Positions 1 to 64,000 of a stretch of DNA of 64,000 nt are shown here, one piece after another. How positions within the stretch are numbered: position 1 is the stretch's first letter; the number at the start of each line of letters is the position of its first letter. Both the position numbers and the translations under genes were made by a program. Source of the DNA: an uncultured delta proteobacterium (lineage in GTDB: Bacteria > Desulfobacterota > Desulfobacteria > Desulfobacterales > UBA2156); contig CAVTQK010000017.1 of assembly GCA_963736855.1 (NCBI GenBank), forward strand, positions 32,885 through 96,884, read 5' to 3'. A model generated the notes under the pieces. That model made no database searches. It was not told where the DNA came from and saw nothing but the letters and a program-made list of their open reading frames with translations.

Positions 1-368
1 GGTACCTGGGAAACGAGAAGGGCCGGCTGGTCGGCATGGAATGCCTGAAAATGGAATTGGGCGAGCCCGATGCTTCCGGTCGGCGACGTCCTATCCCCAT
101 CAAGGGATCCGAGTTCACTATGGAGTGTGACCTGGTGGTGGTGGCGGTGGGATCCGGGGCCAATCCGCTGCTGACGAGTTCCACTCCGGACATGACTCTC
201 AACAAATGGGGGTATATCCAGGCCGATCCGGAAGACGGTAAAACGACGAAAAGGGGGGTGTGGGCCGGCGGCGATATCGTCACCGGCGCGGCCACCGTCA
301 TCCTGGCCATGGGTGCAGGCCGGAAAGCCGCAGACTCAATTCATAAATACCTGACCTGGGGCTGGTAG
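1..368 (+). CDS. C-terminal part of NADPH-dependent glutamate synthase small subunit / SudA-like flavoprotein (5' end outside window)
   Basis: Frame is open from the window edge. Motifs GRRRPIPIKGSEF and GVWAGGDIVTGAATVILAMGAGRKAA are typical of the GltD/SudA C-terminus. Confidence 0.85.
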   Translation, partial: YLGNEKGRLVGMECLKMELGEPDASGRRRPIPIKGSEFTMECDLVVVAVGSGANPLLTSSTPDMTLNKWGYIQADPEDGKTTKRGVWAGGDIVTGAATVILAMGAGRKAADSIHKYLTWGW

Positions 369-412
369 GCCCAGATTTTAGAGGAGAGTTACACGCCCGC
401 CATCGACTGTAT

Positions 413-445
413 TTGACAGGGCGATGGCGGCGCGCTATTTATATT
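413..445 (+). promoter_or_regulatory. sigma70-like promoter for the TPP leader
   Basis: TTGACA at 413-418, 17-bp spacer, TATTTA at 436-441, directly upstream of the riboswitch. Confidence 0.5.
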
Positions 446-451
446 AATATT

Positions 452-546
452 TTTCATTGGGGGAGTTGAGTCCCATCAGCTGAGAGGAGGCTTGCCGCCT
501 CGACCCCTTGAACCTGATCCGGATCATGCCGGCGTAGGGAAAATGA
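452..546 (+). promoter_or_regulatory. TPP riboswitch
   Basis: GGGGAG...CTGAGA...GACCCCTTGAACCTGATCCGGATCATGCCGGCGTAGGGAA matches the THI-box core and precedes an NMT1/THI5-type transporter. Confidence 0.95.
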
Positions 547-621
547 CCTCAAACCACATCGTTTTCATTCCTTTCCCCCCCACCGCCGCTGATCCTTGCT
601 ATCGCAACTCTTTGCTTTGGA

Positions 622-1440
622 TTGTATGAGATGACGGTCGATTCAGGCCGATACCGGTCGGTACACGGGTCGTCTTTAAATGGATCCCCCGGGATTCCTG
701 ACCTTGCCCCCGGGATCTTCCTCGAAAATGTCTCCTTCGCATATGCTGAAAAGGAGATTTTCCGGGGTTTGAATTTCACCGTTGAAGGGGGTTTATGGAC
801 CTGCCTCATCGGCCCCAGCGGTTGCGGCAAGTCGACACTGTTAAGGATCATTTCAGGAACTCTTCGGGAAGGTCTCACCGGGAGCATTCGATTCGGCAGT
901 TTCACACGGCAGGAGGGACTCACGGCCTGGATGGCTCAGAAAGACCTCCTTTTACCCTGGTTGACCGTTTTGGAGAATGTCTGCCTGGGGGCACGCTTAA
1001 GAGGGGAGCTGACGGAGGAAAAGCGCTACAAGGCTATGGAACTTCTCAAAGATGCCGGGTTGGCCGGGTATGCCAAGGCGCTTCCCTCTCGGATGTCCGG
1101 GGGAATGCGGCAACGTGCGGCACTGCTGCGGACCCTGATGGAAGAGAGGCCGGTGATCCTGATGGATGAACCCTTTTCAGCCCTCGATGCCTTGACAAGG
1201 CTCAAGCTCCAGGATCTGGCAGCGGAGCTGGTGCGGGGAAAGACGGTCCTGATGGTCACCCATGATCCTCTGGAGGCTTTGCGTCTGGGACATCGGATTC
1301 ATGTCATGCAGGAGAGCCTGGGGCGGCTGAGCCGGGCAATCATTCCCCCAGGCACGCCGCCACGCAAGACGGGCGATCCGGCTATGGCCTCTCTGCAGGA
1401 ACATTTGCTGAGTATGCTGGAAGGGAAGGAATCCGCATGA
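622..1440 (+). CDS. thiZ: ABC transporter ATP-binding protein (thiamine precursor uptake, ThiZ-like)
   Basis: Walker A GPSGCGKST, signature MSGGMRQR, Walker B LMDEPF; lies under the TPP riboswitch. Exact start uncertain. Confidence 0.8.
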   Translation: MYEMTVDSGRYRSVHGSSLNGSPGIPDLAPGIFLENVSFAYAEKEIFRGLNFTVEGGLWTCLIGPSGCGKSTLLRIISGTLREGLTGSIRFGSFTRQEGLTAWMAQKDLLLPWLTVLENVCLGARLRGELTEEKRYKAMELLKDAGLAGYAKALPSRMSGGMRQRAALLRTLMEERPVILMDEPFSALDALTRLKLQDLAAELVRGKTVLMVTHDPLEALRLGHRIHVMQESLGRLSRAIIPPGTPPRKTGDPAMASLQEHLLSMLEGKESA

Positions 1441-2198
1441 ACGTGGTGCGCCTTATGGCCGTCGTGGCGGGACTGGTGGTGCTCTGGCAAGGGGTGGTGC
1501 TCGTCACAGGGGTTCCTCACTACATTCTTCCCGGGCCGCATAAGGTGGCGCAGGCTGCGTTGGCACATCAGGGACCGTTGGTGCATCATGCCGGGATCAC
1601 CCTGGTGGAAATCCTTTCCGGTCTTTTCCTGGGCACCTTCGTGGGAGTCTCGAGTGCCCTTTCCATGATCGCTTCCCGCAGCCTCAAGCGCTGGCTGCTA
1701 CCGATTCTGGTAATCAGCCAGGCCATCCCTGTTTTTGCCCTGGCCCCCCTTTTGATCCTCTGGTTCGGATACGGCATGCTCTCCAAAGTGGCCATGGCGG
1801 TCTTGATCATCTATTTTCCGATCACCGCCTCCTTTTACTACGGGATGCGCCAAGCCGATCCGGATTGGCTGGAGTTGGCTAAGGTCATGGACGCCAAGCC
1901 CATGGCCGTCGTCCGCCATATCCGGATCCCCGCAGCACTCCCTGCATTGGCCTCGGGATTGCGGGTTGCCGCGGCTACGGCTCCTATCGGAGCGGTGGTA
2001 GGAGAATGGGTCGGTTCCAGCGAAGGCCTTGGATTTTACATGCTGCACACCAACGCCCGGATGCAGATCGACGCCATGTTCGCAGCCCTAACTGCGCTGG
2101 CTCTGCTCGCCCTGTCGCTGTATTTTTTAATCGATTACGCCATGACCCGAATCGTATTTTGGCAAAAAGAAGAAAGAAAGGAGGATTCGAAAACATGA
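1437..2198 (+). CDS. thiX: ABC transporter permease (ThiX-like)
   Basis: Hydrophobic SsuC-type permease (GAVVGEWVGSSEGLG); ATGA overlaps with both neighbours. Confidence 0.8.
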   Translation: MNVVRLMAVVAGLVVLWQGVVLVTGVPHYILPGPHKVAQAALAHQGPLVHHAGITLVEILSGLFLGTFVGVSSALSMIASRSLKRWLLPILVISQAIPVFALAPLLILWFGYGMLSKVAMAVLIIYFPITASFYYGMRQADPDWLELAKVMDAKPMAVVRHIRIPAALPALASGLRVAAATAPIGAVVGEWVGSSEGLGFYMLHTNARMQIDAMFAALTALALLALSLYFLIDYAMTRIVFWQKEERKEDSKT

Positions 2199-3145
2199 AA
2201 CCCATGGTTAAAATCGGGGTAATGCTCTTTATGCTTTTAGGATTATGGGGCCTTCATCCGGCGCGGGGTTCGGAAGCATTGACGGTGGTGCTCGATTGGT
2301 TCATCAACCCGGATCACGCCGGACTGATCGTGGCGAAAGAAAAGGGCTTTTTTGAAAAAAACGGTTTATCGGTCCGGTTTCAGATTCCTTCGAATCCAAA
2401 CGACCCCCCCAAGCTGGTGGCGGCAGGGAAGGCGGACATCGCGGTATCCTATCAGCCCCAACACCATCTTCATGTGGACCAGGGGCTTCCGCTGGTGCGT
2501 TTTGCCACGTTGGTGGCAACGCCTTTAAATGCCCTCGTGGTCCTGGCGGACGGGAAAATCAAGGATATCGCGGATCTGAAAGGCAAAAGGATCGGGTATT
2601 CCATCGGCGGGTTCGAGACGGTCCTTTTGAAAACCATGCTGGCACGATATGGTCTGTCGCTTTCGGATGTAACCCTCATCAATGTCAATTTTTCGTTGTC
2701 ACCTTCCCTTTTTTCCGGGGCCACAGACGCGGTCATCGGCGCTTTCCGCAACTTCGAGCTGAATCAAATGGAAATCGAAGGAAGGCCGGGCCGGGCGTTT
2801 TTCGTGGAAGAACACGGCATCCCGCCCTATGATGAGCTGATCCTGGTGGCCCACCGCAAAGCTCTTTCAGATCCCAGGCTGCGTCGATTCGTGGATGCCC
2901 TGGAGGTCGGGGTCCAGTTTCTGATCAATCATCCCCAAGAAAGCTGGGAACTGTTTATAAAGAACCGGAAGGATCTGGATGATGAATTGAACCGCAGGGC
3001 CTGGCGCGACACTCTGCCCAGATTCGCGCTTCGGCCGGGCGCTCTGGATCGGATGCGCTATGTGCGCTTTGCCCAGTTTGCCAAGGACAACGGCCTGATC
3101 AAAAGCATTCAGACCCTCGAGACTTACGCCGTGGAGCTTCCCTGA
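2195..3145 (+). CDS. thiY: NMT1/THI5-like substrate-binding protein (ThiY-like)
   Basis: Signal peptide then LDWFINPDHAG and GAFRNFE motifs. Start ATG 2195 overlaps the permease stop and follows GGAGG. Confidence 0.85.
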   Translation: MKPMVKIGVMLFMLLGLWGLHPARGSEALTVVLDWFINPDHAGLIVAKEKGFFEKNGLSVRFQIPSNPNDPPKLVAAGKADIAVSYQPQHHLHVDQGLPLVRFATLVATPLNALVVLADGKIKDIADLKGKRIGYSIGGFETVLLKTMLARYGLSLSDVTLINVNFSLSPSLFSGATDAVIGAFRNFELNQMEIEGRPGRAFFVEEHGIPPYDELILVAHRKALSDPRLRRFVDALEVGVQFLINHPQESWELFIKNRKDLDDELNRRAWRDTLPRFALRPGALDRMRYVRFAQFAKDNGLIKSIQTLETYAVELP

Positions 3146-3192
3146 ACCGAGGGGGGTGGTAGAGACCTTCTCTCGAAAGATACCTCGCTGGA

Positions 3193-3996
3193 TCAGGAAA
3201 GGCCGGCTTTGGCATAAAGTGCATAGAAGTGATGGGTGGGCCCGCACCCCTTTCCGATGGAAAGGGCGTTTTCGATGGCCCCGGTCACATATTCCTTAGC
3301 GGATTTCACGGCGTCGAAGAAGTCTTTCCCCTGGGCAAGAAATGCCGCCACGGCCGAGGAAAAGGTGCAGCCGGTGCCATGGGTGTTATGGGTGAAGACT
3401 CTCCGATGGGTCAGCTCCATAAAACGATTGCCGTCAAAAATGACGTCCGTGGCATAATCTCCGCCCATGTGTCCGCCCTTGACCACAACCTTTTTGGCTC
3501 CCTTTTCGAAGATCTGCCGGGCGGCCGAACGCATGGTTTCCACATCCAGGATCTCTTTTCCCACTAGGGCCTGGGCCTCGTGAACGTTGGGTGTGACCAC
3601 ATCGGCTAAAGGAAAGAGGTTTCGGATCAGAGCCTGCTGGGCATCTTCCTTTAGAAGGCGGTATCCGCTTTTTGACATCATCACCGGGTCGAGGACCACG
3701 GGGGGGCATTTGATTCCGTTGAGCGCCCATGCGACGGCTTCGATGAGGGGGATGCTGCCGACCATCCCGATTTTCACGGCGTGGATCTCAATGTCGTCGA
3801 AAAGGCACCGGATCTGATCATAAACCACCTGGGGCCGCATTTCCTGGATGTCATAAACCTTGATGGTGTTTTGAACCGTCACCGCGGTGATGGCGCTCAT
3901 CCCGAAGACTCCGAGGGCCTGAAAGGTCTTCAAGTCTGCCTGGATTCCAGCGCCGCCGGATGAATCCGAGCCTGCGATCGTCAGGGCTACTTTCAT
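3193..3996 (-). CDS. thiD: hydroxymethylpyrimidine/phosphomethylpyrimidine kinase
   Basis: [26 protein letters not shown] and [11 protein letters not shown] motifs. Confidence 0.95.
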
Positions 3997-4011
3997 CACT
4001 CACCTTCCTTT

Positions 4012-4581
4012 TTATTCCAACCGAATTCCATCAAATTGAAGGGCCCATTCCCGAAATCGGTTCCATTGAGTGTCTCCTATGGCTTTCAAGCTCTTTTCGA
4101 TTTCTTCAAAGGTCTTATGTTGGCCTTCCGGGGCTCCGTTTTTGGAATGAAATTTGTCTGCGTAACAGATTATTTCCTCTTCCAGAGTCACGGGTCGCAT
4201 GTCCCGTTCGGGGAGGGGGAGGTTGAATTGTCGAATATCCTCCAAGGATATGCCCACCCCCACATGCCGTTCGCAGACAAGGCCGTGTTTGGGAAACCCC
4301 ATGGCGCAAAGAATCTGATTTCCCAGGTACCCGTGGCAGACGTACGGGTATGAGCCGATGCATCCCAGTTTCGGCGTATCGGTCAAAAAGATGCCGATGT
4401 CGTGGAGCATGGCTGCCTCTTCGATGAATTCAAGGTCGAGGTTTTCTGAGGCGATCCCGAGCGTTGCAATCTCTATGGCCTTTTCGGCTACCGCCTTCCC
4501 GTGGCATATCAGTATCTCGTAACATTGCGAGCCGGGTGCGAAATAGTGCTCGATGATTTCCAGCGGATGAATCCCCATCAA
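4012..4581 (-). CDS. HD-domain phosphohydrolase (HDIG family)
   Basis: [15 protein letters not shown] and ICYADKF motifs. Confidence 0.85.
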
Positions 4582-4599
4582 CGACCATCCTCACTTGAA

Positions 4600-5701
4600 C
4601 TAATGCGCTTTTTGCTTCAGTAAAACGCCCTCGATGAACGGATCGATGTTGCCGTCCAGCACACTGGTCACGTTTCCCACCTCCATGTTGATCCGGTGGT
4701 CCTTGACCAGTTGGTAAGGGTGCAGCACATAGGAGCGGATCTGATTTCCCCAGGCGATCTCATCCTTGCTTTCGTGGATTTCTCTGAGTTTTTCATTCTG
4801 CTTTTCTTTTTCGTGCTGGTAGAGTCTGGCCCGGAGCACTTTCATGGCCAGGTCCTTGTTACGGAACTGGGATTTTTCCTGCTGGCACTGTACCACGATA
4901 CCGGTGGGAAGGTGTGTGATGCGGACTGCACTGCTGGTCTTGTTCACATGCTGGCCGCCGGCGCCGCTGGCCCGAAATACATCGATGCGCAGGTCTTTTT
5001 CTTCGATATCGATGACGATTTCATCTTCAACGTCCGGATAGACAAAGACCGAGGCAAATGAAGTATGACGCTTCCCGCTGGCATTGAACGGCGAGATCCG
5101 TACCAGACGGTGGACGCCGGTCTCGGTTTTAAGGTACCCGTAGGCGTATTCCCCGGAAGCGGTGAAAGTCACGCTCTTGATGCCGGCTTCTTCTCCCGGT
5201 TGCATATCGATCAATTCGAGTTTGAAACCTTTGCCTTCGATCCAACGCGAGTACATGCGAAACAGCATCTCCGCCCAGTCCTGGGCTTCTGTGCCGCCGG
5301 CGCCGGCGTTGATGGAAACGATCGCATGGTTTGGATCCTCCTCTCCGTTGAGGATCACCGTGATGGAAAAATCCTTCACTTTTTTCTTGAGCAGGCCCAC
5401 CTGGAGGGAGACTTCTTCTACGATTTCGGCGTCGGACTCTTCCTCTGCCATGTCGAGCAAGAGCACACTTTCATCGGTGGCTGTGGAAAGTGTTTTGTGA
5501 GCTTCGATCTGCTGGGTGATTTGGGCCCGTTCTTTTAACAGAGGTTTGGCTTTTGTCGGATCATCCCAGAAATTTACTTTGGAAATGACGATTTCGATTT
5601 CCTGCAGGCGTTTTTCTTTTCCGGCGATGTCAAAGAAAGTCTCCCAGCTGGTGCAACTGGGTTTGAAGCTCTTTGAGATCCTGTTTGATTTCAATGGTCA
5701 T
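4600..5701 (-). CDS. prfB: peptide chain release factor 2 with programmed +1 frameshift
   Basis: GGQ (SGAGGQHVN) and SPF motifs. True start is ATG 5701 (MTIEIKQD...GDFL) after AGGAGG. CTT-TGA-C shift site at 5635-5629 has an internal SD-like GGGAG just upstream. Confidence 0.97.
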
Positions 5702-5720
5702 GGTCATATCCTCCTATTCA

Positions 5721-7292
5721 TCAGGTTCTTTTTTGTCTGAGGCCCGCTGTCGCGGCAACGATTCCGGCGCAGGCCAACGGGAACCAGTCTCCCAGGCGGT
5801 TATAGAGGGTCCCTTCATTCATTAACGGTACTTCCCGGGTCAAGACGGCCTCCTGAAAAAGCGGTGTTTGGGCCGTTATCCGGCCCACAGGATCGATGAA
5901 GCCGCTGATTCCGGTATTGGCACTGCGCACCAGAGAGCGGCGGTTTTCAACCGCCCTGAACACCGACATAAGGAAGTGTTGGTGCGGCGCGCTGGTGTCT
6001 CCATACCATGCGTCGTTGGTGAGGTTGATGAGCACCTGAGCCCCGTTTTTCGCCATAGCCCTTGAAAGGTACGGGAAAATGATCTCATAGCAGATCAACG
6101 TCCCCAGAGGTCTGCCGCTCCAATCGATGACCGCCCCTTTTTCCCCGGCAGTAAAATCTCCCACATGGGCCACCATCTTGCCCAAAAACGGGATCCATCG
6201 CTTCAACGGCACATACTCGCCGTAGGGAACGAGATGAGCCTTATCGTATCGGCCAAAAACGCTCCCTTTAGAATCGATAAGGTAAGCTCTGTTAAAATAT
6301 CCGATCCGTCCGCCTTTGGGTTCATAGGCCGGGCTTCCGATCATAAAGTCGCATTTGAAATCCCGGATTCCCTTTAATACGGTGAGTGAAAGTTCAGCAT
6401 CCTGGAGAAAATAAAAGGGCGTCGCTGTTTCCGGCCACACCACCAGATCCGGGTTCTGTTCCTGCGCCCTTCGGGTCAGGTTAAGATATTTCTGAACTGA
6501 AGCCGCCTGATATAGCGGGTCCCATTTCAATGTTTGTTCGATATTGCCCTGCACCACGGCGATCCGCGCTTTCTTTGCTCGGGCAACTTCGAAAGCGACT
6601 TGCCGGATACGCAGTTCCCCATAGATCCAGCTCAGGACGATCAAAAGGATTGCCCATATAACAACGCCTCCGGAAAACCAGGGGTTTGAATTAAGGCGCC
6701 GCGTCCGGGACAGATACAGGCAAAAGATGGCTGCATTGAAAGACAGGATCAAAAAGGAAACCCCGTATACTCCTAATATATCGGATATCTGAATCAAATG
6801 CAACCATTTCACCTGAGAATAGCCCAGAATCTCCCAGGGAAAGCCGGTAAACAGGGTGGATCGAAGATACTCCAGAAACACCCAGAGACCTGGAACTCCG
6901 GCAAGGAGTGAAAATGAACGTAAAGGGAGTCGGGTGACAGTTCCTGCAAAGATGGCTGGAAAAAGGGATAAATACGCGCTCAGGAGAATCAGCAGCGGCA
7001 CGGACATGTACAAAGGCAAGGGGCCATAACGGACCATGGTGGGAACCAACCAGTAAAGAATCGTCAGATAATGGACCATCCCTGCCAAAAATCCACACCG
7101 GAAGCCTTCCCAAAAGCCCATTCCACGAAGGGCGATAAGCAAAGGAATCAGGGCGATCCAGGCAAGCCCAGAAGCTCCGATATTCGGAAACGAAGCGGTA
7201 AGCAACAGCCCGCTTCCCGTGGCAAGCAGTGCCTGAAAAAAAAACGGTATGGGATGCAGTTCCTTTTTAGATGAAAAAATTCGCTTTTTCAT
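5721..7292 (-). CDS. lnt: apolipoprotein N-acyltransferase
   Basis: TM N-terminus plus CN-hydrolase motifs WPETA, KAHLVPYGEY, ICYEIIF, NDAWY and RSANTGIS. Confidence 0.95.
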   Translation of the reverse strand: MKKRIFSSKKELHPIPFFFQALLATGSGLLLTASFPNIGASGLAWIALIPLLIALRGMGFWEGFRCGFLAGMVHYLTILYWLVPTMVRYGPLPLYMSVPLLILLSAYLSLFPAIFAGTVTRLPLRSFSLLAGVPGLWVFLEYLRSTLFTGFPWEILGYSQVKWLHLIQISDILGVYGVSFLILSFNAAIFCLYLSRTRRLNSNPWFSGGVVIWAILLIVLSWIYGELRIRQVAFEVARAKKARIAVVQGNIEQTLKWDPLYQAASVQKYLNLTRRAQEQNPDLVVWPETATPFYFLQDAELSLTVLKGIRDFKCDFMIGSPAYEPKGGRIGYFNRAYLIDSKGSVFGRYDKAHLVPYGEYVPLKRWIPFLGKMVAHVGDFTAGEKGAVIDWSGRPLGTLICYEIIFPYLSRAMAKNGAQVLINLTNDAWYGDTSAPHQHFLMSVFRAVENRRSLVRSANTGISGFIDPVGRITAQTPLFQEAVLTREVPLMNEGTLYNRLGDWFPLACAGIVAATAGLRQKRT

Positions 7293-7360
7293 GGCAGGGG
7301 GTTTCCCCTATGAAGTAAAAAGGCCCTGGGAAAAGGGCCCTGTCCAATACAAACTCGATA

Positions 7361-7438
<78 letters not shown>

Positions 7439-7505
7439 AATAAGAATCTTTTCCTACCATGATTTTACCGTCCGCGCAAGGTGCAATGATCGACCAGCCA
7501 CATCG

Positions 7506-8261
7506 TCACCTCAGATAATCGAATACAGCGCCGCACACTGCATTTGCGAAAGCGGCAAGCTCGGCAGGATTTTGGAACCGCATTTCGTCCCGGGGGTTGG
7601 TCAGATAACCGATCTCCATCAAAATGGCGGGCATGTCCGCCCCTTTCAGGACTTGAATAGGGACTTGATGAATGCGCACCGGCAAGCCGAATTTATGTCC
7701 GATGGATTCCTTCAGGGTTTCGGCAAAGGCTTCAGATTTCGTTTGATGTCCGATCTGGAGGGTGTCCCAGTGCCGGGGTACTTTTACCGAATCCTCCGTC
7801 CCTGAAGACGGTGGTGTTATTGCCGTTTGGGGGAAAACGGATGCGTCACAGCAGAACAGTTCAACGCCCTTATTTTCCGGGTTCAGGCTTTCGGCGGCAT
7901 GGATGCTGATAAACAGGCTGGCCTTTTCGTGATTGGCGATGGCCGTCCGTTTGGAAATTTCTATATCATAATCATCGGTTCGGGTCATCACTACGCGGTA
8001 AGCCTTGCTCAGTTGGGTTTCCATCATTCGGGCAAAGGTAAGGGTGACATCCTTTTCCAGAGATGCCGCCGGACCATGGATGCCTGCGTCTTGCCCGCCA
8101 TGGCCGGGATCCAGGACCACCGTTTTTCTTTCCGCATCCCACAGCCCGGCAGCCGCCGTGCCGACCATCCCGACCATTCCGACCATGAACAGACCCATTA
8201 TCCACCACATCCGGAATCCCGAGAATCTTGACACGACAGGGTTCTGAAAATTTGATTGCAT
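7506..8261 (-). CDS. N-acetylmuramoyl-L-alanine amidase (Amidase_3)
   Basis: VLDPGHGG, FISIHA and ILMEIGYLTN motifs; N-terminal signal segment. Confidence 0.9.
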   Translation of the reverse strand: MQSNFQNPVVSRFSGFRMWWIMGLFMVGMVGMVGTAAAGLWDAERKTVVLDPGHGGQDAGIHGPAASLEKDVTLTFARMMETQLSKAYRVVMTRTDDYDIEISKRTAIANHEKASLFISIHAAESLNPENKGVELFCCDASVFPQTAITPPSSGTEDSVKVPRHWDTLQIGHQTKSEAFAETLKESIGHKFGLPVRIHQVPIQVLKGADMPAILMEIGYLTNPRDEMRFQNPAELAAFANAVCGAVFDYLR

Positions 8262-8428
8262 GAATCCCTTTCCTGCTTTTATCTTGACACTTTTTGGCTC
8301 TGCAATTATGATCTATCCGAATTTCTCTTGCAATTTAGCGTAGTTGACATAAATGTCAATATCGGTGCGGGATAGAGAGGGAAAACCTTAGCATAAGGTG
8401 TCGACTTTTTTCGAAGCCATTAATATAA

Positions 8429-8515
8429 GCGAGAGTGGCGGAACTGGTAGACGCACTGGACTTAGGATCCAGCTCTGGCGACAGGGTGGGAGTTCGAGTC
8501 TCCCCTCTCGCACCA
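8429..8515 (+). tRNA. tRNA-Leu(TAG)
   Basis: GCGAGAGTGGCGGAACTGGTAGACGC, CTGGA-CTTAGGA-TCCAG arm, long variable arm, CCA end. Confidence 0.95.
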
Positions 8516-8580
8516 TCGGCACCCGCCCCCGTATATCCTAAAAACGTTTAGCATAAATAAAGGAGATCAAAGAAAGGAAT

Positions 8581-9928
8581 ATGATGCAGGTTACTGTGGA
8601 AAACGTCAACAGCGTAAAAAAGATTCTCCATGTCGAAGTCCCGGCGGAGATGGTCAGGCAAGAGATCGAAAATGCCTACCGGGAGATTAAAAAGACGGCG
8701 AAAATCAAGGGGTTTCGTCAGGGAAAGGTCCCACGAAACGTCCTCGAACGTCTTTTTAAAAAGGATGTGCAGGCGGATGTGACCAACCGTTTGATCCAGG
8801 AGACCTTTGTGAAGGCCCTCAAAGAGGCGGACCTGAACATCGTCGGAAGCCCGAAGATCGATCCTTCGGAGGTTGCACCCCAAACTCTCGTTCCAATACA
8901 ATGCCACGGTGGAGATACAACCCAAGATCGACGCCATCGATTTCAAGGGGTTGAAATTAAAGAAGAATATCTATAAGGTCAGTGATGCGGAAATCGAAAC
9001 GCACCTCAAGCTGCTCCAAAAAAACATGGCTCAACTTAAAACGATCACAGAGGAGCGCCCGGCAAGAGAGGACGATTACGCCCTTATCGATTATGAAGGG
9101 CATAAAGAAGGACGGCTCTTCCCGGAGATCGGAAAGGCCGAAAATTTCGCATTGCAAATCGGAAAAGGGGCTATCGCCCGGGAGATCGACGAGCAGCTCA
9201 TCGGAATGAAGCCGGGGGAACAGAAACCGGTAACCGTCCAATTTCCCCAGGACCACTTCAATAAGGCCCTGGCCGAACAGAAAATCGATTTTCAAGTCCG
9301 CTTAAGAGAAATCCGGGAGGAGATCCTGCCTAAAATCGATGATGAACTCGCCAAAGATGTAGGCGATTATCAAAACCTGGAAGCTCTGAAAGCCCAAATT
9401 TTCGATAATCTGAAGAAGGGATACGAAAAACGAACCGACCAGGAACTCAACGAGCAGATTTTCAAGGCCCTCATCGAAAAGATTCCTTTCGAGGTCCCGG
9501 AGACCCTTGTGGAAGCCGAACTGGAAGGTATTCTCTCGGATGTGGAACGGTCGTTTCAGTACCGGAATAAGAAACTGGAAGACGTGGGGCTTACCAGAAA
9601 TATAATGGCTGAACGCTACCGGGAAACCGCAGAGAAACAGGTCAGGAGATTCCTGATCCTGGACAAGATTATCGAGCAGGAGTCCCTGAAGCTTGGCGAT
9701 GGTGAACTGGAGACCGAAATGACCCGGATGGCTGAAACGCTGAACCAACCCATCGATGAAATCAATCGATATTACAAGGAAAATGGGAACCGTCTGAAAG
9801 TTTTAGAGCACGGACTACTTGAAAAAAAGGCCATGGCGCTTATTATAGATAACAGCCAGATCGAAGAGGTCCGTCAAAAAGAAGATGCGGACCCTGAAAT
9901 TCAGACCGAAAAAAAAGAAAAGGAGTAA
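8581..9928 (+). CDS. tig: trigger factor (split by one apparent extra base near 8878-8881)
   Basis: Signature IKGFRQGKVP in ORF 8581-8976 continues as FKBP and C-terminal domains in ORF 8873-9928. Removing one C from CCCC joins them (EVAPKLSFQYNATVEI). Confidence 0.92.
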
Positions 9929-9931
9929 GCC

Positions 9932-10555
9932 TTGCCTCTCATACCTATGGTCATCGAACAGAGTAGTCGGGGGGAACGTGCATATGACATCTATTCGCGG
10001 CTCCTGAAGGATCGGATCATCTTTTTAGGCACCGCCATCAATGATGAGGTGGCCAACCTGCTCATCGCCCAGCTATTGTTTTTAGAGTCGGAGGATCCGG
10101 ACAAGGACATCAATTTTTACATCAACAGCCCGGGAGGCCTTGTCACTTCGGGTCTTGCCGTGTATGATACCATGAGTTACATCAAACCGGAGATTGCCAC
10201 GGTGTGTATCGGACAGGCCGCCAGTATGGGCGCTATCCTGTTGGCTGCAGGAACCCATGGAAAGCGGTATTCGCTTCCGAATTCGAGAATTCTCATCCAT
10301 CAACCCATGGGCGGGTTCCAGGGTCAGGCATCGGATATTGCGATCCAGGCAAAGGAGATCCTGCGCATGAAAGATACATTGAACCAAATCCTGGCCCATC
10401 ACACGAGGAAAGACATCGAAATCATTCAGACGGATACGGATCGTGACTTTTTCATGTCCGGCAAGGAAGCTAAAGAGTACGGCATTGTGGACCATGTTAT
10501 CGTGAACCGGGATGACCTGGATCGTCTGGACAAGCCGGATAAACAGGAGAAATGA
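9932..10555 (+). CDS. clpP: ATP-dependent Clp protease proteolytic subunit
   Basis: [20 protein letters not shown] (catalytic Ser) and IHQP motifs; TTG start. Confidence 0.97.
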
Positions 10556-10556
10556 C

Positions 10557-11801
10557 ATGCCTGGAAAAGAAGGAAATAGCGACAAGCTCTTTTGCTCTTT
10601 TTGCGGTAAAAATCAGAAAGAGGTGAAAAAGCTGATCGCCGGCCCGGCCGTTTACATTTGCGATGAATGCATCCGGCTGTGCAGCGAAATCATCGATGAA
10701 GAAACCGAAAAAGACGTCACGGAAACCAAGCGACACCTTTCACCAAAAGAGATCAAGGAGATGCTCGACGACTATGTCATCGAGCAGGAGTACGCCAAGA
10801 AAATCCTCTCCGTAGCGGTTTACAACCATTACAAGCGGATCGAATCGGGGGTCCATACCGATGACGTGGAACTGCAGAAAAGCAATATCCTTTTGATCGG
10901 GCCTACCGGATGTGGAAAGACCCTGCTGGCCCAGACCCTGGCCCGGTTTCTTAATGTCCCTTTCACTATCGCGGATGCCACCAGCCTCACGGAAGCCGGC
11001 TACGTCGGAGAGGATGTGGAAAACATCATCCTGTCACTCCTACAGAATGCCGATTATGACGTCGAAAAGGCCAAGCGGGGCATCGTGTACATTGATGAAA
11101 TCGACAAGATCGCCCGAAAATCGGATAACCCTTCGATCACACGGGACGTATCGGGGGAGGGGGTTCAGCAGGCTCTCCTCAAGATCATCGAAGGGACCAT
11201 GGCCTCCGTGCCGCCCAAGGGCGGGAGGAAACATCCACAGCAGGACTTCATCAAAGTGGATACCACCGATATCCTGTTCATCTGTGGTGGAACCTTCACC
11301 GGGCTCGAGGAAATCATCCAGCGCCGAATGGGTTCCAAGCTCATGGGGTTCGGTGCAAAGATCGTGTCCAAGGAGGAAAAACGCATCGGCGACATCCTGA
11401 GGATGGTTCAGCCCGAAGACCTCATCAAGTATGGGATGATTCCCGAATTCCTGGGAAGGCTTCCCGTCGTCGCCACACTGGATGAGCTAGGCCAAGCATC
11501 CCTGATTCGAATCCTCAAGGAGCCCAAAAACGCCCTCATCAAGCAGTTTGAAAAGCTTTTCGACCTGGAAGGAGTGAACCTGCGTTTTACCGACAGCGCC
11601 CTTTCGGCTTTGGCGAAAGAAGCGATGAAACGTAAATCCGGCGCCAGAGGGCTTCGGGCCATCATTGAAGGCTGCTTGCTGGATATCATGTATGAGCTGC
11701 CTTCCATCCAAAACGTCAGAGAGTGTGTGGTCAGCGAGGATGTCGTACTAAATCACGAAGACCCCATCATCCTCTTCGAACAGGAAAAGATCAAGGCCTG
11801 A
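10557..11801 (+). CDS. clpX: ATP-dependent Clp protease ATP-binding subunit ClpX
   Basis: Zn finger CSFCGK...[30 protein letters not shown]. Confidence 0.97.
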
Positions 11802-11842
11802 AAGATTCAAACCGGATCAATTTATCTATAATCATTAAACGG

Positions 11843-11996
11843 GATGGCAAAGTAAAAACTTCATATGCAAGGCGTTCAAATCTTAAGAAATGAGGCGTGC
11901 TGACCGGTACGCCGCCATAACTTGTCTGCGTGCTGAATGCACAGGCAGGCGAAGGAAGCAGCGCAACGCAGCGGATGAACTTTCTACGAGGCCATC
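11843..11996. repeat. MITE-like intergenic repeat, copy 1
   Basis: Imperfect terminal inverted repeats GATGGCAAAGTAAAAA / TTTCTACGAGGCCATC. Shares ordered blocks (GATGGCAAAGTAAA, CAAGGCG, ATGAGGCGT, GTACG, AGCGCAACGCAG, TACGA) with 58241-58386. Confidence 0.7.
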
Positions 11997-12013
11997 GAAT
12001 ATGAGCAATAAAA

Positions 12014-14452
12014 ATGGTGACATTACCTAAAATTTTCCAAAGTGATCGGCAACCGGAACCCGTCCGGATGCTTCCCCTTCTCCCTTTGAGGGATATCGTT
12101 GTGTTCCCCAGTATGGTTGCCCCGCTTTTTGTAGGCCGGGACAAATCGGTCAATGCCTTGGCCGAGGCCATGAACAGCGATAAAAGCCTCTTTCTGGCCA
12201 CTCAGAAGAGGGCCAACATCGACAACCCCACCGAAAGAGACCTCAACACCATCGGATCTGTGGGCACGGTCCTTCAGCTCCTCCGGCTTCCGGACGGCAC
12301 AGTGAAGGCTCTGGTGGAAGGAAAGAGCCGGGCACGAATCATCCGGTTCGTTGCCAATGAAGGCTTTTTCAAGGTGGAATACGAATTGATCCCGGACGCA
12401 GGCCTCTCGGATTTTGAAGGAGAGGCATTACGACGGGCCATTGTCCAGAGTTTCGATGAGTATGCCAAGCTCAACAAAAATATCTCCAAAGAGATGATCC
12501 AGAACGTCTCCACCATTGCCAGCCTTTCCCAGCTTGCCGATATGGTGGCAGCGCAATTCGCATTCAAGCTGGAAGACAAGCAGAAACTCCTGGAGGCCGA
12601 AGATTTGGAACAGCGGTTGACGCTGCTGCTGCGATTCGTCCGGACCGAGATCGACATCTTTAAGATGGATCAGCGGATCAAGGGCCGGATCAAGGAGCAG
12701 ATGGAGAAAGTTCAAAAGAACTTCTATCTCAACGAGCAGATGCGGGCCATCAAAAAGGAGATGGGGGCGGAAGAGGACCCAAGCGAAGAGCTTGCCGAGC
12801 TGGAAAAGCGGATCAAGCGCAAACGCATGTCCAGAGAAGCATCGGGAAAGGTTCGTCAGGAGTTCAAGAAACTCAGGATGATGACGCCCATGTCCGCTGA
12901 GGCAACGGTGGTCCGGGGTTACATCGAGTGGCTCATCGGTCTCCCCTGGTTCGATAAAACCGCTGTTCGTCATGACATCAAGGAAGCGGAGAAGATCCTC
13001 AACGAAGACCACTACGGTCTTGAAAAACCCAAGGAGCGGATCTTGGAATACCTTGCCGTCCAATCCCTGGTCAAAAAAATCAAGGGGCCGATATTGTGTT
13101 TCGTGGGACCGCCGGGCGTCGGTAAGACCTCTTTGGCCAAATCCATCTCCAGGGCTACGGGAAGGAAATTCGTGAGGCTTTCCTTGGGCGGTGTCCGGGA
13201 CGAGGCCGAGATTCGGGGCCATCGCCGCACTTACATCGGCGCCATGCCGGGAAAGATTATCCAGTCGATCAGGAAAATCGGCGTGAACAACCCCGTCTTC
13301 TGTCTGGATGAAGTGGACAAGATGAGCATGGATTTTCGCGGGGATCCGTCGGCAGCACTTTTGGAAGTCCTGGATCCGGAGCAGAACTTCAGCTTCAACG
13401 ATCACTATCTGGATGTGGACTATGATCTTACGGACATCCTCTTTATCACCACGGCCAACACGCTCCCGGATATCCCCCTGCCGCTCCAGGACCGGATGGA
13501 GATCATAAGGCTTCCCGGATACACCGAGTACGAAAAACTGCACATCGCCATGGGGTTTTTAATCCCCAAACAGGTTGTGGCTAACGGGTTGGAAGGCAGG
13601 AAAATCAGTTTTTCCAAACAGGCCATCTCAATGATCATCAACCGGTATACCCGGGAAGCCGGTGTCCGGAACTTGGAAAGGGAAATTGCCTCCATCTGCC
13701 GAAAGATCGCCCGGGAGGTCATGCAGAACAAAAAGAAAGAGAACATCCACGTTTCGGCCAGTTCAGTACAGAAATACCTGGGACCCCCGAGGTTCAGGGA
13801 CAGCCAGATCGAACCGGAAGATCAGGTCGGTATGGTGACCGGCCTGGCGTGGACCCAGGTGGGCGGTGAACTGTTGTGTGTGGAGACATTGACCATGCCG
13901 GGAAAAGGGGAGCTCATCATCACCGGGAAACTGGGAGATGTGATGAAGGAATCCGCCCAGGCCGCCGTAAGCTATGTGCGATCCCGGGCCGAATGCCTCT
14001 TGATCGATCCCAAGTTTTATAGAAAGCTGGATCTTCACATCCACATTCCGGAAGGAGCGATCCCTAAGGACGGTCCTTCGGCAGGGATTGCCATGTGCAC
14101 CTCCATCGTTTCCGCACTCACCCGCCGGCCTATCCGCAGGGATGTGGCCATGACCGGCGAGATTACCCTTCGCGGACGGATTCTGCCCATCGGCGGGCTG
14201 AAGGAAAAGATCCTGGCCGCCCATCGGGGAGGCATTAAAAAGGTCATCATCCCCAAGGAAAATGAAAAGGACTTGAGGGATATCCCCAAGACCATTTCCA
14301 AGCAGATCGACATCGTCATGGCGGAGCACATGGATGAAGTGCTGCCCCAGGCGATGATCCTGAGAGTGGGAGAGTCTTGTTTCAGAGAAAACGACATCTC
14401 CTTCCAGATGGCGCCGGAGGAAAAAACAGAAGGACGGCCATCTTTAATTTAA
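12014..14452 (+). CDS. lon: Lon protease
   Basis: [11 protein letters not shown]-domain, [16 protein letters not shown], and catalytic PKDGPSAG / IGGLKEK. Confidence 0.97.
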
Positions 14453-14473
14453 TCCACTGCGCTGGAATATCTG

Positions 14474-14502
14474 TTGACAAAAGGCCGTTGCGCTGTTACT
14501 AA
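14474..14502 (+). promoter_or_regulatory. sigma70 promoter of the tRNA-Val/Asp cluster
   Basis: TTGACA-N17-TACTAA, 12 nt before tRNA-Val. Confidence 0.7.
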
Positions 14503-14514
14503 TCAGCGGCTTTA

Positions 14515-14589
14515 GGGCGGGTAGCTCAGCGGGAGAGCATCGGCCTTACAAGCCGGGGGTCACAGGTTCAAACCCTGTTCCGCCTACCA
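14515..14589 (+). tRNA. tRNA-Val(TAC)
   Basis: GGGCGGGTAGCTCAG, TCGGC-CTTACAA-GCCGG arm, GGTTCAAACC, TCCGCCTACCA end. Confidence 0.95.
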
Positions 14590-14632
14590 AAAAAATAAAT
14601 GAGCCGCTTTATGGCTCACCCAATCGCTTCGC

Positions 14633-14705
14633 CGGGGCGTAGTTCAGTTTGGTTAGAACGTCCCGCCTAAATGGCGGGAAAGTCGATTGGCCGAGCCCAT
14701 CGGTC
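14633..14705 (+). pseudogene. tRNA-Asp-derived pseudo-tRNA (5' half) with substituted anticodon arm
   Basis: GGGGCGTAGTTCAGTTTGGTTAGAACG is identical to the tRNA-Asp 5' end. TCCCGCC-TAAAT-GGCGGGA then replaces the anticodon arm, followed by AAGTCG and a degenerate T-arm. Confidence 0.75.
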
Positions 14706-14735
14706 ATTGACTTGTTCTTTGTTTGTTTTCATCGC

Positions 14736-14813
14736 GGGGGCGTAGTTCAGTTTGGTTAGAACGCCGGCCTGTCACGCCGGAAGTCGAGGGTTCGAACCCC
14801 TTCGTCCCCGCCA
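14736..14813 (+). tRNA. tRNA-Asp(GTC)
   Basis: Complete cloverleaf with CCGGC-CTGTCAC-GCCGG, G discriminator and CCA. Confidence 0.97.
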
Positions 14814-14821
14814 GTAAAATC

Positions 14822-14854
14822 AAGGACTTAGAGAGTTTATCTAAGTCCTTTTTT
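14822..14854 (+). terminator. intrinsic terminator after tRNA-Asp
   Basis: AAGGACTTAGA / TCTAAGTCCTT 11-bp stem followed by a T run. Confidence 0.75.
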
Positions 14855-15090
14855 ATTTCATTAAAACAAACTGATTATTCGAAAGTATTATATCATCATG
14901 ATGCCAAGCGATGTCCGCGCATGGATATGCAAAGCGAACTCAATAAATTATTCGAAAACCGGCTTCCTGATCCCAATCTAAAATCTTCTATAAAAATTAT
15001 GAAAAGATTGACGTTAACTGATAGATAGGCTACTGTTATTAGTACCCAAAATTGAGGCGGCATTAAGAATCCACATATAGGAAAAGGGGA

Positions 15091-15330
15091 ATGTCCCCGG
15101 TTGCTTTAAGGTCTGGACCCTATAGGTTTTACTTTGTCAGTCATGATCTGCACGAACCACCGCATGTCCATATTGACCGAGATGCTTTTTCAGCCAAATT
15201 CTGGCTCAATCCTGTGGCTCTGGCGTATAATCTTGGATTTCCTGCAAAAGAACTGAGGAAGGTCGAAGCGATCACCGTTGAAAATCAAAAAGAGTTATTG
15301 GAGAAATGGAATGAATACTTTGGAACCTAA
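15091..15330 (+). CDS. DUF4160-family small protein (putative type II TA component)
   Basis: YRFYFVSHDLHEPPHVHID...AKFWL is typical of DUF4160; overlaps a DUF2442 gene. Confidence 0.8.
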   Translation: MSPVALRSGPYRFYFVSHDLHEPPHVHIDRDAFSAKFWLNPVALAYNLGFPAKELRKVEAITVENQKELLEKWNEYFGT

Positions 15331-15583
15331 GGCAGGAGAACGAATAAAGAATGTTTCTTTCACAGATGATACTATCATTGTAGATCTTTTCGACGGACGA
15401 ACTATAACGGTTCCCCTGACATGGTATCCCCGTCTGCTCCATGCAACGCCGGAACAGCTCAAGAATTGGAAAATAGCTGGAGCGGGATACGGAATACATT
15501 GGCCGGAGATTGATGAAGATCTCAGCACCCAAGGTCTTTTACAGGGTGCTCCAGCTCCCCGCACGGCTTCGAAAGCTGCATAA
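15311..15583 (+). CDS. DUF2442-family protein (partner of DUF4160)
   Basis: DGRTITVPLTWYPRLLHAT and GIHWPEIDEDLS motifs. Confidence 0.85.
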   Translation: MNTLEPKAGERIKNVSFTDDTIIVDLFDGRTITVPLTWYPRLLHATPEQLKNWKIAGAGYGIHWPEIDEDLSTQGLLQGAPAPRTASKAA

Positions 15584-15819
15584 ATTTTATAAAGTACTTG
15601 CCTAATGCCACCTATCTCAATTCGGCATCTCTAACCATCATTCCGGCATTAAAACTGATATAGTTCATCACTGCGTAAAAAACTGCGTGAATTTTGATAG
15701 ACGAATTCGAGCAAATTCTCATTTCTATTTACGAATTCACTCAAATTCTCACGCAGTAACAGTTTGATATCTTTATAATATATTGAATTCATTGAAAATA
15801 AAAAATCGGGACATGGAAT

Positions 15820-15864
15820 CTGTCACGCCGGAAGTCGAGGGTTCGAACCCCTTCGTCCCCGCCA
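15820..15864 (+). repeat. attR-like duplication of the tRNA-Asp 3' half
   Basis: 45-bp exact copy of 14769-14813, starting at the anticodon loop CTGTCAC. Confidence 0.9.
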
Positions 15865-15914
15865 CTGTTTTCATGGCCTGCCATCTGTAAAGATGTGCCA
15901 GGCCTTTTTTCTTT

Positions 15915-16168
15915 ATGGCATACTGCGTTTACATAATCCAAAGCCAGGTTGATGGAGGTTTCTATGTCGGCTCAACCCGTGACATTGATGACCGGCTTGA
16001 GCGTCACAACACAGGGAGGAGTCGTTACACCAGGGGAAGCGTGCATGGAAATTGGTTTATAAGGAAGACTGTCCGGATCGATCGAGTGCAATAAAACGTG
16101 AGTTAGAGATCAAAAACAAAAAGAAACGAACGGTTATCGAAGCGCTGATTAGAACGTCCCGCCCCTAA
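15915..16168 (+). CDS. small stand-alone GIY-YIG nuclease (one apparent 1-nt deletion in GGGG at 16033-16036)
   Basis: Absent from the ORF track. MAYCVYIIQS..DGGFYVGST.DIDDRLERHN.GRSRYTRG, then after the shift KRAWKLVYKE...SAIKRELEIK...IRTSRP*. This is the YhbQ/UPF0213-like GIY-YIG pattern. Confidence 0.85.
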
Positions 16169-16208
16169 GGCGGGAAGGTCGCGAGTTCGAACCCCTTCGT
16201 CCCCGCCA
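16149..16208 (+). pseudogene. tRNA-Asp-derived 3' repeat with substituted anticodon arm
   Basis: TTAGAACG + TCCCGCC-CCTAA-GGCGGGA + AGGTCG + GTTCGAACCCCTTCGTCCCCGCCA; the last 24 nt are identical to the tRNA-Asp 3' end. Confidence 0.8.
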
Positions 16209-16577
16209 AGTAAATTCAAGGGGTTACGGCAATCAACCGTAGCCCTTTCTTATTTGTTCCCAGCAGTATTCCCAGCAAGCAACCCGAATTTTAGCCTTTT
16301 TGACATTTCAGGCCCAGTATCGACATCACCCGGATTGAGAACCCAACAGATCAGGACTTTGCCCGGAAAGAGAAATATTCAAGAGCAATGAAATTATTTA
16401 TATTGAGACTTTACTGCGAATTCCGCATTCAGCCGCATAAAAGGGGATAGATGGAAAGGTTGAACTGCATTTTCCATATTAACTTGTCTGTTATGAGCAT
16501 ATATGTAATATTTGACATGCTATAAGGACGATATCGAGTAATTTATTCCAGATATTGATAATGTTCGGCAAACATGC

Positions 16578-16607
16578 TTGTTTCGTATTGTTGGGTTTCA
16601 GTATAAT
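16578..16607 (+). promoter_or_regulatory. putative promoter of the TA pair
   Basis: TTGTTT-N18-TATAAT, then RBS GGAGAGG before ATG 16646. Confidence 0.5.
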
Positions 16608-16645
16608 GGAAGCAAGATGAATGAACCAACATAGGAGAGGTCAAC

Positions 16646-16868
16646 ATGGCAATGACCGCACAAGAAATCTTCACAGAAACCGTACGAAACCTGCCACCCA
16701 GAGAACGGCTTCGTCTGGCAGCACTCATTTTACAGGATCTGGCACAATCAGATGTCGGCGGTTGTGAACCGAAGTGACACTTGGAGCGAACAAGACCAGA
16801 GAGATCTGACTGCCGTTTCATTGAAGTATGCGGCTGGTCTCTACCCAGAGGAGCAGGAACTTGTTTAA
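16646..16868 (+). CDS. putative antitoxin (frameshifted near 16760)
   Basis: MAMTAQEIFTETVRNLPPRERLRLAALILQDL continues in another frame to ...WSEQDQRDL...EEQELV*; overlaps the toxin start. Confidence 0.6.
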
Positions 16869-17224
16869 TCCGGGAGATGTGGTGGCGATTGACTTTCCTG
16901 GTGTGACTGGCGTCAAACGCCGGCCTGCTGTTGTAGTCTCCTCCGCAGTCTATCATGCCTCACGCCCCGATGTGGTTGTCTGCCTCATTACAAGCCAAAC
17001 CATTCCATGTGGTCCTGACGGATTACATATTGCAGGATTGGGGTAAGGCAGGTTTACGAGTCCCATCGGTCTTTCGGTGTTTTTTCGCTACGCTCCCTCC
17101 CGCTACCCATCCTGTGCTCGTCGGCCATTTGTCAGACCGAGACTGGCGTGGAGTATGTGAGTGCATAAAGATCGCCCTGGCCCCCTTATCTACCTCAGAA
17201 CGTTCGACAACATCACCGTCGTAA
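16861..17224 (+). CDS. PemK/MazF-family toxin (frameshifted near 17005)
   Basis: PGDVVAIDFPGVTGVKRRPAVVVS...ITSQ, then DYILQDWGKAGLRVPSVFR...GHLSDRDW. Confidence 0.8.
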
Positions 17225-17250
17225 TCGACCATGTTCGCTGAAGTGGGATT

Positions 17251-17313
17251 GCCGAACGAATAAGGATAGATCGTGAGAGCGAAGCGAACCACGATCTTAT
17301 CCTGTAGTTGGAC
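17251..17313 (-). other. attC-like site 1
   Basis: On the minus strand: GTCCAAC, arm GATAAGATCGTG / CACGATCTATC with one extra base on the first arm, then GTTCGGC. The asymmetry favours minus orientation. Confidence 0.7.
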
Positions 17314-17470
17314 AAGCCCGGCGGAATTCAGGGAGGTATCCTTATAAAGGAAAATATCTTTTGTTGAATGGGAGGTGGTTTTAACCCGAACTGGGAGCAA
17401 GACAATTTTCAGGGCAAGCGAGATCAATAAGCCTATCAGAGGGCTTATTAAACGGTCTTTATGTCATAGA
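17307..17470 (+). pseudogene. remnant head of a second recombinase/IS91-like element
   Basis: GTTGGAC-AAGCC-CGGCGGAA resembles the reverse complement of the intact terminus at 19557-19583. It has the same RBS block AGGGAGGTAT and a degraded QGK..AY.RA reading like the integrase N-terminus. Confidence 0.5.
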
Positions 17471-17527
17471 ATTTTTCTTAACCTCCTATGCTTATGTTTA
17501 CTTCAGGTCATTGCCGATTTAGACATG

Positions 17528-18582
17528 CTATCCTGGTGAGCGTATCGGCGGGCTGATACCCAGCACCCGCATAGGCGCATGACACAAGGGGCACATAAAT
17601 ACCGGTCTGGGACGTGAGCAGGCTTGAATCATGACCTGCAAAACCATTTGAACCAGTTTCAGCAGCTTTTTGGCATTGCCATGTAGAAAGCCATAGTCTC
17701 TGAGCCGACGAAAGCCCTTGGGCAAAACATGTTGCAGAACGAGCCAAAGGAAGTCTTCACCTTTGACGGTACGGTAGCGGGTTTTGCCGGTACGGCTTTC
17801 GACATATTTAAACGTGACATTGCCATTTTGATTGGAGACGATATTGCTTTCACCGATGACGCCTCGGTATAGGTATCGCGATAAGTATTTCAAAGCGGAG
17901 AGACCTTTTCCGGCGCGAGTGCAGTCGACCACCCATTTTCTGGGCACTGAATCGGGCAAAGCGAGACCGGCTTGGTTCAAAGCCGCAAGAAAGCGGGCGC
18001 GAAACACCTTGGCCAGGGCGAATTCATTGAACAGGTACTTGCTTTTTTTCTTTTTCCATTGTTTTTTGGCCTTATCCACGCCGCCGCCCGGCACCACGAC
18101 ATGGATATGCGGGTGATAATCCAGGCGACGGTTATGGGTATGCAGTACTGCGGTCATGCCGATATTGGCGCCGAGGTTTTTGGGATTCAGGCCGAAGTCC
18201 TTCAGCGTGCTGGAAGCGCACGCAAAAAGGAGATTATAAGCGAGGGTTTGGTGGTTCCATGCCAGGAATCTGAGCTCATAGGGAAACGTAAAGGTTGCCA
18301 TGAAGTACTCAACCGGCAAAAGCTTGGCCTGTTGCCGGTCCAGCCAGAGTGAGGTTTCATGGTTCTGGCATTGTGGGCAGTTGCGATGCCCGCAGGAACG
18401 GGGACGCCATTCGGCATGGCCGCAGTCAGTGCATTGAACGAGCAACTGGCCGGCGTCGGGTGTTCGGCATCTGTCGGATCGCATCGATGGCGTGCAGATG
18501 ACCGGGTAAAAGCCGGGAGCCGTATTTGCTCCCGAAAGGCATCGTGATATTGATCAAGGATAGAGGCAAGTTGCATGATCAT
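17528..18582 (-). CDS. IS91-family (HUH/Y2) transposase, two apparent indels near 18480-18530
   Basis: Zn-binding [19 protein letters not shown] motif [13 protein letters not shown], and YLSRYLYR. Confidence 0.9.
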
Positions 18583-19483
18583 ATCCTCCTTAAATCGACG
18601 TGGAGGGTATTGATCAGCCCATTAATGGTATCAAATGCATTCTGTTTGGCGATGTCGGTTAAATGGGCGTAGCGAGCTGTGGTGGTGGGGCTGCTATGTC
18701 CGAGAATCGCCTGGATATGACGAAGGCTTAAGCCCTTTTCCAGCAGATGGGTTGCAAAGGCATGCCTCAGGGAGTGGATCGAGACTTTTTTTTAATGCCG
18801 CACTGTTCTACCACGGCTTTCATGGCGGCCTGGGTGCCGCCGCGATCCATATGGGTGGTGGCACTGCGGATGCGCTCGGGGGACCCGACGGCATTGGGGA
18901 ATAACCAGCAGGGGTTGCGATGTTTGCGCCATAGAGTACGTAGTGCGTGACAGGTCAGATCCGGCAATGGGACGAAACGATCCTTGTGCCCCTTGCCGCG
19001 CCGGATATGAACCAGCTTGCGCTGACCGTCGATATCGCCCACTTGCAGGGACAGCGTCTCTGCGAGCCGCAAGCCCATGGAATAGGTTGCTATCAGGAAA
19101 ACCCGGTAGCGAAGCTTACGTGTCGCACCGATTATTTGTTCAACTTCGGTGACGGTGAGAATGTCGGGCAGCGAACGCACTTTGGGGGCTTTGATGATAT
19201 TAAGCCACTGCCAATCGTGTTTTAGGACATGTTTCCAGAAAAACTGCAGACCATTACGATCAATTTTAACGGTGCTCCAGGAGTGAGATTTCACCAGATC
19301 GGAAAAATATTGTTCCCGCTGTTTCAGGGTCAATTTGTCGGGGCAACAATCAAAATATTCACTGATTCGACGCACGGCGCGCGCATAGGCCTCAATGGTC
19401 TTTTGACTTTTACCCTGGAGTTTGAGAGAACGCAGATGACGTTGATAAAGTTCATTAAACCGGTTCGCTTCAGCTTTTTTCAT
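18579..19483 (-). CDS. tyrosine recombinase; catalytic C-terminus in the -1 frame after an A8 run
   Basis: YSMGLRLAE and GKGHKDR in frame 0. After AAAAAAAAG (18793-18785) the -1 frame reads [24 protein letters not shown]; its stop overlaps the transposase ATG. Confidence 0.88.
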
Positions 19484-19576
19484 GGTATACCTCCCTTTGT
19501 TTTAATGATGCCCGAAATTGGGCAACACTGGGAGTTATACACGGTTATGAGGTTTTTTCCGCCGCGTAGCGGCTTC

Positions 19577-19680
19577 GTCCAACAAGCCAATGAAGCTGAC
19601 AAACAACCACGCGGCAAGTTCGGTGGGATTATGAAAGTTGGTTCAGCGTGGTTGCTTGCAGCTTATCGGCGTCGTTATGT
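19577..19680 (+). other. attC site 2
   Basis: R'' GTCCAAC; left arm GCCAATGAAGCTGACAAACAACCACGC pairs with the right arm leaving two extra bases on the left arm; R' GTTATGT. Confidence 0.85.
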
Positions 19681-19717
19681 GGTTTCTCCCATGGCACTGA
19701 ACAAGGGAGAGTAGTAG

Positions 19718-20272
19718 ATGATGGAATGGTTAGCTAAGAACTGGTTGCCCATTCTGGCATTGCTCGTCGCCTTTGTGGGAGGGTGGCCTGGTATTTTGAA
19801 GATTGCCGAACATTTCCGACCTATCTCCCTGACCGGCTCCATTAAATTTTTTGCTCTTACTACGAGCGCCGACCCCCCCGAAGAAGGTATCCTTCTGGCA
19901 CTTACGCTTCTCAACGAAGGCAATAAGAACCTTGTATGGAGAAAAATTGAGGGAACATTAGAGGCTGGAGGGAAAAAGGTTGCTCTCATCCCAAAGATGA
20001 TTCCCAAAAGTCTATTACTAAACGGAGACATATCACCCCAACCAGATTTTTTGAATCAGCAGACAATTCCGCCAGGAACTCCGGTTAATGCCTACCTTCT
20101 CCTGACTGGTAACCTTGGTTCTTTTAGTGCTCTCAATCCGATTGCGAGTGGCAACTTGGGTCTTCGATTCCAAACAGAATCAGGGAGGGACGCAGATGTA
20201 AAACTCTCGATTCAGACGCATGCTCTCCAAAAAGGTGAGACCTACCCATCACACGGAATCGAATTCAAATAG
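19718..20272 (+). CDS. hypothetical integron-cassette protein with N-terminal TM helix
   Basis: 184-aa ORF between attC2 and attC3 with RBS AGGGAG; no recognisable family. Confidence 0.7.
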   Translation: MMEWLAKNWLPILALLVAFVGGWPGILKIAEHFRPISLTGSIKFFALTTSADPPEEGILLALTLLNEGNKNLVWRKIEGTLEAGGKKVALIPKMIPKSLLLNGDISPQPDFLNQQTIPPGTPVNAYLLLTGNLGSFSALNPIASGNLGLRFQTESGRDADVKLSIQTHALQKGETYPSHGIEFK

Positions 20273-20305
20273 GTAGACAAATGCAAATCATATGGGTCGG
20301 CTTCC

Positions 20306-20382
20306 ACATAACCATCGCATCAACTCGGACTGGCAATCACGGCTACGCTTCATTGCCTGCCGGTTATGCGTAATCGATGGCA
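20306..20382 (+). other. attC-like site 3 (degenerate R')
   Basis: R'' ACATAAC complements the cassette-start GTTATGT. Arms CGCATCAACTCGGACTGGCAAT / ATTGCCTGCCGGTTATGCG. R' reads GAT instead of GTT. Confidence 0.65.
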
Positions 20383-20407
20383 AACGAAAATCACTCAGGG
20401 ATAACGC

Positions 20408-21962
20408 ATGAATCATAACGGAAACAACATTGAATCCCGCCTGTGGGCGGCGGCGGATGAGCTGCGGGCCAATTCCAAGCTGAAGTCGTCGGAATACTCG
20501 GTCCCGGTGCTGGGGCTGGTGTTTCTGCGTTATGCCGACCACAAGTTCCAGGCCGCGGCAAAGGAACTGGTGGGCGCAGGCGGCGGCCGGCGCAAAATCG
20601 GCCCGGCGGATTATCAGGCCAAAGGCGTGCTCTACCTGCCCGACAGCGGCCCGTTTTTCGGCACTGATCCAGATGCCCGAGGGGGCCAACATCGGCGCGG
20701 CCATCAATGACGCCATGCGGGCCATCGAGGCGGACAACCCCGATCTCAAGGACGTGCTGCCCAAGACCTACAACCGTTTTGAGAACGCCCTGCTCAAGGA
20801 ATTGCTCAAGACCATGAATTCCGTGCCCATGGACATCGAGGGGGACGCCTTCGGCAAGATTTATGAATATTTCCTGGGCAACTTCGCACGCGCCGAAGGC
20901 CAGAAGGGCGGCGAGTTTTTCACACCCACCGCCATCGTTCAGCTCATCGTCGGCATCATCGAACCGTTTCATGGCCGCATCTTCGACCCGGCCTGCGGCT
21001 CCGGCGGCATGTTTGTGCAGAGCGCCCGGTTTGTGACCGAACACCAGAAGAACCCCGGCGCCGAGTTGAGCGTTTACGGTCAGGAGAAGGTGGCTGAAAC
21101 CGTGCGCCTCGGCAAGATGAACCTGGCCGTGCATGGCCTTGCAGGCGACATCCGCCAGGGCAACGCCTACTACGAAGACCTGCACCGCTCCGTGGGCAAG
21201 TTTGATTTTGTCATGGCCAATCCGCCCTTTAACGTGGACCGGGTGGACAAGGACCGACTCAAGGAAGACCCGCGCTTCCCCTTTGGCCTGCCCCGCACGG
21301 ACAACGCCAACTACCTCTGGATTCAGATTTTTTACAGCGCCCTTTCCGACACCGGCCGATCCGGGTTTGTCATGGCCAATTCTGCTTCCGACGCGCGCGG
21401 TTCGGAACTGGACATCCGCCGGCAGCTTATCGAAGCCCGGGCCGTGGATGTGATGGTGGCGGTCGGGTCCAACTTTTTCTACACGGTAACACTGCCCTGC
21501 ACCCTGTGGTTTTTCGACCGGGGCAAGCGCAAGACCAAACGCGCCGACCAGGTGCTTTTCATTGACGCCCGTCATCTTTACCGCCAGATCGACCGCGCCC
21601 ACCGGGACTGGACCCCGGCCCAGATCGAGTTTCTGGCCAACATCGCCCGGCTCTACCGGGGCGAGGCGCCGGAGAACCTGCACGAGAGCGCCGACCTGCT
21701 GGCCGAACATTTCGGCAAAAAGCCCAAGTACGCCGACGTGGCCGGCCTGTGCAAGGTGGCGACCATCTCCGAGATCGAAGCCCAGGGCTGGAGCCTCAAC
21801 CCCGGCCGCTATGTGGGCGTGGCCGCCCGCGAAGAGGAGGACTTTGACTTCAAGGAACGGCTGGAGGAGCAGAACGAGGAACTGGAAACCCTCAATGCCG
21901 AGGCCCGGGAACTGGAAGCGCGGATTGCCGAGAATGTGGTCAAGTTGTTGGAGGGGGAGTGA
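20408..21962 (+). CDS. hsdM: type I R-M methyltransferase (frameshift near 20640)
   Basis: [28 protein letters not shown] and ANPPFN motifs. Confidence 0.92.
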
Positions 21963-22640
21963 TGACAAACGAAAAGCGTAATCTGAAGAAAACAAAACCT
22001 GTACCATGCGTGGCTGTCGCCTCCGCTGCTGGATGACCTGCGCCGGATGATCGAGGAAACCCGGCAAGGTGTTGCCGTTATGGTCAACGCCGGATTGACC
22101 ATACTTTACTGGCGCGTCGGCAAACGAATCAACGAGGAAATTCTCAAAGGCGAGCGGGCTGACTATGGCAAAGAGATTCTTGCGACAGTGTCGCAAGAAT
22201 TGGTAAACGATTATGGAAAGGGCTTCAGCTACTCAGCTTTAACCAGAATGCTCAAATTCAGTGAGGTTTTTCCGGACCCTCAAATTGTTGCGACACTGTC
22301 GCAAACATTGAGCTGGTCGCATTTCTGTGAACTTTTTCCGCTGGAAAAGCCGCTCCAGCGTGATTTCTATGCCGAAATGTGCCGTATCGAACGGTGGAGC
22401 GTCCGCACCCTGCGGCAGAAGATCGGCTCCATGCTCTACGAGCGCACCGCTCTGTCGAAAAAGCCGGAAGAATTGGCGCGAATCGAACTGTTGGAATTGG
22501 GCAAATCCGGCATCCATGTAGCCGAATACCTCACCGCCCTGCCGCCCCGCGAGCTGCTTGCCGAAAAGCTGCGACGGTCGATAGAGTTGGCGCGGGCAAG
22601 CTTGGAAGGCCGGGAGAAGAACGATAATGAGAAGATTGGC
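21962..22640 (+). pseudogene. DUF1016/YhcG-family gene with large internal deletion
   Basis: N-terminal LSWSHF and WSVRTLRQKIGSMLYERTALS joined directly to the C-terminal LELGKSGIHVAEYLT; the nuclease core is missing. Confidence 0.75.
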
Positions 22641-22726
22641 AAACGCCTGGGAGCTCCGCACTGGGTTGCGGCGGCTTCAGGAAAAGCGGATTCGCGGAGA
22701 ATGTGGTGAAGTTGTTGGAGGGGGAA

Positions 22727-23994
22727 TGATATCGAATCGCGGAAATTAGAAACATGCTATTCGGGGAAGACAGCAATTACTTTTGGAATCAGAGCAATTC
22801 GGCAGCACTATAGTCAGAGAATACCGATAATGGCCCAGTGCACGAGATTGTTCATACGGCTCGACGGTAGATCAAATCGGTTGTCGTGCAATGCTGAATC
22901 TCAATTGCCCGAGTGCCCGTGTATTGTAATTGGCCGCAACGGTACAGTCTATAGGCAAGTCTTTGTTCAGGGCAGACGGCAGACGACTAATTGGTCACAC
23001 AGATACGACTACAGTGTTGTTGGTGGAAAAGTACCTCCAGGCGATTTATCCCGTGTTTTCGTACCTATTATTTGCTCTTCAAACTATGGAGCTTGTGAAC
23101 CAATTTCTCATGGCGCGGGCCACAAACTCCCACATTGAAATCAAGACATCATATAAACTATCTACGATTCGATCCCTCCCCCCTCCCCACCCAGCGCAAA
23201 ATCGCCGCCATTCTCTCGGCCTACGACGACCTGATCGAGAACAACCTGCGGCGGATCAGGATTCTGGAGGAGATGGCGCAGAACCTCTACCGCGAGTGGT
23301 TTGTCAAGTTCCGCTTCCCCGGCCACCAAAACGCCCGCTTTGTCGATTCGCCCCTGGGCCGGATTCCGGAGGGGTGGGAGGTGGACACTGTTGCGAAAGC
23401 ATTTGATATTTTGGGCGGTGGAACACCACTCAAAAGCCATTCCCGAATATTGGGATGAAGGAACTATCAACTGGTATTCGCCAACCGATCTCACCGCAAC
23501 GGGCATCTATGTTCATGGAACGTTCCAGCAATCAAATCAGTGAACTGGGTCTGAAAAAGAGTTCGGCACGCTTATTCCCACCGTTTTCCGTGATGATGAC
23601 CAGCCGGGCTACGCTCGGCGTGATTTCAATCAATACTACCGAGGCATGTACCAATCAGGGCTTTATAACCTGTATTCCGAACGAGCGTTTTCCGCTTTAT
23701 ACGCTCTACTACTGGCTCAAGGAGAATATAGAGTATTTTATAAGCCTTGGTACAGGTGCTACTTTCAAGGAGATCACCAAAGGCATATTCAAAACCATCG
23801 AACTTGTCGTTCCTGCACAGGGTATAGTTACTCTGTTTGAGGATACCATGAAGCAATTTGCCCTTCAGGTATTGAACCTGCAAAGAAAAAACACCACCCT
23901 CCGCCGCACCCGCGACCTTCTACTTCCCAGACTCATCTCCGGCGAGAAGGATGTGTCGGAACTGGACATCGCCGTTGCCGAGGAGGCAGCATGA
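22727..23994 (+). CDS. hsdS: type I R-M specificity subunit; TRD1 heavily frame-disrupted
   Basis: Conserved spacer [23 protein letters not shown]...LYREWFV, TRD2 GGGTP...NQGF...GATFKEI, and C-terminal [12 protein letters not shown]. Confidence 0.75.
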
Positions 23995-24958
23995 AAGCCA
24001 CTGATCTCGATATCCTGCTCCAGGAGGGCGAGGGCGTCATGCTGGAATATAAGGAAGGCCTTTCCGCTTCCTTTGCCCGCGAACCCCGGCGCTTCTTCAA
24101 TCAGGCCTATGTCACCTGCCTGCTCTTCAAGGGAACCAGCAAGGTGCATGTGCTGGATCGAAAGGACTTTGCCGGAGGCATTGTCGCCGATATCGAGGAC
24201 AGCCTGCGTTTCATCGAACGTAACACCCGCACCGCCTATCGAATCGAGAAACTTCAGCGCGAGGATATTCCGGAATATCCCATGTCGGCGCTGCGCGAGG
24301 CCATCACCAATGCCGTTATGCACCGCGACTGGTTCATCGAGGGCGCCAACGTGTTCGTTGAAATTTTCTCGGACCGCATCGAGGTTTCCAGTCCCGGCGG
24401 CCTGCCGAAGGGGATGCTGCTGAAAGACCTGGGCCATAAGAGCATCCGTCGCAACGCCCTGATCGCCGACCTGCTGCACCGCATCGCCTTTATCGAAAAG
24501 GCCGGCACGGGCATTCTGCGCATGCGCGACGGCGCCAGGGCGGAGGGGTATCCGGAACCCGAGTTTTCCGAGACCGGTTTTTTCAGCGTGGTGTTCCGGC
24601 CGATTCCCGCGGTAAGCGAACAGGATACCCAGCAAGTCGGGACCAAGTCGGGACCAAGTCGGGACCATGATGGGCCCATGATGAGGCCCATGATGAGGCC
24701 CATGATCCGCTGGGTGCTGTCAAATATCGAATTTTGACAAAATGTGCCGATGAACCACAAAGCACGCCCGATCTGTTGCACACACTGGGTTACAAAACAC
24801 GCACCGGCGGTTTTAAAGTGGCGATAACCGATCTTTTAATTTCAGGCTTTCTGGAAATGACTATTCCGGATAAGCCAAGAAGCAAAAAACAACGCTACCG
24901 CACCACCGCGGCCGGGCGCCGTGTTCTCGAAAACGTCGATAAGGATTCAGCATCATGA
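23991..24958 (+). pseudogene. AlbA_2/Schlafen plus RecG-C-like accessory gene, internally deleted and frameshifted in tandem repeats
   Basis: EGEGVMLEYKE start, ALREAITNAVMHRD, SPGGLP, RNALIADL. The C-terminal PDKPRSKKQRY module is in another frame (24734-24958). Confidence 0.7.
24633..24706 (+). repeat. intragenic tandem repeats
   Basis: (CAAGTCGGGAC)x3, then CATGATGGGCC, (CATGATGAGGCC)x2 and CATGAT. Confidence 0.9.
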
Positions 24959-27900
24959 CCCCTTCCGGATACACCGAAGACGCCCTGGTCGAACAACCGG
25001 CCATCGCCCTGCTGGCGGAGCTGGGCTGGGAGACTTTTAATGCCTATCATGAGTTCGATCACGGCCCGAGTTCTCTTGGGCGGGAAACCAAGGATGAAGT
25101 CATCCTCGTTGCCCGGTTGCGTCCGGTCTTGCGTCGTCTCAATCCGGATGCGCCGCCTGAAGCCATTGAACAAGCCATCGAGGAGCTGACCCGCGACCGC
25201 TCGCGCATGAGCCTGGCTGCTGCCAATCGCGAAACCTACCATCTGCTCAAAAACGGCATTCGCGTCCATGTGCCTGATGCCGAAGGCATCGGTGAAACAA
25301 TCGAGGTGGTTCGGGTGATGGATTGGGACAATCCGGCCAACAATGACTTTCTGCTCTGCTCTCAGTTCTGGGTCTCGGGCGAGATGCACACCCGCCGTGC
25401 CGATCTGGTGGGCTTTGTCAACGGCCTGCCGCTGCTGTTTGTGGAACTCAAGGCCGCCCATCGCCGCCTGGAGACAGCCTTCACCGGCAACCTGCGCGAC
25501 TACAAGGACACCATCCCCCAATTGTTCTGGCCCAACGCGCTGATCATTCTTTCCAACGGCAGCCGGAGCCGGGTGGGCAGCGTCACCGCCGGCTGGGAAC
25601 ACCTGGCCGAATGGAAAAAGGTGGACAAAGAGGATGAGCCGGGCCGGGTGTCGCTCTCGACGATGCTGCGCGGCGTCTGCGAACCGGCGCATTTTATGGA
25701 CCTGGTGGAGAACTTCACCCTGTTTCAGGAAGCCCCTGGTGGATTGATCAAGCTGACGGCCAAGAACCACCAGTATCACGGCGTAAACAACGCAATCAAG
25801 GCGTTGTCCGACATCCGGAAGCGGGAGGGCAAGCTGGGCGTATTCTGGCACACCCAGGGCAGCGGCAAGAGCGTCTCGATGATTTTCTTTGCCCAGAAGG
25901 TGTTGCGCAAGCTGCCGGGCAACTGGACCTTTGTGGTGGTGACCGATCGGCAGGAACTGGACGGGCAGATTTACAAGAACTTTGTCTCGGCGGGGGTGGT
26001 GACCGAAGGCCGCGCCCAGGCGGAGAGCAGCCGGCACCTGCGGCAGTTGCTCACCGAGGATCACCGCTATGTCTTTACCCTGATCCACAAATTCCGCTTG
26101 CCGGAGGAGGTCTCCACACGCAACGACATCATCGTCATCACCGACGAGGCGCACCGCAGCCAGTATGACACCCTGGCGCTGAACATGCGCACGGCACTGC
26201 CCAACGCGGCATTTCTGGCATTTACCGGCACCCCGCTGATTATCGGCGAGGAGAAGACCCGGCAGGTTTTCGGCGATTACATCAGCGTCTATGACTTTCA
26301 GCAGTCGGTGGATGACGGCGCCACCGTGCGCCTTTACTACGAGAACCGCATTCCTGAGCTGCAACTGGTCAACGAGAACCTCAACGAGGACATGGAACGA
26401 CTGCTGGAAGCGGCGGAACTGGACGAAACCCAGGAGAAGAAACTGGAACGGGAGTTTGCCCGGGAATACCACCTCATCACCCGCGACGAGCGGCTGGAGG
26501 CGATTGCAAAGGACCTGGTGGCGCATTTCACGGGGCGGGGCTTCCAGGGCAAGGCGATGATGATCTGCATCGACAAAGCCACGGCCATCCGCATGTATGA
26601 CAAGGTAAGGAAGCATTGGGGCGATAAGATTGCAGCGTTAGAGGCGGAAGGCATCCGTGCTGACGGCGATGCCCGCCGGGAGATTGAAGAGCGGCTTGCC
26701 CGGATGAAAGAAACCGACATGGCGGTCGTGGTTTCGCAGGGCCAGAACGAGATCGCCGAGATGGCCGACAAAGGTCTGGACATTCGGCCGCACCGCAAGC
26801 GCATGGTCGAGGAGGACCTGGACACCAAGTTCAAGAACCCGGACGATCCTTTCCGGCTGGTGTTTGTCTGCGCCATGTGGATGACCGGCTTTGACGTGCC
26901 GAGCTGTTCAACGCTTTACCTCGACAAACCCATGCGCAATCACACGCTGATGCAGACCATCGCCCGGGCCAATCGTGTCTATCCGGGCAAGGTGAGCGGC
27001 TTGATTGTGGACTATGCCGGGGTGTTCCGTAACCTGGAGCGGGCGCTGGCCATCTATGGCGTCGGCGGAAGCGGGGGTCAGAAACCGGTGGAGGACAAAG
27101 CCGCGCTGGTGGCGGCGCTGCGGCAGGCGTTGGCAGATACCCGGAGCTTGTGCCGGGAACACGGTGTGGATCTTGCTGCCATTCAGTCCGCCGAGGGGTT
27201 TTCCCGTATCGGCATGCTCGATGACGCCGTTGATTCGCTGGTGGGTTCCGACGAGCCCAAGCGTCGCTATCTCGATCTGGCCAACACGGTCCAGCGGTTT
27301 TACAAGGCGGTTCTGCCCGATCCTGCGGCCCGGACATTCGCCGCCGAGGTTACGCCTGTGCAGATCATTGCCGACAAAATCCGTGCCCTGACGCCGCCGA
27401 CGGACATCTCACAGGTCATGGGGCAGGTGGAAGACCTGCTCGACCGCTCCATCGCCACAGAAGGCTACATCATCCGCGAGGCAAGCGCGCCCTACGGTGA
27501 CGAGCATTGGATTGACCTAAGCAACATTGACTTCGAGAAACTGGCCGAGAAGTTCAAGGCGGGCCGCAAACGGACGACCAACGAAAAGCTCAAGGGAACC
27601 GTGGCGCAGAAGCTCATGGTTATGGTGCGGCTCAACCGCACCCGCATGGATTATCTGGAAAAGTTTCAGGCGATGATCGACGCCTACAACGCGGGCAGCC
27701 TGAACGCCGAAGAGTTTTTCCAGCAACTGGTTGATTTCGCCCGGAGCCTGAACGCGGAAGAGCAGCGGGCAGTGGGCGAGCAGTTGAGTGAAGAAGAACT
27801 GGCGCTCTTTGATCTCTTGACAAAGCCGCAGATTGAAATGAGCGACGCGGACCGTAAAAAGGTCAAGGCTGTTGCCCGTGAGCTGCTGTCCACGCTTAAA

Positions 27901-28101
27901 GAGGGCAAGCTGGTGCTGGATTGGCGCAAGCGGCAGCAAGCCCGCGCCGAGGTGAGGGTGACCATTGAGAAACTGCTCGACAAGGGCCTGCCAAGAGCCT
28001 ATACGCCGGAACTGTTCCAGCAGAAAGCCACCGCCGTGTTCCAGCATGTCTATGACGCCTATTATGGCGCCGGGCGAAGCATCTATGCGGCTGTGGCATA
28101 A
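24955..28101 (+). CDS. hsdR: type I R-M restriction subunit
   Basis: RADLVGFVNGLPLLFVELK, WHTQGSGKS, DEAH, FTGTP, MWMTGFD and QTIARANR. Confidence 0.95.
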   Translation: MTPSGYTEDALVEQPAIALLAELGWETFNAYHEFDHGPSSLGRETKDEVILVARLRPVLRRLNPDAPPEAIEQAIEELTRDRSRMSLAAANRETYHLLKNGIRVHVPDAEGIGETIEVVRVMDWDNPANNDFLLCSQFWVSGEMHTRRADLVGFVNGLPLLFVELKAAHRRLETAFTGNLRDYKDTIPQLFWPNALIILSNGSRSRVGSVTAGWEHLAEWKKVDKEDEPGRVSLSTMLRGVCEPAHFMDLVENFTLFQEAPGGLIKLTAKNHQYHGVNNAIKALSDIRKREGKLGVFWHTQGSGKSVSMIFFAQKVLRKLPGNWTFVVVTDRQELDGQIYKNFVSAGVVTEGRAQAESSRHLRQLLTEDHRYVFTLIHKFRLPEEVSTRNDIIVITDEAHRSQYDTLALNMRTALPNAAFLAFTGTPLIIGEEKTRQVFGDYISVYDFQQSVDDGATVRLYYENRIPELQLVNENLNEDMERLLEAAELDETQEKKLEREFAREYHLITRDERLEAIAKDLVAHFTGRGFQGKAMMICIDKATAIRMYDKVRKHWGDKIAALEAEGIRADGDARREIEERLARMKETDMAVVVSQGQNEIAEMADKGLDIRPHRKRMVEEDLDTKFKNPDDPFRLVFVCAMWMTGFDVPSCSTLYLDKPMRNHTLMQTIARANRVYPGKVSGLIVDYAGVFRNLERALAIYGVGGSGGQKPVEDKAALVAALRQALADTRSLCREHGVDLAAIQSAEGFSRIGMLDDAVDSLVGSDEPKRRYLDLANTVQRFYKAVLPDPAARTFAAEVTPVQIIADKIRALTPPTDISQVMGQVEDLLDRSIATEGYIIREASAPYGDEHWIDLSNIDFEKLAEKFKAGRKRTTNEKLKGTVAQKLMVMVRLNRTRMDYLEKFQAMIDAYNAGSLNAEEFFQQLVDFARSLNAEEQRAVGEQLSEEELALFDLLTKPQIEMSDADRKKVKAVARELLSTLKEGKLVLDWRKRQQARAEVRVTIEKLLDKGLPRAYTPELFQQKATAVFQHVYDAYYGAGRSIYAAVA

Positions 28102-28150
28102 AAAAGCCATCAAACAAGGTGCTGCACTGATCGACCCGGGGATTAACTTA

Positions 28151-29545
28151 TCAGCTTTTCTCCTGCGCCATAAGTTGTGATTCAATGACACGCATTCGTT
28201 TCCATTGTCCTTGGCGGTAACGCAGCATGAAAGCCATGCCGAGGGCACATACATAAACCGTGGCGATCGTCCATGCCGCATAAATCCCTGCTCCCACAAC
28301 CTCTACCGCAACATAAATCGGTATGATCATTACTCCGAGGCATAGCGCCGAAATCGTCCACATGATAAAGCGCGTGTCGCCGGCTCCTTTGATAGCGCTT
28401 GAGAAGATGAGGTTGAGCGCGTCGAAGAAGGAAAACGCGGCGACAAAACGCAGGAGAATGACCCCAAGGGCCATAATCTCGGCATAGTGGTTATGGGTGT
28501 GCTGATCGTTTCTGAACAGGCGGAGGAGCGGTTCGGGCGTAAGGACGAACACCCCGGCCAGAAACATCATGTAAATGAGCGTGATGTGAATGGCGCTGGT
28601 AGTGGCGTAAGCGCCCTCTTCCGGCCGACCGCGGCCGATAGCCTGCCCCATCAGAGTCGCATTCCCGATGTGAAAGCCCACCATGGGAAGAAAGGATAGG
28701 GACTCAATGGAAAGAACGATGTTGGAGGCCGCTAACTCCAGGTCCCCGAGCCGGCCCAGCATCTGAATAAAAAACGTGAATCCGAAAATCTCCAGGAAGA
28801 ACTGGATACCGCTGGGCATGCCGTACCGCATCATCCGGCCGAAGAGTTCTCTGTCCAGGGCCCTGGCGCTCCATGTGGCGAATCGGGTCCGGTTCCCCTT
28901 GCGGAAAATGAGAATCACAAGAACAACCGTGGTCGTGGCTGAAGCGATAACGGTAGCGAGGCCTGCCCCGAAAATGCCCAGTTCCGGAAACGGCCACACC
29001 CCGTTGATCAAACAGTAATCCAGTGGGATATTGACTGCCGCACCGATCACGTTGACGATCATAACGGTCCAGGTCAGACCCCGGCCTGTGTAAAAGCAGG
29101 CCATGACCGAATTCAGAACCACGATGCCCGCGCCCAGTGTGAGGATATTGAAGTAGGCCACCTCAAGAGACCGGATACGGGGCGAATGGCCGATCAGCTC
29201 AAATATCCTGTCGGACACAAAAACCATCAAGGCAAGGAGGACTGCGGCTGCCAGGGAGAAATAAATTCCCTGCCACAGGGAGGCGCCAACTCGGCTAAAA
29301 GCGCGGGCCCCTGTATACTGGGCGACGAAGACGTTCGTGTAATTGGCAACGCCCATGAAAAAGGAGATGAACGTGAAGGAGGCGATACCGGCCGGCAGTG
29401 CAGCGGCTATGGCATCCACAGAATAGTTTGCCAAAAACACCCTGTCCGTGAACTGCATGACCGTGAAGGATCCCATGGAAGCGACCAGCGGCAGGCTGAT
29501 CGCCAGCACCTCACGGTACCCATTGAGTTTTGACCATCGCTCCAT
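28151..29545 (-). CDS. MATE family efflux transporter
   Basis: About 12 TM segments; DRVFLANYS, GIFGAGLAT and KGAGDTRF. Likely start MERWSK. Confidence 0.9.
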   Translation of the reverse strand: MERWSKLNGYREVLAISLPLVASMGSFTVMQFTDRVFLANYSVDAIAAALPAGIASFTFISFFMGVANYTNVFVAQYTGARAFSRVGASLWQGIYFSLAAAVLLALMVFVSDRIFELIGHSPRIRSLEVAYFNILTLGAGIVVLNSVMACFYTGRGLTWTVMIVNVIGAAVNIPLDYCLINGVWPFPELGIFGAGLATVIASATTTVVLVILIFRKGNRTRFATWSARALDRELFGRMMRYGMPSGIQFFLEIFGFTFFIQMLGRLGDLELAASNIVLSIESLSFLPMVGFHIGNATLMGQAIGRGRPEEGAYATTSAIHITLIYMMFLAGVFVLTPEPLLRLFRNDQHTHNHYAEIMALGVILLRFVAAFSFFDALNLIFSSAIKGAGDTRFIMWTISALCLGVMIIPIYVAVEVVGAGIYAAWTIATVYVCALGMAFMLRYRQGQWKRMRVIESQLMAQEKS

Positions 29546-29828
29546 CACAGTTTGCCCCCTCAACGCTCCGCACGATGCCCGGCAACATACATTGTTTCCG
29601 CCAACAAAATACAGTTTTTTCTGTTGGGGAATCGATGTCATTGGCGGTTTTTTTAAGGATTCCTTCCTTCATTGTCAAACCATGGCATTGAATTTATTAC
29701 GGCTACCGTGTCACTCCACTATGCGTTATACGATAACCTGTAGGATGTGAAGGTTTGGACGAACTGCTGCAGCTAGGGGAAAGATGAAGTCAATCACTGA
29801 AAACGAGAGGGGTCGGACTTTGCCATCG

Positions 29829-30670
29829 CTATTCTACCATCAAAGACAGGGAAAGGGAGGAATTTGCTGAGGAACTGCCGGTGGAGAGAATGTCGCGGAT
29901 AACCTCGTTGGTCTGTTCGCTCGCTCCTGCGATGGTCACCCACTGTCCCTTGGGCACGGTCATGGTTGTCGAGGCTTCTGTGAAGCGCACCACTCCCCGA
30001 TCTCCTTCCTCAAGGGAAGATATCCTTGGGATGATCTCGATATGAGCGTTGTTTCCCGAAACCACGGGCCGAACCTCAAATCCTGTCTCAACACGCTGGA
30101 AATTCACCCTTTCCATTACACGGGCATATCGACGGGTCAGGTAAACCCATTGCTCTGTAAAAGGGATATCCTTTCCAATCCAGAGATAGGCAGAGCTTCC
30201 GGACATGACCGAGATAAAGGACTCTGTCGTCCCCTGCCTGTTGACCCTCGTGTCCCTTGCCCGGACATGGACTCCTTCTCTTGCTGCTCCTGCCGGTACC
30301 TACCGACCACCGGTCCCCTGAGATCCTCCCTGATGCGGATAGGTCTCTATCTTGAGAAACGCCTGTTTCCTGAAACCGGATCCTTACCCTTACCTGCTCT
30401 GCAGGTTTGTCCATGTCGGTCACAAGAGCCTTGATTTTGGCTATCGGATTCGCTTGTGTCGTTGACGATGATGATATTGGTTCGTGAATCGGGGACAGCC
30501 TTTCCGCCAGGAGAAAGCAGGGTTTCCACCAAAGGGAGAATGTCAGATACATTCCTGTGGTTGACTTCTATGATAGCCACCTCAGCTTGAGAGGAATTCG
30601 TAAAAAGCACCAGCGAGATGGATATCATGCCGAGAGCGATGATCAGCGTGCTTCTTCTCGTAGATACCAT
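29829..30670 (-). CDS. secretin N-domain (NolW-like) exported protein, split over three frames
   Basis: Signal peptide, DSRTNIIIVND, IAKIKALVTDMDKP.EQVRVRI, GFEVRPVVSG and WVTIAG. Confidence 0.6.
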
Positions 30671-31045
30671 ATGCTAAATATACCTTTAAATGACTGAGAT
30701 GGCAAGAGCTGCACACTGGTTCCTGCTTCACGCAACAGGGTAATTCTCTCAGAGACGGATAGCTGTCGGCTAAACCGTTAAGCTCTCTGTCCGTGGCTTT
30801 CAATGGAAGTTGATTGTCCCAAAAAGCCGGTGAGTTCCATTTTTTTCTTGACATTTTGGAGGATTGAAATTTGAGCGCATTTCAGGATATCTTAATGATT
30901 ATGATGTGATAAGGACACCCGGAAGAGGGGTAAGCCGCAGGTCTAGGAAAATTTTTGACGAATCTTGCGATAGAAAAAACCGCCGGAAATATGAGTCGTA
31001 AGGTCCGACATCCCAACATAAAAGAATCAGAAAGGAGCAGCGACG

Positions 31046-31360
31046 ATGAAAAAAAGAAATATCGTAATCAACTGTCTATTGATCCTTGCGTTGATCGTTA
31101 CCTTTGCCGCCTGCGGATCGACTCCCAAGAAAGCCAGCACGGGCGAAGTCATCGACGACTCGGTTATCACGACCAAAGTCAAAGCTCTGCTTGCAGCCGA
31201 TAATCTGCTCAAGTCAATACAGATCGGTGTCGAAACTTACCGGGGTACCGTTCAACTGAGCGGTTTTGTTAATTCCCGAGAGGTTGTTGAGAAGGCAGAG
31301 CAAATCACAAAGAGCGTCCAGGGAGTCAAATCCGTAAAGAATGATCTGATTGTGAAATAA
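31046..31360 (+). CDS. BON-domain lipoprotein
   Basis: Lipobox FAAC; IDDSVITTKVKA, GTVQLSGFV and VKSVKNDL. Confidence 0.88.
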   Translation: MKKRNIVINCLLILALIVTFAACGSTPKKASTGEVIDDSVITTKVKALLAADNLLKSIQIGVETYRGTVQLSGFVNSREVVEKAEQITKSVQGVKSVKNDLIVK

Positions 31361-31513
31361 GCGGCTGCTGTAACCGGTCCTCTGATCGGTATTTGAAAAG
31401 CACCCGAACCGCTTCAAATACAAGATGCCGGTTCCAAACAGGCTACCGGAGGCGGTCTGGATCAAACCGCCCTCTCTGAAAATACGCAAGTCTAAGTTGT
31501 GCTGTCCCCTATC

Positions 31514-32599
31514 TCATCTAGATGAACATGGGTCGCCTAAGCAAGTCAGGCCTGGAATGAATATGGTGGTTACATCCCCTCCTCTCCAGGGAATCTCATC
31601 GCATGTCATTTGATCAGTCCAAACACAACAGGTATACCCGGTTAAAGTCGAAGTTATATAGCATGCGCCGGGGCATTCTTTACCGTCATCAAATGTAGCT
31701 CCCGGATAGGCTGCAATCGCAATCAGGACCGGACATATAATGGCATGGCGGATTTGGAAAATTGGGATAACATGCGCCAAGACCTGCGGACGCAGGTAAT
31801 ATGACAAAGACTGGCCGCAGGGATTGCAATTCATTCTCTCAGCGTATGCAAATGTCTCAAGGTTCACCCAATTATCTACGAGAACTTGTCTTGCTAAACT
31901 CACCTCGGAAGAAGTATGTGTACTTTTAAACCGGATCCATACTTCAAAGGCGATAGAAGCTGCAAGATCGAGCCGGTCTAAATAATTATCCATCCTCCGA
32001 TCCTCAATATTCATTTCGGGTTCGGCAGGAAAATCTTGTGGGTGCGTCCAGGATCGCATCGAAATCGACGTGATTCCGGGCGGTGGCTTTTCGCAGCGTG
32101 CTACAGCCGATACCAAGCCTGGATTTTGGGCGATCCAGGTGCGCATCGCACTTAAATCCTGGCCGGTTTCGGCTTCGTAAGCACTGATGGCCTCCAGAAG
32201 CGCCGAATCGCTGAAATCGATATCTACCGGGAATGTCTTTCCTTCAATGGTCAGATCAAAGTGGCTTGCATCACCGGACCAGGACAGCGTCAATACCGCG
32301 TCAGGAGATAGAATGGTCACCGGTCTGAGGCAGGCGTCTGTTTTGGTCTGAACCACGCCCTGGGGTGTGACATAGGCAAACCCATCCGGAAAGGGGGCGT
32401 CGCAAACATCACCGATCCCGTTTCCGTTTGCGTCGGCCTGGTCGGGATTTGCCGTGAGGGGGCAGTTGTCACCGGAATTGAGCACCCCGTCGCCGTCCGA
32501 GTCAAGCCCTCCCGTGGCGCCGATGGCACGGCCGCTATTAATAATTGCCAGCATGATCAGGATCATGAAGGGGATTATAAAGGAACGAAATTTTTGCAT
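31514..32599 (-). CDS. secreted protein with thrombospondin type-3 Ca-binding repeat and Cys-rich tail
   Basis: Signal peptide, then DSDGDGVLNSGDNCPLTANPDQADANGNGIGDVCD. A probable indel lies near the C-terminus. Confidence 0.7.
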   Translation of the reverse strand: MQKFRSFIIPFMILIMLAIINSGRAIGATGGLDSDGDGVLNSGDNCPLTANPDQADANGNGIGDVCDAPFPDGFAYVTPQGVVQTKTDACLRPVTILSPDAVLTLSWSGDASHFDLTIEGKTFPVDIDFSDSALLEAISAYEAETGQDLSAMRTWIAQNPGLVSAVARCEKPPPGITSISMRSWTHPQDFPAEPEMNIEDRRMDNYLDRLDLAASIAFEVWIRFKSTHTSSEVSLARQVLVDNWVNLETFAYAERMNCNPCGQSLSYYLRPQVLAHVIPIFQIRHAIICPVLIAIAAYPGATFDDGKECPGACYITSTLTGYTCCVWTDQMTCDEIPWRGGDVTTIFIPGLTCLGDPCSSR

Positions 32600-32937
32600 G
32601 ATGTCCTCCCGAAAGCCAGGGTTATTCCAAGCAGAGGGTCGACTCGCATCGATGACGGATTGTATTGCATCGACCAAACCTCCATATGCCTCGTCAGAAC
32701 TGCCGCCGGTGCGGATAAACTTGCGCCTGATTGAAGAATGAATGGCGTTTCGGCACTATTTGGTCCTCAGAACATCTGGTTGCCATAGCGATAATATCCG
32801 TTGGATTCAGTAATTATCGGAAGGAAAATGGGGTGTCAATAAATATTTAATAGCGGTTTTATGAGTCACATCTGAGAACGTTGCCTTAAGAAGATCGGGG
32901 AGTTGTAAAAACGAATCAAAAAATATTTGTTTGTCTC

Positions 32938-32974
32938 TTGACAAAATCAAATGGTTATTTAAAATAGCTATTTG
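32938..32974 (+). promoter_or_regulatory. promoter with overlapping inverted repeat (candidate TetR operator)
   Basis: TTGACA at 32938 and TAAAAT at 32960, overlapped by CAAATGGTTATTT-A-AAATAGCTATTTG (32948-32974). Confidence 0.45.
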
Positions 32975-33010
32975 AATATTTGAAGCTAAGAAATATATCA
33001 AGGGAATGTG

Positions 33011-33706
33011 ATGAAGATACCCGGAAAAAATACTGCAAAAACTTACCAGAGCCTGCTGAGGATTGCGGCCGAGGTTTTTGCCGAAAAAGGGTACCGAGAT
33101 GCAACCATTGCGGAAATTTGCAGACGGGCCAGGGCAAATGTCGCTGCGGTAAACTATCACTTCGGGGATAAGAAAAATCTCTACCGAGAGGCTTGGCGCC
33201 ATTCATTTCTCCAATCCATTAATGCTCATCCGCCGGATGGTGGCGTAAGTAACGATGCGCCCCTTGAAGAACGTTTTCAAGGCCGGGTGATGGCTCTCAT
33301 TCATCGGATTGCAGACAAGAACAACAAAAATTTTCTGATTCTTCATAAGGAGCTTGTCAACCCGACGGGTCTGCTGGAGGAAGCCATCAGAAAAGAACTC
33401 AGGCCTCTTCACGATAAAATGGAAACTCTGGTTCGTGAGCTCCTGGGTCCACGCGCTTCAGACGTTAAGGTTCGCTTCTGTGTGATCAGCATCATCAGCC
33501 AGTGCATTAATCCGATGGTTGCAAAAAAAGGCCGGAAGGGAAAGAAGGAAGTAAAAGAAGGCCCCCCGGGAATCGAGGATATTAAAGCCTATGCCGAACA
33601 TGTTGTGAAATTTTCCCTTGCCGGGATCCGTTCTATATGCAAGGAGGCTAAAGAAAGGCAAGGCAATGTTCAGATGAGACAAAGCTTAAGAGATGTTTTA
33701 AAATAG
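33011..33706 (+). CDS. TetR-family regulator (CecR/DUF1956-like)
   Basis: HTH FAEKGYRDATIAEICRRARANVAAVNYHFGDK. Confidence 0.9.
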   Translation: MKIPGKNTAKTYQSLLRIAAEVFAEKGYRDATIAEICRRARANVAAVNYHFGDKKNLYREAWRHSFLQSINAHPPDGGVSNDAPLEERFQGRVMALIHRIADKNNKNFLILHKELVNPTGLLEEAIRKELRPLHDKMETLVRELLGPRASDVKVRFCVISIISQCINPMVAKKGRKGKKEVKEGPPGIEDIKAYAEHVVKFSLAGIRSICKEAKERQGNVQMRQSLRDVLK

Positions 33707-33715
33707 GATTAACCC

Positions 33716-35170
33716 ATGAATGATCTGAAACGGCAAATCTTCAATCGACCGATATTGTGGTTTGGTGCGGTGTTCGCGATGCTGATCGTTGCGGGGTGTG
33801 CCGCAGTGGGGCCGGATTACCATCCGCCCGAAACGCCGACTTCTCCAGCCTGGCATACGCCGCTCAAGGGAGGTCTTACAAGCGGAGAGGCCGATCCAAA
33901 AAATCTGGCTTCATGGTGGATGACCCTCAATGATACGGTGCTTTCCAGCCTGATGGACCGAGCGGTTTCAGGCAACCTCGATTTGAAGAAGGCTTTGGCG
34001 CGGATTCGGGAAGCGCGCGCCCGGCGAAGCATCGCCGAGGCCGGCCTCTTTCCCACTCTCGATGCTGCGGGTTCCGCCGCCTGGAGCCGCAGAAGCAAAG
34101 ATACGGGGAGCGGAAAAAGCAGTGAACTTTATGCGGCAGGTTTTGATGCCGGGTGGGAGCTGGATATCTTCGGCGGGGTGCGTCGATCGGTGGAGGCTGC
34201 CGAAGCGGACCTTCAGGTGCGCGGAGAAGAATTGCGCGATGTCCTCGTTTCCCTGCTTGCAGAAACGGCTTTTAACTATGTCGAGGCTAGAACCTACCAG
34301 GCCCGCCTGACTGCGGCGGAAGCAAACCTGGAAGCTCAAAATGAGTCTTACCAGTTGGCCTTATGGCGAAATCAAGCGGGTTTGAGCGATGCGCTGGCCC
34401 TGCAGCAGGCCCGTTACAATGTTGAAAGCACCCGTTCCCAGATACCGACCCTGCGTACCGGGCTGGAGGAGGCCATGAATCGCATCGCTGTGCTTCTGGG
34501 AGAACAGCCCGGGAAAATCCACGAATCAGTTGAGAAAATAATGCCTATCCCGGTTACTCCACTGAAGGTCTTCGTGGGTGTACCGGCCGAAGCGCTGCGC
34601 CGCCGTCCGGATGTACGCAGCGCCGAACGAGCGCTTGCCGCACAGACGGCAAGGGTTGGTGTGGCTACAGCGGATCTCTACCCCAGGTTCACGTTGAGCG
34701 GATCCATCGGATTGGAAACCGTTTCACTGGGTAATGTTTCTTCTTCCGGAATTTGGACTTTGAGCGGCGGCCCTCGAATCACCTGGGCGGTTTTTAATGC
34801 CGGAGCCATCCGCCAAAACATCGAAGTGCAATCCGCCTTGCAGGAGCAGTACCTGATCGCCTACGAGGCCGCTGTGCTCAGTGCGATGGAAGAGGTTGAA
34901 AACGCCCTTGTTGCCTATGCAGGGGAACAGCAGCGGAGGCAATCTTTGATCGAGGCGATGCAGGCGGCTCGTGATGCGGCAGAGCTTGCGCAGCAAAAGT
35001 ACCGAGTCGGCCTGACGGATTTCAGCAATGTACTGGATGCGCAGCGCTCTCTATTGTCTTTCCAGGATCAACTGGCCCAAAGCGACGGGACCGTAACTTC
35101 CAACCTGGTGCGCCTGTATAAGGCTCTGGGAGGAGGATGGAATTCCCTTTCCCCTGATGAGAATAAGTAG
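33716..35170 (+). CDS. efflux outer-membrane lipoprotein (NodT/TolC family)
   Basis: Lipobox VAGC; WELDIFG, RRRPDVRSAE and LYKALGGGW. Confidence 0.92.
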   Translation: MNDLKRQIFNRPILWFGAVFAMLIVAGCAAVGPDYHPPETPTSPAWHTPLKGGLTSGEADPKNLASWWMTLNDTVLSSLMDRAVSGNLDLKKALARIREARARRSIAEAGLFPTLDAAGSAAWSRRSKDTGSGKSSELYAAGFDAGWELDIFGGVRRSVEAAEADLQVRGEELRDVLVSLLAETAFNYVEARTYQARLTAAEANLEAQNESYQLALWRNQAGLSDALALQQARYNVESTRSQIPTLRTGLEEAMNRIAVLLGEQPGKIHESVEKIMPIPVTPLKVFVGVPAEALRRRPDVRSAERALAAQTARVGVATADLYPRFTLSGSIGLETVSLGNVSSSGIWTLSGGPRITWAVFNAGAIRQNIEVQSALQEQYLIAYEAAVLSAMEEVENALVAYAGEQQRRQSLIEAMQAARDAAELAQQKYRVGLTDFSNVLDAQRSLLSFQDQLAQSDGTVTSNLVRLYKALGGGWNSLSPDENK

Positions 35171-35190
35171 CATGTGATTGGAGCAAAGAA

Positions 35191-36492
35191 ATGAAATCAA
35201 AAATCAATCCGGAGTCCGATGTTGCTAAAACACTGGGAATGGATGCATCGTCGAATGTAAAAAAGGGTCTGAGGCGATGGTTTATCTTGGCCTTCCTGGC
35301 GGCAGCAGTGGTGATAGCGGTTGTAATCTGGAAAAGTACGAATAATTCCGATTCGGTGCAATACAAAACCGAGGAGGTCCGACGCGGCGATCTGACGGTC
35401 ATCGTAACCGCAACGGGCACCTTGCAGCCGACCAACAAGGTCGATGTGGGAAGCGAGTTATCCGGTATCATCAAGAGCGTTGGAGTTGACTACAACGACC
35501 GGGTAAAGGTCGGCCAGATTTTAGCTAAACTGGATACTTCGAAACTCGAAGCGCAGGGGACCCAATCCAGGGCATCTCTGGAATCGGCAAAGGCCAGGGT
35601 CTTGCAGGCTCAGGCGACAGTCGGCGAAACACGCAGCAAGCTTGCACAGCTTCAAAAGGTTTGGGAATTAAGCAATCGAAAAGTTCCTTCACAGGCGGAT
35701 CTCGATGCTGCAGAAGCGGCTTTCGAACGGGCCAAGGCCGATGAAGCCAGCGCCAGGGCGGCAGTCTCTCAGGCCCAGGCCACTCTGGAAGCCCATGAGA
35801 CCGATCTTTCCAAATCGGTGATCCGGTCTCCTATCAACGGGATTGTTCTTACGCGCAGCATAGAGCCCGGACAGACCGTAGCCGCCTCCTTTCAGGCCCC
35901 GGTGCTCTTCACTCTGGCCGAAGACTTGACCCAGATGGAACTGCATGTCAATGTGGATGAGGCCGATATCGGTAAAGTGCAGGAGGATCAAAAAGCGACG
36001 TTCACCGTTGCCGCCTATCCGAATCGCAATTTCGATGCACGGATCACCCAGGCCCGTTTCGGTTCGTCAACGACTTCAGGAGTCGTCACCTACGAAGCCG
36101 TCCTTAAGGTCGACAACTCGGACCTCTCTTTGAGGCCCGGAATGACGGCCACCGCGGATATCACGGTCAAAAAAGTCGAAAATGCCATCCTGATACCCAG
36201 TTCAGCGCTGCGTTTTACGCCGCCGGCACAGAAAGAGAAGAAGCAGGAGAAGAAATCTTCCGGCAGTCTCGTCGGTTCCCTGATCCCGCGTCCGCCCAGA
36301 CAAAGTTCTCAACAGCGCGACAACGCGACGAGTAACAAATCACAGCAGCGGGTCTGGATATTGAAGGATGGGCAGCTCTCAGCCGTCCCTGTCACGATCG
36401 GGTCGACAAATGGAAGTATGACTGAAGTTGTGGCCGGAGACATCGAACCCGGGATGACGGTGGTGGTGGATACCATCAGTGCGGTGAAATGA
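35191..36492 (+). CDS. efflux periplasmic adaptor (MacA-like)
   Basis: TGTLQP...VGSELSG, IRSPING, GQTVAASF and LRPGMTA. Confidence 0.9.
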   Translation: MKSKINPESDVAKTLGMDASSNVKKGLRRWFILAFLAAAVVIAVVIWKSTNNSDSVQYKTEEVRRGDLTVIVTATGTLQPTNKVDVGSELSGIIKSVGVDYNDRVKVGQILAKLDTSKLEAQGTQSRASLESAKARVLQAQATVGETRSKLAQLQKVWELSNRKVPSQADLDAAEAAFERAKADEASARAAVSQAQATLEAHETDLSKSVIRSPINGIVLTRSIEPGQTVAASFQAPVLFTLAEDLTQMELHVNVDEADIGKVQEDQKATFTVAAYPNRNFDARITQARFGSSTTSGVVTYEAVLKVDNSDLSLRPGMTATADITVKKVENAILIPSSALRFTPPAQKEKKQEKKSSGSLVGSLIPRPPRQSSQQRDNATSNKSQQRVWILKDGQLSAVPVTIGSTNGSMTEVVAGDIEPGMTVVVDTISAVK

Positions 36493-37217
36493 GCATGATG
36501 GCCATCAATCATACAGACAACCAACCCATTATTGAGCTGCAAGGCGTGACGAAAGTATACGGCACCGGCCAGGCGGCTATGCATGCACTTCGCGGCATTG
36601 ATCTTCGAATTGATGAGGGCGAGTTTGTGGCGGTCATGGGACCCAGTGGATCGGGCAAGTCCACCTGTATGAACATCCTTGGCTGTCTGGATACGCCGAC
36701 CGCGGGGGTTTATAAGTTCAAAGGCATTGAAGTGGGCAAACTGACCCGCACCCAGCGGACGCGGCTACGCCGATTCTACCTGGGTTTTGTCTTTCAGGGC
36801 TATAATTTACTAAATCGTACCTCGGCCCTGGAGAACGTGGAACTCCCCTTGATTTATCGCCGTGTCCCCGCCGGAGTGCGGCGAGCGCATGCCATTAAGA
36901 CGCTGGAGAAAGTGGGTCTCAAGGGCTGGGAATCCCACACCCCCGGCGAGCTCTCAGGAGGTCAGCAACAGCGGGTAGCCATTGCACGGGCGATTGTGAC
37001 GGAACCCGCCGTATTGTTTGCGGACGAACCTACGGGTAACCTGGATACGGCACGAAGCCGTGAAATCATGGATCTGCTCATCGGTCTGAACCGCGACCCC
37101 GGAATCACCATCGTCATGGTCACTCATGAAATGGATATGGCAGCCTATGCGAAGCGCATCATCCATTTCCTGGACGGTCTGGTGGCATCCGGTGAGGAAA
37201 ACGGGAGGGCAACATAA
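36489..37217 (+). CDS. ABC ATP-binding protein (MacB-type)
   Basis: [22 protein letters not shown] and ADEPTGNLD. Confidence 0.92.
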
Positions 37218-38422
37218 TGCTGTGGACCACGATTATACTGGCCTTGCGTGAAATCAGGCGAAATGTCATGCGGTCGTTTCTGACCATTCTGGGAATCGTC
37301 ATCGGTGTAGGAGCAGTTATCACGATGGTGACCATCGGCGGGGGCGCTACGGCCCAAATTCAAGAGCAGATTGCAAGCATGGGGAGCAATGTGCTCATCG
37401 TCACTCCCGGAAGGAGACTCGGTCCGGGCCAATCCTCAGGCAACATCCCTTTCAAACAGGCTGACGGAGAGGCTATTCTCAGTGACGTCAGCTCGATTGC
37501 TGCCGTGGCCCCGGTCTCTTCCAAAAGCATCCAAGCCGTATTCGGCAATGAAAACTGGTCGACCTCGGTCACCGGAAGCGATAATAAGTTTCTTCGGGTT
37601 ACGAACAGATCCATAAGTGCCGGCCGACAGTTCAGCGACAGCGAATTGCGTGCCGGTGCGGCGGTTTGTCTCGTGGGGGAGACCGTGCGTAAGAAATTGT
37701 TCGGAGGGCAGGAATTTTTGGGGGAAAATATTCGTCTTGAAAAACTCTCCTGCCAGGTGATCGGCATCCTGGAAGCCAAGGGGCAGAACACCATGGGCAT
37801 GGATCAGGACGATATCATCCTCATCCCGTTACGCACTTATCAGCGGCGTATTTCAGGCAACCTGGATATCGCTCGCTTTCAGCTCTCGGTTCAGGATGGC
37901 GCCTCGACCGAAAAGGCTCAGCAGGACATCCGATCATTGATGAGGGAGAGGCGTCATCTATCACCCAGCGATGATGATAACTTCAACGTCATGGACATGA
38001 AGGAGATCGCCAACATGCTGACCGGAACCACGCAACTGCTCACAGCCTTGCTGAGTGCCGTAGCGGCCGTAAGCCTCCTCGTCGGCGGCATCGGCATCAT
38101 GAACATCATGCTGGTGTCGGTGACCGAGCGCACCCGGGAGATTGGCATCCGGCTCGCCATCGGCGCCCTCGAGAGTGAAGTGCTCATACAATTCCTGGTG
38201 GAAGCGGTTGTGCTCTCTTCATTGGGCGGATTGATCGGGATTGTGGCCGCTCTTGCCGGATCTGTCTGGCTCGCAAGCGTGTTGCGAGTACCCTTTGTTT
38301 TCAACGCCGGCATCATCGGCGTCGCCTTCCTGTTTTCGGCCGCGGTGGGCGTGATTTTCGGCTACTTTCCAGCGCTGAAAGCCGCACGACTGGACCCGAT
38401 CGATGCATTGCGCTATGAATAA
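37217..38422 (+). CDS. ABC permease (MacB/FtsX family)
   Basis: RSFLTILGIVIGV, VGGIGIMNIMLVSVTERTREIGIR and AARLDPIDALRYE. Confidence 0.92.
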   Translation: MLWTTIILALREIRRNVMRSFLTILGIVIGVGAVITMVTIGGGATAQIQEQIASMGSNVLIVTPGRRLGPGQSSGNIPFKQADGEAILSDVSSIAAVAPVSSKSIQAVFGNENWSTSVTGSDNKFLRVTNRSISAGRQFSDSELRAGAAVCLVGETVRKKLFGGQEFLGENIRLEKLSCQVIGILEAKGQNTMGMDQDDIILIPLRTYQRRISGNLDIARFQLSVQDGASTEKAQQDIRSLMRERRHLSPSDDDNFNVMDMKEIANMLTGTTQLLTALLSAVAAVSLLVGGIGIMNIMLVSVTERTREIGIRLAIGALESEVLIQFLVEAVVLSSLGGLIGIVAALAGSVWLASVLRVPFVFNAGIIGVAFLFSAAVGVIFGYFPALKAARLDPIDALRYE

Positions 38423-38472
38423 AGGGACAAGGTGGACAGATCCCATCCAATCCAGCCAAAGGGAGATGATGT

Positions 38473-39693
38473 GTGAAATCCGATCTGCTGATAAAGATTT
38501 TCAGTCGGAAAATGCTGGTGGCTTTTATAATGGGTTTTGCTTCCGGCCTGCCTTTACTTTTAACGTCCACTTTGCTGCAGGCATGGCTTAAGGATGGTCA
38601 GGTTGAGCTTTCAACCATTGGTTTGGTTTCTCTGCTGAGTTTACCCTATACGTTGAAATTCATCTGGGCGCCTTTTTTAGACTGCTATTCGATTCCCGGA
38701 TTCGGCCGTCGAAAAGGGTGGTTGCTGATTTTTCAACTGCTCTTGATCGGTTCAATCTTCGGAATGGGTTCATCCGACCCGGTGAAATCGCCGTTGCTCC
38801 TGGGCATCCTGGCTTTGACTGTGGCTTTTTTCAGCGCGTCCCAGGATATTGTCATTGATGCTTACCGACGGGAGGATTTAACGGATAAGGAACTGGGTTT
38901 AGGTTCTTCTTTATATGTCAACGGCTACCGCGTCGGTATGCTTTTGGCCTCCGGTGGCGGTTTGATTCTGTCGGATCACTATTCGTTTGGCGCAGTCTAT
39001 TATTTTATGGGGTTATGCCTCTTCATCGGGGTATTAGCGACTTTATTGACGCCGGAACCTCAAATCGGCACGCTGTTGCCGGCCTCTTTTAGAGATGCGG
39101 TGATTTTGCCGTTTATTGATTTTTTAAAACGCAAGGAAGCCTTCTGGATTTTAGCATTTATTGTGCTTTATAAAATCGGCGATAACATGGCTGCAACGAT
39201 GACGATCCCATATTACATGGAAATCGGTTTTACCAAAACACAAATTGGAGCAGTAGTTAAGCTTTTCGGATTTTGGGCGACAATTATCGGCAGTCTGGCC
39301 GGTGGAATTATGATGCTGAAAATCGGTATTAACAAATCCCTCTGGATCTTTGGTGTATTGCAGGCCGTTTCGACACTCTGTTTCGGCGTTTTAACCATCA
39401 CCGGCCCTAATAATTGGATATTGGCCGGAGTGATCGCATTTGAAAATCTGACCGGCGGCATGGGGACAACGGCTTTTGTGGCGTTTATGCTTTCTTTAAC
39501 CAACAGAGCTTATACGGCCACCCAGTATGCGCTGCTAAGCAGTTTCATGGGGATTCCCAGGGTTTTTGCTGCTGCACCGACCGGATATCTGGTGCAGGCA
39601 TTCGGCTGGTGGAATTTTTTTGTCATGTGCACCCTGGTGGCTATTCCCGGTATGCTCCTGCTCCTGGTTTTTGCCCCTTTTAAGAAACAGTAG
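38473..39693 (+). CDS. ampG: AmpG-family muropeptide MFS permease
   Basis: GFASGLP, LKFIWAPFLD, SASQDIVIDAY and ATQYALLSS. Confidence 0.88.
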   Translation: MKSDLLIKIFSRKMLVAFIMGFASGLPLLLTSTLLQAWLKDGQVELSTIGLVSLLSLPYTLKFIWAPFLDCYSIPGFGRRKGWLLIFQLLLIGSIFGMGSSDPVKSPLLLGILALTVAFFSASQDIVIDAYRREDLTDKELGLGSSLYVNGYRVGMLLASGGGLILSDHYSFGAVYYFMGLCLFIGVLATLLTPEPQIGTLLPASFRDAVILPFIDFLKRKEAFWILAFIVLYKIGDNMAATMTIPYYMEIGFTKTQIGAVVKLFGFWATIIGSLAGGIMMLKIGINKSLWIFGVLQAVSTLCFGVLTITGPNNWILAGVIAFENLTGGMGTTAFVAFMLSLTNRAYTATQYALLSSFMGIPRVFAAAPTGYLVQAFGWWNFFVMCTLVAIPGMLLLLVFAPFKKQ

Positions 39694-39757
39694 GAATGTT
39701 ATAGAAGCCAAATAGATTCATTCAGAAAACGAGGAAAAATCAAAAAAGGGAAATCCG

Positions 39758-41669
39758 ATGCAAAGATGGATTCGTCAGATAGGTGCTTGTTTTTTGGCAA
39801 TGACCGTTATCGGATGCGCTTTAATAAATCCAAGCCCCCCTGCAACAGAAACCGTTTCTTCCCCCGTAACGGCCGCCGGGGATGTTGAAACAAAAGTCGC
39901 CGAAAGTAAACCGACTGCGCCGCCGCCCATTGTTTTAATGCCCAAGGTGCGGGTTACGGTGCAACGATTGAATCTGCGTAAAGAATCCGTCCATCAAGAG
40001 CCGTATTTTAGGTATTCTCAGAATGGGCGATATCCTTGAGATAGTTTCGAAAAAAGGCGAGTGGATTCGCGTATCTAACGCGGCCGGATTATCAGGCTGG
40101 GCTTTTGCTCAACATCTCGAACCCATTAACGACACATCGAGTGCAAGAGCAGAAGATTTGAAAATTGCCGAAGCCTCCCCACTTGAACTACCCGGCGATT
40201 CTCCTTCCATTTTCAAACCGGCGGCCGATAAAAGGGCGGCTGAGAACGATTTTGCGCAAGGGTTTTTCGAAGTCGACGGAAAAAAGATCCCATTAAGGCA
40301 TGCTGTTGCGGAATTGCGGGAAGATCATTTCAACCCATGCCGGAAAATCATCGGCATTTTTCTGACGGATCGCCCGGTACAATCGGATGACTGGCGCGAG
40401 CAAATCCAATCCTTATCGTCAAAAGGGGCGCTGCAGTTCCTTGAACTGAGCATCAACCAATCGAAGCAAATCATCGGCGCGGTTTTGGAAACTCCTCTGC
40501 TGAAAACGGGGTATGCCTCCTCTGCCGGCGGCCATACGTTTGAGGCGATAACCTTCGGTCCAGCGGCAATAGCGGGTTCGGCATTCACGGAAACGAGGGA
40601 ATTTCAAGGTCAGACATACGGCTACCGAGTTAACTTTAAAGCCACGTTGACGGAAGCCGGCAGTGATAAAAAATTGAAAGCATCACGGAGATCCGAAAGC
40701 TCCTATGAGAAGTCCATTTTTAATACTCCCATCCATAAAGCCATTGAAAAGATGCTGCTCGACGCAGGCGATGATGAGATTCTGAGAACCGTCACCGGCA
40801 TTGCGAGCAGCACCTTGGATGATTTTGCCACCGCCGACATCGAGTGTGAGCAAAATGGGAAAAAGGACCGATTTACGGTCTTCATTTATAAAATTAAAGA
40901 CCGATGGATCGCCTATAAAGAAATTCCCACGCATTTGGATCACTATGGGGTGTTTTGGATGCTGGCCCGGCAGTATTGTGCCGAACAATGGGAGCACTTC
41001 AAGGGAATCGGCTTTCTGGATGAAAGCTGGAAAAAGAAGGATCCGGAAAAGCGTGCCATTCGTTTTGACTGCAGCGAATGGGTAAACAACCAGTGGGAAT
41101 CTCATCATCTGGAAATAAGATACGCATACGACAAACAAAAGGGCTGGCAAATCACCGATGTGCTCGATCTGGAAACGACCCCCCGGACGGTCCGGACATC
41201 CCAAAGCGCCGATCCAACCCGACTATCCTCCAAGGAACCTAAAAAGAGACCTTCATTGCCGGAAGAGATGGTTTTTTCGGATGACATCGTTGACCGCTTT
41301 TTCCTCAGCATCATGGAGGGCGACATGGATGCAGTAAAGGGCTTTTTGGATGCAGGCATGTCGCCCAATGTCAAGAGGCCTCGATTAGGACATTCACCCT
41401 TATTTGCAGCGGTTATCGGTCATCACGATGAAATCGCGCTGATGTTCATCGATGCGGGAGGGGATGTAAACTTTAAAGACGAAAATGGAACGACCCCTCT
41501 CATGTGGGCGGCCAAACACTGCACTTCGATCCTGTTGGTTCAATCCCTGGTCGAAGCCGGTGCCGATGTCAACGCCAGGGCGAAGGGTAGAGGAACGCCT
41601 TTAATCAGCGCCGAGTCGAGTAAATGCAAAGAGATCGCAAAAATTTTAGCAAAAGCCGGGGCCAAATGA
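39758..41669 (+). CDS. lipoprotein with SH3b-like domain and C-terminal ankyrin repeats (frameshift near 39990-40025)
   Basis: Lipobox VIGC; LNLR...GDILEIVSKKGEWIRV..GLSGW (SH3_3-like); GHSPLFAA, GTTPLMWAA and GADVNAR. Confidence 0.7.
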
Positions 41670-41686
41670 TCCTAAAGGAGAAGAAA

Positions 41687-42820
41687 ATGAAACGAAAACC
41701 GGTTTTGGCAGCAAGGACGGCGATACCATGTTTGTTGACCATGGTGTTCCTGATATCCTGCGTTGGAACCTCCCCGATGCAAAAGCGGGCCGTAACCCCA
41801 GAAGATCCTTATCGTCTGACCATTAAATATCTTGAGGATCTGAAACACGGCAATGACAACGAAAGAACCGAAGCGGCCTGGAAACTCGGCGAACCCTGGA
41901 TGAAACGCACGCCGGAAGTGGTGCCGGCTTTGATTGGCGCACTCAGGGATTTCTGTCCAAAAGTGCGCGCCAATGCCGCCGGGGCATTATCCAGAATGGG
42001 TGAAGATGCCCGGCCGGCGGAAAACGCCTTGAAGGAAGTATTAGACGATCCCTATGGGCAAACCGTGCTGAATGCGGCCATTGCGCTGCGCAGCTTGAAC
42101 ATAATCGACAAGGAATTGATCCCGGCTGTACGAAAGGTTTTGCATGATCAAAAAGGCACTTCGCGGGTTGGTGCTGTCAGTTTACTGCGAAAAATGGGAA
42201 TCCAGAGCCGAGAGACCTTTTCTGTTTTAGTATCGGCGCTTTCGGATCCGGCCGCCGAAGCCCGTAAAGACGCTTTGAAAGAGATCATTGAAATGAAGCT
42301 TAAGCCGGTTCCAAAAGAAATGGTGGGTCCTGTTATCGGATTGCTGAAAGACAGTGACGAAGGGATCCGCTGTGACGCTGCTATTTTTCTGGGAAACAGC
42401 CACATCCCCATCATCGAAGCCAAGGATCCCTTGATTGAAGCTTTAAATGACTCTTCCGATACGGTTGTCGGGTTTGTCGCCAGGGCCTTGGGGGTTTATG
42501 GACCCTCAGCCAAAGATGCCGTGCCGAAGCTTTTTCGGATTCTCAATACCACCCGGGACGAACATACCAAGGTCAACATTTGCGAGGCCCTGGGTCGAAT
42601 CGGATCTCCCAAGGAAAAAATTGCAGATGTGCTGGTCGGATTCCTGTCATCAGACCCAAATTCCCGCACTCGAGTCGCAGCCGCCTGCGCCCTGAGAGAT
42701 CTAAAGTATAATGAAAAAGGTGTGATGGATGCGTTGAAAAAGGCGTCGACCCAGGATCCGGATCCATCGGTTCGGGCTTTATCTTCCGTTGCCCTGAAAC
42801 AATTGGAAGGAAAAAAATAA
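41687..42820 (+). CDS. HEAT-repeat lipoprotein
   Basis: Lipobox LISC; repeated VPALIGALRD..PKVRANAAGAL-type units. Confidence 0.85.
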   Translation: MKRKPVLAARTAIPCLLTMVFLISCVGTSPMQKRAVTPEDPYRLTIKYLEDLKHGNDNERTEAAWKLGEPWMKRTPEVVPALIGALRDFCPKVRANAAGALSRMGEDARPAENALKEVLDDPYGQTVLNAAIALRSLNIIDKELIPAVRKVLHDQKGTSRVGAVSLLRKMGIQSRETFSVLVSALSDPAAEARKDALKEIIEMKLKPVPKEMVGPVIGLLKDSDEGIRCDAAIFLGNSHIPIIEAKDPLIEALNDSSDTVVGFVARALGVYGPSAKDAVPKLFRILNTTRDEHTKVNICEALGRIGSPKEKIADVLVGFLSSDPNSRTRVAAACALRDLKYNEKGVMDALKKASTQDPDPSVRALSSVALKQLEGKK

Positions 42821-43051
42821 AAGCGGGTTGAAAGCGGCATTAATCGGATGACCTCTCGAATCCGCCGCATTTTTCCGCTTCGCTATTCAGCGTAAGGGCG
42901 CCCACCCAGGTCGCTACTCTGCCTGCTGACCGGTGTAATGCCGAGTCGATGGCAGTTTTTTAAAAATTGAAATAAAAAACCAGCCAAAAGCGAATTAGCT
43001 GCCTATGCTCAAATCAGCCAAATATTCAATAAGATGCCGATGAAATTTCTA

Positions 43052-43080
43052 TTGACAGTTCATCCGCCTTTACATACTTA
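43052..43080 (+). promoter_or_regulatory. sigma70-like promoter
   Basis: TTGACA-N17-TACTTA upstream of the P-type ATPase. Confidence 0.5.
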
Positions 43081-43237
43081 GAGACCCGTCGGCCACGACA
43101 TAGTATGCTTCCATATCCTGGGCCCCAGAGAATGGCAAAACACAATCCATGGTTTTGCTTAATACGCCCATAAATAAGTGAATGCTTATCAATTGGAGCG
43201 CACCGTTCCGATTCCTGGAGAGCAGCGGAGAAGGTCT

Positions 43238-45955
43238 ATGGCGGAAACACCCTGGCATGTGTTGGGACCGGATGCCGTCCTGAAGGAGTTGGAGACCGAT
43301 CTCCTCACGGGTCTCAGCGATAGAGAAGCTTCGACGCGCGTCGAGAAATTCGGATACAACGAACTGAAGCGGGAAGAACACACTTCATCGCTCGCTCTCT
43401 TTTTTAACCAGTTTAAAAACATCCTCATCATTATTCTGCTTGTGACGTCCATTCTCTCAATCCTGGTGGGGGAGGTTCTGGACGCCGTCCTCATTTTGGT
43501 CATCGTGATTTTTTGCGCCGTCCTGGGTTTCATTCAGGAGTATCGGGCAGAACGGGCATTGGAGGCCCTCAAGGGCATGCTTGCACCGACCATCACCGTC
43601 CTTCGCGAGAGCAGTGAAAGAGAAATCCCCTCCAAGGAACTCGTCCCGGGCGACATCATGATTCTTGAAGCGGGAGATAAAATTCCTGCCGATGCCAGGC
43701 TGGTTCAGGTCTATTCATTGAAATGTGACGAAGCTTCTCTGACAGGAGAGTCCATCCCTGTGGCGAAGCGTGTGGAAGGCGTAGCCCGAGAAGTACGCGT
43801 CGGTGACCGAAAGAATATAGTTTATGCGGGCACATCGGTAAGCTATGGCAGGGGCAGGGCGGTGGTGGTTGCCACAGGAATGACGACAGAGTTCGGAAAA
43901 ATCGCCGAGGAAGTCACAACCATCGAAGCGGAAAAAACGCCCTTGGAAAAAAGGACGGAGGAGATAGGCAAATGGCTTGGATTCATGGCGCTGGGAATTT
44001 GTGTTATTGTTGCGGGCGTCAGCGTGGCCAGAGAAGCGCTGGGGGGCAAGGTTGATCTGGGATTCATAGTCACCATCGTTATGTTTTCCATCGCCCTGGC
44101 GGTGGCGGCGGTTCCCGAAGCGCTGCCCGCCATCGTGACCGGCGCCCTGGCTATCGGCATGCATCAAATGGCCAAGAGAAATGCCCTCATCCGCAAAATG
44201 CCGGCCGTGGAAACCCTTGGATGCACAACGGTCATCTGCAGCGATAAGACCGGAACCCTTACCAAAGGGGAGATGACGGTCCGAAAGGTTTTTATGGACG
44301 GCAAAACCATAGAGGTCTCCGGAGCAGGATATTTGCCTGACGGAGAGTTCCGCATGGATGATTCCGCCGGCGTCGTCGAAAATAGGGATCTGCAACTCCT
44401 CCTTCTAGGGGGATTGCTATGCAACGATGCTTCATTGGAACAAAGGGAGGGAAGGTGGCTCATCAAGGGAGATCCTACGGAGGGCGCCCTGATTGTGGCT
44501 GCGGCCAAGGCTCGGATCGATCAGACTCAAGCCAGACTGGACCATCCCAGATTAGAGGAAATTCCTTTCAGCTCGGAAAGAAAGCGTATGACCACCATTC
44601 ATCGTATGAAGGACGGCAAAACAATCGCTTTCATTAAAGGCGCTTCGGAGCTGGTTTTGGAAAGGTGCACCCACGTGTTCTCAAACGGTCAGGTGAGGGA
44701 GCTCGAACGGGAAGAACGTGAACGGATTCTGAAGGCCAATACGCAGATGGCTCAGGAAGCATTGAGGGTTTTAGGATTTGCTTATCGGGAGCTTTCGCAC
44801 GCCAGAGGAGTCGGGGAAGAGGTGGAACAGGAACTCATTTTTACAGGTCTTATGGGAATGATGGATCCGCCTCGAGAAGAAGCCATCGAAGCCATTAAGG
44901 TCTGTAAGAACATCCATATCAAACCTGTCATGATAACGGGGGACCATAAACTCACCGCTGTGGCCATAGCCAGGGAAATCGGAATTTATCAAGAGGGGGA
45001 TAAAGTGATCACCGGCGACGAGCTGGAGAAAATGTCGGTGGACGACCTCGATGACTTCGTGGATCAGGTGACGGTTTACGCACGGGTCTCGCCGACGGAT
45101 AAGTTGAAGATCGTCAGGGCCTGGAAAAGAAAAGGGGAAGTGGTTGCCATGACTGGAGACGGCGTGAACGATGCGCCGGCCCTCAAGCATGCCGACATCG
45201 GCATTGCCATGGGGATCACCGGAACCGATGTGGCCAAAGAGGCCGCTGCTATGGTGCTTAGTGACGATAACTTTGCCACCATCGTCAGTGCCATTGAGCG
45301 CGGTCGGTGGATTTATGACAACATCAAGAAATACCTGACCTATCTTCTAAGGTGCAACATCACCGAGGTCATTGTCATCGGGGGGACGGTTCTGTTGATG
45401 GGGCCGGAATACCTGCCGTTGCTACCCGCAGCCATCCTGTATATTAATCTGGCAACAGACGGCCTCCCGGCTCTGGCTCTAGGCGTAGCCCCTCCGGATC
45501 CGGATATCATGCTGAGACCGCCGCGTGATCCCAGGGAAAGCATCTTCACCCGGGATGTGAAAGCGTTCATTGCCCTGGCACTTTTCATCGAGATCCCCTT
45601 CTTTTTTTATCTCTTCTTTCATGACCTTTCGGACATAACACATGCCAGAACGGAAATATTTTTCCTGTTCGTCATCGTTGAACTGGTGATCGCCGTAAAC
45701 TTTCGTTCCATGCTATACAGCGTCTTCAAGCTGCCCCCCCACAAGTGGTTGCTGGTGGCGATTTTCTGGGAAATTGTTCTTGTCGCCGTCCTGATACAGA
45801 TCGGCCCCGTAAGAGAAGCTTTCGGGATATTGAAGCCTGGTGTAAGAGATTTGGCAATCATTGCGGGCTTCAGTGGCGTGGTGTTTTTCTCCATGGAAGT
45901 CGTCAAAGCGATTTTGCGAAGGCGTATGCCGATGGTGAATAGGCCTAAAGTCTAA
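43238..45955 (+). CDS. cation-transporting P-type ATPase (type II, Ca2+-like)
   Basis: TGES, VPEALP, DKTGTLT, KGA, TGD and GDGVNDAPAL. Confidence 0.95.
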   Translation: MAETPWHVLGPDAVLKELETDLLTGLSDREASTRVEKFGYNELKREEHTSSLALFFNQFKNILIIILLVTSILSILVGEVLDAVLILVIVIFCAVLGFIQEYRAERALEALKGMLAPTITVLRESSEREIPSKELVPGDIMILEAGDKIPADARLVQVYSLKCDEASLTGESIPVAKRVEGVAREVRVGDRKNIVYAGTSVSYGRGRAVVVATGMTTEFGKIAEEVTTIEAEKTPLEKRTEEIGKWLGFMALGICVIVAGVSVAREALGGKVDLGFIVTIVMFSIALAVAAVPEALPAIVTGALAIGMHQMAKRNALIRKMPAVETLGCTTVICSDKTGTLTKGEMTVRKVFMDGKTIEVSGAGYLPDGEFRMDDSAGVVENRDLQLLLLGGLLCNDASLEQREGRWLIKGDPTEGALIVAAAKARIDQTQARLDHPRLEEIPFSSERKRMTTIHRMKDGKTIAFIKGASELVLERCTHVFSNGQVRELEREERERILKANTQMAQEALRVLGFAYRELSHARGVGEEVEQELIFTGLMGMMDPPREEAIEAIKVCKNIHIKPVMITGDHKLTAVAIAREIGIYQEGDKVITGDELEKMSVDDLDDFVDQVTVYARVSPTDKLKIVRAWKRKGEVVAMTGDGVNDAPALKHADIGIAMGITGTDVAKEAAAMVLSDDNFATIVSAIERGRWIYDNIKKYLTYLLRCNITEVIVIGGTVLLMGPEYLPLLPAAILYINLATDGLPALALGVAPPDPDIMLRPPRDPRESIFTRDVKAFIALALFIEIPFFFYLFFHDLSDITHARTEIFFLFVIVELVIAVNFRSMLYSVFKLPPHKWLLVAIFWEIVLVAVLIQIGPVREAFGILKPGVRDLAIIAGFSGVVFFSMEVVKAILRRRMPMVNRPKV

Positions 45956-46194
45956 GTCGGCGGGGAGATCATCGGTCAGTCTTAATTCGCATACCGGGAG
46001 ATACGACTATCAGGACGCTATAGGTCATTGATAATATCTTTAGGCGAAGTTGCGAAACCTCCTTCAATTTTTTCCTGATAAATTCATGCATCAGCTCTTT
46101 TTAGTTCCTATCCTTTGTTGGTACTAAATTTTTTCCTGAACTCCCGATAACCACAAACTATAATTAACGACTTACCCTTATTTTGACTTTGTGC

Positions 46195-46236
46195 TTGACA
46201 CATAGTTATATTATGGCTAAAATGTAATCACATTTT
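46195..46236 (+). promoter_or_regulatory. sigma70 promoter of the bam cluster with adjacent palindrome
   Basis: TTGACA-N17-TAAAAT; palindrome AAAATGT-AATC-ACATTTT at 46219-46236 overlaps the -10 and +1 region. Confidence 0.6.
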
Positions 46237-46571
46237 CTGGACGAAAAAAGAACAAAAATTCCAAATTGATCGTAAACTCAATGTTAAATCAACATATTGC
46301 ATTCCTTCAGAACTTTGGGGTGCCTAAGGTGTTAAAATAAATACAAAACAAAAAAAGTGGCCGAGAATCTTGCATCCTTCGTCTAGCCTGAAGAACAATG
46401 GATGGAGAGGATATAATCGTGAAATAGCGTGGCAAAGCGGCCGAGCAAAATGGTTTCGATACAACCCGTGCAGAGAAGGCGATCGGCAACGGGATTCGAT
46501 GGATGGTTTCTTAGGCTTTAAAGGCAGCGCCGACGATTATAGGGCAGCTTGAATTCAAGGGGTAAAATAAA

Positions 46572-48583
46572 ATGAGGTATGCAGAGACAGGGTTTAATTT
46601 AGAAGTAGATCTATCTAAAGGAAACATTGAGAGGGTGGAAACCGATCCAAGAGACACCGAGCTTTATCTGGGAGGCTTAGGAACAAACGCAAAGATATTA
46701 TGGGATCGGGTTCCCCCTGAAGTTGAACCTTTTTCTCCCGAAAACCTACTGATATTCGGCGCAGGTCTTTTATGCGGTACGCCGGCCACAGGATGTAATC
46801 GTACGATTGTTTCTACTTTTTCCCCTCAGACTCGGTTGATGGCATTTTCAATGATGGGAGGATTTTGGGCCCCGGAATTGAAACATGCCGGTTATGACAA
46901 AGTGATCATTCGGGGCAAGTCCCCCAACCTGGTTTATCTTGTGGATCAATAATAATAAAGTCGAGATTCGTGATGCTTCTCATTTGCATGGAAAAGGAGC
47001 GGTTGAAACCGCAGAACTCATTAAAAAGGAGCTGAAGGAGCCGAGAGCACAGGTAGCGGCTATCGGCCTGGCAGGTGAAAACAGGGTCTATTTTGCCTCT
47101 ATCGAGCAGGGCAGGTCCAGTGCCAGCCGAGGAGGAATAGGCGCCGTTATGGGAGATAAAGGGTTAAAGGCGATAGTTGTTCGTGGAACAAAAGACATCA
47201 ATGTTGCCCGACCGGCTGAATACATGGAGCTCTGTAACGAAGTGCTGAAGTACATCAAATGGCGCAACGAAAATCCCGTTCCAGGGGTCATGCCTATTTT
47301 AGCCGGGCTTGGGTCGCCGCAGGAGATGAAAGTTCATGACGAGAAGTGGCATACCGAGAATTTCATGTGGGGCAATTCCCGTGTCCGCAGAAAGGATTTC
47401 TGGAACGAAGAGATCGCAAAGGACTGGATGGAGACCATGGAAAACATGCGGACACGGCTGATCAGCTGCTATAACTGTCCGATGAGATGCGGAGCAACCA
47501 TTTCCCCTCCGGGGCGTCCAACATACATGATGAAATGCTTCTCAAAACTGACTTATACCATGGCGGCCTTTTCAGACCTGGAATTTGGTTTGGGAATCGC
47601 TCAAAGTGCTACGGAATATGGAGTAGACGGTTTTTCAACCCCGCAGGTGATGGCTTTTGCCCTTGAGCTTCTCGAAAACGGAATACTGACCGATGATGAC
47701 TTTCCGGGAATGCCGTCCGATAATGAGGGGAGATTTTATTGGTTGCTGGACAGGATTGTCCGCCGGGAAGGGATCGGAGATGTCCTGGCCAATGGCACCT
47801 ATTGGGCCGCAAGACAGATCGGCAAGGGCGCGGAAACCTATGCCCATAATACCATCAAGAAACATGAGCAGCTCCCTCTTAAGCTGTCCATGCTGAATCC
47901 CATGTATTTTCTCATGTATGCTACCGGAGAGAAGATGAATATTACTCAAATAGAGGGACAGTTCCCCCAGGCTCCTTTTGCTGACGAAAGAGGAAAGAGA
48001 AGCATTTGTGAAGGATTGGTTCCAGGTCCCTGATGAGAAGTTCAAGAAGATCTTGTTGGATTGGGAACTGCGCGGAGAAAAATCAATTCCCTATTACCCG
48101 ACACCGGAAATGTGTTGCGACATCGTGGATTGGCAGGAAAAAATGCACTACATCGATGACGCCCTCGGAATGTGCGCCGGTTTATCATCATTTCCCCTGA
48201 AGCCTCCCTATCATATACACAATTATCCGAAATTCATCTCTGCAGGGGTCGGCATCGAAATGGATGAAGAAAAATTGACACAGGCCGTCAGGAGATACCG
48301 GACGTTGGTGAGGGCCAATAATACCCGAAGAGGCATGCGGAGAAAAGACGAGAAGCCGCCGGCGGACCATTGGAAGAAACGATTTCCAGAGCTTGAGGAG
48401 AAGCTTCTCGATACGTATTACCAATTCAAGGGGTGGAATAAACAGGGTATCCCTACCAAAGAGACACTGCATCAACTGGGGTTGGATTACGTATTTGAAG
48501 ACTTTAAAAAGAGGGGGGTTTATTCAGATAATGGAGATGCCTCCACACAGGAGACCTCGACGGAAAAAGAGAAGGAGGCTTAG
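46572..48583 (+). CDS. bamB: class II benzoyl-CoA reductase W-pterin subunit (two apparent 1-nt insertions near 46940 and 47982)
   Basis: AOR-family protein with BamB-type N-terminus MRYAETG..EVDL, active-site segment QEMKVHDEKWH and W-ligand Cys in MMKCF. Confidence 0.9.
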
Positions 48584-48585
48584 CC

Positions 48586-49119
48586 GTGGGCGAGAAAAAA
48601 AAGAGGATCATTAAGACCATCAAGGTGGATGCCGACAAATGCAATGGGTGCCGGGCCTGCGAAGTGATCTGCTCGGCCTTTCACGCTCAGCCAAAGTACA
48701 GCAGCAATAACCCGGCTAGGTCTCGGATTCGGATAGTTCGTGATCCTCTCAGGGACATATATGTTCCTATACACGCGGGTGAGTATACTGCCGCAGAATG
48801 CATGGGCAGAGACAAATATGTGGTTGACGGAAAGGAATACGACGAGTGTGCCTTCTGTAGAGCTGCCTGCCCATCCAGGGACATCTTCAAAGAGCCTGAC
48901 TCCGGCCTACCGCTTAAATGTGATATGTGTGAGGGTGAAGAGGAGCCCTTGTGTGTGAAGTGGTGCCTGGTGGATGCCCTGACGTATGAAGAAAGGGAAG
49001 AGGAAGTCGAAGAAATGGAGGCGCAGAAGGATCTGGATATCGGACTGGATTCACTCGCGAAGAAGTATGGGGTGCAGGAACTCATGGATGCTGTTGCCCG
49101 GATGTCGATGAAGTCATAG
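48586..49119 (+). CDS. bamC: BamC electron-transfer Fe-S subunit
   Basis: CNGCRACEVIC, CAFCRAAC and CDMC..PLCVKWC; follows bamB. Confidence 0.88.
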   Translation: MGEKKKRIIKTIKVDADKCNGCRACEVICSAFHAQPKYSSNNPARSRIRIVRDPLRDIYVPIHAGEYTAAECMGRDKYVVDGKEYDECAFCRAACPSRDIFKEPDSGLPLKCDMCEGEEEPLCVKWCLVDALTYEEREEEVEEMEAQKDLDIGLDSLAKKYGVQELMDAVARMSMKS

Positions 49120-49155
49120 CTCGTTCAGGCCAAAAGAAGAGGATCAATAAATACA

Positions 49156-50307
49156 GTGGAGAATGTAGCCGATTTCAAAGAGATCGCAGATGTCATCAAG
49201 GCGAGCGGTGGGGATGCCTTCAAGAGATGCTTTCAATGCGGATTGTGCGATGTGGTCTGCCCGTGGAACCGGGTGCGTAACTTCAGTATGCGCAAGCTTG
49301 TCAGGCAGGCGACTTTCGGCATGACGGATATTGAAAGCGAAGATATATGGCGTTGTACGACATGCGGAAGATGTCCTCAGCACTGCCCCAGAGACGTCCA
49401 ACAGATACAATCCGGAATCGCCCTGCGAAGGATCGCCACGGAATATGGCATTTTTCCTAAGGGAGTCCAGCCGATCCGCACCATAAGAGGAAGTCTGGTC
49501 GGCGAAGGGAATACCTTAAGTGAAGAACGGGCAAAGAGGGGGGATTGGGCCAAGGGGCTTCCCGTAAAGACCTTCACCGAGGGGACGGATATTTTGTATT
49601 TTCCCGGTTGCTATCCCTGCTATGACCCCAGGTTAAAAAAGGTGGCTGTTGCCACAGCCACTATCCTTAACAAGGCAGGAGTTGATTTCGGCATACTGGG
49701 TCCCAAGGAGAACTGCTGCGGAGAAAGCATTCGAAAAACGGGCGAGGAGGAATTGTTCAAGCGACTCGCCAGGGAGAACATCAAGACTTTCATCGATCAT
49801 GGAGTGAAGAAGATACTTGTTTCTTCCCCCCATTGCTACCATACCTTTAAAAATGAATATCCCGATTTTATGGTGAAATTTGAGGTGATCCATATCTCCC
49901 AATATTTATTTGAGCTGATCCACGAGGGAAGACTTGAGATTAAAAAGGAGTACGCCAGGAAAGTGACCTATCATGATCCCTGTTACCTGGGAAGACATAA
50001 CGGCATCTATGACGAACCCCGGGAGATTCTTAGGAGTGTACCCGGTTTGAACCTGAATGAGATGCCTGACAATAGAGTCGATAGTTTTTGCTGCGGAGCG
50101 GGAGGAGGCAGAGTTTGGATGGAGACTCAGAAGGGTGAAAGGTTTTCAGACCTCAGAATAGAACAGGCTTTGGGAGTCGGAGCCGAGGTCCTGGCTACCT
50201 GCTGCCCATATTGCATTACCATGTTTGAAGACAGCAGAATCACTATGAGCGTAGATGAAAAGATTGAGATTAAAGACATCACGGAGATCATAAAGGAAGT
50301 TATTTAG
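49156..50307 (+). CDS. bamD: HdrD-like (HdrC plus CCG domains) subunit
   Basis: CFQCGLCDVVC, CTTCGRCPQHC, NCCG, YHDPCYLG and FCCGAGGG. Confidence 0.85.
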   Translation: MENVADFKEIADVIKASGGDAFKRCFQCGLCDVVCPWNRVRNFSMRKLVRQATFGMTDIESEDIWRCTTCGRCPQHCPRDVQQIQSGIALRRIATEYGIFPKGVQPIRTIRGSLVGEGNTLSEERAKRGDWAKGLPVKTFTEGTDILYFPGCYPCYDPRLKKVAVATATILNKAGVDFGILGPKENCCGESIRKTGEEELFKRLARENIKTFIDHGVKKILVSSPHCYHTFKNEYPDFMVKFEVIHISQYLFELIHEGRLEIKKEYARKVTYHDPCYLGRHNGIYDEPREILRSVPGLNLNEMPDNRVDSFCCGAGGGRVWMETQKGERFSDLRIEQALGVGAEVLATCCPYCITMFEDSRITMSVDEKIEIKDITEIIKEVI

Positions 50308-50369
50308 GATAGTTGCGGCTTTGACTCGCGCGGACGATAAGGATAAAAATCCTGGTGAGGGGATAAAAC

Positions 50370-53300
50370 GTGGAAACAGAACTGCTGAGAGAAAAGGTTC
50401 AACAACTTCGGAAAGGCCGAGGAGACGGCCACTTCGGAGACGTCATGGTTGTCGGCGGCGGGATCAGCGGCATTCAGGCCTCGCTCGATCTTGCCACGGC
50501 GGGTTTCAAGGTCTACCTGGTGGAGAAATCGCCTGCCATCGGCGGGCATATGGCCCAGCTTGACAAGACCTATCCCACCAATGACTGCTCCATGTGAATT
50601 CTCTCTCCGAAACTGGTCGAGGTCGGCCGGCATCCGAATATAGAGGTTTTCACCTACACCGAAGTGGACAGGCTGGAGGGGGATGCAGGGAATTTTAAGG
50701 TAACCCTGATCAAGAAGCCCCGATATATCAAGGAGGATAAATGCACAGGGTGCGGCACCTGTGTGCAATATTGCCCGGTTCAATACCCTGATCCATTCAA
50801 TCAGGAGATATCCAAGAATAAAGCAGTGCATATATATTTCTCTCAGGCCATTCCCCTGATCTCTTACATTGATCAAAGCTGCCTTTACCTGAAGGAGAAG
50901 AAGTGCCGCATCTGTGAAGCGGTCTGTCAGAATAAAGCAGTTGATCTTGAGCAACAGCCGGAAAAGATAGAAATAAAGGTAGGGGCGATTCTTTTGTCTC
51001 CCGGCTATGAACCGTTCGACCCCAAGGTAAAGGGCGACTATGGCTACGGCAAGTATGCGAACGTGGTCACCAGCCTCGACTTTGAGCGTCTTCTATGCGC
51101 CACCGGACCCTATGAAGGGGAGATCCTGCGGGCGTCCGACAAGAGGCATCCCCATAAGATCGCCTGGATTCAATGTGTGGGTTCGAGACGCGTAACGCCG
51201 GGCGATAACAGCTATTGTTCTGCGGTTTGCTGCACCTACACCCAGAAACAGGTGATCCTGACAAAAGAGCATGACGCATCGGCCGAGTGTACTATTTTCC
51301 ATAATGATATCCGCTCGTACGGTAAGGATTTTGAGCCATACTACCAGAGAACAGCGCAGCTTCCCGGAATCCGGTTTATCAGAAGCTACACATCCGTTGT
51401 TGGAGAGGTCCCGGAAACAAAGAATCTCGTGGTAAGGTATTCGACCCCCGACGAGGGCGTCAAAGAGGAAGAATTCGAAATGGTGGTATTGTCCATTGGA
51501 TTAAATTCTCCTGCTGACGCAACAGCACTGGCGGATCGCTTCGGTATCGATCTCAATTCACACGGATTCTGTCAAGCCGATCCTTCAAATCTGATGGAAA
51601 CCTCCAGGCAGGGAATCTTTGTAAGCGGCGCCTTCCAAGGCCCTATGGATATCCCCGAATCGGTTTTTTCTGCCAGCGGGGCTGGGGCTCAATGCGGTCA
51701 ATTCCTTGACTACCGGCGAGGGAAACTGACTAAAGAGAGGATCTATCCGGCTGAAAGGGATGTCTCTAAAGAAGAGCCCCGGATCGGTGTCTTTGTATGC
51801 CATTGCGGCGCCAATATCGGAAGAATCGTCAATGTTCCCAGTACAGTAGAGTATGCCTTGACCCTGCCCCATGTGGTTTATGCACAGGAACAGCTCTTCT
51901 CCTGCGCGACCAATTCCGCCAAACAAATAACGGATATGATCAAGGAAAAGGGGCTTAACCGGGTGGTGGTCGCTGCCTGCTCGCCCAGGACCCTTGAACC
52001 GTTATTCCGGGACACCCTTCGGGAGGCAGGAATCAACCAGTATTTCTACGAAATGGCAAATATCAGAGAGCATGACTCCTGGGTCCATTCCAAAGAACCG
52101 GAAGAGGCTACCCAGAAGGCAAAGGACATCGTCCGCATGTCGGTCGCCCGATGCGCCCTTTTAGAGCCGTTGCAGGAGATTGATCTGCCGGTTAACAAGA
52201 CCGGGCTGGTGGTGGGCGGCGGCATCGCCGGCATGACGTGCGCCCTCTCCATAGCCAACCAGGGACATGACGTTCACCTGGTGGAAAAGGACAAAGACTT
52301 GGGGGGGATGGCCAGGAGAATCCACACCACCCTGGAAGGATTGGATGTTCAGGCCTATCTGCGAGATCTGGTGCGCAAGGTCTATCAGCACCCCCTGATC
52401 CATGTCTTTACGGACGCTGTGATTACGGATGCGACCGGTTATGTAGGAAATTTCGTCACCAAGGTGATGTCGGACAGAGGGGCTACGGAGATCAAACATG
52501 GGGCTACGGTCATCGCTATTGGTGCGGATGAATACAAGCCGACCGAATACCTTTATGGACAAGATGAGAGGGTCCTTACCCTCCTGGAGCTGGAGGAGCG
52601 AATCGCCAGGAGAGAAGAAAAGGTGGTCGACGCCCAGTGCCTGGTGATGATTCAGTGCGTCGGGTGCCGCAATGAAGACCGAAATTACTGTAGCCGGGTA
52701 TGCTGCAGTCAGGCCATCAAAAACGCCTTGAGACTGAAAGATATCCATCCCGAGATGGATATCTATATCCTCTTTCGGGATATGAGAACCTATGGCTTGA
52801 AAGAGGACTATTATCGGGATGCGTCCAACAAGGATGTCAAGTTTATCCTCTGGGAACCCGAGAATAAACCTCGGGTAGAGGCCGCAATGGCGGAAGGGAG
52901 GCCTGTCTTGAGGGTAACCGTGACCGATCCCATTTTAGGAGAGGAACTTGCCATCGATGCCGAAATCCTTGCTTTGGCCGCTGCCGTCATACCGCCTGCA
53001 GCAAATCGGGAGATAGCGCGATTCTTCAAGGTCTCTCTGGGACCGGATAATTTTTTTAAAGAGGCCCATGTCAAATTAAGACCTGTCGATTTTTCCGCAG
53101 ATGGTATTTTCCTATGCGGGACTGCTCATTATCCCAAGCACATTTCGGAAGCGATTAACCAGGCGTATGGAGCGGCAGGGCGGGCTTTAACCCTTCTCTC
53201 CAATGATGTCGTCACAGTCTCAGGCTCTGTCTGCGAGGTGAATGAGAAGAAGTGTATCGGATGCGGGGCGTGTATATCCGCCTGTACATACGGTGCTATT

Positions 53301-53504
53301 GAATATCGTGAAACAAGACAGGGCAAAAAGGCTGCTGTTAATCCTGTCATCTGTAAAGGAGATGGTCTTTGTAATGCAAAATGTCCAACAGGGGCTATTT
53401 CACTCAAGCATTTCACGGATGAAGAGCTTTTAAGCCAAATTGATGCGGCGATTCCAGGGGAAGAGATCCTGCAACAACTTGATGCGGCGGTTGGAGACGT
53501 TTAA
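50370..53504 (+). CDS. bamE: HdrA-like flavoprotein with selenocysteine (TGA 50595-50597)
   Basis: [21 protein letters not shown] puts UGA at the conserved HdrA Cys and is in frame with ORF 50664-53504; a downstream stem-loop is present. Tandem HdrA halves. Confidence 0.92.
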
Positions 53505-53554
53505 AGGTATAAAAATGGATCTGGTCGGAATTACTTTGAAAAAGGTGAAAACGA

Positions 53555-54391
53555 ATGGGTACAGGCCCTAAATTCAAACCTAAAATATTGGGATTTGTAT
53601 GTCATTGGTGAGTATATGGCGCTGCTGACCTGGCTGGAGTTTCCAGACTGCAATATACAACCGAAATCAAACTGATTCGCGTCATGTGTTCCGGCAGAGT
53701 CGATCTGGAATTTATTCTCAGGGCGTTCTCAAATGGAATGGATGGTGTCTTTATAGGCGGATGCCGCCTCAATGAATGCAATTACGTTACTCATGGAAAT
53801 TATCACGCGCTCAACATGGTACTTCTATGTAAAAAGATCATGGAACACATCGGGCTAAATCCGGAAAGGTTACATATCGAATTTATGTCTGCCGGTGAAG
53901 GAATCCGTTTTGCTGAAGTAATGAATGATTTCGGCAGAAAGGTTGAAGAGATCGGGCCTTTCGGACAAAGCGAAGGAATCGATAAAAACGAATTAAGATC
54001 CAGACTTCAAGAAGTCGTGAAGCTGATTCCTTACATTAAGATTATAAAAAGAGAAAAGCTGGGTTTACGTCTATGCGGCCAAGAAGAATATGACGCATTT
54101 TTCACCATTGATGAGATAGAACGGCTGTTTAATGAAGTCGTGTCGTACTATATCGATCCGGATAAATGCCAGGCATGTATGATCTGTTTTAGAAAATGTC
54201 CTGTTGAGGCGATTTCAGGCGGCAAAAACCTGATTCATGTCATTGATCAAGAAAAATGCATCAAATGTGGCACTTGCTTTGAAGTTTGTCCTCCTCGCTT
54301 TGGGGCGATAAAAAAGATTTCCGGCGAAGATGTTCCACCTCCCCTTCCTGTAGAAAAGAGAACCATAGTCAGAAAAACTAAAGAGAAATGA
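53555..54391 (+). CDS. bamF: MvhD/FlpD-like subunit with selenocysteine (TGA 53609-53611) fused to a 2x[4Fe-4S] domain
   Basis: KILGFVCHW-TGA-VYGAADLAGVSRLQY continues in frame into MCSGRVD...GCRLNECNY. C-terminal CQACMICFRKC / CIKCGTCFEVC. Confidence 0.9.
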
Positions 54392-54478
54392 GAAATATTC
54401 AACAAAGCCTCTTTTTAACCGGGTCAATTATTCCCTCTTTAAAACCAGTTGAAAGTAATAAAGTAAAACGTAGATTGC

Positions 54479-55324
54479 TTATTTAACCGGGGCGGCCAGG
54501 CGTCTGAAGCCGCAATAGACATGAATCCCTGATTGCTTGGACGGTGAGGCCAGGGTCATGTTCAGGGAATCGGCCAGTTTGACGGCCAGGGCCGTAGCGG
54601 CTGAAGAAGCCATAAGGAATGGGATTTTAGCTCGGGCGGCCTTTTGAACCATTTCGTAGCTGATGCGGGAAGACAGGATTAAAACCCCCGCTCGATGAAG
54701 ATCCCCTTTCAGAAAGAGTTTTCCAATAGCCTTGTCCAGAGCGTTGTGGCGGCCTACATCTTCGGCTATCGATAAAAGTTCAAAAGTGTTGGTATAGATC
54801 GCTGCGGCATGTGCAGTACGGGTCCGCCGGTACAGGGGTTGGAGCTCTTTTAATGTTTCTAAACATCGATAGGCTCTTTCCAGGTCAACGGGCGGACCAT
54901 CCGCCATGACCTCAACCATCTGCGAAAGATCTTCAGCCAGTTCTTTGCCGCAAATGCCGCAGCTGGTTTGGCTGACAAAGCCCCGGCGTTCCAATATAGA
55001 AGCGATACTTCTAAAACGGGCGGGAGTGACAGTAAGGGTTGCCACATTCGTGGCCTCTCCTTCACAGGAGCCGATGTTTTCAATGTCCTCCGGACTGTCG
55101 ATGATGCCCTCGGCCAGACAAAACCCGGCAATATGGGCCAACTCATCCCCTGGGGTGCGCATGACGACAACATAGGGTAGCCCCTGAACCCGGATGGACA
55201 ATGGCTCTTCCTGAATCAGCTCCAGCCGGATAGAGGTCTTTGCTTTTCCTTCCTGGTGAAGGGCCATTAAAGGGATAGTGTTATCGCTCAAGAATTCTCC
55301 CAAAACCGATCCCGTAAAAGTCAT
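54479..55324 (-). CDS. fdhD: formate dehydrogenase accessory sulfurtransferase
   Basis: EEPLSI, MRTPG, TSCGICG, EDVGRHNALDKAIG and SSRISYEMVQKA. Confidence 0.92.
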   Translation of the reverse strand: MTFTGSVLGEFLSDNTIPLMALHQEGKAKTSIRLELIQEEPLSIRVQGLPYVVVMRTPGDELAHIAGFCLAEGIIDSPEDIENIGSCEGEATNVATLTVTPARFRSIASILERRGFVSQTSCGICGKELAEDLSQMVEVMADGPPVDLERAYRCLETLKELQPLYRRTRTAHAAAIYTNTFELLSIAEDVGRHNALDKAIGKLFLKGDLHRAGVLILSSRISYEMVQKAARAKIPFLMASSAATALAVKLADSLNMTLASPSKQSGIHVYCGFRRLAAPVK

Positions 55325-55668
55325 TTTATCCTGTCTGGCCGCCGATTTTCATCGTTTCTGTTCTCGCCATTTTCTTTATATCGCTCACTTTCAAATATAC
55401 TAAAAACAGCCATACGAGAATGATTTCCTGTGGATAACTTAACTTTATGTATTCGTCTCCACAAACCGGCGGGGAGATCCGCAAGACGGAAATGGGGGAA
55501 AGTTATTGACTTCATAAACTCTTAGAATGCTATTATATATTTATGAAATATTCAATTGTTATTTGGCATTCAATATCAATAAGTTAGGTGCATGGTTTAT
55601 AAGCAAGGCAGAATTTTCCGCGTGACACCCGGTGGTTATGCAGGTATTTCCTTTCTGGACGAATGGGT

Positions 55669-55887
55669 TCAATGGTTTTTTGAAAAACGGTAGAAAATGC
55701 ATTGATCATGATTCGGGCTTTTCTTTTGGATCGGTGGAACAGCAGGATCAAGACATCCCGGATTAGGGAAATGGCCTGGGTGAAATTGACCTACGATGAA
55801 ACGGCAGACAGCGGTTGCGGGAGAAATCTTTAGATAAAAAGCAGGTTCCGTGCCAACCTTACTGTTTGGGACATCATTTCTCGACAT
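55669..55887 (-). CDS. small hypothetical protein (3 Cys, several His)
   Basis: 72-aa ORF with RBS AAGGGG 6 nt before the ATG; no overlapping gene. Confidence 0.4.
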   Translation of the reverse strand: MSRNDVPNSKVGTEPAFYLKISPATAVCRFIVGQFHPGHFPNPGCLDPAVPPIQKKSPNHDQCIFYRFSKNH

Positions 55888-56027
55888 GGTATGCCCCTTT
55901 CATAAAGGTTAATGGATTTTTCTATTTGAAGCGAGTATACAATGCGGATCATCTCAAATCAAAATATTTATCAATTATTTAGAATGGTTATCGGATTTTT
56001 TGGTGTGCTTAAGTTAATGACATCGGA

Positions 56028-56078
56028 TCCAGCGCCTTGTTCCGGCGCGCGAAGCGCGGCGGGGTAAGGCACTGGACG
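56028..56078. repeat. GC-rich palindrome with GCGAAGC apex (REP-like)
   Basis: TCCAGCGCCTT...GCGCGAAGCGCG...AAGGCACTGGA; on the minus strand it starts with CGTC. Confidence 0.45.
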
Positions 56079-56285
56079 AAGTCGGAGCCGCGATTCCGCA
56101 CGACGCAGTCACGCGAAACAAAGAATTTGCTTGCTTTATTATCAAATAATTGTTAATATATGGGAATATCAATAGAGTCCCTGTCTAATATTCAGGGCTG
56201 TCTCTTTCTGAAGGAACAATCCATCTGTCAAAATGGCATCCTCCAGCTTGCGACATTGAAATTTTTAAGAAAGGAGGATGTTATC

Positions 56286-56486
56286 ATGAGCAATGGAACT
56301 GTTAAGTGGTTTAACGACCAAAAAGGTTATGGCTTTATCGAGCAGGAAAGCGGACCGGATGTGTTTGTTCATCATTCAGGTATAAACGCAGACGGTTTTA
56401 AGAGCCTGCACGAAGGAGACCGTGTATGCTTTGACATCGAGCAAGGCAACAAAGGCCCTGCTGCAGTAAATGTCACAGTGAGTTAA
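56286..56486 (+). CDS. cold-shock protein
   Basis: [15 protein letters not shown] and DVFVHHS. Confidence 0.95.
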
Positions 56487-56497
56487 ACATCGAAACC

Positions 56498-56541
56498 TGA
56501 AAAAAGGGCATACCTCCGGGATTTGGGGTGTGCCCTTTTTC
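56498..56541 (+). terminator. intrinsic terminator after csp
   Basis: AAAAAAGGGCATACC...GGTGTGCCCTTTTT. Confidence 0.7.
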
Positions 56542-56726
56542 GCTTAAGAGTGATTTTCTGGAAAAACTCCCATATTTCAGTCCTATTTATTGCCGAGTTT
56601 CGGGGAATTCATTATTCCACTCGTGGTTATTGTAGATGTGGATCGAACCGTATGCTTTGATGTTGGGGCCTGCTCGCTTTTTAATTGGAAGATAGACGAA
56701 ATGATGGAGGTCAAAAGGTATTTTGT

Positions 56727-57011
56727 ATGAATATCTACATCGGAAATTTATCTCAGAACATTACGGAAGATAACATAAGAGTATTGTTTAGCGAGTTCGG
56801 AAATGTCGAGAATGTTAAGGTTATCAAGGACCGGTTTTCAGGTAGAATAAAGGGATACGGATTCATTGAAATGCCAAACAACTCTGAAGCAGATCAGGCA
56901 ATCAAGGCGTTGAACGGAAGCAATGTAGGCGGAAGTATTATTAAAGTAAATCCTGCAGATTCGGGTGGGAAGCGGAAAAAGAAGCGACCTTTTCGTAGAA
57001 GGGACGATTGA
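56727..57011 (+). CDS. RRM RNA-binding protein
   Basis: RNP2 IYIGNL and RNP1 KGYGFIEM; basic tail. Confidence 0.92.
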   Translation: MNIYIGNLSQNITEDNIRVLFSEFGNVENVKVIKDRFSGRIKGYGFIEMPNNSEADQAIKALNGSNVGGSIIKVNPADSGGKRKKKRPFRRRDD

Positions 57012-57024
57012 AGGTCCAAAGTTG

Positions 57025-58128
57025 ATGCATCTACCCGAGCTGCATATTGGAGATTTGGTCGCTAAAATTCCCATCGTCCAAGGTGGGATGGGGGTAGGTA
57101 TATCCCTTTCCGGACTGTCATCGGCTGTAGCCAATGAAGGCGGCATCGGCGTCATTGCCGCTGCTATGATCGGAATGGATGAACCCGATATTCTCACAAA
57201 CCCAAGAGAAGCCAATGTTCGAGCGCTAAAGAAAGAGATCCGTAAAGCCCGAGTTCAGACCAAAGGCCTTTTGGGTGTCAACGTTATGGTGGCACTGACC
57301 CATTACATCGAACTGGTTAAAGCCGCTGTTGAAGAAAAGATCGACTTCATATTTGCAGGTGCCGGTCTGCCCCTGGACCTGCCGAAATACCTGCAGAACA
57401 CCACTACCTCGAAACTGGTTCCCATCGTGTCTTCCGCCAGGGCTGCCGAGTTACTCTGCAAGAAATGGGCGAGGTTCGCTTATATTCCGGATGCGATCGT
57501 GGTAGAAGGCCCCATGGCCGGTGGTCACCTTGGTTTGAAAAAAGAGCAGCTTTTTTCGCCGGAATTCAATTTAGAAAAACTGGTTTCGGAAGTATTGGAA
57601 GCTGTTAGGCCATTTGGGCAGGACTACGGGAAACCCATTCCTGTAATTGCGGCGGGTGGGATTTATTCCGGTGGAGATATATACCGCTTTCTAAGGCTGG
57701 GCGCAGCCGGGGTTCAGATGGCCACACGTTTTGTGGCCACACATGAATGCGATGCGTCAATAGCATTCAAGCAGGCCTATATTAATGCCACCAAGGAAGA
57801 TATCGTAATTATCGAAAGTCCGGTAGGATTGCCAGGTCGAGCTATCAACAACGAATTTCTGAAAGCGGTCAAACGCGGGGAAAAAATACCCTTTACTTGC
57901 CCCTACCACTGTATCCGGACATGTGACCGCAAAAATAGTCCTTACTGCATTGCATTGGCGCTTATGAACGCCAAAAAGGGAAACCTCAAGTGTGGTTTCG
58001 TCTTTTCCGGGCAGAATGCATACCGAGTCGATCGCATCGTGTCCGTCAAAGAATTGATTAGCTCGCTCAAACAGGAATTTTTATTATCTCAGCAGACCGA
58101 TCCAAGCGCTCTCCAAATGACAGGCTGA
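57025..58128 (+). CDS. nitronate monooxygenase/FabK-family FMN oxidoreductase
   Basis: PIVQGGMG, VEGPMAGGHLG, AAGGI, GVQMATRF and a Cys tail CPYHCIRTC..YC. Confidence 0.88.
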   Translation: MHLPELHIGDLVAKIPIVQGGMGVGISLSGLSSAVANEGGIGVIAAAMIGMDEPDILTNPREANVRALKKEIRKARVQTKGLLGVNVMVALTHYIELVKAAVEEKIDFIFAGAGLPLDLPKYLQNTTTSKLVPIVSSARAAELLCKKWARFAYIPDAIVVEGPMAGGHLGLKKEQLFSPEFNLEKLVSEVLEAVRPFGQDYGKPIPVIAAGGIYSGGDIYRFLRLGAAGVQMATRFVATHECDASIAFKQAYINATKEDIVIIESPVGLPGRAINNEFLKAVKRGEKIPFTCPYHCIRTCDRKNSPYCIALALMNAKKGNLKCGFVFSGQNAYRVDRIVSVKELISSLKQEFLLSQQTDPSALQMTG

Positions 58129-58240
58129 ACCTGTAAACAGTCAAAAGAACCTGGTCAAGTAACCCGCCTTTACCTGTTACCGTCACGGAGTATTTCGTCT
58201 ATCCCGACAGCGTTCCCGGTTTGGGTATTTTTGAAAGGCT

Positions 58241-58386
58241 TGCATCCGTAAAAGGTCGAAAATCAGATGGCAAAGTAAAGGTTTCAAGTTCAAGGCGACG
58301 GAATCCAGTGTGATGAGGCGTATTATCGTACGTGAAATCGCACGGGATGAAGCGCAACGCAGAAATTGGACCATTACGAAGCATCA
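58241..58386. repeat. MITE-like intergenic repeat, copy 2
   Basis: Shares ordered blocks with 11843-11996; ends TGCATCCGTAAAAGGTC / GGACCATTACGAAGCATC form an imperfect inverted repeat. Confidence 0.65.
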
Positions 58387-58534
58387 ATGTTTATTTTAAC
58401 CCTGCGTTAACACTCCTAAATACTTGCTTTTACCTGAGCGGCAAATAGAGAAAACAAAAGAAAATGCCTTGACAAGATTAATTAGTATTGCTAAAAATCA
58501 AAAATAATAATCAGGTTATACTAATGATGTATTT

Positions 58535-58611
58535 CCTGCACAATGAAGTGCAGGATAAATACTAGAACCGACAAAGGCGTCTGTTCCTTAAATAAGGGAT
58601 AGGCGCTTTTT
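58535..58611 (+). promoter_or_regulatory. ANTAR-type dual-hairpin antitermination leader
   Basis: Hairpin 1 CCTGCAC-AATGAA-GTGCAGG and hairpin 2 GAC-AAAGGC-GTC both have A1/G4 hexaloops. Hairpin 2 overlaps the 5' arm of terminator GCGTCTGTTCCTT-AAAT-AAGGGATAGGCGC-TTTTT. Confidence 0.75.
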
Positions 58612-58715
58612 CATTCCTATCTCCAGCATACAGTTAGAAAATACAGACAAATGTCGTATCTTTTGCCATGCTACGTATGTTTCACCATCTTTTATTAAAG
58701 TGAAAGGAGAAAGGA

Positions 58716-60368
58716 ATGAGGTTCGAAAAAAGTAACGATGTACTTGGAACCACCAATCGCGGCAATCCGGCCGAATCCGGTTTATGCACTCTTTGCCGAG
58801 CGGATTGTCATGGAAAATGTGAAACCTGGCTTTCAAGCCTTGTGGGGAGGAAACTGCTTTACCCAAGGGATTTCGGCTTTGTAACGGCAGGGGCAAACAA
58901 TACAACCCATGTGGGCGTGTCCTATAACTCCCTTCGAATTCAGGGATATGCCTATGGCGCCAACGGGCTTTCCCAGGGATTATCCAATGATCCGGATGAT
59001 TGTATTTTCCCCAATGTCAACCTCGAAACATCCTTTGGCAACACCATGAAGACCAAAATCCGGATGCCGCTGATGACCGGCGCTTTAGGATCCACATTTA
59101 TTGCCGCCAAGTATTGGGATTCCTTTGCCATTGGCGGTTCCCTCGTGGGAATTCCCGTGGTTATCGGTGAAAACGTGGTCGGCGTTGATCGCGAGTCCCA
59201 AATCGGCAAGGGAAAAACAAGAAAGGGAAAAATCAAAAGCTCTCCTGAAATGGAACGCCGTATCAATACGTACCTGAGGTATCATGACGATTATGGCGCC
59301 ATCATTGTTCAGCTCAATGTTGAAGACACGCGAAACGGTGTTGCCGAATTCATTGCGGAAAAATATGGAAATAAATGCATCATCGAGCTGAAATGGGGAC
59401 AGGGCGCCAAGAACATCGGCGGTGAAATTCAGGTGACCAGCCTCGAATACGCCGCATTCCTTAAGGAGAGAGGATATGTGGTTGATCCGGACCCAACCAA
59501 ACCCGAAGTCAAAGAGGCATTCAAGAAGGGTTCAATTAGATCCTTTGCCCGCCATAGCCGGATGGGTGGAACTAATTTGAAAAATGTTGATAAAGTGCGC
59601 GAAGATTTTATGAATACGGTTGAGTACCTCCGCAGCATCGGTTTTAAGAGAATTACACTGAAAACAGGATCTTATGGCATGGAAGAATTGGCGATGGCCA
59701 TTAAGTTTGCCTCCGATGCGAAATGCGATTTGCTTACCATTGACGGTTCAGGTGGCGGTACCGGCATGAGTCCCTGGAATATGATGCAGAGCTGGGGTGT
59801 TCCCTCGATTATCCTCCACTCGAAAGCCTATGAATATGCCGGCATACTTGCCGCTAGGGGTGAAAAAGTGGTGGATATGTCCTTTGCAGGCGGATTTGCC
59901 CTTGAAGACCATATCTTCAAAGCATTAGCTCTTGGAGCGCCCTACACAAAGCTCATCTGTATGGGCAGGGCAATTATGATTCCCGGTTTTGTCGGATCAA
60001 ATATTGAAGGGGCAATCCATCCGGACAAAAGAGATACGGTATTCGGAAACTGGGATAACCTCCCCAAAACCGTTAGCTCTATTGGTTCCAAGGCTGAAGA
60101 GATATTTGCCTCCTATTTTGATGTTCAGAAAAAAGTGGGTAAAAAAGAAATGACCAACATCCCCTATGGGGCAATTGCGTTCTATACACTGGCGGATAAA
60201 CTTGCTTGCGGATTGCAACAGCTAATGGCAGGTGTAAGGAAATTTTCCTTATCCACTCTTTCCCGAAGTGATCTTTTCGCCGGTAACAGAGAAACTGCGC
60301 AGGAAACGGGCATTTCCCATGTTGCCGATGTTAACGATGAAGCTGCAAAGAAGATATTGAATTCATAA
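58716..60368 (+). CDS. FMN-binding glutamate synthase family protein
   Basis: CTLCRADC..CETW, ELKWGQGAK.IGGE, ITLKTG, TIDGSGGGTGMSP and SFAGG. Confidence 0.88.
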   Translation: MRFEKSNDVLGTTNRGNPAESGLCTLCRADCHGKCETWLSSLVGRKLLYPRDFGFVTAGANNTTHVGVSYNSLRIQGYAYGANGLSQGLSNDPDDCIFPNVNLETSFGNTMKTKIRMPLMTGALGSTFIAAKYWDSFAIGGSLVGIPVVIGENVVGVDRESQIGKGKTRKGKIKSSPEMERRINTYLRYHDDYGAIIVQLNVEDTRNGVAEFIAEKYGNKCIIELKWGQGAKNIGGEIQVTSLEYAAFLKERGYVVDPDPTKPEVKEAFKKGSIRSFARHSRMGGTNLKNVDKVREDFMNTVEYLRSIGFKRITLKTGSYGMEELAMAIKFASDAKCDLLTIDGSGGGTGMSPWNMMQSWGVPSIILHSKAYEYAGILAARGEKVVDMSFAGGFALEDHIFKALALGAPYTKLICMGRAIMIPGFVGSNIEGAIHPDKRDTVFGNWDNLPKTVSSIGSKAEEIFASYFDVQKKVGKKEMTNIPYGAIAFYTLADKLACGLQQLMAGVRKFSLSTLSRSDLFAGNRETAQETGISHVADVNDEAAKKILNS

Positions 60369-60409
60369 GCGATAGTAGAACGAAGACCTTTCACATCTTT
60401 GGTCAATAT

Positions 60410-60446
60410 ACAAGGCTCACCGGTGATGATGCCCGGTGAGCCTTGT
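60410..60446. terminator. hairpin between convergent genes
   Basis: Perfect 14-bp stem ACAAGGCTCACCGG / CCGGTGAGCCTTGT with a 9-nt loop. Confidence 0.6.
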
Positions 60447-60450
60447 GCCT

Positions 60451-61030
60451 TCATGAAACCGCCCAAACCTCTGACAGCACTTCCGCCTGTTCAAGCACGG
60501 TCCGAGTCGCTTTTTCCTGTTTATCCGGCGGATAGCCGAATTTGCGCAGGATGCGCTTCACAATTACGCGAAGCTGGGCTCGCACATTCTCCCGCAGGGT
60601 CCAATCGATACTCGCATTGGGTCGAACCGAAGCGACGAGTTCGCGAGCGATGGTTCGCAGCGTTTCATCCCCCAGGACCTTTACGGCGCTGTCGTTGGTT
60701 TCCAGGGCATCATAAAAAGCCAATTCATCCTCATTCAGCTTCAGATCTTGCCCCCGTTGGTCTGCCTGTCGCATTTGTTTGGCAAGTGCGATCAATTCCT
60801 CAATCACCTGGGCGGCTTCAATGGCGCGGTTTTGATAGCGGCGAATGGAGCGTTCCAGCATCTCGGTAAAGGAACGCGACTGCACCACATTTTTGCGCCG
60901 GCGGGTCTGGATTTCACCGGTAAGGAGTTTGCGCAATAGTTCCACAGCCAGGTTTTTATGGGGCATCCCTTTCATTTCGGCTAAAAACTCATCCGAAAGT
61001 ATGGAAATGTCGGGTTTCTTCAGCCCGGCC
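60451..61030 (-). pseudogene. hsdR: C-terminal fragment of a type I HsdR (DUF3387 region)
   Basis: [32 protein letters not shown]...[11 protein letters not shown]...YPPD; the N-terminal bulk is absent. Confidence 0.85.
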
Positions 61031-61380
61031 GCGGGACAGCAGCTTGCCGTGAATTTCCCGGATCAACCGATTGGAAAGGGGAAAATCCTCCATGAGTCTT
61101 TTGAGCCCATGGTCGAGGGCGGCGAAGTAGATTGGAAACTTCCACCACATCGTCAAAGGGGACGCCGGGGGCTTCATCGAGTTCGAAAAGGAGCAGATCG
61201 GAAAGCGAGGACTGGGTGCCTTCGATCTGGCTGGAGAGCACGGCCTCACGGCGAACATAAGCATACAGGAAGAGGTCCGGGTCAGGGAAGGAGGGTCGTG
61301 ATGGCGTCGAGCCGGCCGAGCGCCAGGTGCGCCCTCTCCAGTGCGCGATGCCTGGGACCGAGTTCCAGCGGAGGCATAAG
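61030..61380 (-). pseudogene. internal fragment of a Fic-family gene
   Basis: [35 protein letters not shown] and [10 protein letters not shown]; truncated at both ends and frame-broken. Confidence 0.75.
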
Positions 61381-61642
61381 GCAGATACCTTCGTCCGCCG
61401 CGTCCTTGATTTTTTGAGGTCACAAATTGTGATCTCAAAACATCGAATTCTTCCCGGGTAAGCTGAAGCATGAAGTCGTCGGGAAAACGGGCGATGTTGC
61501 GTTTGACTGCCTGGACAAGGACACGCGTCTTAACTCCGTAAAGATCGGCCAGGTCCGCGTCGAGGATCACCTTATTTTCACGGAGATATAAGATTCGGGA
61601 TTCAATACGCGTCATGGGGACAATATCCCGGTCACTTGCCAT
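61380..61642 (-). pseudogene. ORF6N-domain protein, 3'-truncated
   Basis: [38 protein letters not shown]...GGRRYLPYA, then an abrupt switch to Fic sequence. Confidence 0.8.
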
Positions 61643-63188
61643 ATCCCAATTCCTTCATGTTCTTCCATATCGCCCCATCCAATTCCCTCGCGGTTGCCTG
61701 CTGCTCTCGCAGTTGCTTCACGAGCCGCTTCATCTTTTCGTCAAACGGTTCTCCATCGTCTTCCTGGGCTTCGGCGCCCACGTAGCGGCCGGGTGTCAGC
61801 ACATGGCCGTGCTTGCGGATTTCATCGAGGGTCGCGCTCTTGCAGAAACCGGGAACATCCTTGTACTCGCCTGCCGCCTTCTCGCCGCGCCAGGCGTGGT
61901 AGGTGTTCGCGATACGGGTGATGTCCTCGTCGGTCAGTTCCCGATGAGTACGATCCACCATGCGGCCGAGCTTGCGTGTGTCGATGAAAAGCACATGTCT
62001 CCTGCGGTCCCGAAAGCGGGCGTTTTTCTTGTCGCGCGCCAGAAACCAAAGGCATGCAGGAATCTGGGTCGAATAAAAGAGCTGACCCGGGAGAGCAATC
62101 ATGCAATCCACAAGGTCGGCTTCGATCATGTTTTTGCGGATCTCGCCTTCACCGGATTGATTGGAGGACATGGAACCGTTGGCCAGGACAAAACCGGCGA
62201 GCCCTGTCGGCGCCAGGTGATGAATCATGTGCTGGACCCATGCAAAGTTGGCGTTGCCCACCGGAGGCACGCCATATTTCCAGCGCTTGTCCTCCCGCAG
62301 GCGGTCCCCGCCCCAGTCGCTGACATTAAAAGGTGGATTGGCCAGGATATAGTCGGCCTTGAGGTCGGGAAAGCGGTCGTTGTGGAAGGTGTCGCCGTGG
62401 GCGATCTGCCCCTCAATCCCCCGAAGCGCCAGGTTCATCTTTGCCAGCCGCCATGTTGTATAATTGGACTCCTGCCCGTAGATGGCGATGTCCCCGATGC
62501 GCCCTCCGTGGGCTTTGATAAAGGCCTCCGACTGAACGAACATTCCTGATGAGCCGCAGCACGGGTCATAAATCCTTCCCTTAAAGGGTTCGAGCATCTC
62601 CACCAGGAGCCTGACCACACATCGGGGAGTGTAGAATTCTCCGCCTTTCTTGCCTTCGGCACTGGCAAACTGGGAAAGGAAGTATTCATAAACCCGACCG
62701 AGCACATCTTTGGCACGGCTATCCGCATCCCCGACCCGGATGTTGGTAACGAGGTCGATGAGTTGGCCCAGGCGGGTTTTATCCAATGCAGGACGCGCAT
62801 AATCCTTTGGGAGCACACCCTTGAGGGATGGATTGTCCCGTTCGACGGCGTCCATGGCATCATCGACCCTCTTGCCTATATTGGGCTGCCTGGCATTTGC
62901 TTTGAGATTCGACCAGCGGGATTCCTTGGGCACCCAGAAAATGTTGACGGCGCGATACTCGTCCGGATCTTCGGGGTCAGCCCCCTTGTCCTTTTCGGCG
63001 GTCAGCCTGGCGTGCTGTTCTTCAAAGGCATCGGTAATGTATTTCAGGAAAATGAGTCCAAGGACGACATGCTTGTATTCGGCGGCATCCATGCTGCCTC
63101 GCAGCGCATCAGCCATCTGCCAGAGTTGGGCCTCATAACCGATGTTGGCACCGTTGTTTTTGTAGGTAATTTTATTCTGTCGTGCCAT
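61632..63188 (-). CDS. hsdM: type I R-M methyltransferase (second locus, intact)
   Basis: [27 protein letters not shown] and ANPPFN. Confidence 0.95.
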
Positions 63189-63519
63189 TAGCTTCCTTTC
63201 ACAGAAATAGGTGAGAAAGCATCGTGAACGAAATCATTCAACAGTGCCCGCGTTTAGAAGTGATTTCAAGGCGACAGAGATGTCTAGCAGAAAACGAAAC
63301 CTGGTGCTCATATTCTGAACCGGTCAGATTCAATACCAATTTTCACATTGAAATTGCAAGGAAAAATGTCATAATAAAGGCATACAATACGGTTTTCATT
63401 TTGTTTCAAACTATTGTGGGAAAAGCGACCCGTTGAGAAAATTGAGAGATATAGGAAAAAAGGGGCAGAGGGATGAGATTGTCTCAATCGGAGCAATGGT
63501 CATAGAAAAGGAGAATGAA

Positions 63520-64000
63520 ATGTCGAAAAATAAAAGCCAAGGATTAATTTGGGATAGATTAAAAACGTATTACAATGAAAAGGGCATTTCTGCTCGGGAA
63601 TTTAAGTGCGATTGCTACAGAAGATTGTCTGAAAAAGTTGCCATGACAAAGAGGAATTCATTGAAGCCAGAGAACCTTATATTGGTAAAAATTATGAGAA
63701 TGCATCAGTTCCACGGCTTTTGTTTATGTCCCTGGACCCCGGTGACCCTGGTGATGCTGAGAAAGATGACTGGGAAAAAAGAACGATGGAGTTTTTAAGG
63801 GAAAACACATCATACATTAGAAAATATAGATAAGCGTAAAAATGGATCATTGGTATAGAACCCATCAGTTTGCATGGATAGTTTTCGATGAATTGAATAA
63901 TCAACTCGGGTTAGGTCTAAATATTGGACATCGGAACGGTTAATGAGAAAATGTTTTAATGGGGAGAAAAGCGTTTAAATCGGATGAAGATTTAAGGAAA
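63520..64000 (+). CDS. AT-rich hypothetical gene, multiply frame-broken, runs off the window
   Basis: RBS GGAG then MSKNKSQGLIWDRLK...; coding-like pieces in other frames (EPYIGKNY..PRLLFMSLDPG; HWYRTHQFAW). Confidence 0.4.

Follow-up and report, generated by a model that had tools for sequence, protein, structure and literature searches.

How did the tRNA-Asp locus of an uncultured delta proteobacterium come to hold partial copies of its tRNA gene in which a hairpin occupies the place of the anticodon arm, and why is one of these copies joined to a nuclease gene? The locus lies within a stretch of 64,000 nucleotides (the window), for which the initial annotation had proposed a selfish unit made of a nuclease and a pseudo-tRNA. 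The finding is best read as one copy of a family of small cassettes that live directly behind tRNA genes. The arm swap was confirmed by direct reading in two partial tRNA-Asp copies, 14634-14686 and 16149-16208, in which TCCCGCC-N5-GGCGGGA replaces the 17-nt anticodon arm. The second of them, as had also been noticed, forms the 3' end of a GIY-YIG gene, whose final codons read ...LIRTSRP and whose TAA (16166-16168) falls within the loop of the second hairpin. The elements of the locus are the following:

14515-14589 (+): tRNA-Val(TAC), which opens the Val-Asp tRNA operon downstream of lon (ARAGORN; Rfam tRNA, 66 bits)
14634-14660 (+): psi5', a copy of positions 2-28 (the 5' half) of the real tRNA-Asp gene, 27/27 identical (blastn-short)
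14661-14679 (+): hairpin H1, TCCCGCC-TAAAT-GGCGGGA, replacing the 17-nt anticodon arm (sequence; 7-bp stem on folding)
14680-14712 (+): psi5' after the hairpin, AAGTCGA (14680-14686) as in the tRNA, and beyond it a 3' half in decay (22/33 identical)
14736-14813 (+): tRNA-Asp(GTC), intact and presumably functional (ARAGORN; Rfam, 68.8 bits)
14814-15819 (+): islet of 1 kb, read as later and unrelated, with DUF4160 (15091-15330) and DUF2442 (15311-15583) (Pfam)
15820-15864 (+): former 3' part of tRNA-Asp, now displaced, from the anticodon loop through CCA (45/45 identical), an att-type repeat
15865-15914 (+): cassette leader, with a T-run after its hairpin (15875-15904) and its end 4 nt short of the ATG (fold -9.9 kcal/mol, z -4.2)
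15915-16168 (+): GIY-YIG nuclease pseudogene, TAA at 16166-16168 (Pfam PF01541 on the bridged product, reading frames, alignment with locus L048)
16149-16156 (+): D-arm remnant TTAGAACG (tRNA positions about 19-26), doubling as C-terminal codons of the nuclease
16157-16175 (+): hairpin H2, TCCCGCC-CCTAA-GGCGGGA (sequence; fold)
16176-16208 (+): psi3', the 3' half of tRNA-Asp up to CCA, 30/33 identical to the tRNA
16218-16248 (+): native terminator and flank of the tRNA-Asp locus, directly 3' of tRNA-Asp in the empty site of genome G003

The hairpin pattern GAACGTCCCGCC-N(3-7)-GGCGGGA has exactly 2 matches in the 3.9-Mb genome, against 0 for the same pattern read backwards, and since four other genomes carry the motif at this locus as well, it is not regarded as a product of chance. 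The layout of the locus is reproduced in independent assemblies. A suppressor or otherwise odd tRNA, for which the hairpin would supply a CUA or AAA "anticodon", was rejected, as each copy is missing one half of the tRNA, psi3' has a broken T-stem and neither copy is called by ARAGORN or Rfam. A group I intron with a homing endonuclease in the tRNA was rejected as well, because a permissive Rfam search of 14300-16500 returned the two tRNAs and nothing else, and hence no intron ribozyme.

[quoted passage not shown] The initial annotation had taken its gene for an open reading frame of approximately 84 residues, which did not hold: frame 0, starting at the ATG at 15915, ends at a stop at 16094, and the C-terminal part is in the +2 frame. 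The reference for this reading is the intact cassette of L048, a metagenome contig with 97% nucleotide identity and a protein 96% identical, relative to which the window copy has, in this assembly, a 1-nt deletion (C) between 16035 and 16036. The catalytic Glu of the window copy is positioned behind the frameshift. Because of this frameshift, the unit in this genome is probably inactive, a relic, and the window copy permits no inference on present activity. Intact relatives are 80-87 residues long and consist of one domain, with no DNA-binding domain, in agreement with the build of Ssn-type proteins (a single domain, about 90 residues). They have the beta-beta-alpha-beta-alpha fold and the GIY-YIG catalytic set of two Tyr, Arg, His/Asn and Glu; Y6, Y17, R27, H31, N32 and E63 are invariant across the clade. 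In structure comparison, the model of an 84-residue homologue (pLDDT 89) matches UPF0213, Slx1 and I-TevI, the nearest folds being UPF0213 and the Slx1 nuclease domain. A second GIY-YIG match in this genome, at C15:648398-648556, comes from a different clade, one not linked to tRNA, and is itself frameshifted.

The cassette of the window spans 15865-16208 (344 nt), behind tRNA-Asp, and follows the order of the whole family: a leader hairpin, the gene for a single-domain GIY-YIG protein of 80-85 residues, about 12 nt of the tRNA D-arm, the hairpin H and a duplicate of the tRNA 3' half. The leader element is conserved among cassettes and is found in the relatives too. H is a conserved palindromic hairpin of the form TCCCG-variable paired bases-loop-CGGGA, located at the place of the anticodon arm, and extra H-bearing copies of the tRNA 5' part (psi5') can pile up upstream.

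In the window, the tRNA-Asp gene and its cassette are separated by the 1-kb islet, which went into the anticodon loop of tRNA-Asp and left the displaced 3' part behind it. The islet is missing from the near-identical L048, where the cassette leader stands directly 3' of tRNA-Asp, and on this locus comparison its insertion is a later, separate event. The first reading makes no mention of the 45-nt repeat (15820-15864) or of the 1-kb islet preceding it. Further att-type tRNA 3' fragments, of tRNA-Met and tRNA-Leu, are present elsewhere in this genome. These features bear on a reading in which the partial copies are att leftovers of islands that integrated repeatedly at tRNA-Asp by means of an integrase, the hairpin and the GIY-YIG gene being incidental cargo. 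The exact 45-nt repeat and the islet are indeed of att type, and the tRNA-Met and tRNA-Leu fragments fit the same process. However, the 45-nt repeat and the islet are the only parts of the locus that fit an integrase with att sites, and there is no integrase in or next to the cassette at any locus looked at. Moreover, the GIY-YIG gene, H and the partial tRNA form a fixed unit of 340-370 nt across phyla, an integrase crossover makes no 5' partial copies upstream of a tRNA, and the arm replacement is left without explanation. For the H-bearing copies, this reading is already contradicted and is given next to no credence.

The linkage between nuclease, tRNA and hairpin extends well beyond this genome. 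Of the 21 homologues that share at least 46% identity in an order-wide sample, 19 are found on the same strand as tRNA-Asp, 41-70 bp downstream of it, and a second group of homologues sits behind tRNA-Asn. A scan of species-representative genomes with a single protein as query found the same layout at Asp, Ala, Val, Lys, Arg, Tyr, Leu and Pro tRNAs, in Desulfobacterota, Nitrospirota, Bacteroidota, Ignavibacteria, CPR and other taxa, and a search with a single member gave 791 clusters at E <=1e-10 among 50%-identity representatives. On the nuclease tree, the tRNA label changes 25 times, compared with 52.8 in shuffles (0/200 as low). Within the tRNA-linked superclade (n = 91), H is located at the end of the ORF in 57 and 60 are tRNA-linked; of the 34 genes sampled from the two further small GIY-YIG clades (13 and 21), none had H or a tRNA. 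The flanks of the homologues have the tight linkage to tRNA fragments with a hairpin-replaced arm that the initial annotation had led one to look for, and tandem arrays were found as well: L122 carries at least four head-to-tail cassette units of 368 nt, L117 and L017 have units without the ORF, and L081 has two units.

Within the genus, the cassette is present in 4 of 6 genomes and is thus patchy even there. G003, of the same genus, provides the empty site: its tRNA-Asp is followed directly by GTAAATTCAAGGGGTTGCGG..., the flank that in the window follows psi3'. The locus thereby has the features of a homing-type element, namely a gene by its target, presence and absence in relatives, and an empty site. 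Together with the tandem arrays and the pseudogenisation in the window, the empty site and the patchy distribution are hallmarks of a selfish unit, as first proposed.

Conservation of H was followed in segments taken by their flanks alone, between the D-arm and the variable loop. Apart from a few chance matches, what tRNA-derived copies hold there is the native arm of 17 nt or else an H 16-23 nt long. In H, the outer stem TCCCG/CGGGA does not vary; the inner stem covaries, with more than 10 different pair combinations, and about 50 of the 55 distinct H have at least six perfect terminal pairs, so that the covariation for which a check had been advised is present in the inner stem. Scattering of the hairpin through this genome was not observed. 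It holds 18 CCCGCC-N-GGCGGG palindromes, two of them in a tRNA context, and 45 TCCCG-type hairpins, which are heterogeneous, versus about 8 in mononucleotide shuffles; a genome-wide REP family was rejected on these counts, the genome having no dispersed family of the hairpin.

Related nucleases at tRNA-Asp, Val, Asn, Ala and Lys are paired with an H of the TCCCG...CGGGA type, at differing positions of the tRNA, and this H therefore behaves as a conserved partner site of the nuclease rather than as an arbitrary uncleavable replacement. The option of an immune scar, in the form given in the initial annotation, is not supported by this. The breakpoints follow a common rule, for tRNA homology on the truncated side stops about 7-18 nt from H, whatever the position of H in the tRNA. 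In upstream copies the full 5' half is followed by H and only 7-18 nt more (with one outlier); in downstream copies H is preceded by 8-18 nt (median 11-12) and followed by the full 3' half; the rule is also true of the Asn, Val, Ala and Lys clades, in which H lies at other tRNA positions. Breakpoints 7-18 nt from H give a hint that the nuclease may bind H in single-stranded DNA and cleave slightly upstream of it.

The 3' half of psi3' is usually 33/33 identical to the resident tRNA, which fits target duplication or homogenisation, and a single crossover, double-strand-break repair and annealing alike. In the window, positions 44-58 of psi3' are of the AGGTCGCGAG type, which is common in the order, and the remaining positions are of the resident type; the psi3' T-arm has three clustered differences (window versus L048), and a T27 "footprint" is seen in some intact tRNAs, both being read as signs of conversion. 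The foreign-type bases of the window and of L048 lie in psi3' and are absent from the functional tRNA, which contradicts the simplest homing model and leaves a Campbell-type insertion compatible. A horizontal origin, for which this "foreign" T-arm could be taken, is weakened, as one genome of the same genus (G001) has a tRNA-Asp of that type; for this reason, the type may be ancestral rather than horizontally acquired.

These observations bear directly on classical homing, in which the nuclease would cut the anticodon arm of an intact double-stranded tRNA-Asp in cassette-free genomes, the break would be repaired from a cassette donor, and H would confer immunity. The nuclease gene adjoins its presumed target gene, the distribution is patchy with an existing empty site, the intact 5' half of psi5' and the intact 3' half of psi3' resemble homology arms, and SegB offers a precedent in a tRNA cluster (PMC2330249, PMC13096335). 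Nevertheless, the same H at five tRNAs and differing positions is unlike an arbitrary immune scar, the 84-residue protein has no DNA-binding domain for a long site, and the intact resident tRNA beside the nuclease gene would be a target as well. With the foreign-type bases of psi3' added to these points, classical homing is judged unlikely.

The explanation considered probable, with some reserve, is an Ssn-like nuclease-hairpin pair for which the tRNA gene is a conserved landing pad and which spreads or amplifies by nuclease-stimulated recombination. By analogy with Ssn/NTS, H would be the recognition site of the nuclease, and since H is a perfect palindrome, both strands could be cut about 10-12 nt 5' of it. 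Such cuts would leave recombinogenic ends bearing tRNA sequence, for which the highly conserved tRNA gene could be a recombination partner, whether it lies on a sister chromosome, in a tandem copy or in incoming DNA. Three outcomes are envisaged: the cassette could insert behind the tRNA, whose 3' half would be duplicated; it could amplify in tandem; and duplicate copies of the tRNA could undergo short-patch conversion, which would be the arm swap. The functional tRNA would be retained because H is present on duplicates only. A hydrolytic nuclease alone is unable to join DNA, and host recombination or repair must therefore be assumed.

A role that benefits the host, either in the control of recombination or transformation at the tRNA locus or through a transcribed H-pseudo-tRNA acting as an RNA or ssDNA specificity module (guide or decoy) for the nuclease, has several points in its favour. 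Between nuclease relatives, dN/dS is 0.13-0.30, which indicates purifying selection; H and the 5' half of psi5' stay perfect amid the decay of the remainder; psi5' lies inside the Val-Asp operon and would be expected to be co-transcribed; and SsnA can be programmed by split hairpin halves (PMC11893778). Yet the patchy presence within the genus, the pseudogenised gene of the window, the stop codons that some other nuclease copies also carry, and the variable copy number with tandem arrays speak against domestication, and SsnA is inactive on RNA (PMC11893778). A domesticated element is accordingly held to be quite improbable, slightly more so than classical homing.

Beyond the Ssn-like pair with its tRNA landing pad, a more far-reaching and tentative proposal is that the module of about 43 nt (12 nt, H, 12 nt) and a hydrolytic nuclease of 80-85 residues make up a minimal mobile system that would represent a mechanistically new class. 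Its enzyme would bind the perfectly two-fold-symmetric H extruded in ssDNA and nick each strand about 12 nt 5' of it, and the freed or exposed module would swap for anticodon, T or D arms via short-flank annealing. Universally conserved tRNA sequence would in that case provide portable homology arms across species and phylum borders, and in a bolder form of the proposal, the tRNA-derived flanks would be a DNA guide that chooses which tRNA gene the nuclease attacks.

If the reading of a tRNA-borne cassette family is true, a very small and very widespread selfish element has been overlooked within bacterial tRNA loci, and the newly described Ssn ssDNA nucleases would be tied to a concrete mobile life style. 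It would also account for odd "tRNA-like" genes with 4-base anticodons reported by tRNA finders and for inflated gene calls that run through tRNAs, and it would supply naturally diversified hairpin/nuclease pairs as ssDNA tools. For this genome, it accounts for the structure of the Val-Asp locus. A literature search found no paper that describes a tRNA-nested nuclease-hairpin cassette, in agreement with the earlier remark that the arm swap was undescribed, and both the nesting and the swap appear new to the literature.

Among known proteins, the best sequence and fold matches are UPF0213 (BH0048, YazA/YhbQ type) and the Slx1 nuclease domain, with a sequence match to 1zg2 at E 3e-10 and, for Slx1, TM 0.61-0.69 and 31-42% identity. 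Slx1 is a structure-specific nuclease of branched and flap DNA, but it requires Slx4 and a RING domain, and the UPF0213-type clade in the same genomes differs in having neither tRNA nor H (0/21). Like integrative islands that target tRNAs, the cassette inserts at a tRNA gene, is bounded by a direct repeat of the tRNA 3' part and preserves a working tRNA; unlike them, it has no integrase and only about 350 nt, and its duplicate begins in the D-arm and has a foreign hairpin in place of the anticodon arm. With IS200/IS605 and REP/RAYT elements it shares the pairing of a small nuclease gene with flanking hairpin repeats, which in those elements are recognised on ssDNA. Membership in either group was rejected, as the protein is a GIY-YIG enzyme and the hairpin occurs only twice in a tRNA context: those elements use HUH/Y1 transposases with covalent intermediates in contrast to a hydrolytic GIY-YIG nuclease, and the hairpins here are undispersed in the genome, with a tRNA gene as target. 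Of the REP/nuclease pair amplifying at tRNA loci that the initial annotation had offered, a hairpin/nuclease pair at tRNA loci came closer to the result, with Ssn/NTS nearer than REP/RAYT.

The closest known systems are Ssn/NTS, published in 2025, and phage SegB, Ssn being likened by its published description. SegB is a free-standing GIY-YIG homing endonuclease from the tRNA gene cluster of T-even phages (PMC2330249, PMC13096335), which drives recombination-dependent tandem amplification of a tRNA-segB unit, the 5' end of the tRNA sharing microhomology with the 3' end of segB (PMC13096335). A GIY-YIG nuclease gene among tRNA genes, promotion of its own inheritance and tandem units of tRNA plus nuclease are features in common. 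SegB differs: it is a phage protein, not chromosomal, larger and equipped with a DNA-binding part, it cuts duplex DNA, and it has no hairpin partner or arm-swapped pseudo-tRNAs.

SsnA of Neisseria meningitidis is a site-specific ssDNA nuclease associated with the NTS/SRM hairpin repeats (Chenal et al. 2025; PMC11893778). On ssDNA it binds the hairpin repeat and cleaves a few nt to the 5' side, and its gene stands in an NTS-ssnA-NTS arrangement whose IS-like "hairpin-gene-hairpin" layout was remarked on by the authors (PMC11893778). The pair is proposed to control recombination or transformation in Neisseria. In contrast to the cassette, whose hairpins lie inside partial tRNA copies and replace a tRNA arm, tRNA is mentioned 0 times in the Ssn paper (PMC11893778), and NTS is amplified genome-wide in Neisseria, unlike H, which this genome does not have dispersed in hundreds of copies. 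This difference speaks against the Ssn-like reading, and so does the motif published for SRM, HGTCWYN(0-2)YYVSBRHN(0-5)WNVSBRGN(0-2)RNCYNB: it has 0 matches in the window and in 0/126 homologue loci, its genome count is 32 versus 33 in a shuffle, and matches from a plasmid tblastn are UPF0213-like, without SRM; the hairpins here are of another sequence family, TCCCG...CGGGA. The likeness lies in the build of the pair. Both have a single-domain GIY-YIG protein of about 85-95 residues and a GC-rich hairpin flanking its gene, in which the stem sequence, not structure alone, is conserved and the loop is variable. The core of dRS3 is ATTCCC-N8-GGGAAT, to be set beside the TCCCG...CGGGA of H. The SsnA cut a few nt 5' of the hairpin matches the breakpoints at about 12 nt seen here, and the mutated catalytic residues Y6, Y17 and E64 of SsnA correspond to the invariant Y6, Y17 and E63 of the tRNA-linked nucleases.

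Judged from sequence comparison, the Val-Asp tRNA locus appears to hold a nuclease-hairpin pair nested in tRNA genes. Two partial copies of tRNA-Asp, here called psi5' and psi3', carry a TCCCG...CGGGA hairpin (H) in place of a tRNA arm, and the second closes a cassette at 15865-16208.

Features of the Val-Asp tRNA locus (window coordinates)
14452, + strand: end of lon
14515-14589, + strand: tRNA-Val
14634-14660, + strand: psi5', tRNA-Asp positions 2-28, 27/27 identical
14661-14679, + strand: H in psi5', TCCCGCC-TAAAT-GGCGGGA, replacing the 17-nt anticodon arm
14736-14813, + strand: intact tRNA-Asp(GTC)
14814 to ~15819, + strand: 1-kb stretch with a DUF4160/DUF2442 gene pair
15820-15864, + strand: exact 45-nt duplicate of the tRNA-Asp 3' part, anticodon loop to CCA
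15875-15904, + strand: strong hairpin of the 50-nt leader, which also has a T-run (fold -9.9 kcal/mol, z -4.2)
15915, + strand: start of the GIY-YIG gene
16149-16156, + strand: TTAGAACG, among the last codons of the GIY-YIG gene
16157-16175, + strand: H at the gene end, TCCCGCC-CCTAA-GGCGGGA, TAA stop inside the loop
16176-16208, + strand: psi3', tRNA-Asp 3' half to CCA
16218-16248, + strand: terminator

Behind its hairpin, psi5' continues with AAGTCGA, after which the 3' half is decayed (22/33 identical). There are exactly two occurrences of the motif GAACGTCCCGCC-N3-7-GGCGGGA in the 3.9-Mb genome, and none of the pattern read backwards; re-reading of the sequence confirmed both arm-swapped copies as the initial annotation had placed and described them. 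A genome-wide count found no dispersed H family in this genome. Outside the window, three copies of a ~50-nt repeat centred on the 16-nt palindrome TCCCGCCAAGGCGGGA (contigs C13:151535, C15:206265 and C21:620239) have the H stem in common, but possess their own conserved flanks and no tRNA context. The leader hairpins of the window (15875-15904) and of homologue loci L011, L013, L015, L016 and L049 often begin with GGCCTGTCA or GGCTTGTCA; this 9-mer is that of the tRNA-Asp anticodon stem-loop (GGCCTGTCAC), and its reverse complement comes next. This may be due to chance within a terminator, or the 9-mer may derive from the anticodon arm or imitate it. Just 3' of the cassette, at 16646-17043, a small ORF precedes a PemK/MazF-like toxin fragment (Pfam E 5e-8).

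The islet at 14814-15864, which comprises the DUF4160/DUF2442 pair and the 45-nt repeat, is a separate event, later than the cassette. In L048, a homologue locus on a metagenome contig with a 97%-identical cassette, tRNA-Asp is directly followed by the same leader, CTGTTTTCATGGCCTGCC..., with no islet between, so that the islet entered the tRNA-Asp anticodon loop in the lineage of the window, pushing the old tRNA 3' part and the cassette behind it 1 kb downstream. It is bounded by the intact tRNA-Asp on one side and the exact repeat of the tRNA 3' part on the other, and no integrase gene was found within it; its absence from L048 points to a recent integrase-type insertion, or the remnant of one. 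Elsewhere in the genome, exact 3' fragments of tRNA-Met (47 nt, C25:7502-7548) and tRNA-Leu(TAA) (58 nt, C14:61009-61066) lack hairpins; unlike the H-bearing copies, they are att repeats of the ordinary island kind. Another 22-nt fragment resembling the tRNA-Asp 3' end (TCGAGCCCCTTCGTCCCCGCCA, C16:7260-7281), with no adjoining hairpin, is probably a further att remnant.

The nuclease gene, initially taken to be open, is interrupted in the window: a stop at 16094 ends frame 0, with the C-terminal half continuing in the +2 frame, one C being missing from the window assembly between 16035 and 16036 relative to the intact 84-codon gene of L048. Truncation would remove the catalytic Glu from the product, and the cassette is decayed in this particular genome. 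The L048 protein (P0001) is 96% identical to the bridged window product, and relatives of the nuclease are under purifying selection (dN/dS 0.13-0.30). The protein matches the GIY-YIG family (Pfam E 1e-18), has Y6, Y17, R27, H31, N32 and E63 as invariant residues and no second domain, and its confidently predicted structure (pLDDT 89) is nearest to UPF0213 BH0048, the Slx1 nuclease domain (TM 0.61-0.69) and the I-TevI catalytic domain. Among 1.84 billion cluster representatives, 791 matched at E <= 1e-10 and 10,434 at E <= 1e-3; many have N-terminal extensions of 20-55 residues and, like P0001 with its 143 aa, probably reflect gene calls running through the upstream tRNA.

H was extracted in a non-circular way, by taking any segment between the end of the D-arm (TAGAACG and variants) and the variable loop (AGGTCG and variants) at all loci; a few chance matches outside tRNA-derived sequence were set apart. 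Each segment proved to be the native arm of 17 nt or an H of 16-23 nt starting with TCCCG and ending with CGGGA, with at least six perfect terminal pairs in about 50 of 55 distinct H. The inner stem varies by locus (CC, TCA, CAT, CTT, CTG, GT, GTC, A, AC, TCGC and others), always with a complementary partner, and the loops vary freely; conservation thus extends to the sequence of the outer stem, but in the inner stem only to the pairing. The Asp and Val clades have H precisely in place of positions 27-43, and two Asn clades in place of 25-34 or 39-46. In the Ala clade one H stands for the anticodon loop and another for the T-loop; several psi3' have additional copies in their T-arm. The same element therefore always sits at a stem-loop, whatever the tRNA, which argues for H as the partner site of the nuclease and against an uncleavable but otherwise arbitrary filler. 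At some H-bearing copies ARAGORN reports tRNAs, with 4-base (L014, L015) or odd (L023) anticodons.

The limits of tRNA homology around H are equally regular. Copies upstream of the tRNA retain all of the 5' half (24-29 nt, in nearly every case 100% identical) and, after H, 7-15 nt of tRNA sequence for Asp or 9-18 nt for other tRNAs, one outlier aside. In downstream copies it is the 3' half that is complete, usually matching the resident tRNA at 33/33 positions, which fits target duplication or homogenisation; before H they have 8-18 nt (median 11-12) of tRNA sequence. Since the short side is equally long in clades with H at a different tRNA position, the breakpoints are set by distance from H and not by tRNA structure, as expected if DNA is cut at a constant distance 5' of H, a perfect palindrome, on either strand. 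For the Neisseria ssDNA nuclease SsnA, cleavage falls a few nucleotides 5' of the motif, and the conserved 5' part of that motif itself lies ahead of the stem (PMC11893778); from this description the cut can be estimated at ~10 nt from the stem.

An empty site is found in G003, a genome of the same genus, in which GTAAATTCAAGGGGTTGCGG...CAGTATTCC lies directly 3' of tRNA-Asp. In the window, L048 and L049 this flank stands after psi3' instead, so the insertion amounts to 344 nt, from the base after the tRNA CCA through the psi3' CCA: leader, nuclease gene, D-arm piece, hairpin and tRNA 3'-half duplicate. Nuclease and hairpin copies are both present in four of the six genomes of the genus, and neither is found in the other two (G001, G003). 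Homologues at E <= 1e-8 occur in 69 of 301 genomes of the order; 19 of the 21 places with >=46% identity are on the strand of tRNA-Asp, 41-70 bp behind it, the other two are at a contig end or within a tandem array, and a more distant group sits behind tRNA-Asn. Across species (one genome per species, one member as query), the best 80 of 110 relatives include cases of the arrangement after Asp, Ala, Val, Lys, Arg, Tyr, Leu and Pro tRNAs in Desulfobacterota, Nitrospirota, Bacteroidota, Ignavibacteria, Cloacimonadota, Zixibacteria, CPR phyla and others. A tree of 128 proteins accounts for the tRNA label with 25 changes, compared with 52.8 when shuffled (0/200 shuffles as low), and groups the window protein within a well-supported clade of five genes linked to Asp. 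Within the tRNA-linked superclade (n=91), the hairpin stands at the ORF end in 57 genes and a tRNA is present for 60, whereas two control clades of small GIY-YIG genes from the same genomes have neither nearby (UPF0213-like, 0/21; second clade, 0/13). Association of the homologues with tRNA and hairpin, as initially proposed, is thus clear. A second small GIY-YIG gene of this genome (C15:648398-648556, outside the window) is frameshifted and belongs to a different clade (MYYTYVL...LKSYLTG type), with tRNA linkage in no sampled gene. L101, a short contig titled Promethearchaeota archaeon MAG, has a cassette 71% identical to the Desulfobacterales one and is most likely a mis-binned bacterial contig.

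Tandem arrays also occur: L122 has at least four head-to-tail 368-nt units behind one tRNA-Asp, L081 and L032 have two Asn units each, L117 and L017 contain ORF-less units, and in L053 another psi3' precedes the cassette. There is one psi5' in the window versus at least two in L048. Conversion tracts are seen as well; three clustered bases of the psi3' T-arm differ between the window, which is of resident type there, and L048, in a pattern that fits short-patch gene conversion. Otherwise intact tRNA-Asp genes in L122, L049, L051 and L054 carry an extra T, or C27->T, right after GAACG. H begins with this base, which may be the trace of conversion between native and H-bearing copies; in L122 it could also be a long-read error.

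In the proposed mechanism, the nuclease would bind H in single-stranded or extruded DNA and nick ~12 nt 5' of it, and the cut ends, with the tRNA sequence on them, would recombine with a conserved tRNA gene. Joining would be left to host recombination and ligation, through a Campbell-type single crossover, break repair or flank annealing. The cassette could in this way be inserted behind the tRNA with 3'-half duplication and be amplified in tandem, and duplicate tRNA copies could be converted into H-bearing ones. In the window and L048, psi3' has the sequence type prevalent in the order and the working tRNA the resident type, which fits a crossover near the 3' end; as the order-common type also occurs within the genus (G001), this does not prove horizontal origin. 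The initial interpretation of a selfish nuclease/tRNA-mimic unit is partly supported: insertion, linkage, covariation and arrays speak for it, but the idea of the swapped arm as an arbitrary uncleavable replacement is not supported.

Neither the arm swap nor GIY-YIG cassettes nested in tRNA genes turned up in a full-text literature search. The nearest published system is the Neisseria Ssn/NTS pair of SsnA and its hairpin repeats, with which the cassettes have in common a single-domain GIY-YIG nuclease, a conserved hairpin partner and a hairpin-gene-hairpin layout (PMC11893778). Cleavage 5' of the hairpin is described there and is suggested here by the breakpoints; unlike the tRNA-nested cassettes, the Ssn/NTS system is presented without mention of tRNA, and its published motif (SRM) matches none of 126 homologue loci. 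In location and amplification behaviour, the nearest counterpart is SegB, a GIY-YIG homing endonuclease in a phage tRNA cluster, which differs in being a duplex-cutting phage enzyme with no hairpin partner; recombination-dependent amplification of SegB and its phage tRNA unit has been demonstrated experimentally (PMC13096335).

Follow-up and report, generated by a model that had tools for sequence, protein, structure and literature searches.

Gram-negative bacteria capture genes mainly through integrons, and to our knowledge the recognised parasites that specialise on integron attC sites are of only two kinds, namely, IS1111-attC elements and group IIC-attC introns. The IS1111-attC group of the IS110 family, reportedly described by Tetu and Holmes in 2008, is said to comprise insertion sequences specialised on attC, with a fixed position and orientation. 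The motif of group IIC-attC introns is a TTGTT-type core. ISfinder also lists a subgroup of IS91 elements with two ORFs (ISShvi3, ISSod25, ISAzo26, ISWz1, ISMno23, and others). In the IS91 paradigm, an oriIS is found downstream of the gene, structure is present at both ends, and insertion is directed to the tetranucleotide GTTC/CTTG (PMC5737581, PMC13393415).

Here we analyzed a 64,000-nucleotide stretch of the genome of an uncultured delta proteobacterium, hereafter the window, in which positions 17257-19582 (minus strand) very likely represent one copy of a widespread two-gene insertion sequence of the IS91 family, measuring 2,326 bp under the G|TT convention. In blastn comparisons with 80 related loci, homology always ran from window positions 19583/19585 to 17251/17255, and probes of the ends placed the start at the G of GTTGGAC and the stop at ...CTTATTCG followed by TT in related loci. 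Approximately 50 left and 70 right junctions always read flank|GTTGRAC...CTTATTCG|TTRRRY, and the same boundaries were found in relatives at 60%, 48%, and ~35% identity. The exact edge cannot be fixed to better than the 3-nt AAC/GTT that both ends carry (17255-17257 and 19581-19583), and tandem copies at one locus (L044) have a single GTT in common. Another locus (L014) is 92% identical to the element over 2,336 nt in an unrelated context, and in about 60 further loci the segment 17257-17527 is contiguous with the element despite unrelated contexts. The genome studied here carries one copy only.

Phage-integrase and IS91 domains were the only ones found in the element with Pfam. The upstream gene (18579-19483, minus strand) encodes a tyrosine recombinase of the Xer/IntI clade (Phage_int_SAM_4 and Phage_integrase), which measures 301 aa once a -1 shift at A_AAA_AAG (18785-18793) is allowed for; the same offset is present in 59 of 73 copies. 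Its stop codon overlaps the start of the transposase gene (ATGA). The best NCBIfam matches of this protein were XerA, IntI, and XerD, all below cut-off, and the score of 160 bits against the IntI model TIGR02249, for which the cut-off is 265, indicates that it is not an IntI. Furthermore, although the recombinase falls in the same clade as IntI, alignment with two IntI proteins of this genome revealed the absence of the IntI-specific insertion (~30 aa), the part that reads extrahelical bases. The downstream gene (17528-18582, minus strand) encodes an HUH-Y2 transposase with an N-terminal zinc-binding domain (Zn_Tnp_IS91, PF14319; Y2_Tnp, PF04986), as befits a member of the IS91 family; HPHIH and YLSRY motifs are visible, and the match to NCBIfam NF033538 reaches 389 bits against a cut-off of 125. 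This transposase gene is broken by two private 1-nt insertions near 18480-18550, neither of which occurs in relatives, and judging from these frameshifts the present copy is therefore probably no longer autonomous. Homologues bear the generic name "IS91 family transposase" alone, with no ISfinder name. The gene order, a phage-integrase-family ORF upstream of an IS91 transposase, likens the element to the two-ORF IS91 subgroup by description rather than by sequence identity. No Rfam intron match was obtained in the interval 14000-24000.

The two ends of the element are structured and dissimilar. The left, recombinase-side terminus (19557-19582, minus strand) is terIS-like and consists of a conserved hairpin and GTCCAA(C), reading on the plus strand as GCCGC-GTA-GCGGC (19561-19573), TTC, and GTCCAA(C) at 19577-19583. 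The arms of GTTGRACGAAGCCGC-loop-GCGGC are kept in all relatives down to 48% transposase identity, with a loop that varies in sequence. The right, oriIS-like end (17257-17318, minus strand), 88-100% conserved in all relatives, comprises a subterminal repeat (GGCTT-GTCCAAC) and then a 12-bp hairpin. On the plus strand, its outer part reads C17257, GAATAA, the stem GGATAGATCGTG (17264-17275), and a loop (17276-17289), and its inner part reads the stem CACGATC[T]TATCC with one extra T (17290-17302), TGTA, GTTGGAC (17307-17313), and AAGCC (17314-17318). Compensatory changes occur in five pairs of this stem, in which 99% of cells pair versus 30-48% when slid, and the same architecture was recovered in relatives at 60%, 48%, and ~35% identity. 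Between the transposase stop and the subterminal repeat lies a non-coding tail (17319-17527, minus strand) with contiguous homology in close relatives. The right and left ends would act as ori and ter, respectively.

The left terminus makes an inverted repeat with the subterminal repeat at the right end, and the R-box pair that the two would form switches from C-G to T-A in five sequences. This covariation comes from a single varying pair, and one protein binding both repeats, without base pairing, could also account for it. Joined end to end as in a circle junction, the termini of this copy fold at -29.2 kcal/mol in a predicted structure that is like an attC bottom strand, with compensatory changes.

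A preliminary description of this locus had read the right end as an attC ("attC1") and the tail as the decayed head of a second copy. The strings that it quoted are all present, with TTCCGCCGCGTAGCGGCTTCGTCCAAC at 19557-19583 (plus strand), an imperfect inverted copy GTTGGAC-AAGCC-CGGCGGAA at 17307-17326 (plus strand), and a 10-nt exact match AGGGAGGTAT/ATACCTCCCT. For the second terminus string, the GGCTY-GTYCAAC portion proved to be conserved in relatives and the TTCCGCCG portion did not. The proposed likeness of 17307-17470 to the element head did not extend significantly beyond the terminal ~20 nt. With strict gap costs, the best match between 17307-17480 (reverse complement) and 19410-19583 was the 10-nt RBS-like block, a score that 42 of 500 shuffles equaled, and with lenient costs 18 of 300 shuffles reached the score observed for the same comparison. 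The shared block is located 17 nt from one supposed terminus versus 81 nt from the other, and the "decayed QGK..AY.RA" reported there had no statistical support.

The segment 19583-19680 (plus strand), called attC2 in the same description, is a genuine host attC, as had been proposed. It belongs to a toxin-antitoxin cassette, and its original R'' box GCCGAA|C is split, the GCCGAA half now lying at 17251-17256. When rebuilt without the element, this attC folds at -23.8 kcal/mol and can be aligned, over the junction, to a paralogous attC of the same genome that carries no insertion (C19:~45747-45851). The cassette body that the element cuts from its attC (16564-17256, plus strand) contains a PemK/MazF-like toxin gene (16828-17046; Pfam PemK_toxin) and starts with TTCGGC, the complement of its R'' GCCGAA; a fold check upstream of 16563, where this cassette begins, gave no convincing attC. 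The next host attC ("attC3"; 20306-20369, plus strand; R'' ACATAAC, R' GTTATGC) closes a cassette that carries an ORF at 19718-20272 and starts with TTATGT, the complement of R'' ACATAA, a layout from which it follows that the cassette array is in plus orientation. The boundaries and R'' box of attC3 were read from the sequence, the fold scan having given a part only (20318-20369) from a different AAC box. This simple scan of the window found attC2 and part of attC3 and missed the hairpin of the element, and it was consequently not used as a detector.

With respect to this array, the element very probably interrupts, at AA|C, the R'' (inverse core, 1L) box of a genuine host attC; it lies between the toxin-antitoxin genes and their attC and is inverted relative to the cassettes. 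A joined-flank search of 11 genomes of the same family yielded no empty-site allele and matched only the paralogous attC of this genome. Likewise, none of the public sequencing runs sought for a frameshift check and for circle or empty junctions contained more than 15% of the words of the locus.

The suggestion that this pair of genes defines a family targeting attC was borne out across related loci. Among 43 unique left junctions, 19 were attC-like by fold versus ~2 expected (binomial 4.8e-14), where attC-like denotes a value lower than the 5th percentile in a set of 600 control GTT sites under a folding heuristic, not the IntegronFinder model; many of the loci come from metagenome bins, in which assembly across a repeat can give chimeric flanks, as was also observed here. 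Reverse-complemented, the target logo cTknAAysnnTT|G|TTAGGY reads GCCTAA|C-AAnns-rTTnmAG, which corresponds to the R''-L'' half of attC. True intI genes are present in 15 of 16 host genomes. In L066, L091, L081, L026, and L052, the intI gene shares the strand of the element and is located to its right, and L030, L065, and L070 agree by coordinates, giving the same orientation in 8/8 loci (p=0.008) with the element inverted relative to the cassettes. The extra bases of the flanking attC were on the 3' arm in nine cases versus one. Moreover, all six copies inspected in a gammaproteobacterial MAG adjoin an attC, and five of six fresh contexts of an identical transposase were attC-like by eye, while only one passed the fold threshold. 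The enrichment, the fixed position at AA|C of R'', and the fixed orientation together place the element in the functional class of attC-targeting elements to which IS1111-attC elements and group IIC-attC introns belong.

The related proposal that folded attC serves as the target was upheld in part: the 19 attC-like junctions fold as attC, but another ~19 of the 43 targets are hairpin-free and keep the TTGTTRG core, with TTGTT, A at -8, and T at -11 retained, and structure is therefore not required for targeting. A local hairpin at these hairpin-free targets was considered and rejected, as the MFE of the 45 nt upstream was indistinguishable from that of controls (p=0.53). The pattern across loci argues strongly for a target rule in which RYYYAA|C precedes the L'' half of attC or a non-attC site retains TTGTTRG. 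Tandem insertions occur beside a resident right end, and one MAG holds at least 19 copies, many at non-attC sites with a common extended consensus. Read-through mobilisation of left-flank DNA was rejected in Methyloprofundus, where the shared 465 nt are the tail of a tandem related element, and all shared left flanks examined for cassette mobilisation proved to be tandem elements.

The family is highly abundant and broadly distributed, with at least 7,925 transposase clusters in metagenomes and hosts spanning Desulfobacterota, Gammaproteobacteria, Chloroflexota, Bacteroidota, and others. A relative with 48% identity has entered a class 1 integron on the E. coli IncC plasmid RCS41_p, where it interrupts the aadA1 attC at GTCTAA|C; it is located between aadA1 and qacEdelta1, with intI1 on the strand of the element.

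Like the IS91 family (IS91, IS801, IS1294, and the ISCR relatives), the element has an HUH-Y2 transposase with a zinc-binding N-terminus, two different structured ends, and an ori-like hairpin that follows the gene at a distance of ~200 nt. It may also resemble that family in inserting without target duplication beside a tetranucleotide, here GTTN at the ori end. It differs in its coupled tyrosine recombinase, in its longer target, which is an attC R''-L'' half-site (RYYYAA|C-N5-GTTCRRG), and in a left terminus that complements the subterminal right repeat, such that the joined ends mimic attC. The right-end flank, GTT followed by A in 25, G in 9, and C in 6 of 40 cases with a single GTT shared, is related to the canonical GTTC/CTTG but broader and longer. 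Matches to a Klebsiella plasmid copy, examined as a source of canonical IS91 ends, were dominated by Tn3 context and did not define those ends. Group IIC-attC introns (e.g., S.ma.I2) resemble the element in lying between a gene and its attC, on the bottom strand and in the same orientation, and their TTGTT-type core recurs in its targets; they differ in being retroelements (ribozyme plus reverse transcriptase) rather than DNA transposons, with unrelated sequence and enzymes. IS1111-attC elements differ in their DEDD transposase, in a different position within attC, and in having neither a recombinase nor an attC-like end. With neither a DEDD transposase nor a ribozyme and reverse transcriptase, the element falls outside both groups.

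How the two enzymes share the work can be proposed from these features, and within this frame we give about an even chance to a mechanism in which the transposase would roll out a single-stranded circle and the recombinase would integrate it. The transposase would nick the bottom strand at AA|C beside the right-end hairpin (oriIS), the strand would be rolled out until the terIS at the left end (a small hairpin, then TTC and GTCCAA|C) is reached, and a single-stranded circle would be released. In the circle, GTCCAAC would pair with GTTGGAC and GGCTT with AAGCC, enclosing the hairpin and its bulged T, and the paired ends would constitute an attC-bottom-strand look-alike, with expected circle junctions written as GTCCAAC|GAATAAGG or ...GCGGCTTCGTCCAAC|GAATAAGGATAG.... 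The recombinase would then exchange single strands between the circle and the RYYYAA|C of the target, in the manner of IntI. The complete two-enzyme, all-single-strand pathway, in which HUH makes the circle, the circle presents the attC-bottom-strand mimic, and the IntI-related recombinase integrates it at R'' on the attC top strand, is a speculative proposal that we consider rather unlikely as a whole.

As to which enzyme cuts and joins, ori and target alike have AA|C positioned 6 nt 5' of a hairpin, a geometry that suits a mechanism driven by the IS91 transposase alone just as well. The HUH-Y2 enzyme would then both cleave and transfer, with a preference for sites similar to its own oriIS (AA|C ~6 nt 5' of a hairpin, or YAAC), a possibility that we treat as real if somewhat doubtful. 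The attC top strands would be the most abundant look-alikes and the recombinase an accessory factor in tandem resolution, regulation, or target capture, which we hold with the same reserve. The geometry would agree with the IS91 rule of a GTTC/CTTG tetranucleotide beside oriIS, without target duplication (PMC5737581), and the GTT(A/C/G) that flanks the right end, the hairpin-free targets, the tandem insertions beside a resident right end, and a recombinase devoid of the IntI insertion are all consistent with transposase-only transfer. However, such a mechanism leaves unexplained the complementary and co-varying left terminus and right subterminal repeat, as well as the presence, down to ~35% identity, of a recombinase whose translation is coupled to that of the transposase. 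In addition, two inverted core-like boxes are contained in the logo (RYYYAAC-N5-GTTCRRG), an arrangement typical of the simple site of a tyrosine recombinase.

The converse arrangement, in which the recombinase of the element excises and integrates it hairpin by hairpin and the IS91 transposase is cargo or vestigial, appears improbable. The attC-like circle junction and the Xer/IntI affiliation of the recombinase are in its favor, but the transposase is intact and coupled in nearly all relatives, with an identical protein found in many contexts. The non-attC copies also have no upstream partner hairpin for excision, and the left hairpin with CAAC and the right hairpin fit terIS and oriIS.

The element could further be viewed as an ordinary gene cassette with its own attC, moved passively by the host IntI, an explanation that we find very improbable. 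Like a cassette, it is bounded by G|TT and carries an imperfect ~60-nt hairpin that includes a single bulged base along with R''-like and R'-like boxes: its 3' end, arranged as the R''-L''-L'-R' boxes of an attC, reads GTCCAAC-TACA-stem-loop-stem-TTATTC-G|TT over 61 nt. Its boundaries are accordingly cassette-like (TTGGAC... to ...G|TT), with an R''-like box complementary to the first 6 nt, and IntI is available in 15/16 hosts. In contrast to cassettes, which insert at R' in array orientation, the element lies at R'' rather than at the R' crossover of IntI and is inverted in 8/8 intI loci, at the aadA1 attC, and in this window. Moreover, the MAG with at least 19 copies holds many of them at non-attC sites with an extended consensus, and the end sequences, including the hairpin, are conserved across phyla, unlike host-specific attCs.

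Finally, the reading put forward in the preliminary description, namely, an intact and a decayed copy each independently inserted at attC/AAC, has almost nothing left to recommend it beyond the inverted similarity of the terminal ~20 nt and the common 10-nt RBS-like block, since 17257-17527, including "attC1", is the right end of the one element, contiguous with it in ~60 relatives from unrelated contexts, its hairpin accompanies the element and shows 88-100% conservation between phyla, and the alignment beyond 20 nt is at chance level.

The subgroup of IS91 elements with a recombinase appears to be a third kind of attC-specialised parasite; a target rule, an orientation rule, and attC-mimic ends for the two-ORF IS91 subgroup were not found in searchable papers. 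These elements have already reached a clinical class 1 integron, where aadA1 is separated from its attC. Their insertions cut a cassette off from its recombination site and place a foreign hairpin behind the gene, and they can confuse attC-based integron annotation, as when the hairpin of the element was taken for an attC. The present analysis also gives the recombinase of two-ORF IS91 elements a testable role and connects HUH rolling-circle transposition with attC-type hairpin recombination, both of which operate on single-stranded DNA. If the two-enzyme, all-single-strand pathway is true, these elements would be autonomous "self-mobilising cassettes", possibly relatives of the ancestor that gave integrons their attC/IntI chemistry, and failure to stop at the left end could carry an adjacent attC and downstream cassettes without IntI.

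Homology to 80 related loci, fetched with the transposase, consistently began at 19583, which on the minus strand is the G of GTTGGAC, and ended at 17255-17257; the mobile unit therefore measures 2,326 bp. It takes in both the hairpin that the preliminary description had named attC1 (17251-17313) and the "decayed head" beside it (17314-17527), and leaves out the host site attC2. Its final 66 nt, which comprise in order GGGCTY-GTCCAAC, a 4-5-nt spacer, a 12-bp stem carrying an additional base, a loop and TTATTCG, are 88-100% conserved in every relative. This right-end architecture, on the transposase side, is kept with compensatory stem changes in four more distant relatives, namely, a 60%-identity gammaproteobacterial group, 48%-identity copies on Photobacterium plasmid pPHDD1 and on an E. 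coli IncC plasmid, and a ~35%-identity recombinase and transposase pair beside intI on contig C24 of the same genome. Constant boundaries and a right end conserved across relatives thus identify, on comparative grounds, a single element rather than two insertions. The preliminary description had proposed two independent insertions of one terminus at attC sites; the strings that it quoted are present in the window and its proposal that the family targets attC was borne out, but the second insertion was not. Relatives carry one unit spanning both supposed parts, and 17307-17480 (reverse complement) matched 19410-19583 no better than shuffled controls beyond the terminal ~20 nt. The RBS-like block common to the two "termini" is a real 10-mer, but lies at unequal distances from them.

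The element carries two overlapping genes on the minus strand (17528-19483), the recombinase stop overlapping the transposase start (ATGA). The first encodes a tyrosine recombinase (Pfam Phage_int_SAM_4 and Phage_integrase) whose top NCBIfam matches, XerA, IntI, and XerD, were each under cut-off; because its score of 160 bits falls below the 265-bit cut-off and the IntI-specific insertion is missing, it is not IntI. The second encodes an IS91-family HUH-Y2 transposase (Zn_Tnp_IS91 and Y2_Tnp; NF033538, 389 bits). The window copy is the only one in the genome, which also encodes four true integron integrases, all of them outside the window. The recombinase reading frame requires a -1 shift at an A8 run (18785-18793; A_AAA_AAG on the minus strand). 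Since 59 of 73 related copies, drawn from many independent assemblies, have an identical offset there, the site points to a programmed -1 shift instead of decay; programmed frameshifting or slippage during transcription seems to be at work, which would yield truncated and full-length recombinase. The recombinase is in frame in a ~50%-identity clade. Two 1-nt insertions at ~18480-18550, found in no relative, spread the transposase N-terminus over three frames, reflecting either a dead copy or indel errors in the assembly. Given these private insertions, the window copy is probably non-autonomous, unless they are assembly errors.

Related elements also occur in other arrangements. The C24 pair (C24:203440-205849) has an analogous right end (GGGCTT-CTTGAAC, hairpin, CCTTATAG|GTT), adjoins a true intI (C24:200981-201931) and lies alongside a further IS91-like transposase (C24:202149-203381). 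One Desulfobacterales MAG carries extra 46-48-nt tandem partial right-end hairpins lacking the R''-like box, as well as two complete elements head to tail with one GTT in common (L040:5319-5410, L053:5316-5363, L044:672-5316).

The window's cassette array is oriented on the plus strand, and every cassette opens with a sequence complementary to its own R'' box. The element, on the minus strand, is inserted between the body of a PemK-type toxin-antitoxin cassette (16564-17256) and that cassette's own attC, attC2 (19583-19680), whose R'' box is split at GCCGAA|C. Once rebuilt, the empty attC2 site folds well, and an uninterrupted paralogous attC of the same genome (C19:~45747-45851) can be aligned with it right through the junction; the extra bases of attC2 lie in the 5' arm on the plus strand. 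Next come an ORF (19718-20272) and attC3 (20306-20369). The toxin-antitoxin cassette starts with G|TTCGGC (16563-16569), the exact complement of the R'' GCCGAAC, and no attC-like fold was found ahead of this start (the best reached -3.8 kcal/mol); the beginning of the small attC cluster may be a secondary site instead of attI or attC. Past attC3, type I restriction-modification genes (20408-23994) are split across frames, both hsdM (20408-20710 versus 20532-21962) and hsdS (23135-23458 versus 23455-23994), through gene decay or indel errors in the assembly.

Across the family, 40 unique rebuilt empty sites gave the consensus cTknAAysnnTT|G|TTAGGY, which reads on the opposite strand as GCCTAA|C-AAnns-rTTnmAG, the R''-L'' (1L-2L) half of attC. 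A constrained-fold test compared 43 unique left junctions with 600 control GTT sites drawn from the same loci; 19 junctions surpassed a threshold set at the controls' 5th percentile (binomial, 4.8e-14), and a further 3-4 were attC-like or hairpin-like by eye. The other ~19 showed no hairpin (p=0.53 versus controls); hairpin-free targets retain TTGTT, R at +3, A at -8, and T at -11. True IntI is encoded in 15 of 16 host genomes. Because intI stood to the right of the element and on its strand in 5/5 loci containing intI, with placement agreeing by coordinates at three additional loci, the element's orientation is opposite to that of the cassettes in 8/8 (p=0.008). Bulged bases of flanking attC sites, in element orientation, fell in the 3' arm in nine cases versus one. 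Among ten fresh contexts of one identical transposase protein, the left flank was attC-like by eye in 5/6 unique cases, of which only one passed the fold threshold; neighbors were small toxin-antitoxin and restriction-modification genes on the opposite strand. Targeting of attC, at R'' and inverted, is a property of the family, which leaves the preliminary interpretation partly supported. Around one element, metagenome contigs (L100-L109) combined the same left flanks with different right flanks, and vice versa; these are probably assembly chimeras across the repeat, and single metagenomic junction pairs therefore call for caution.

The clearest case, with a textbook attC, is the 48%-identity member on the E. 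coli IncC plasmid RCS41_p (NZ_LT985243.1, 11205-13177), which the record labels only "site-specific integrase" and "IS91 family transposase". In the class 1 integron there (intI1, aac(6')-Ib3, aadA2, cmlA1, aadA1, element, qacEdelta1-sul1), it stands after aadA1 and before qacEdelta1, parting aadA1 from its own attC. The left flank is the bottom strand of the aadA1 attC (...GGCTTGAACGAATT|GTTGAAC...) and the right flank is |GTTAGACATTAT, which places the insertion at GTCTAA|C of the inverse core, inverted and with intI1 on the element's strand. Group IIC-attC introns are likewise found between a gene and attC; they occupy the bottom strand and run against the direction of cassette transcription (PMC3001079).

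When right and left ends of 25 distinct elements were joined and read on the strand antisense to the genes, three helices emerged: a small left-end hairpin (GCCGC/GCGGC), an R-box helix pairing GTCCAAC of the left terminus with GTTGGAC of the right subterminal repeat (extendable by GGCTT/AAGCC), and the 12-bp hairpin, whose 3' arm contains a bulged T. Paired cells reached 99%, versus 30-48% with 3' partners slid, and two-sided changes affected five pairs of the hairpin as well as one pair between the ends (C-G to T-A, five sequences). The window element's own junction folds at -29.2 kcal/mol. The fold matches the bottom strand of attC in polarity: 5'-RYYYAA|C, a spacer, a stem, a 3'-arm bulge and GTTRRRY-3'.

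The current model of IS91 transposition has rolling-circle replication beginning at oriIS, on the downstream side of the gene, and ending at terIS on its upstream side; the two ends are structured, and the tetranucleotide next to oriIS is GTTC/CTTG (PMC5737581; PMC13393415). Our element fits this picture: on the antisense strand, AA|C precedes the right-end hairpin by 6 nt on its 5' side, and the left end has a hairpin followed by TTC-GTCCAA|C. The transposase would free the antisense strand as a circle, whose attC-like junction the coupled recombinase would integrate at the target RYYYAA|C. A role for the recombinase is supported by the complementary, covarying ends, the two-boxed target logo and the fact that relatives as distant as ~35% identity still have a coupled recombinase. 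A serious rival to the proposed mechanism is one in which the transposase acts alone and the recombinase is accessory. The inverted orientation and the R'' position speak against passive movement by host IntI, as do insertions at sites other than attC and a high copy number, with at least 19 copies in one MAG.

On a Methyloprofundus chromosome (L065, L070, L080), the element immediately follows the right-end hairpin of another, related element, and these hetero-tandem arrays indicate that a resident element's own G|TT is a preferred target. In full-text literature searches, no attC target rule for elements of the IS91 type turned up. The element belongs to the IS91 family; its target rule is unreported, and its ends mimic attC.
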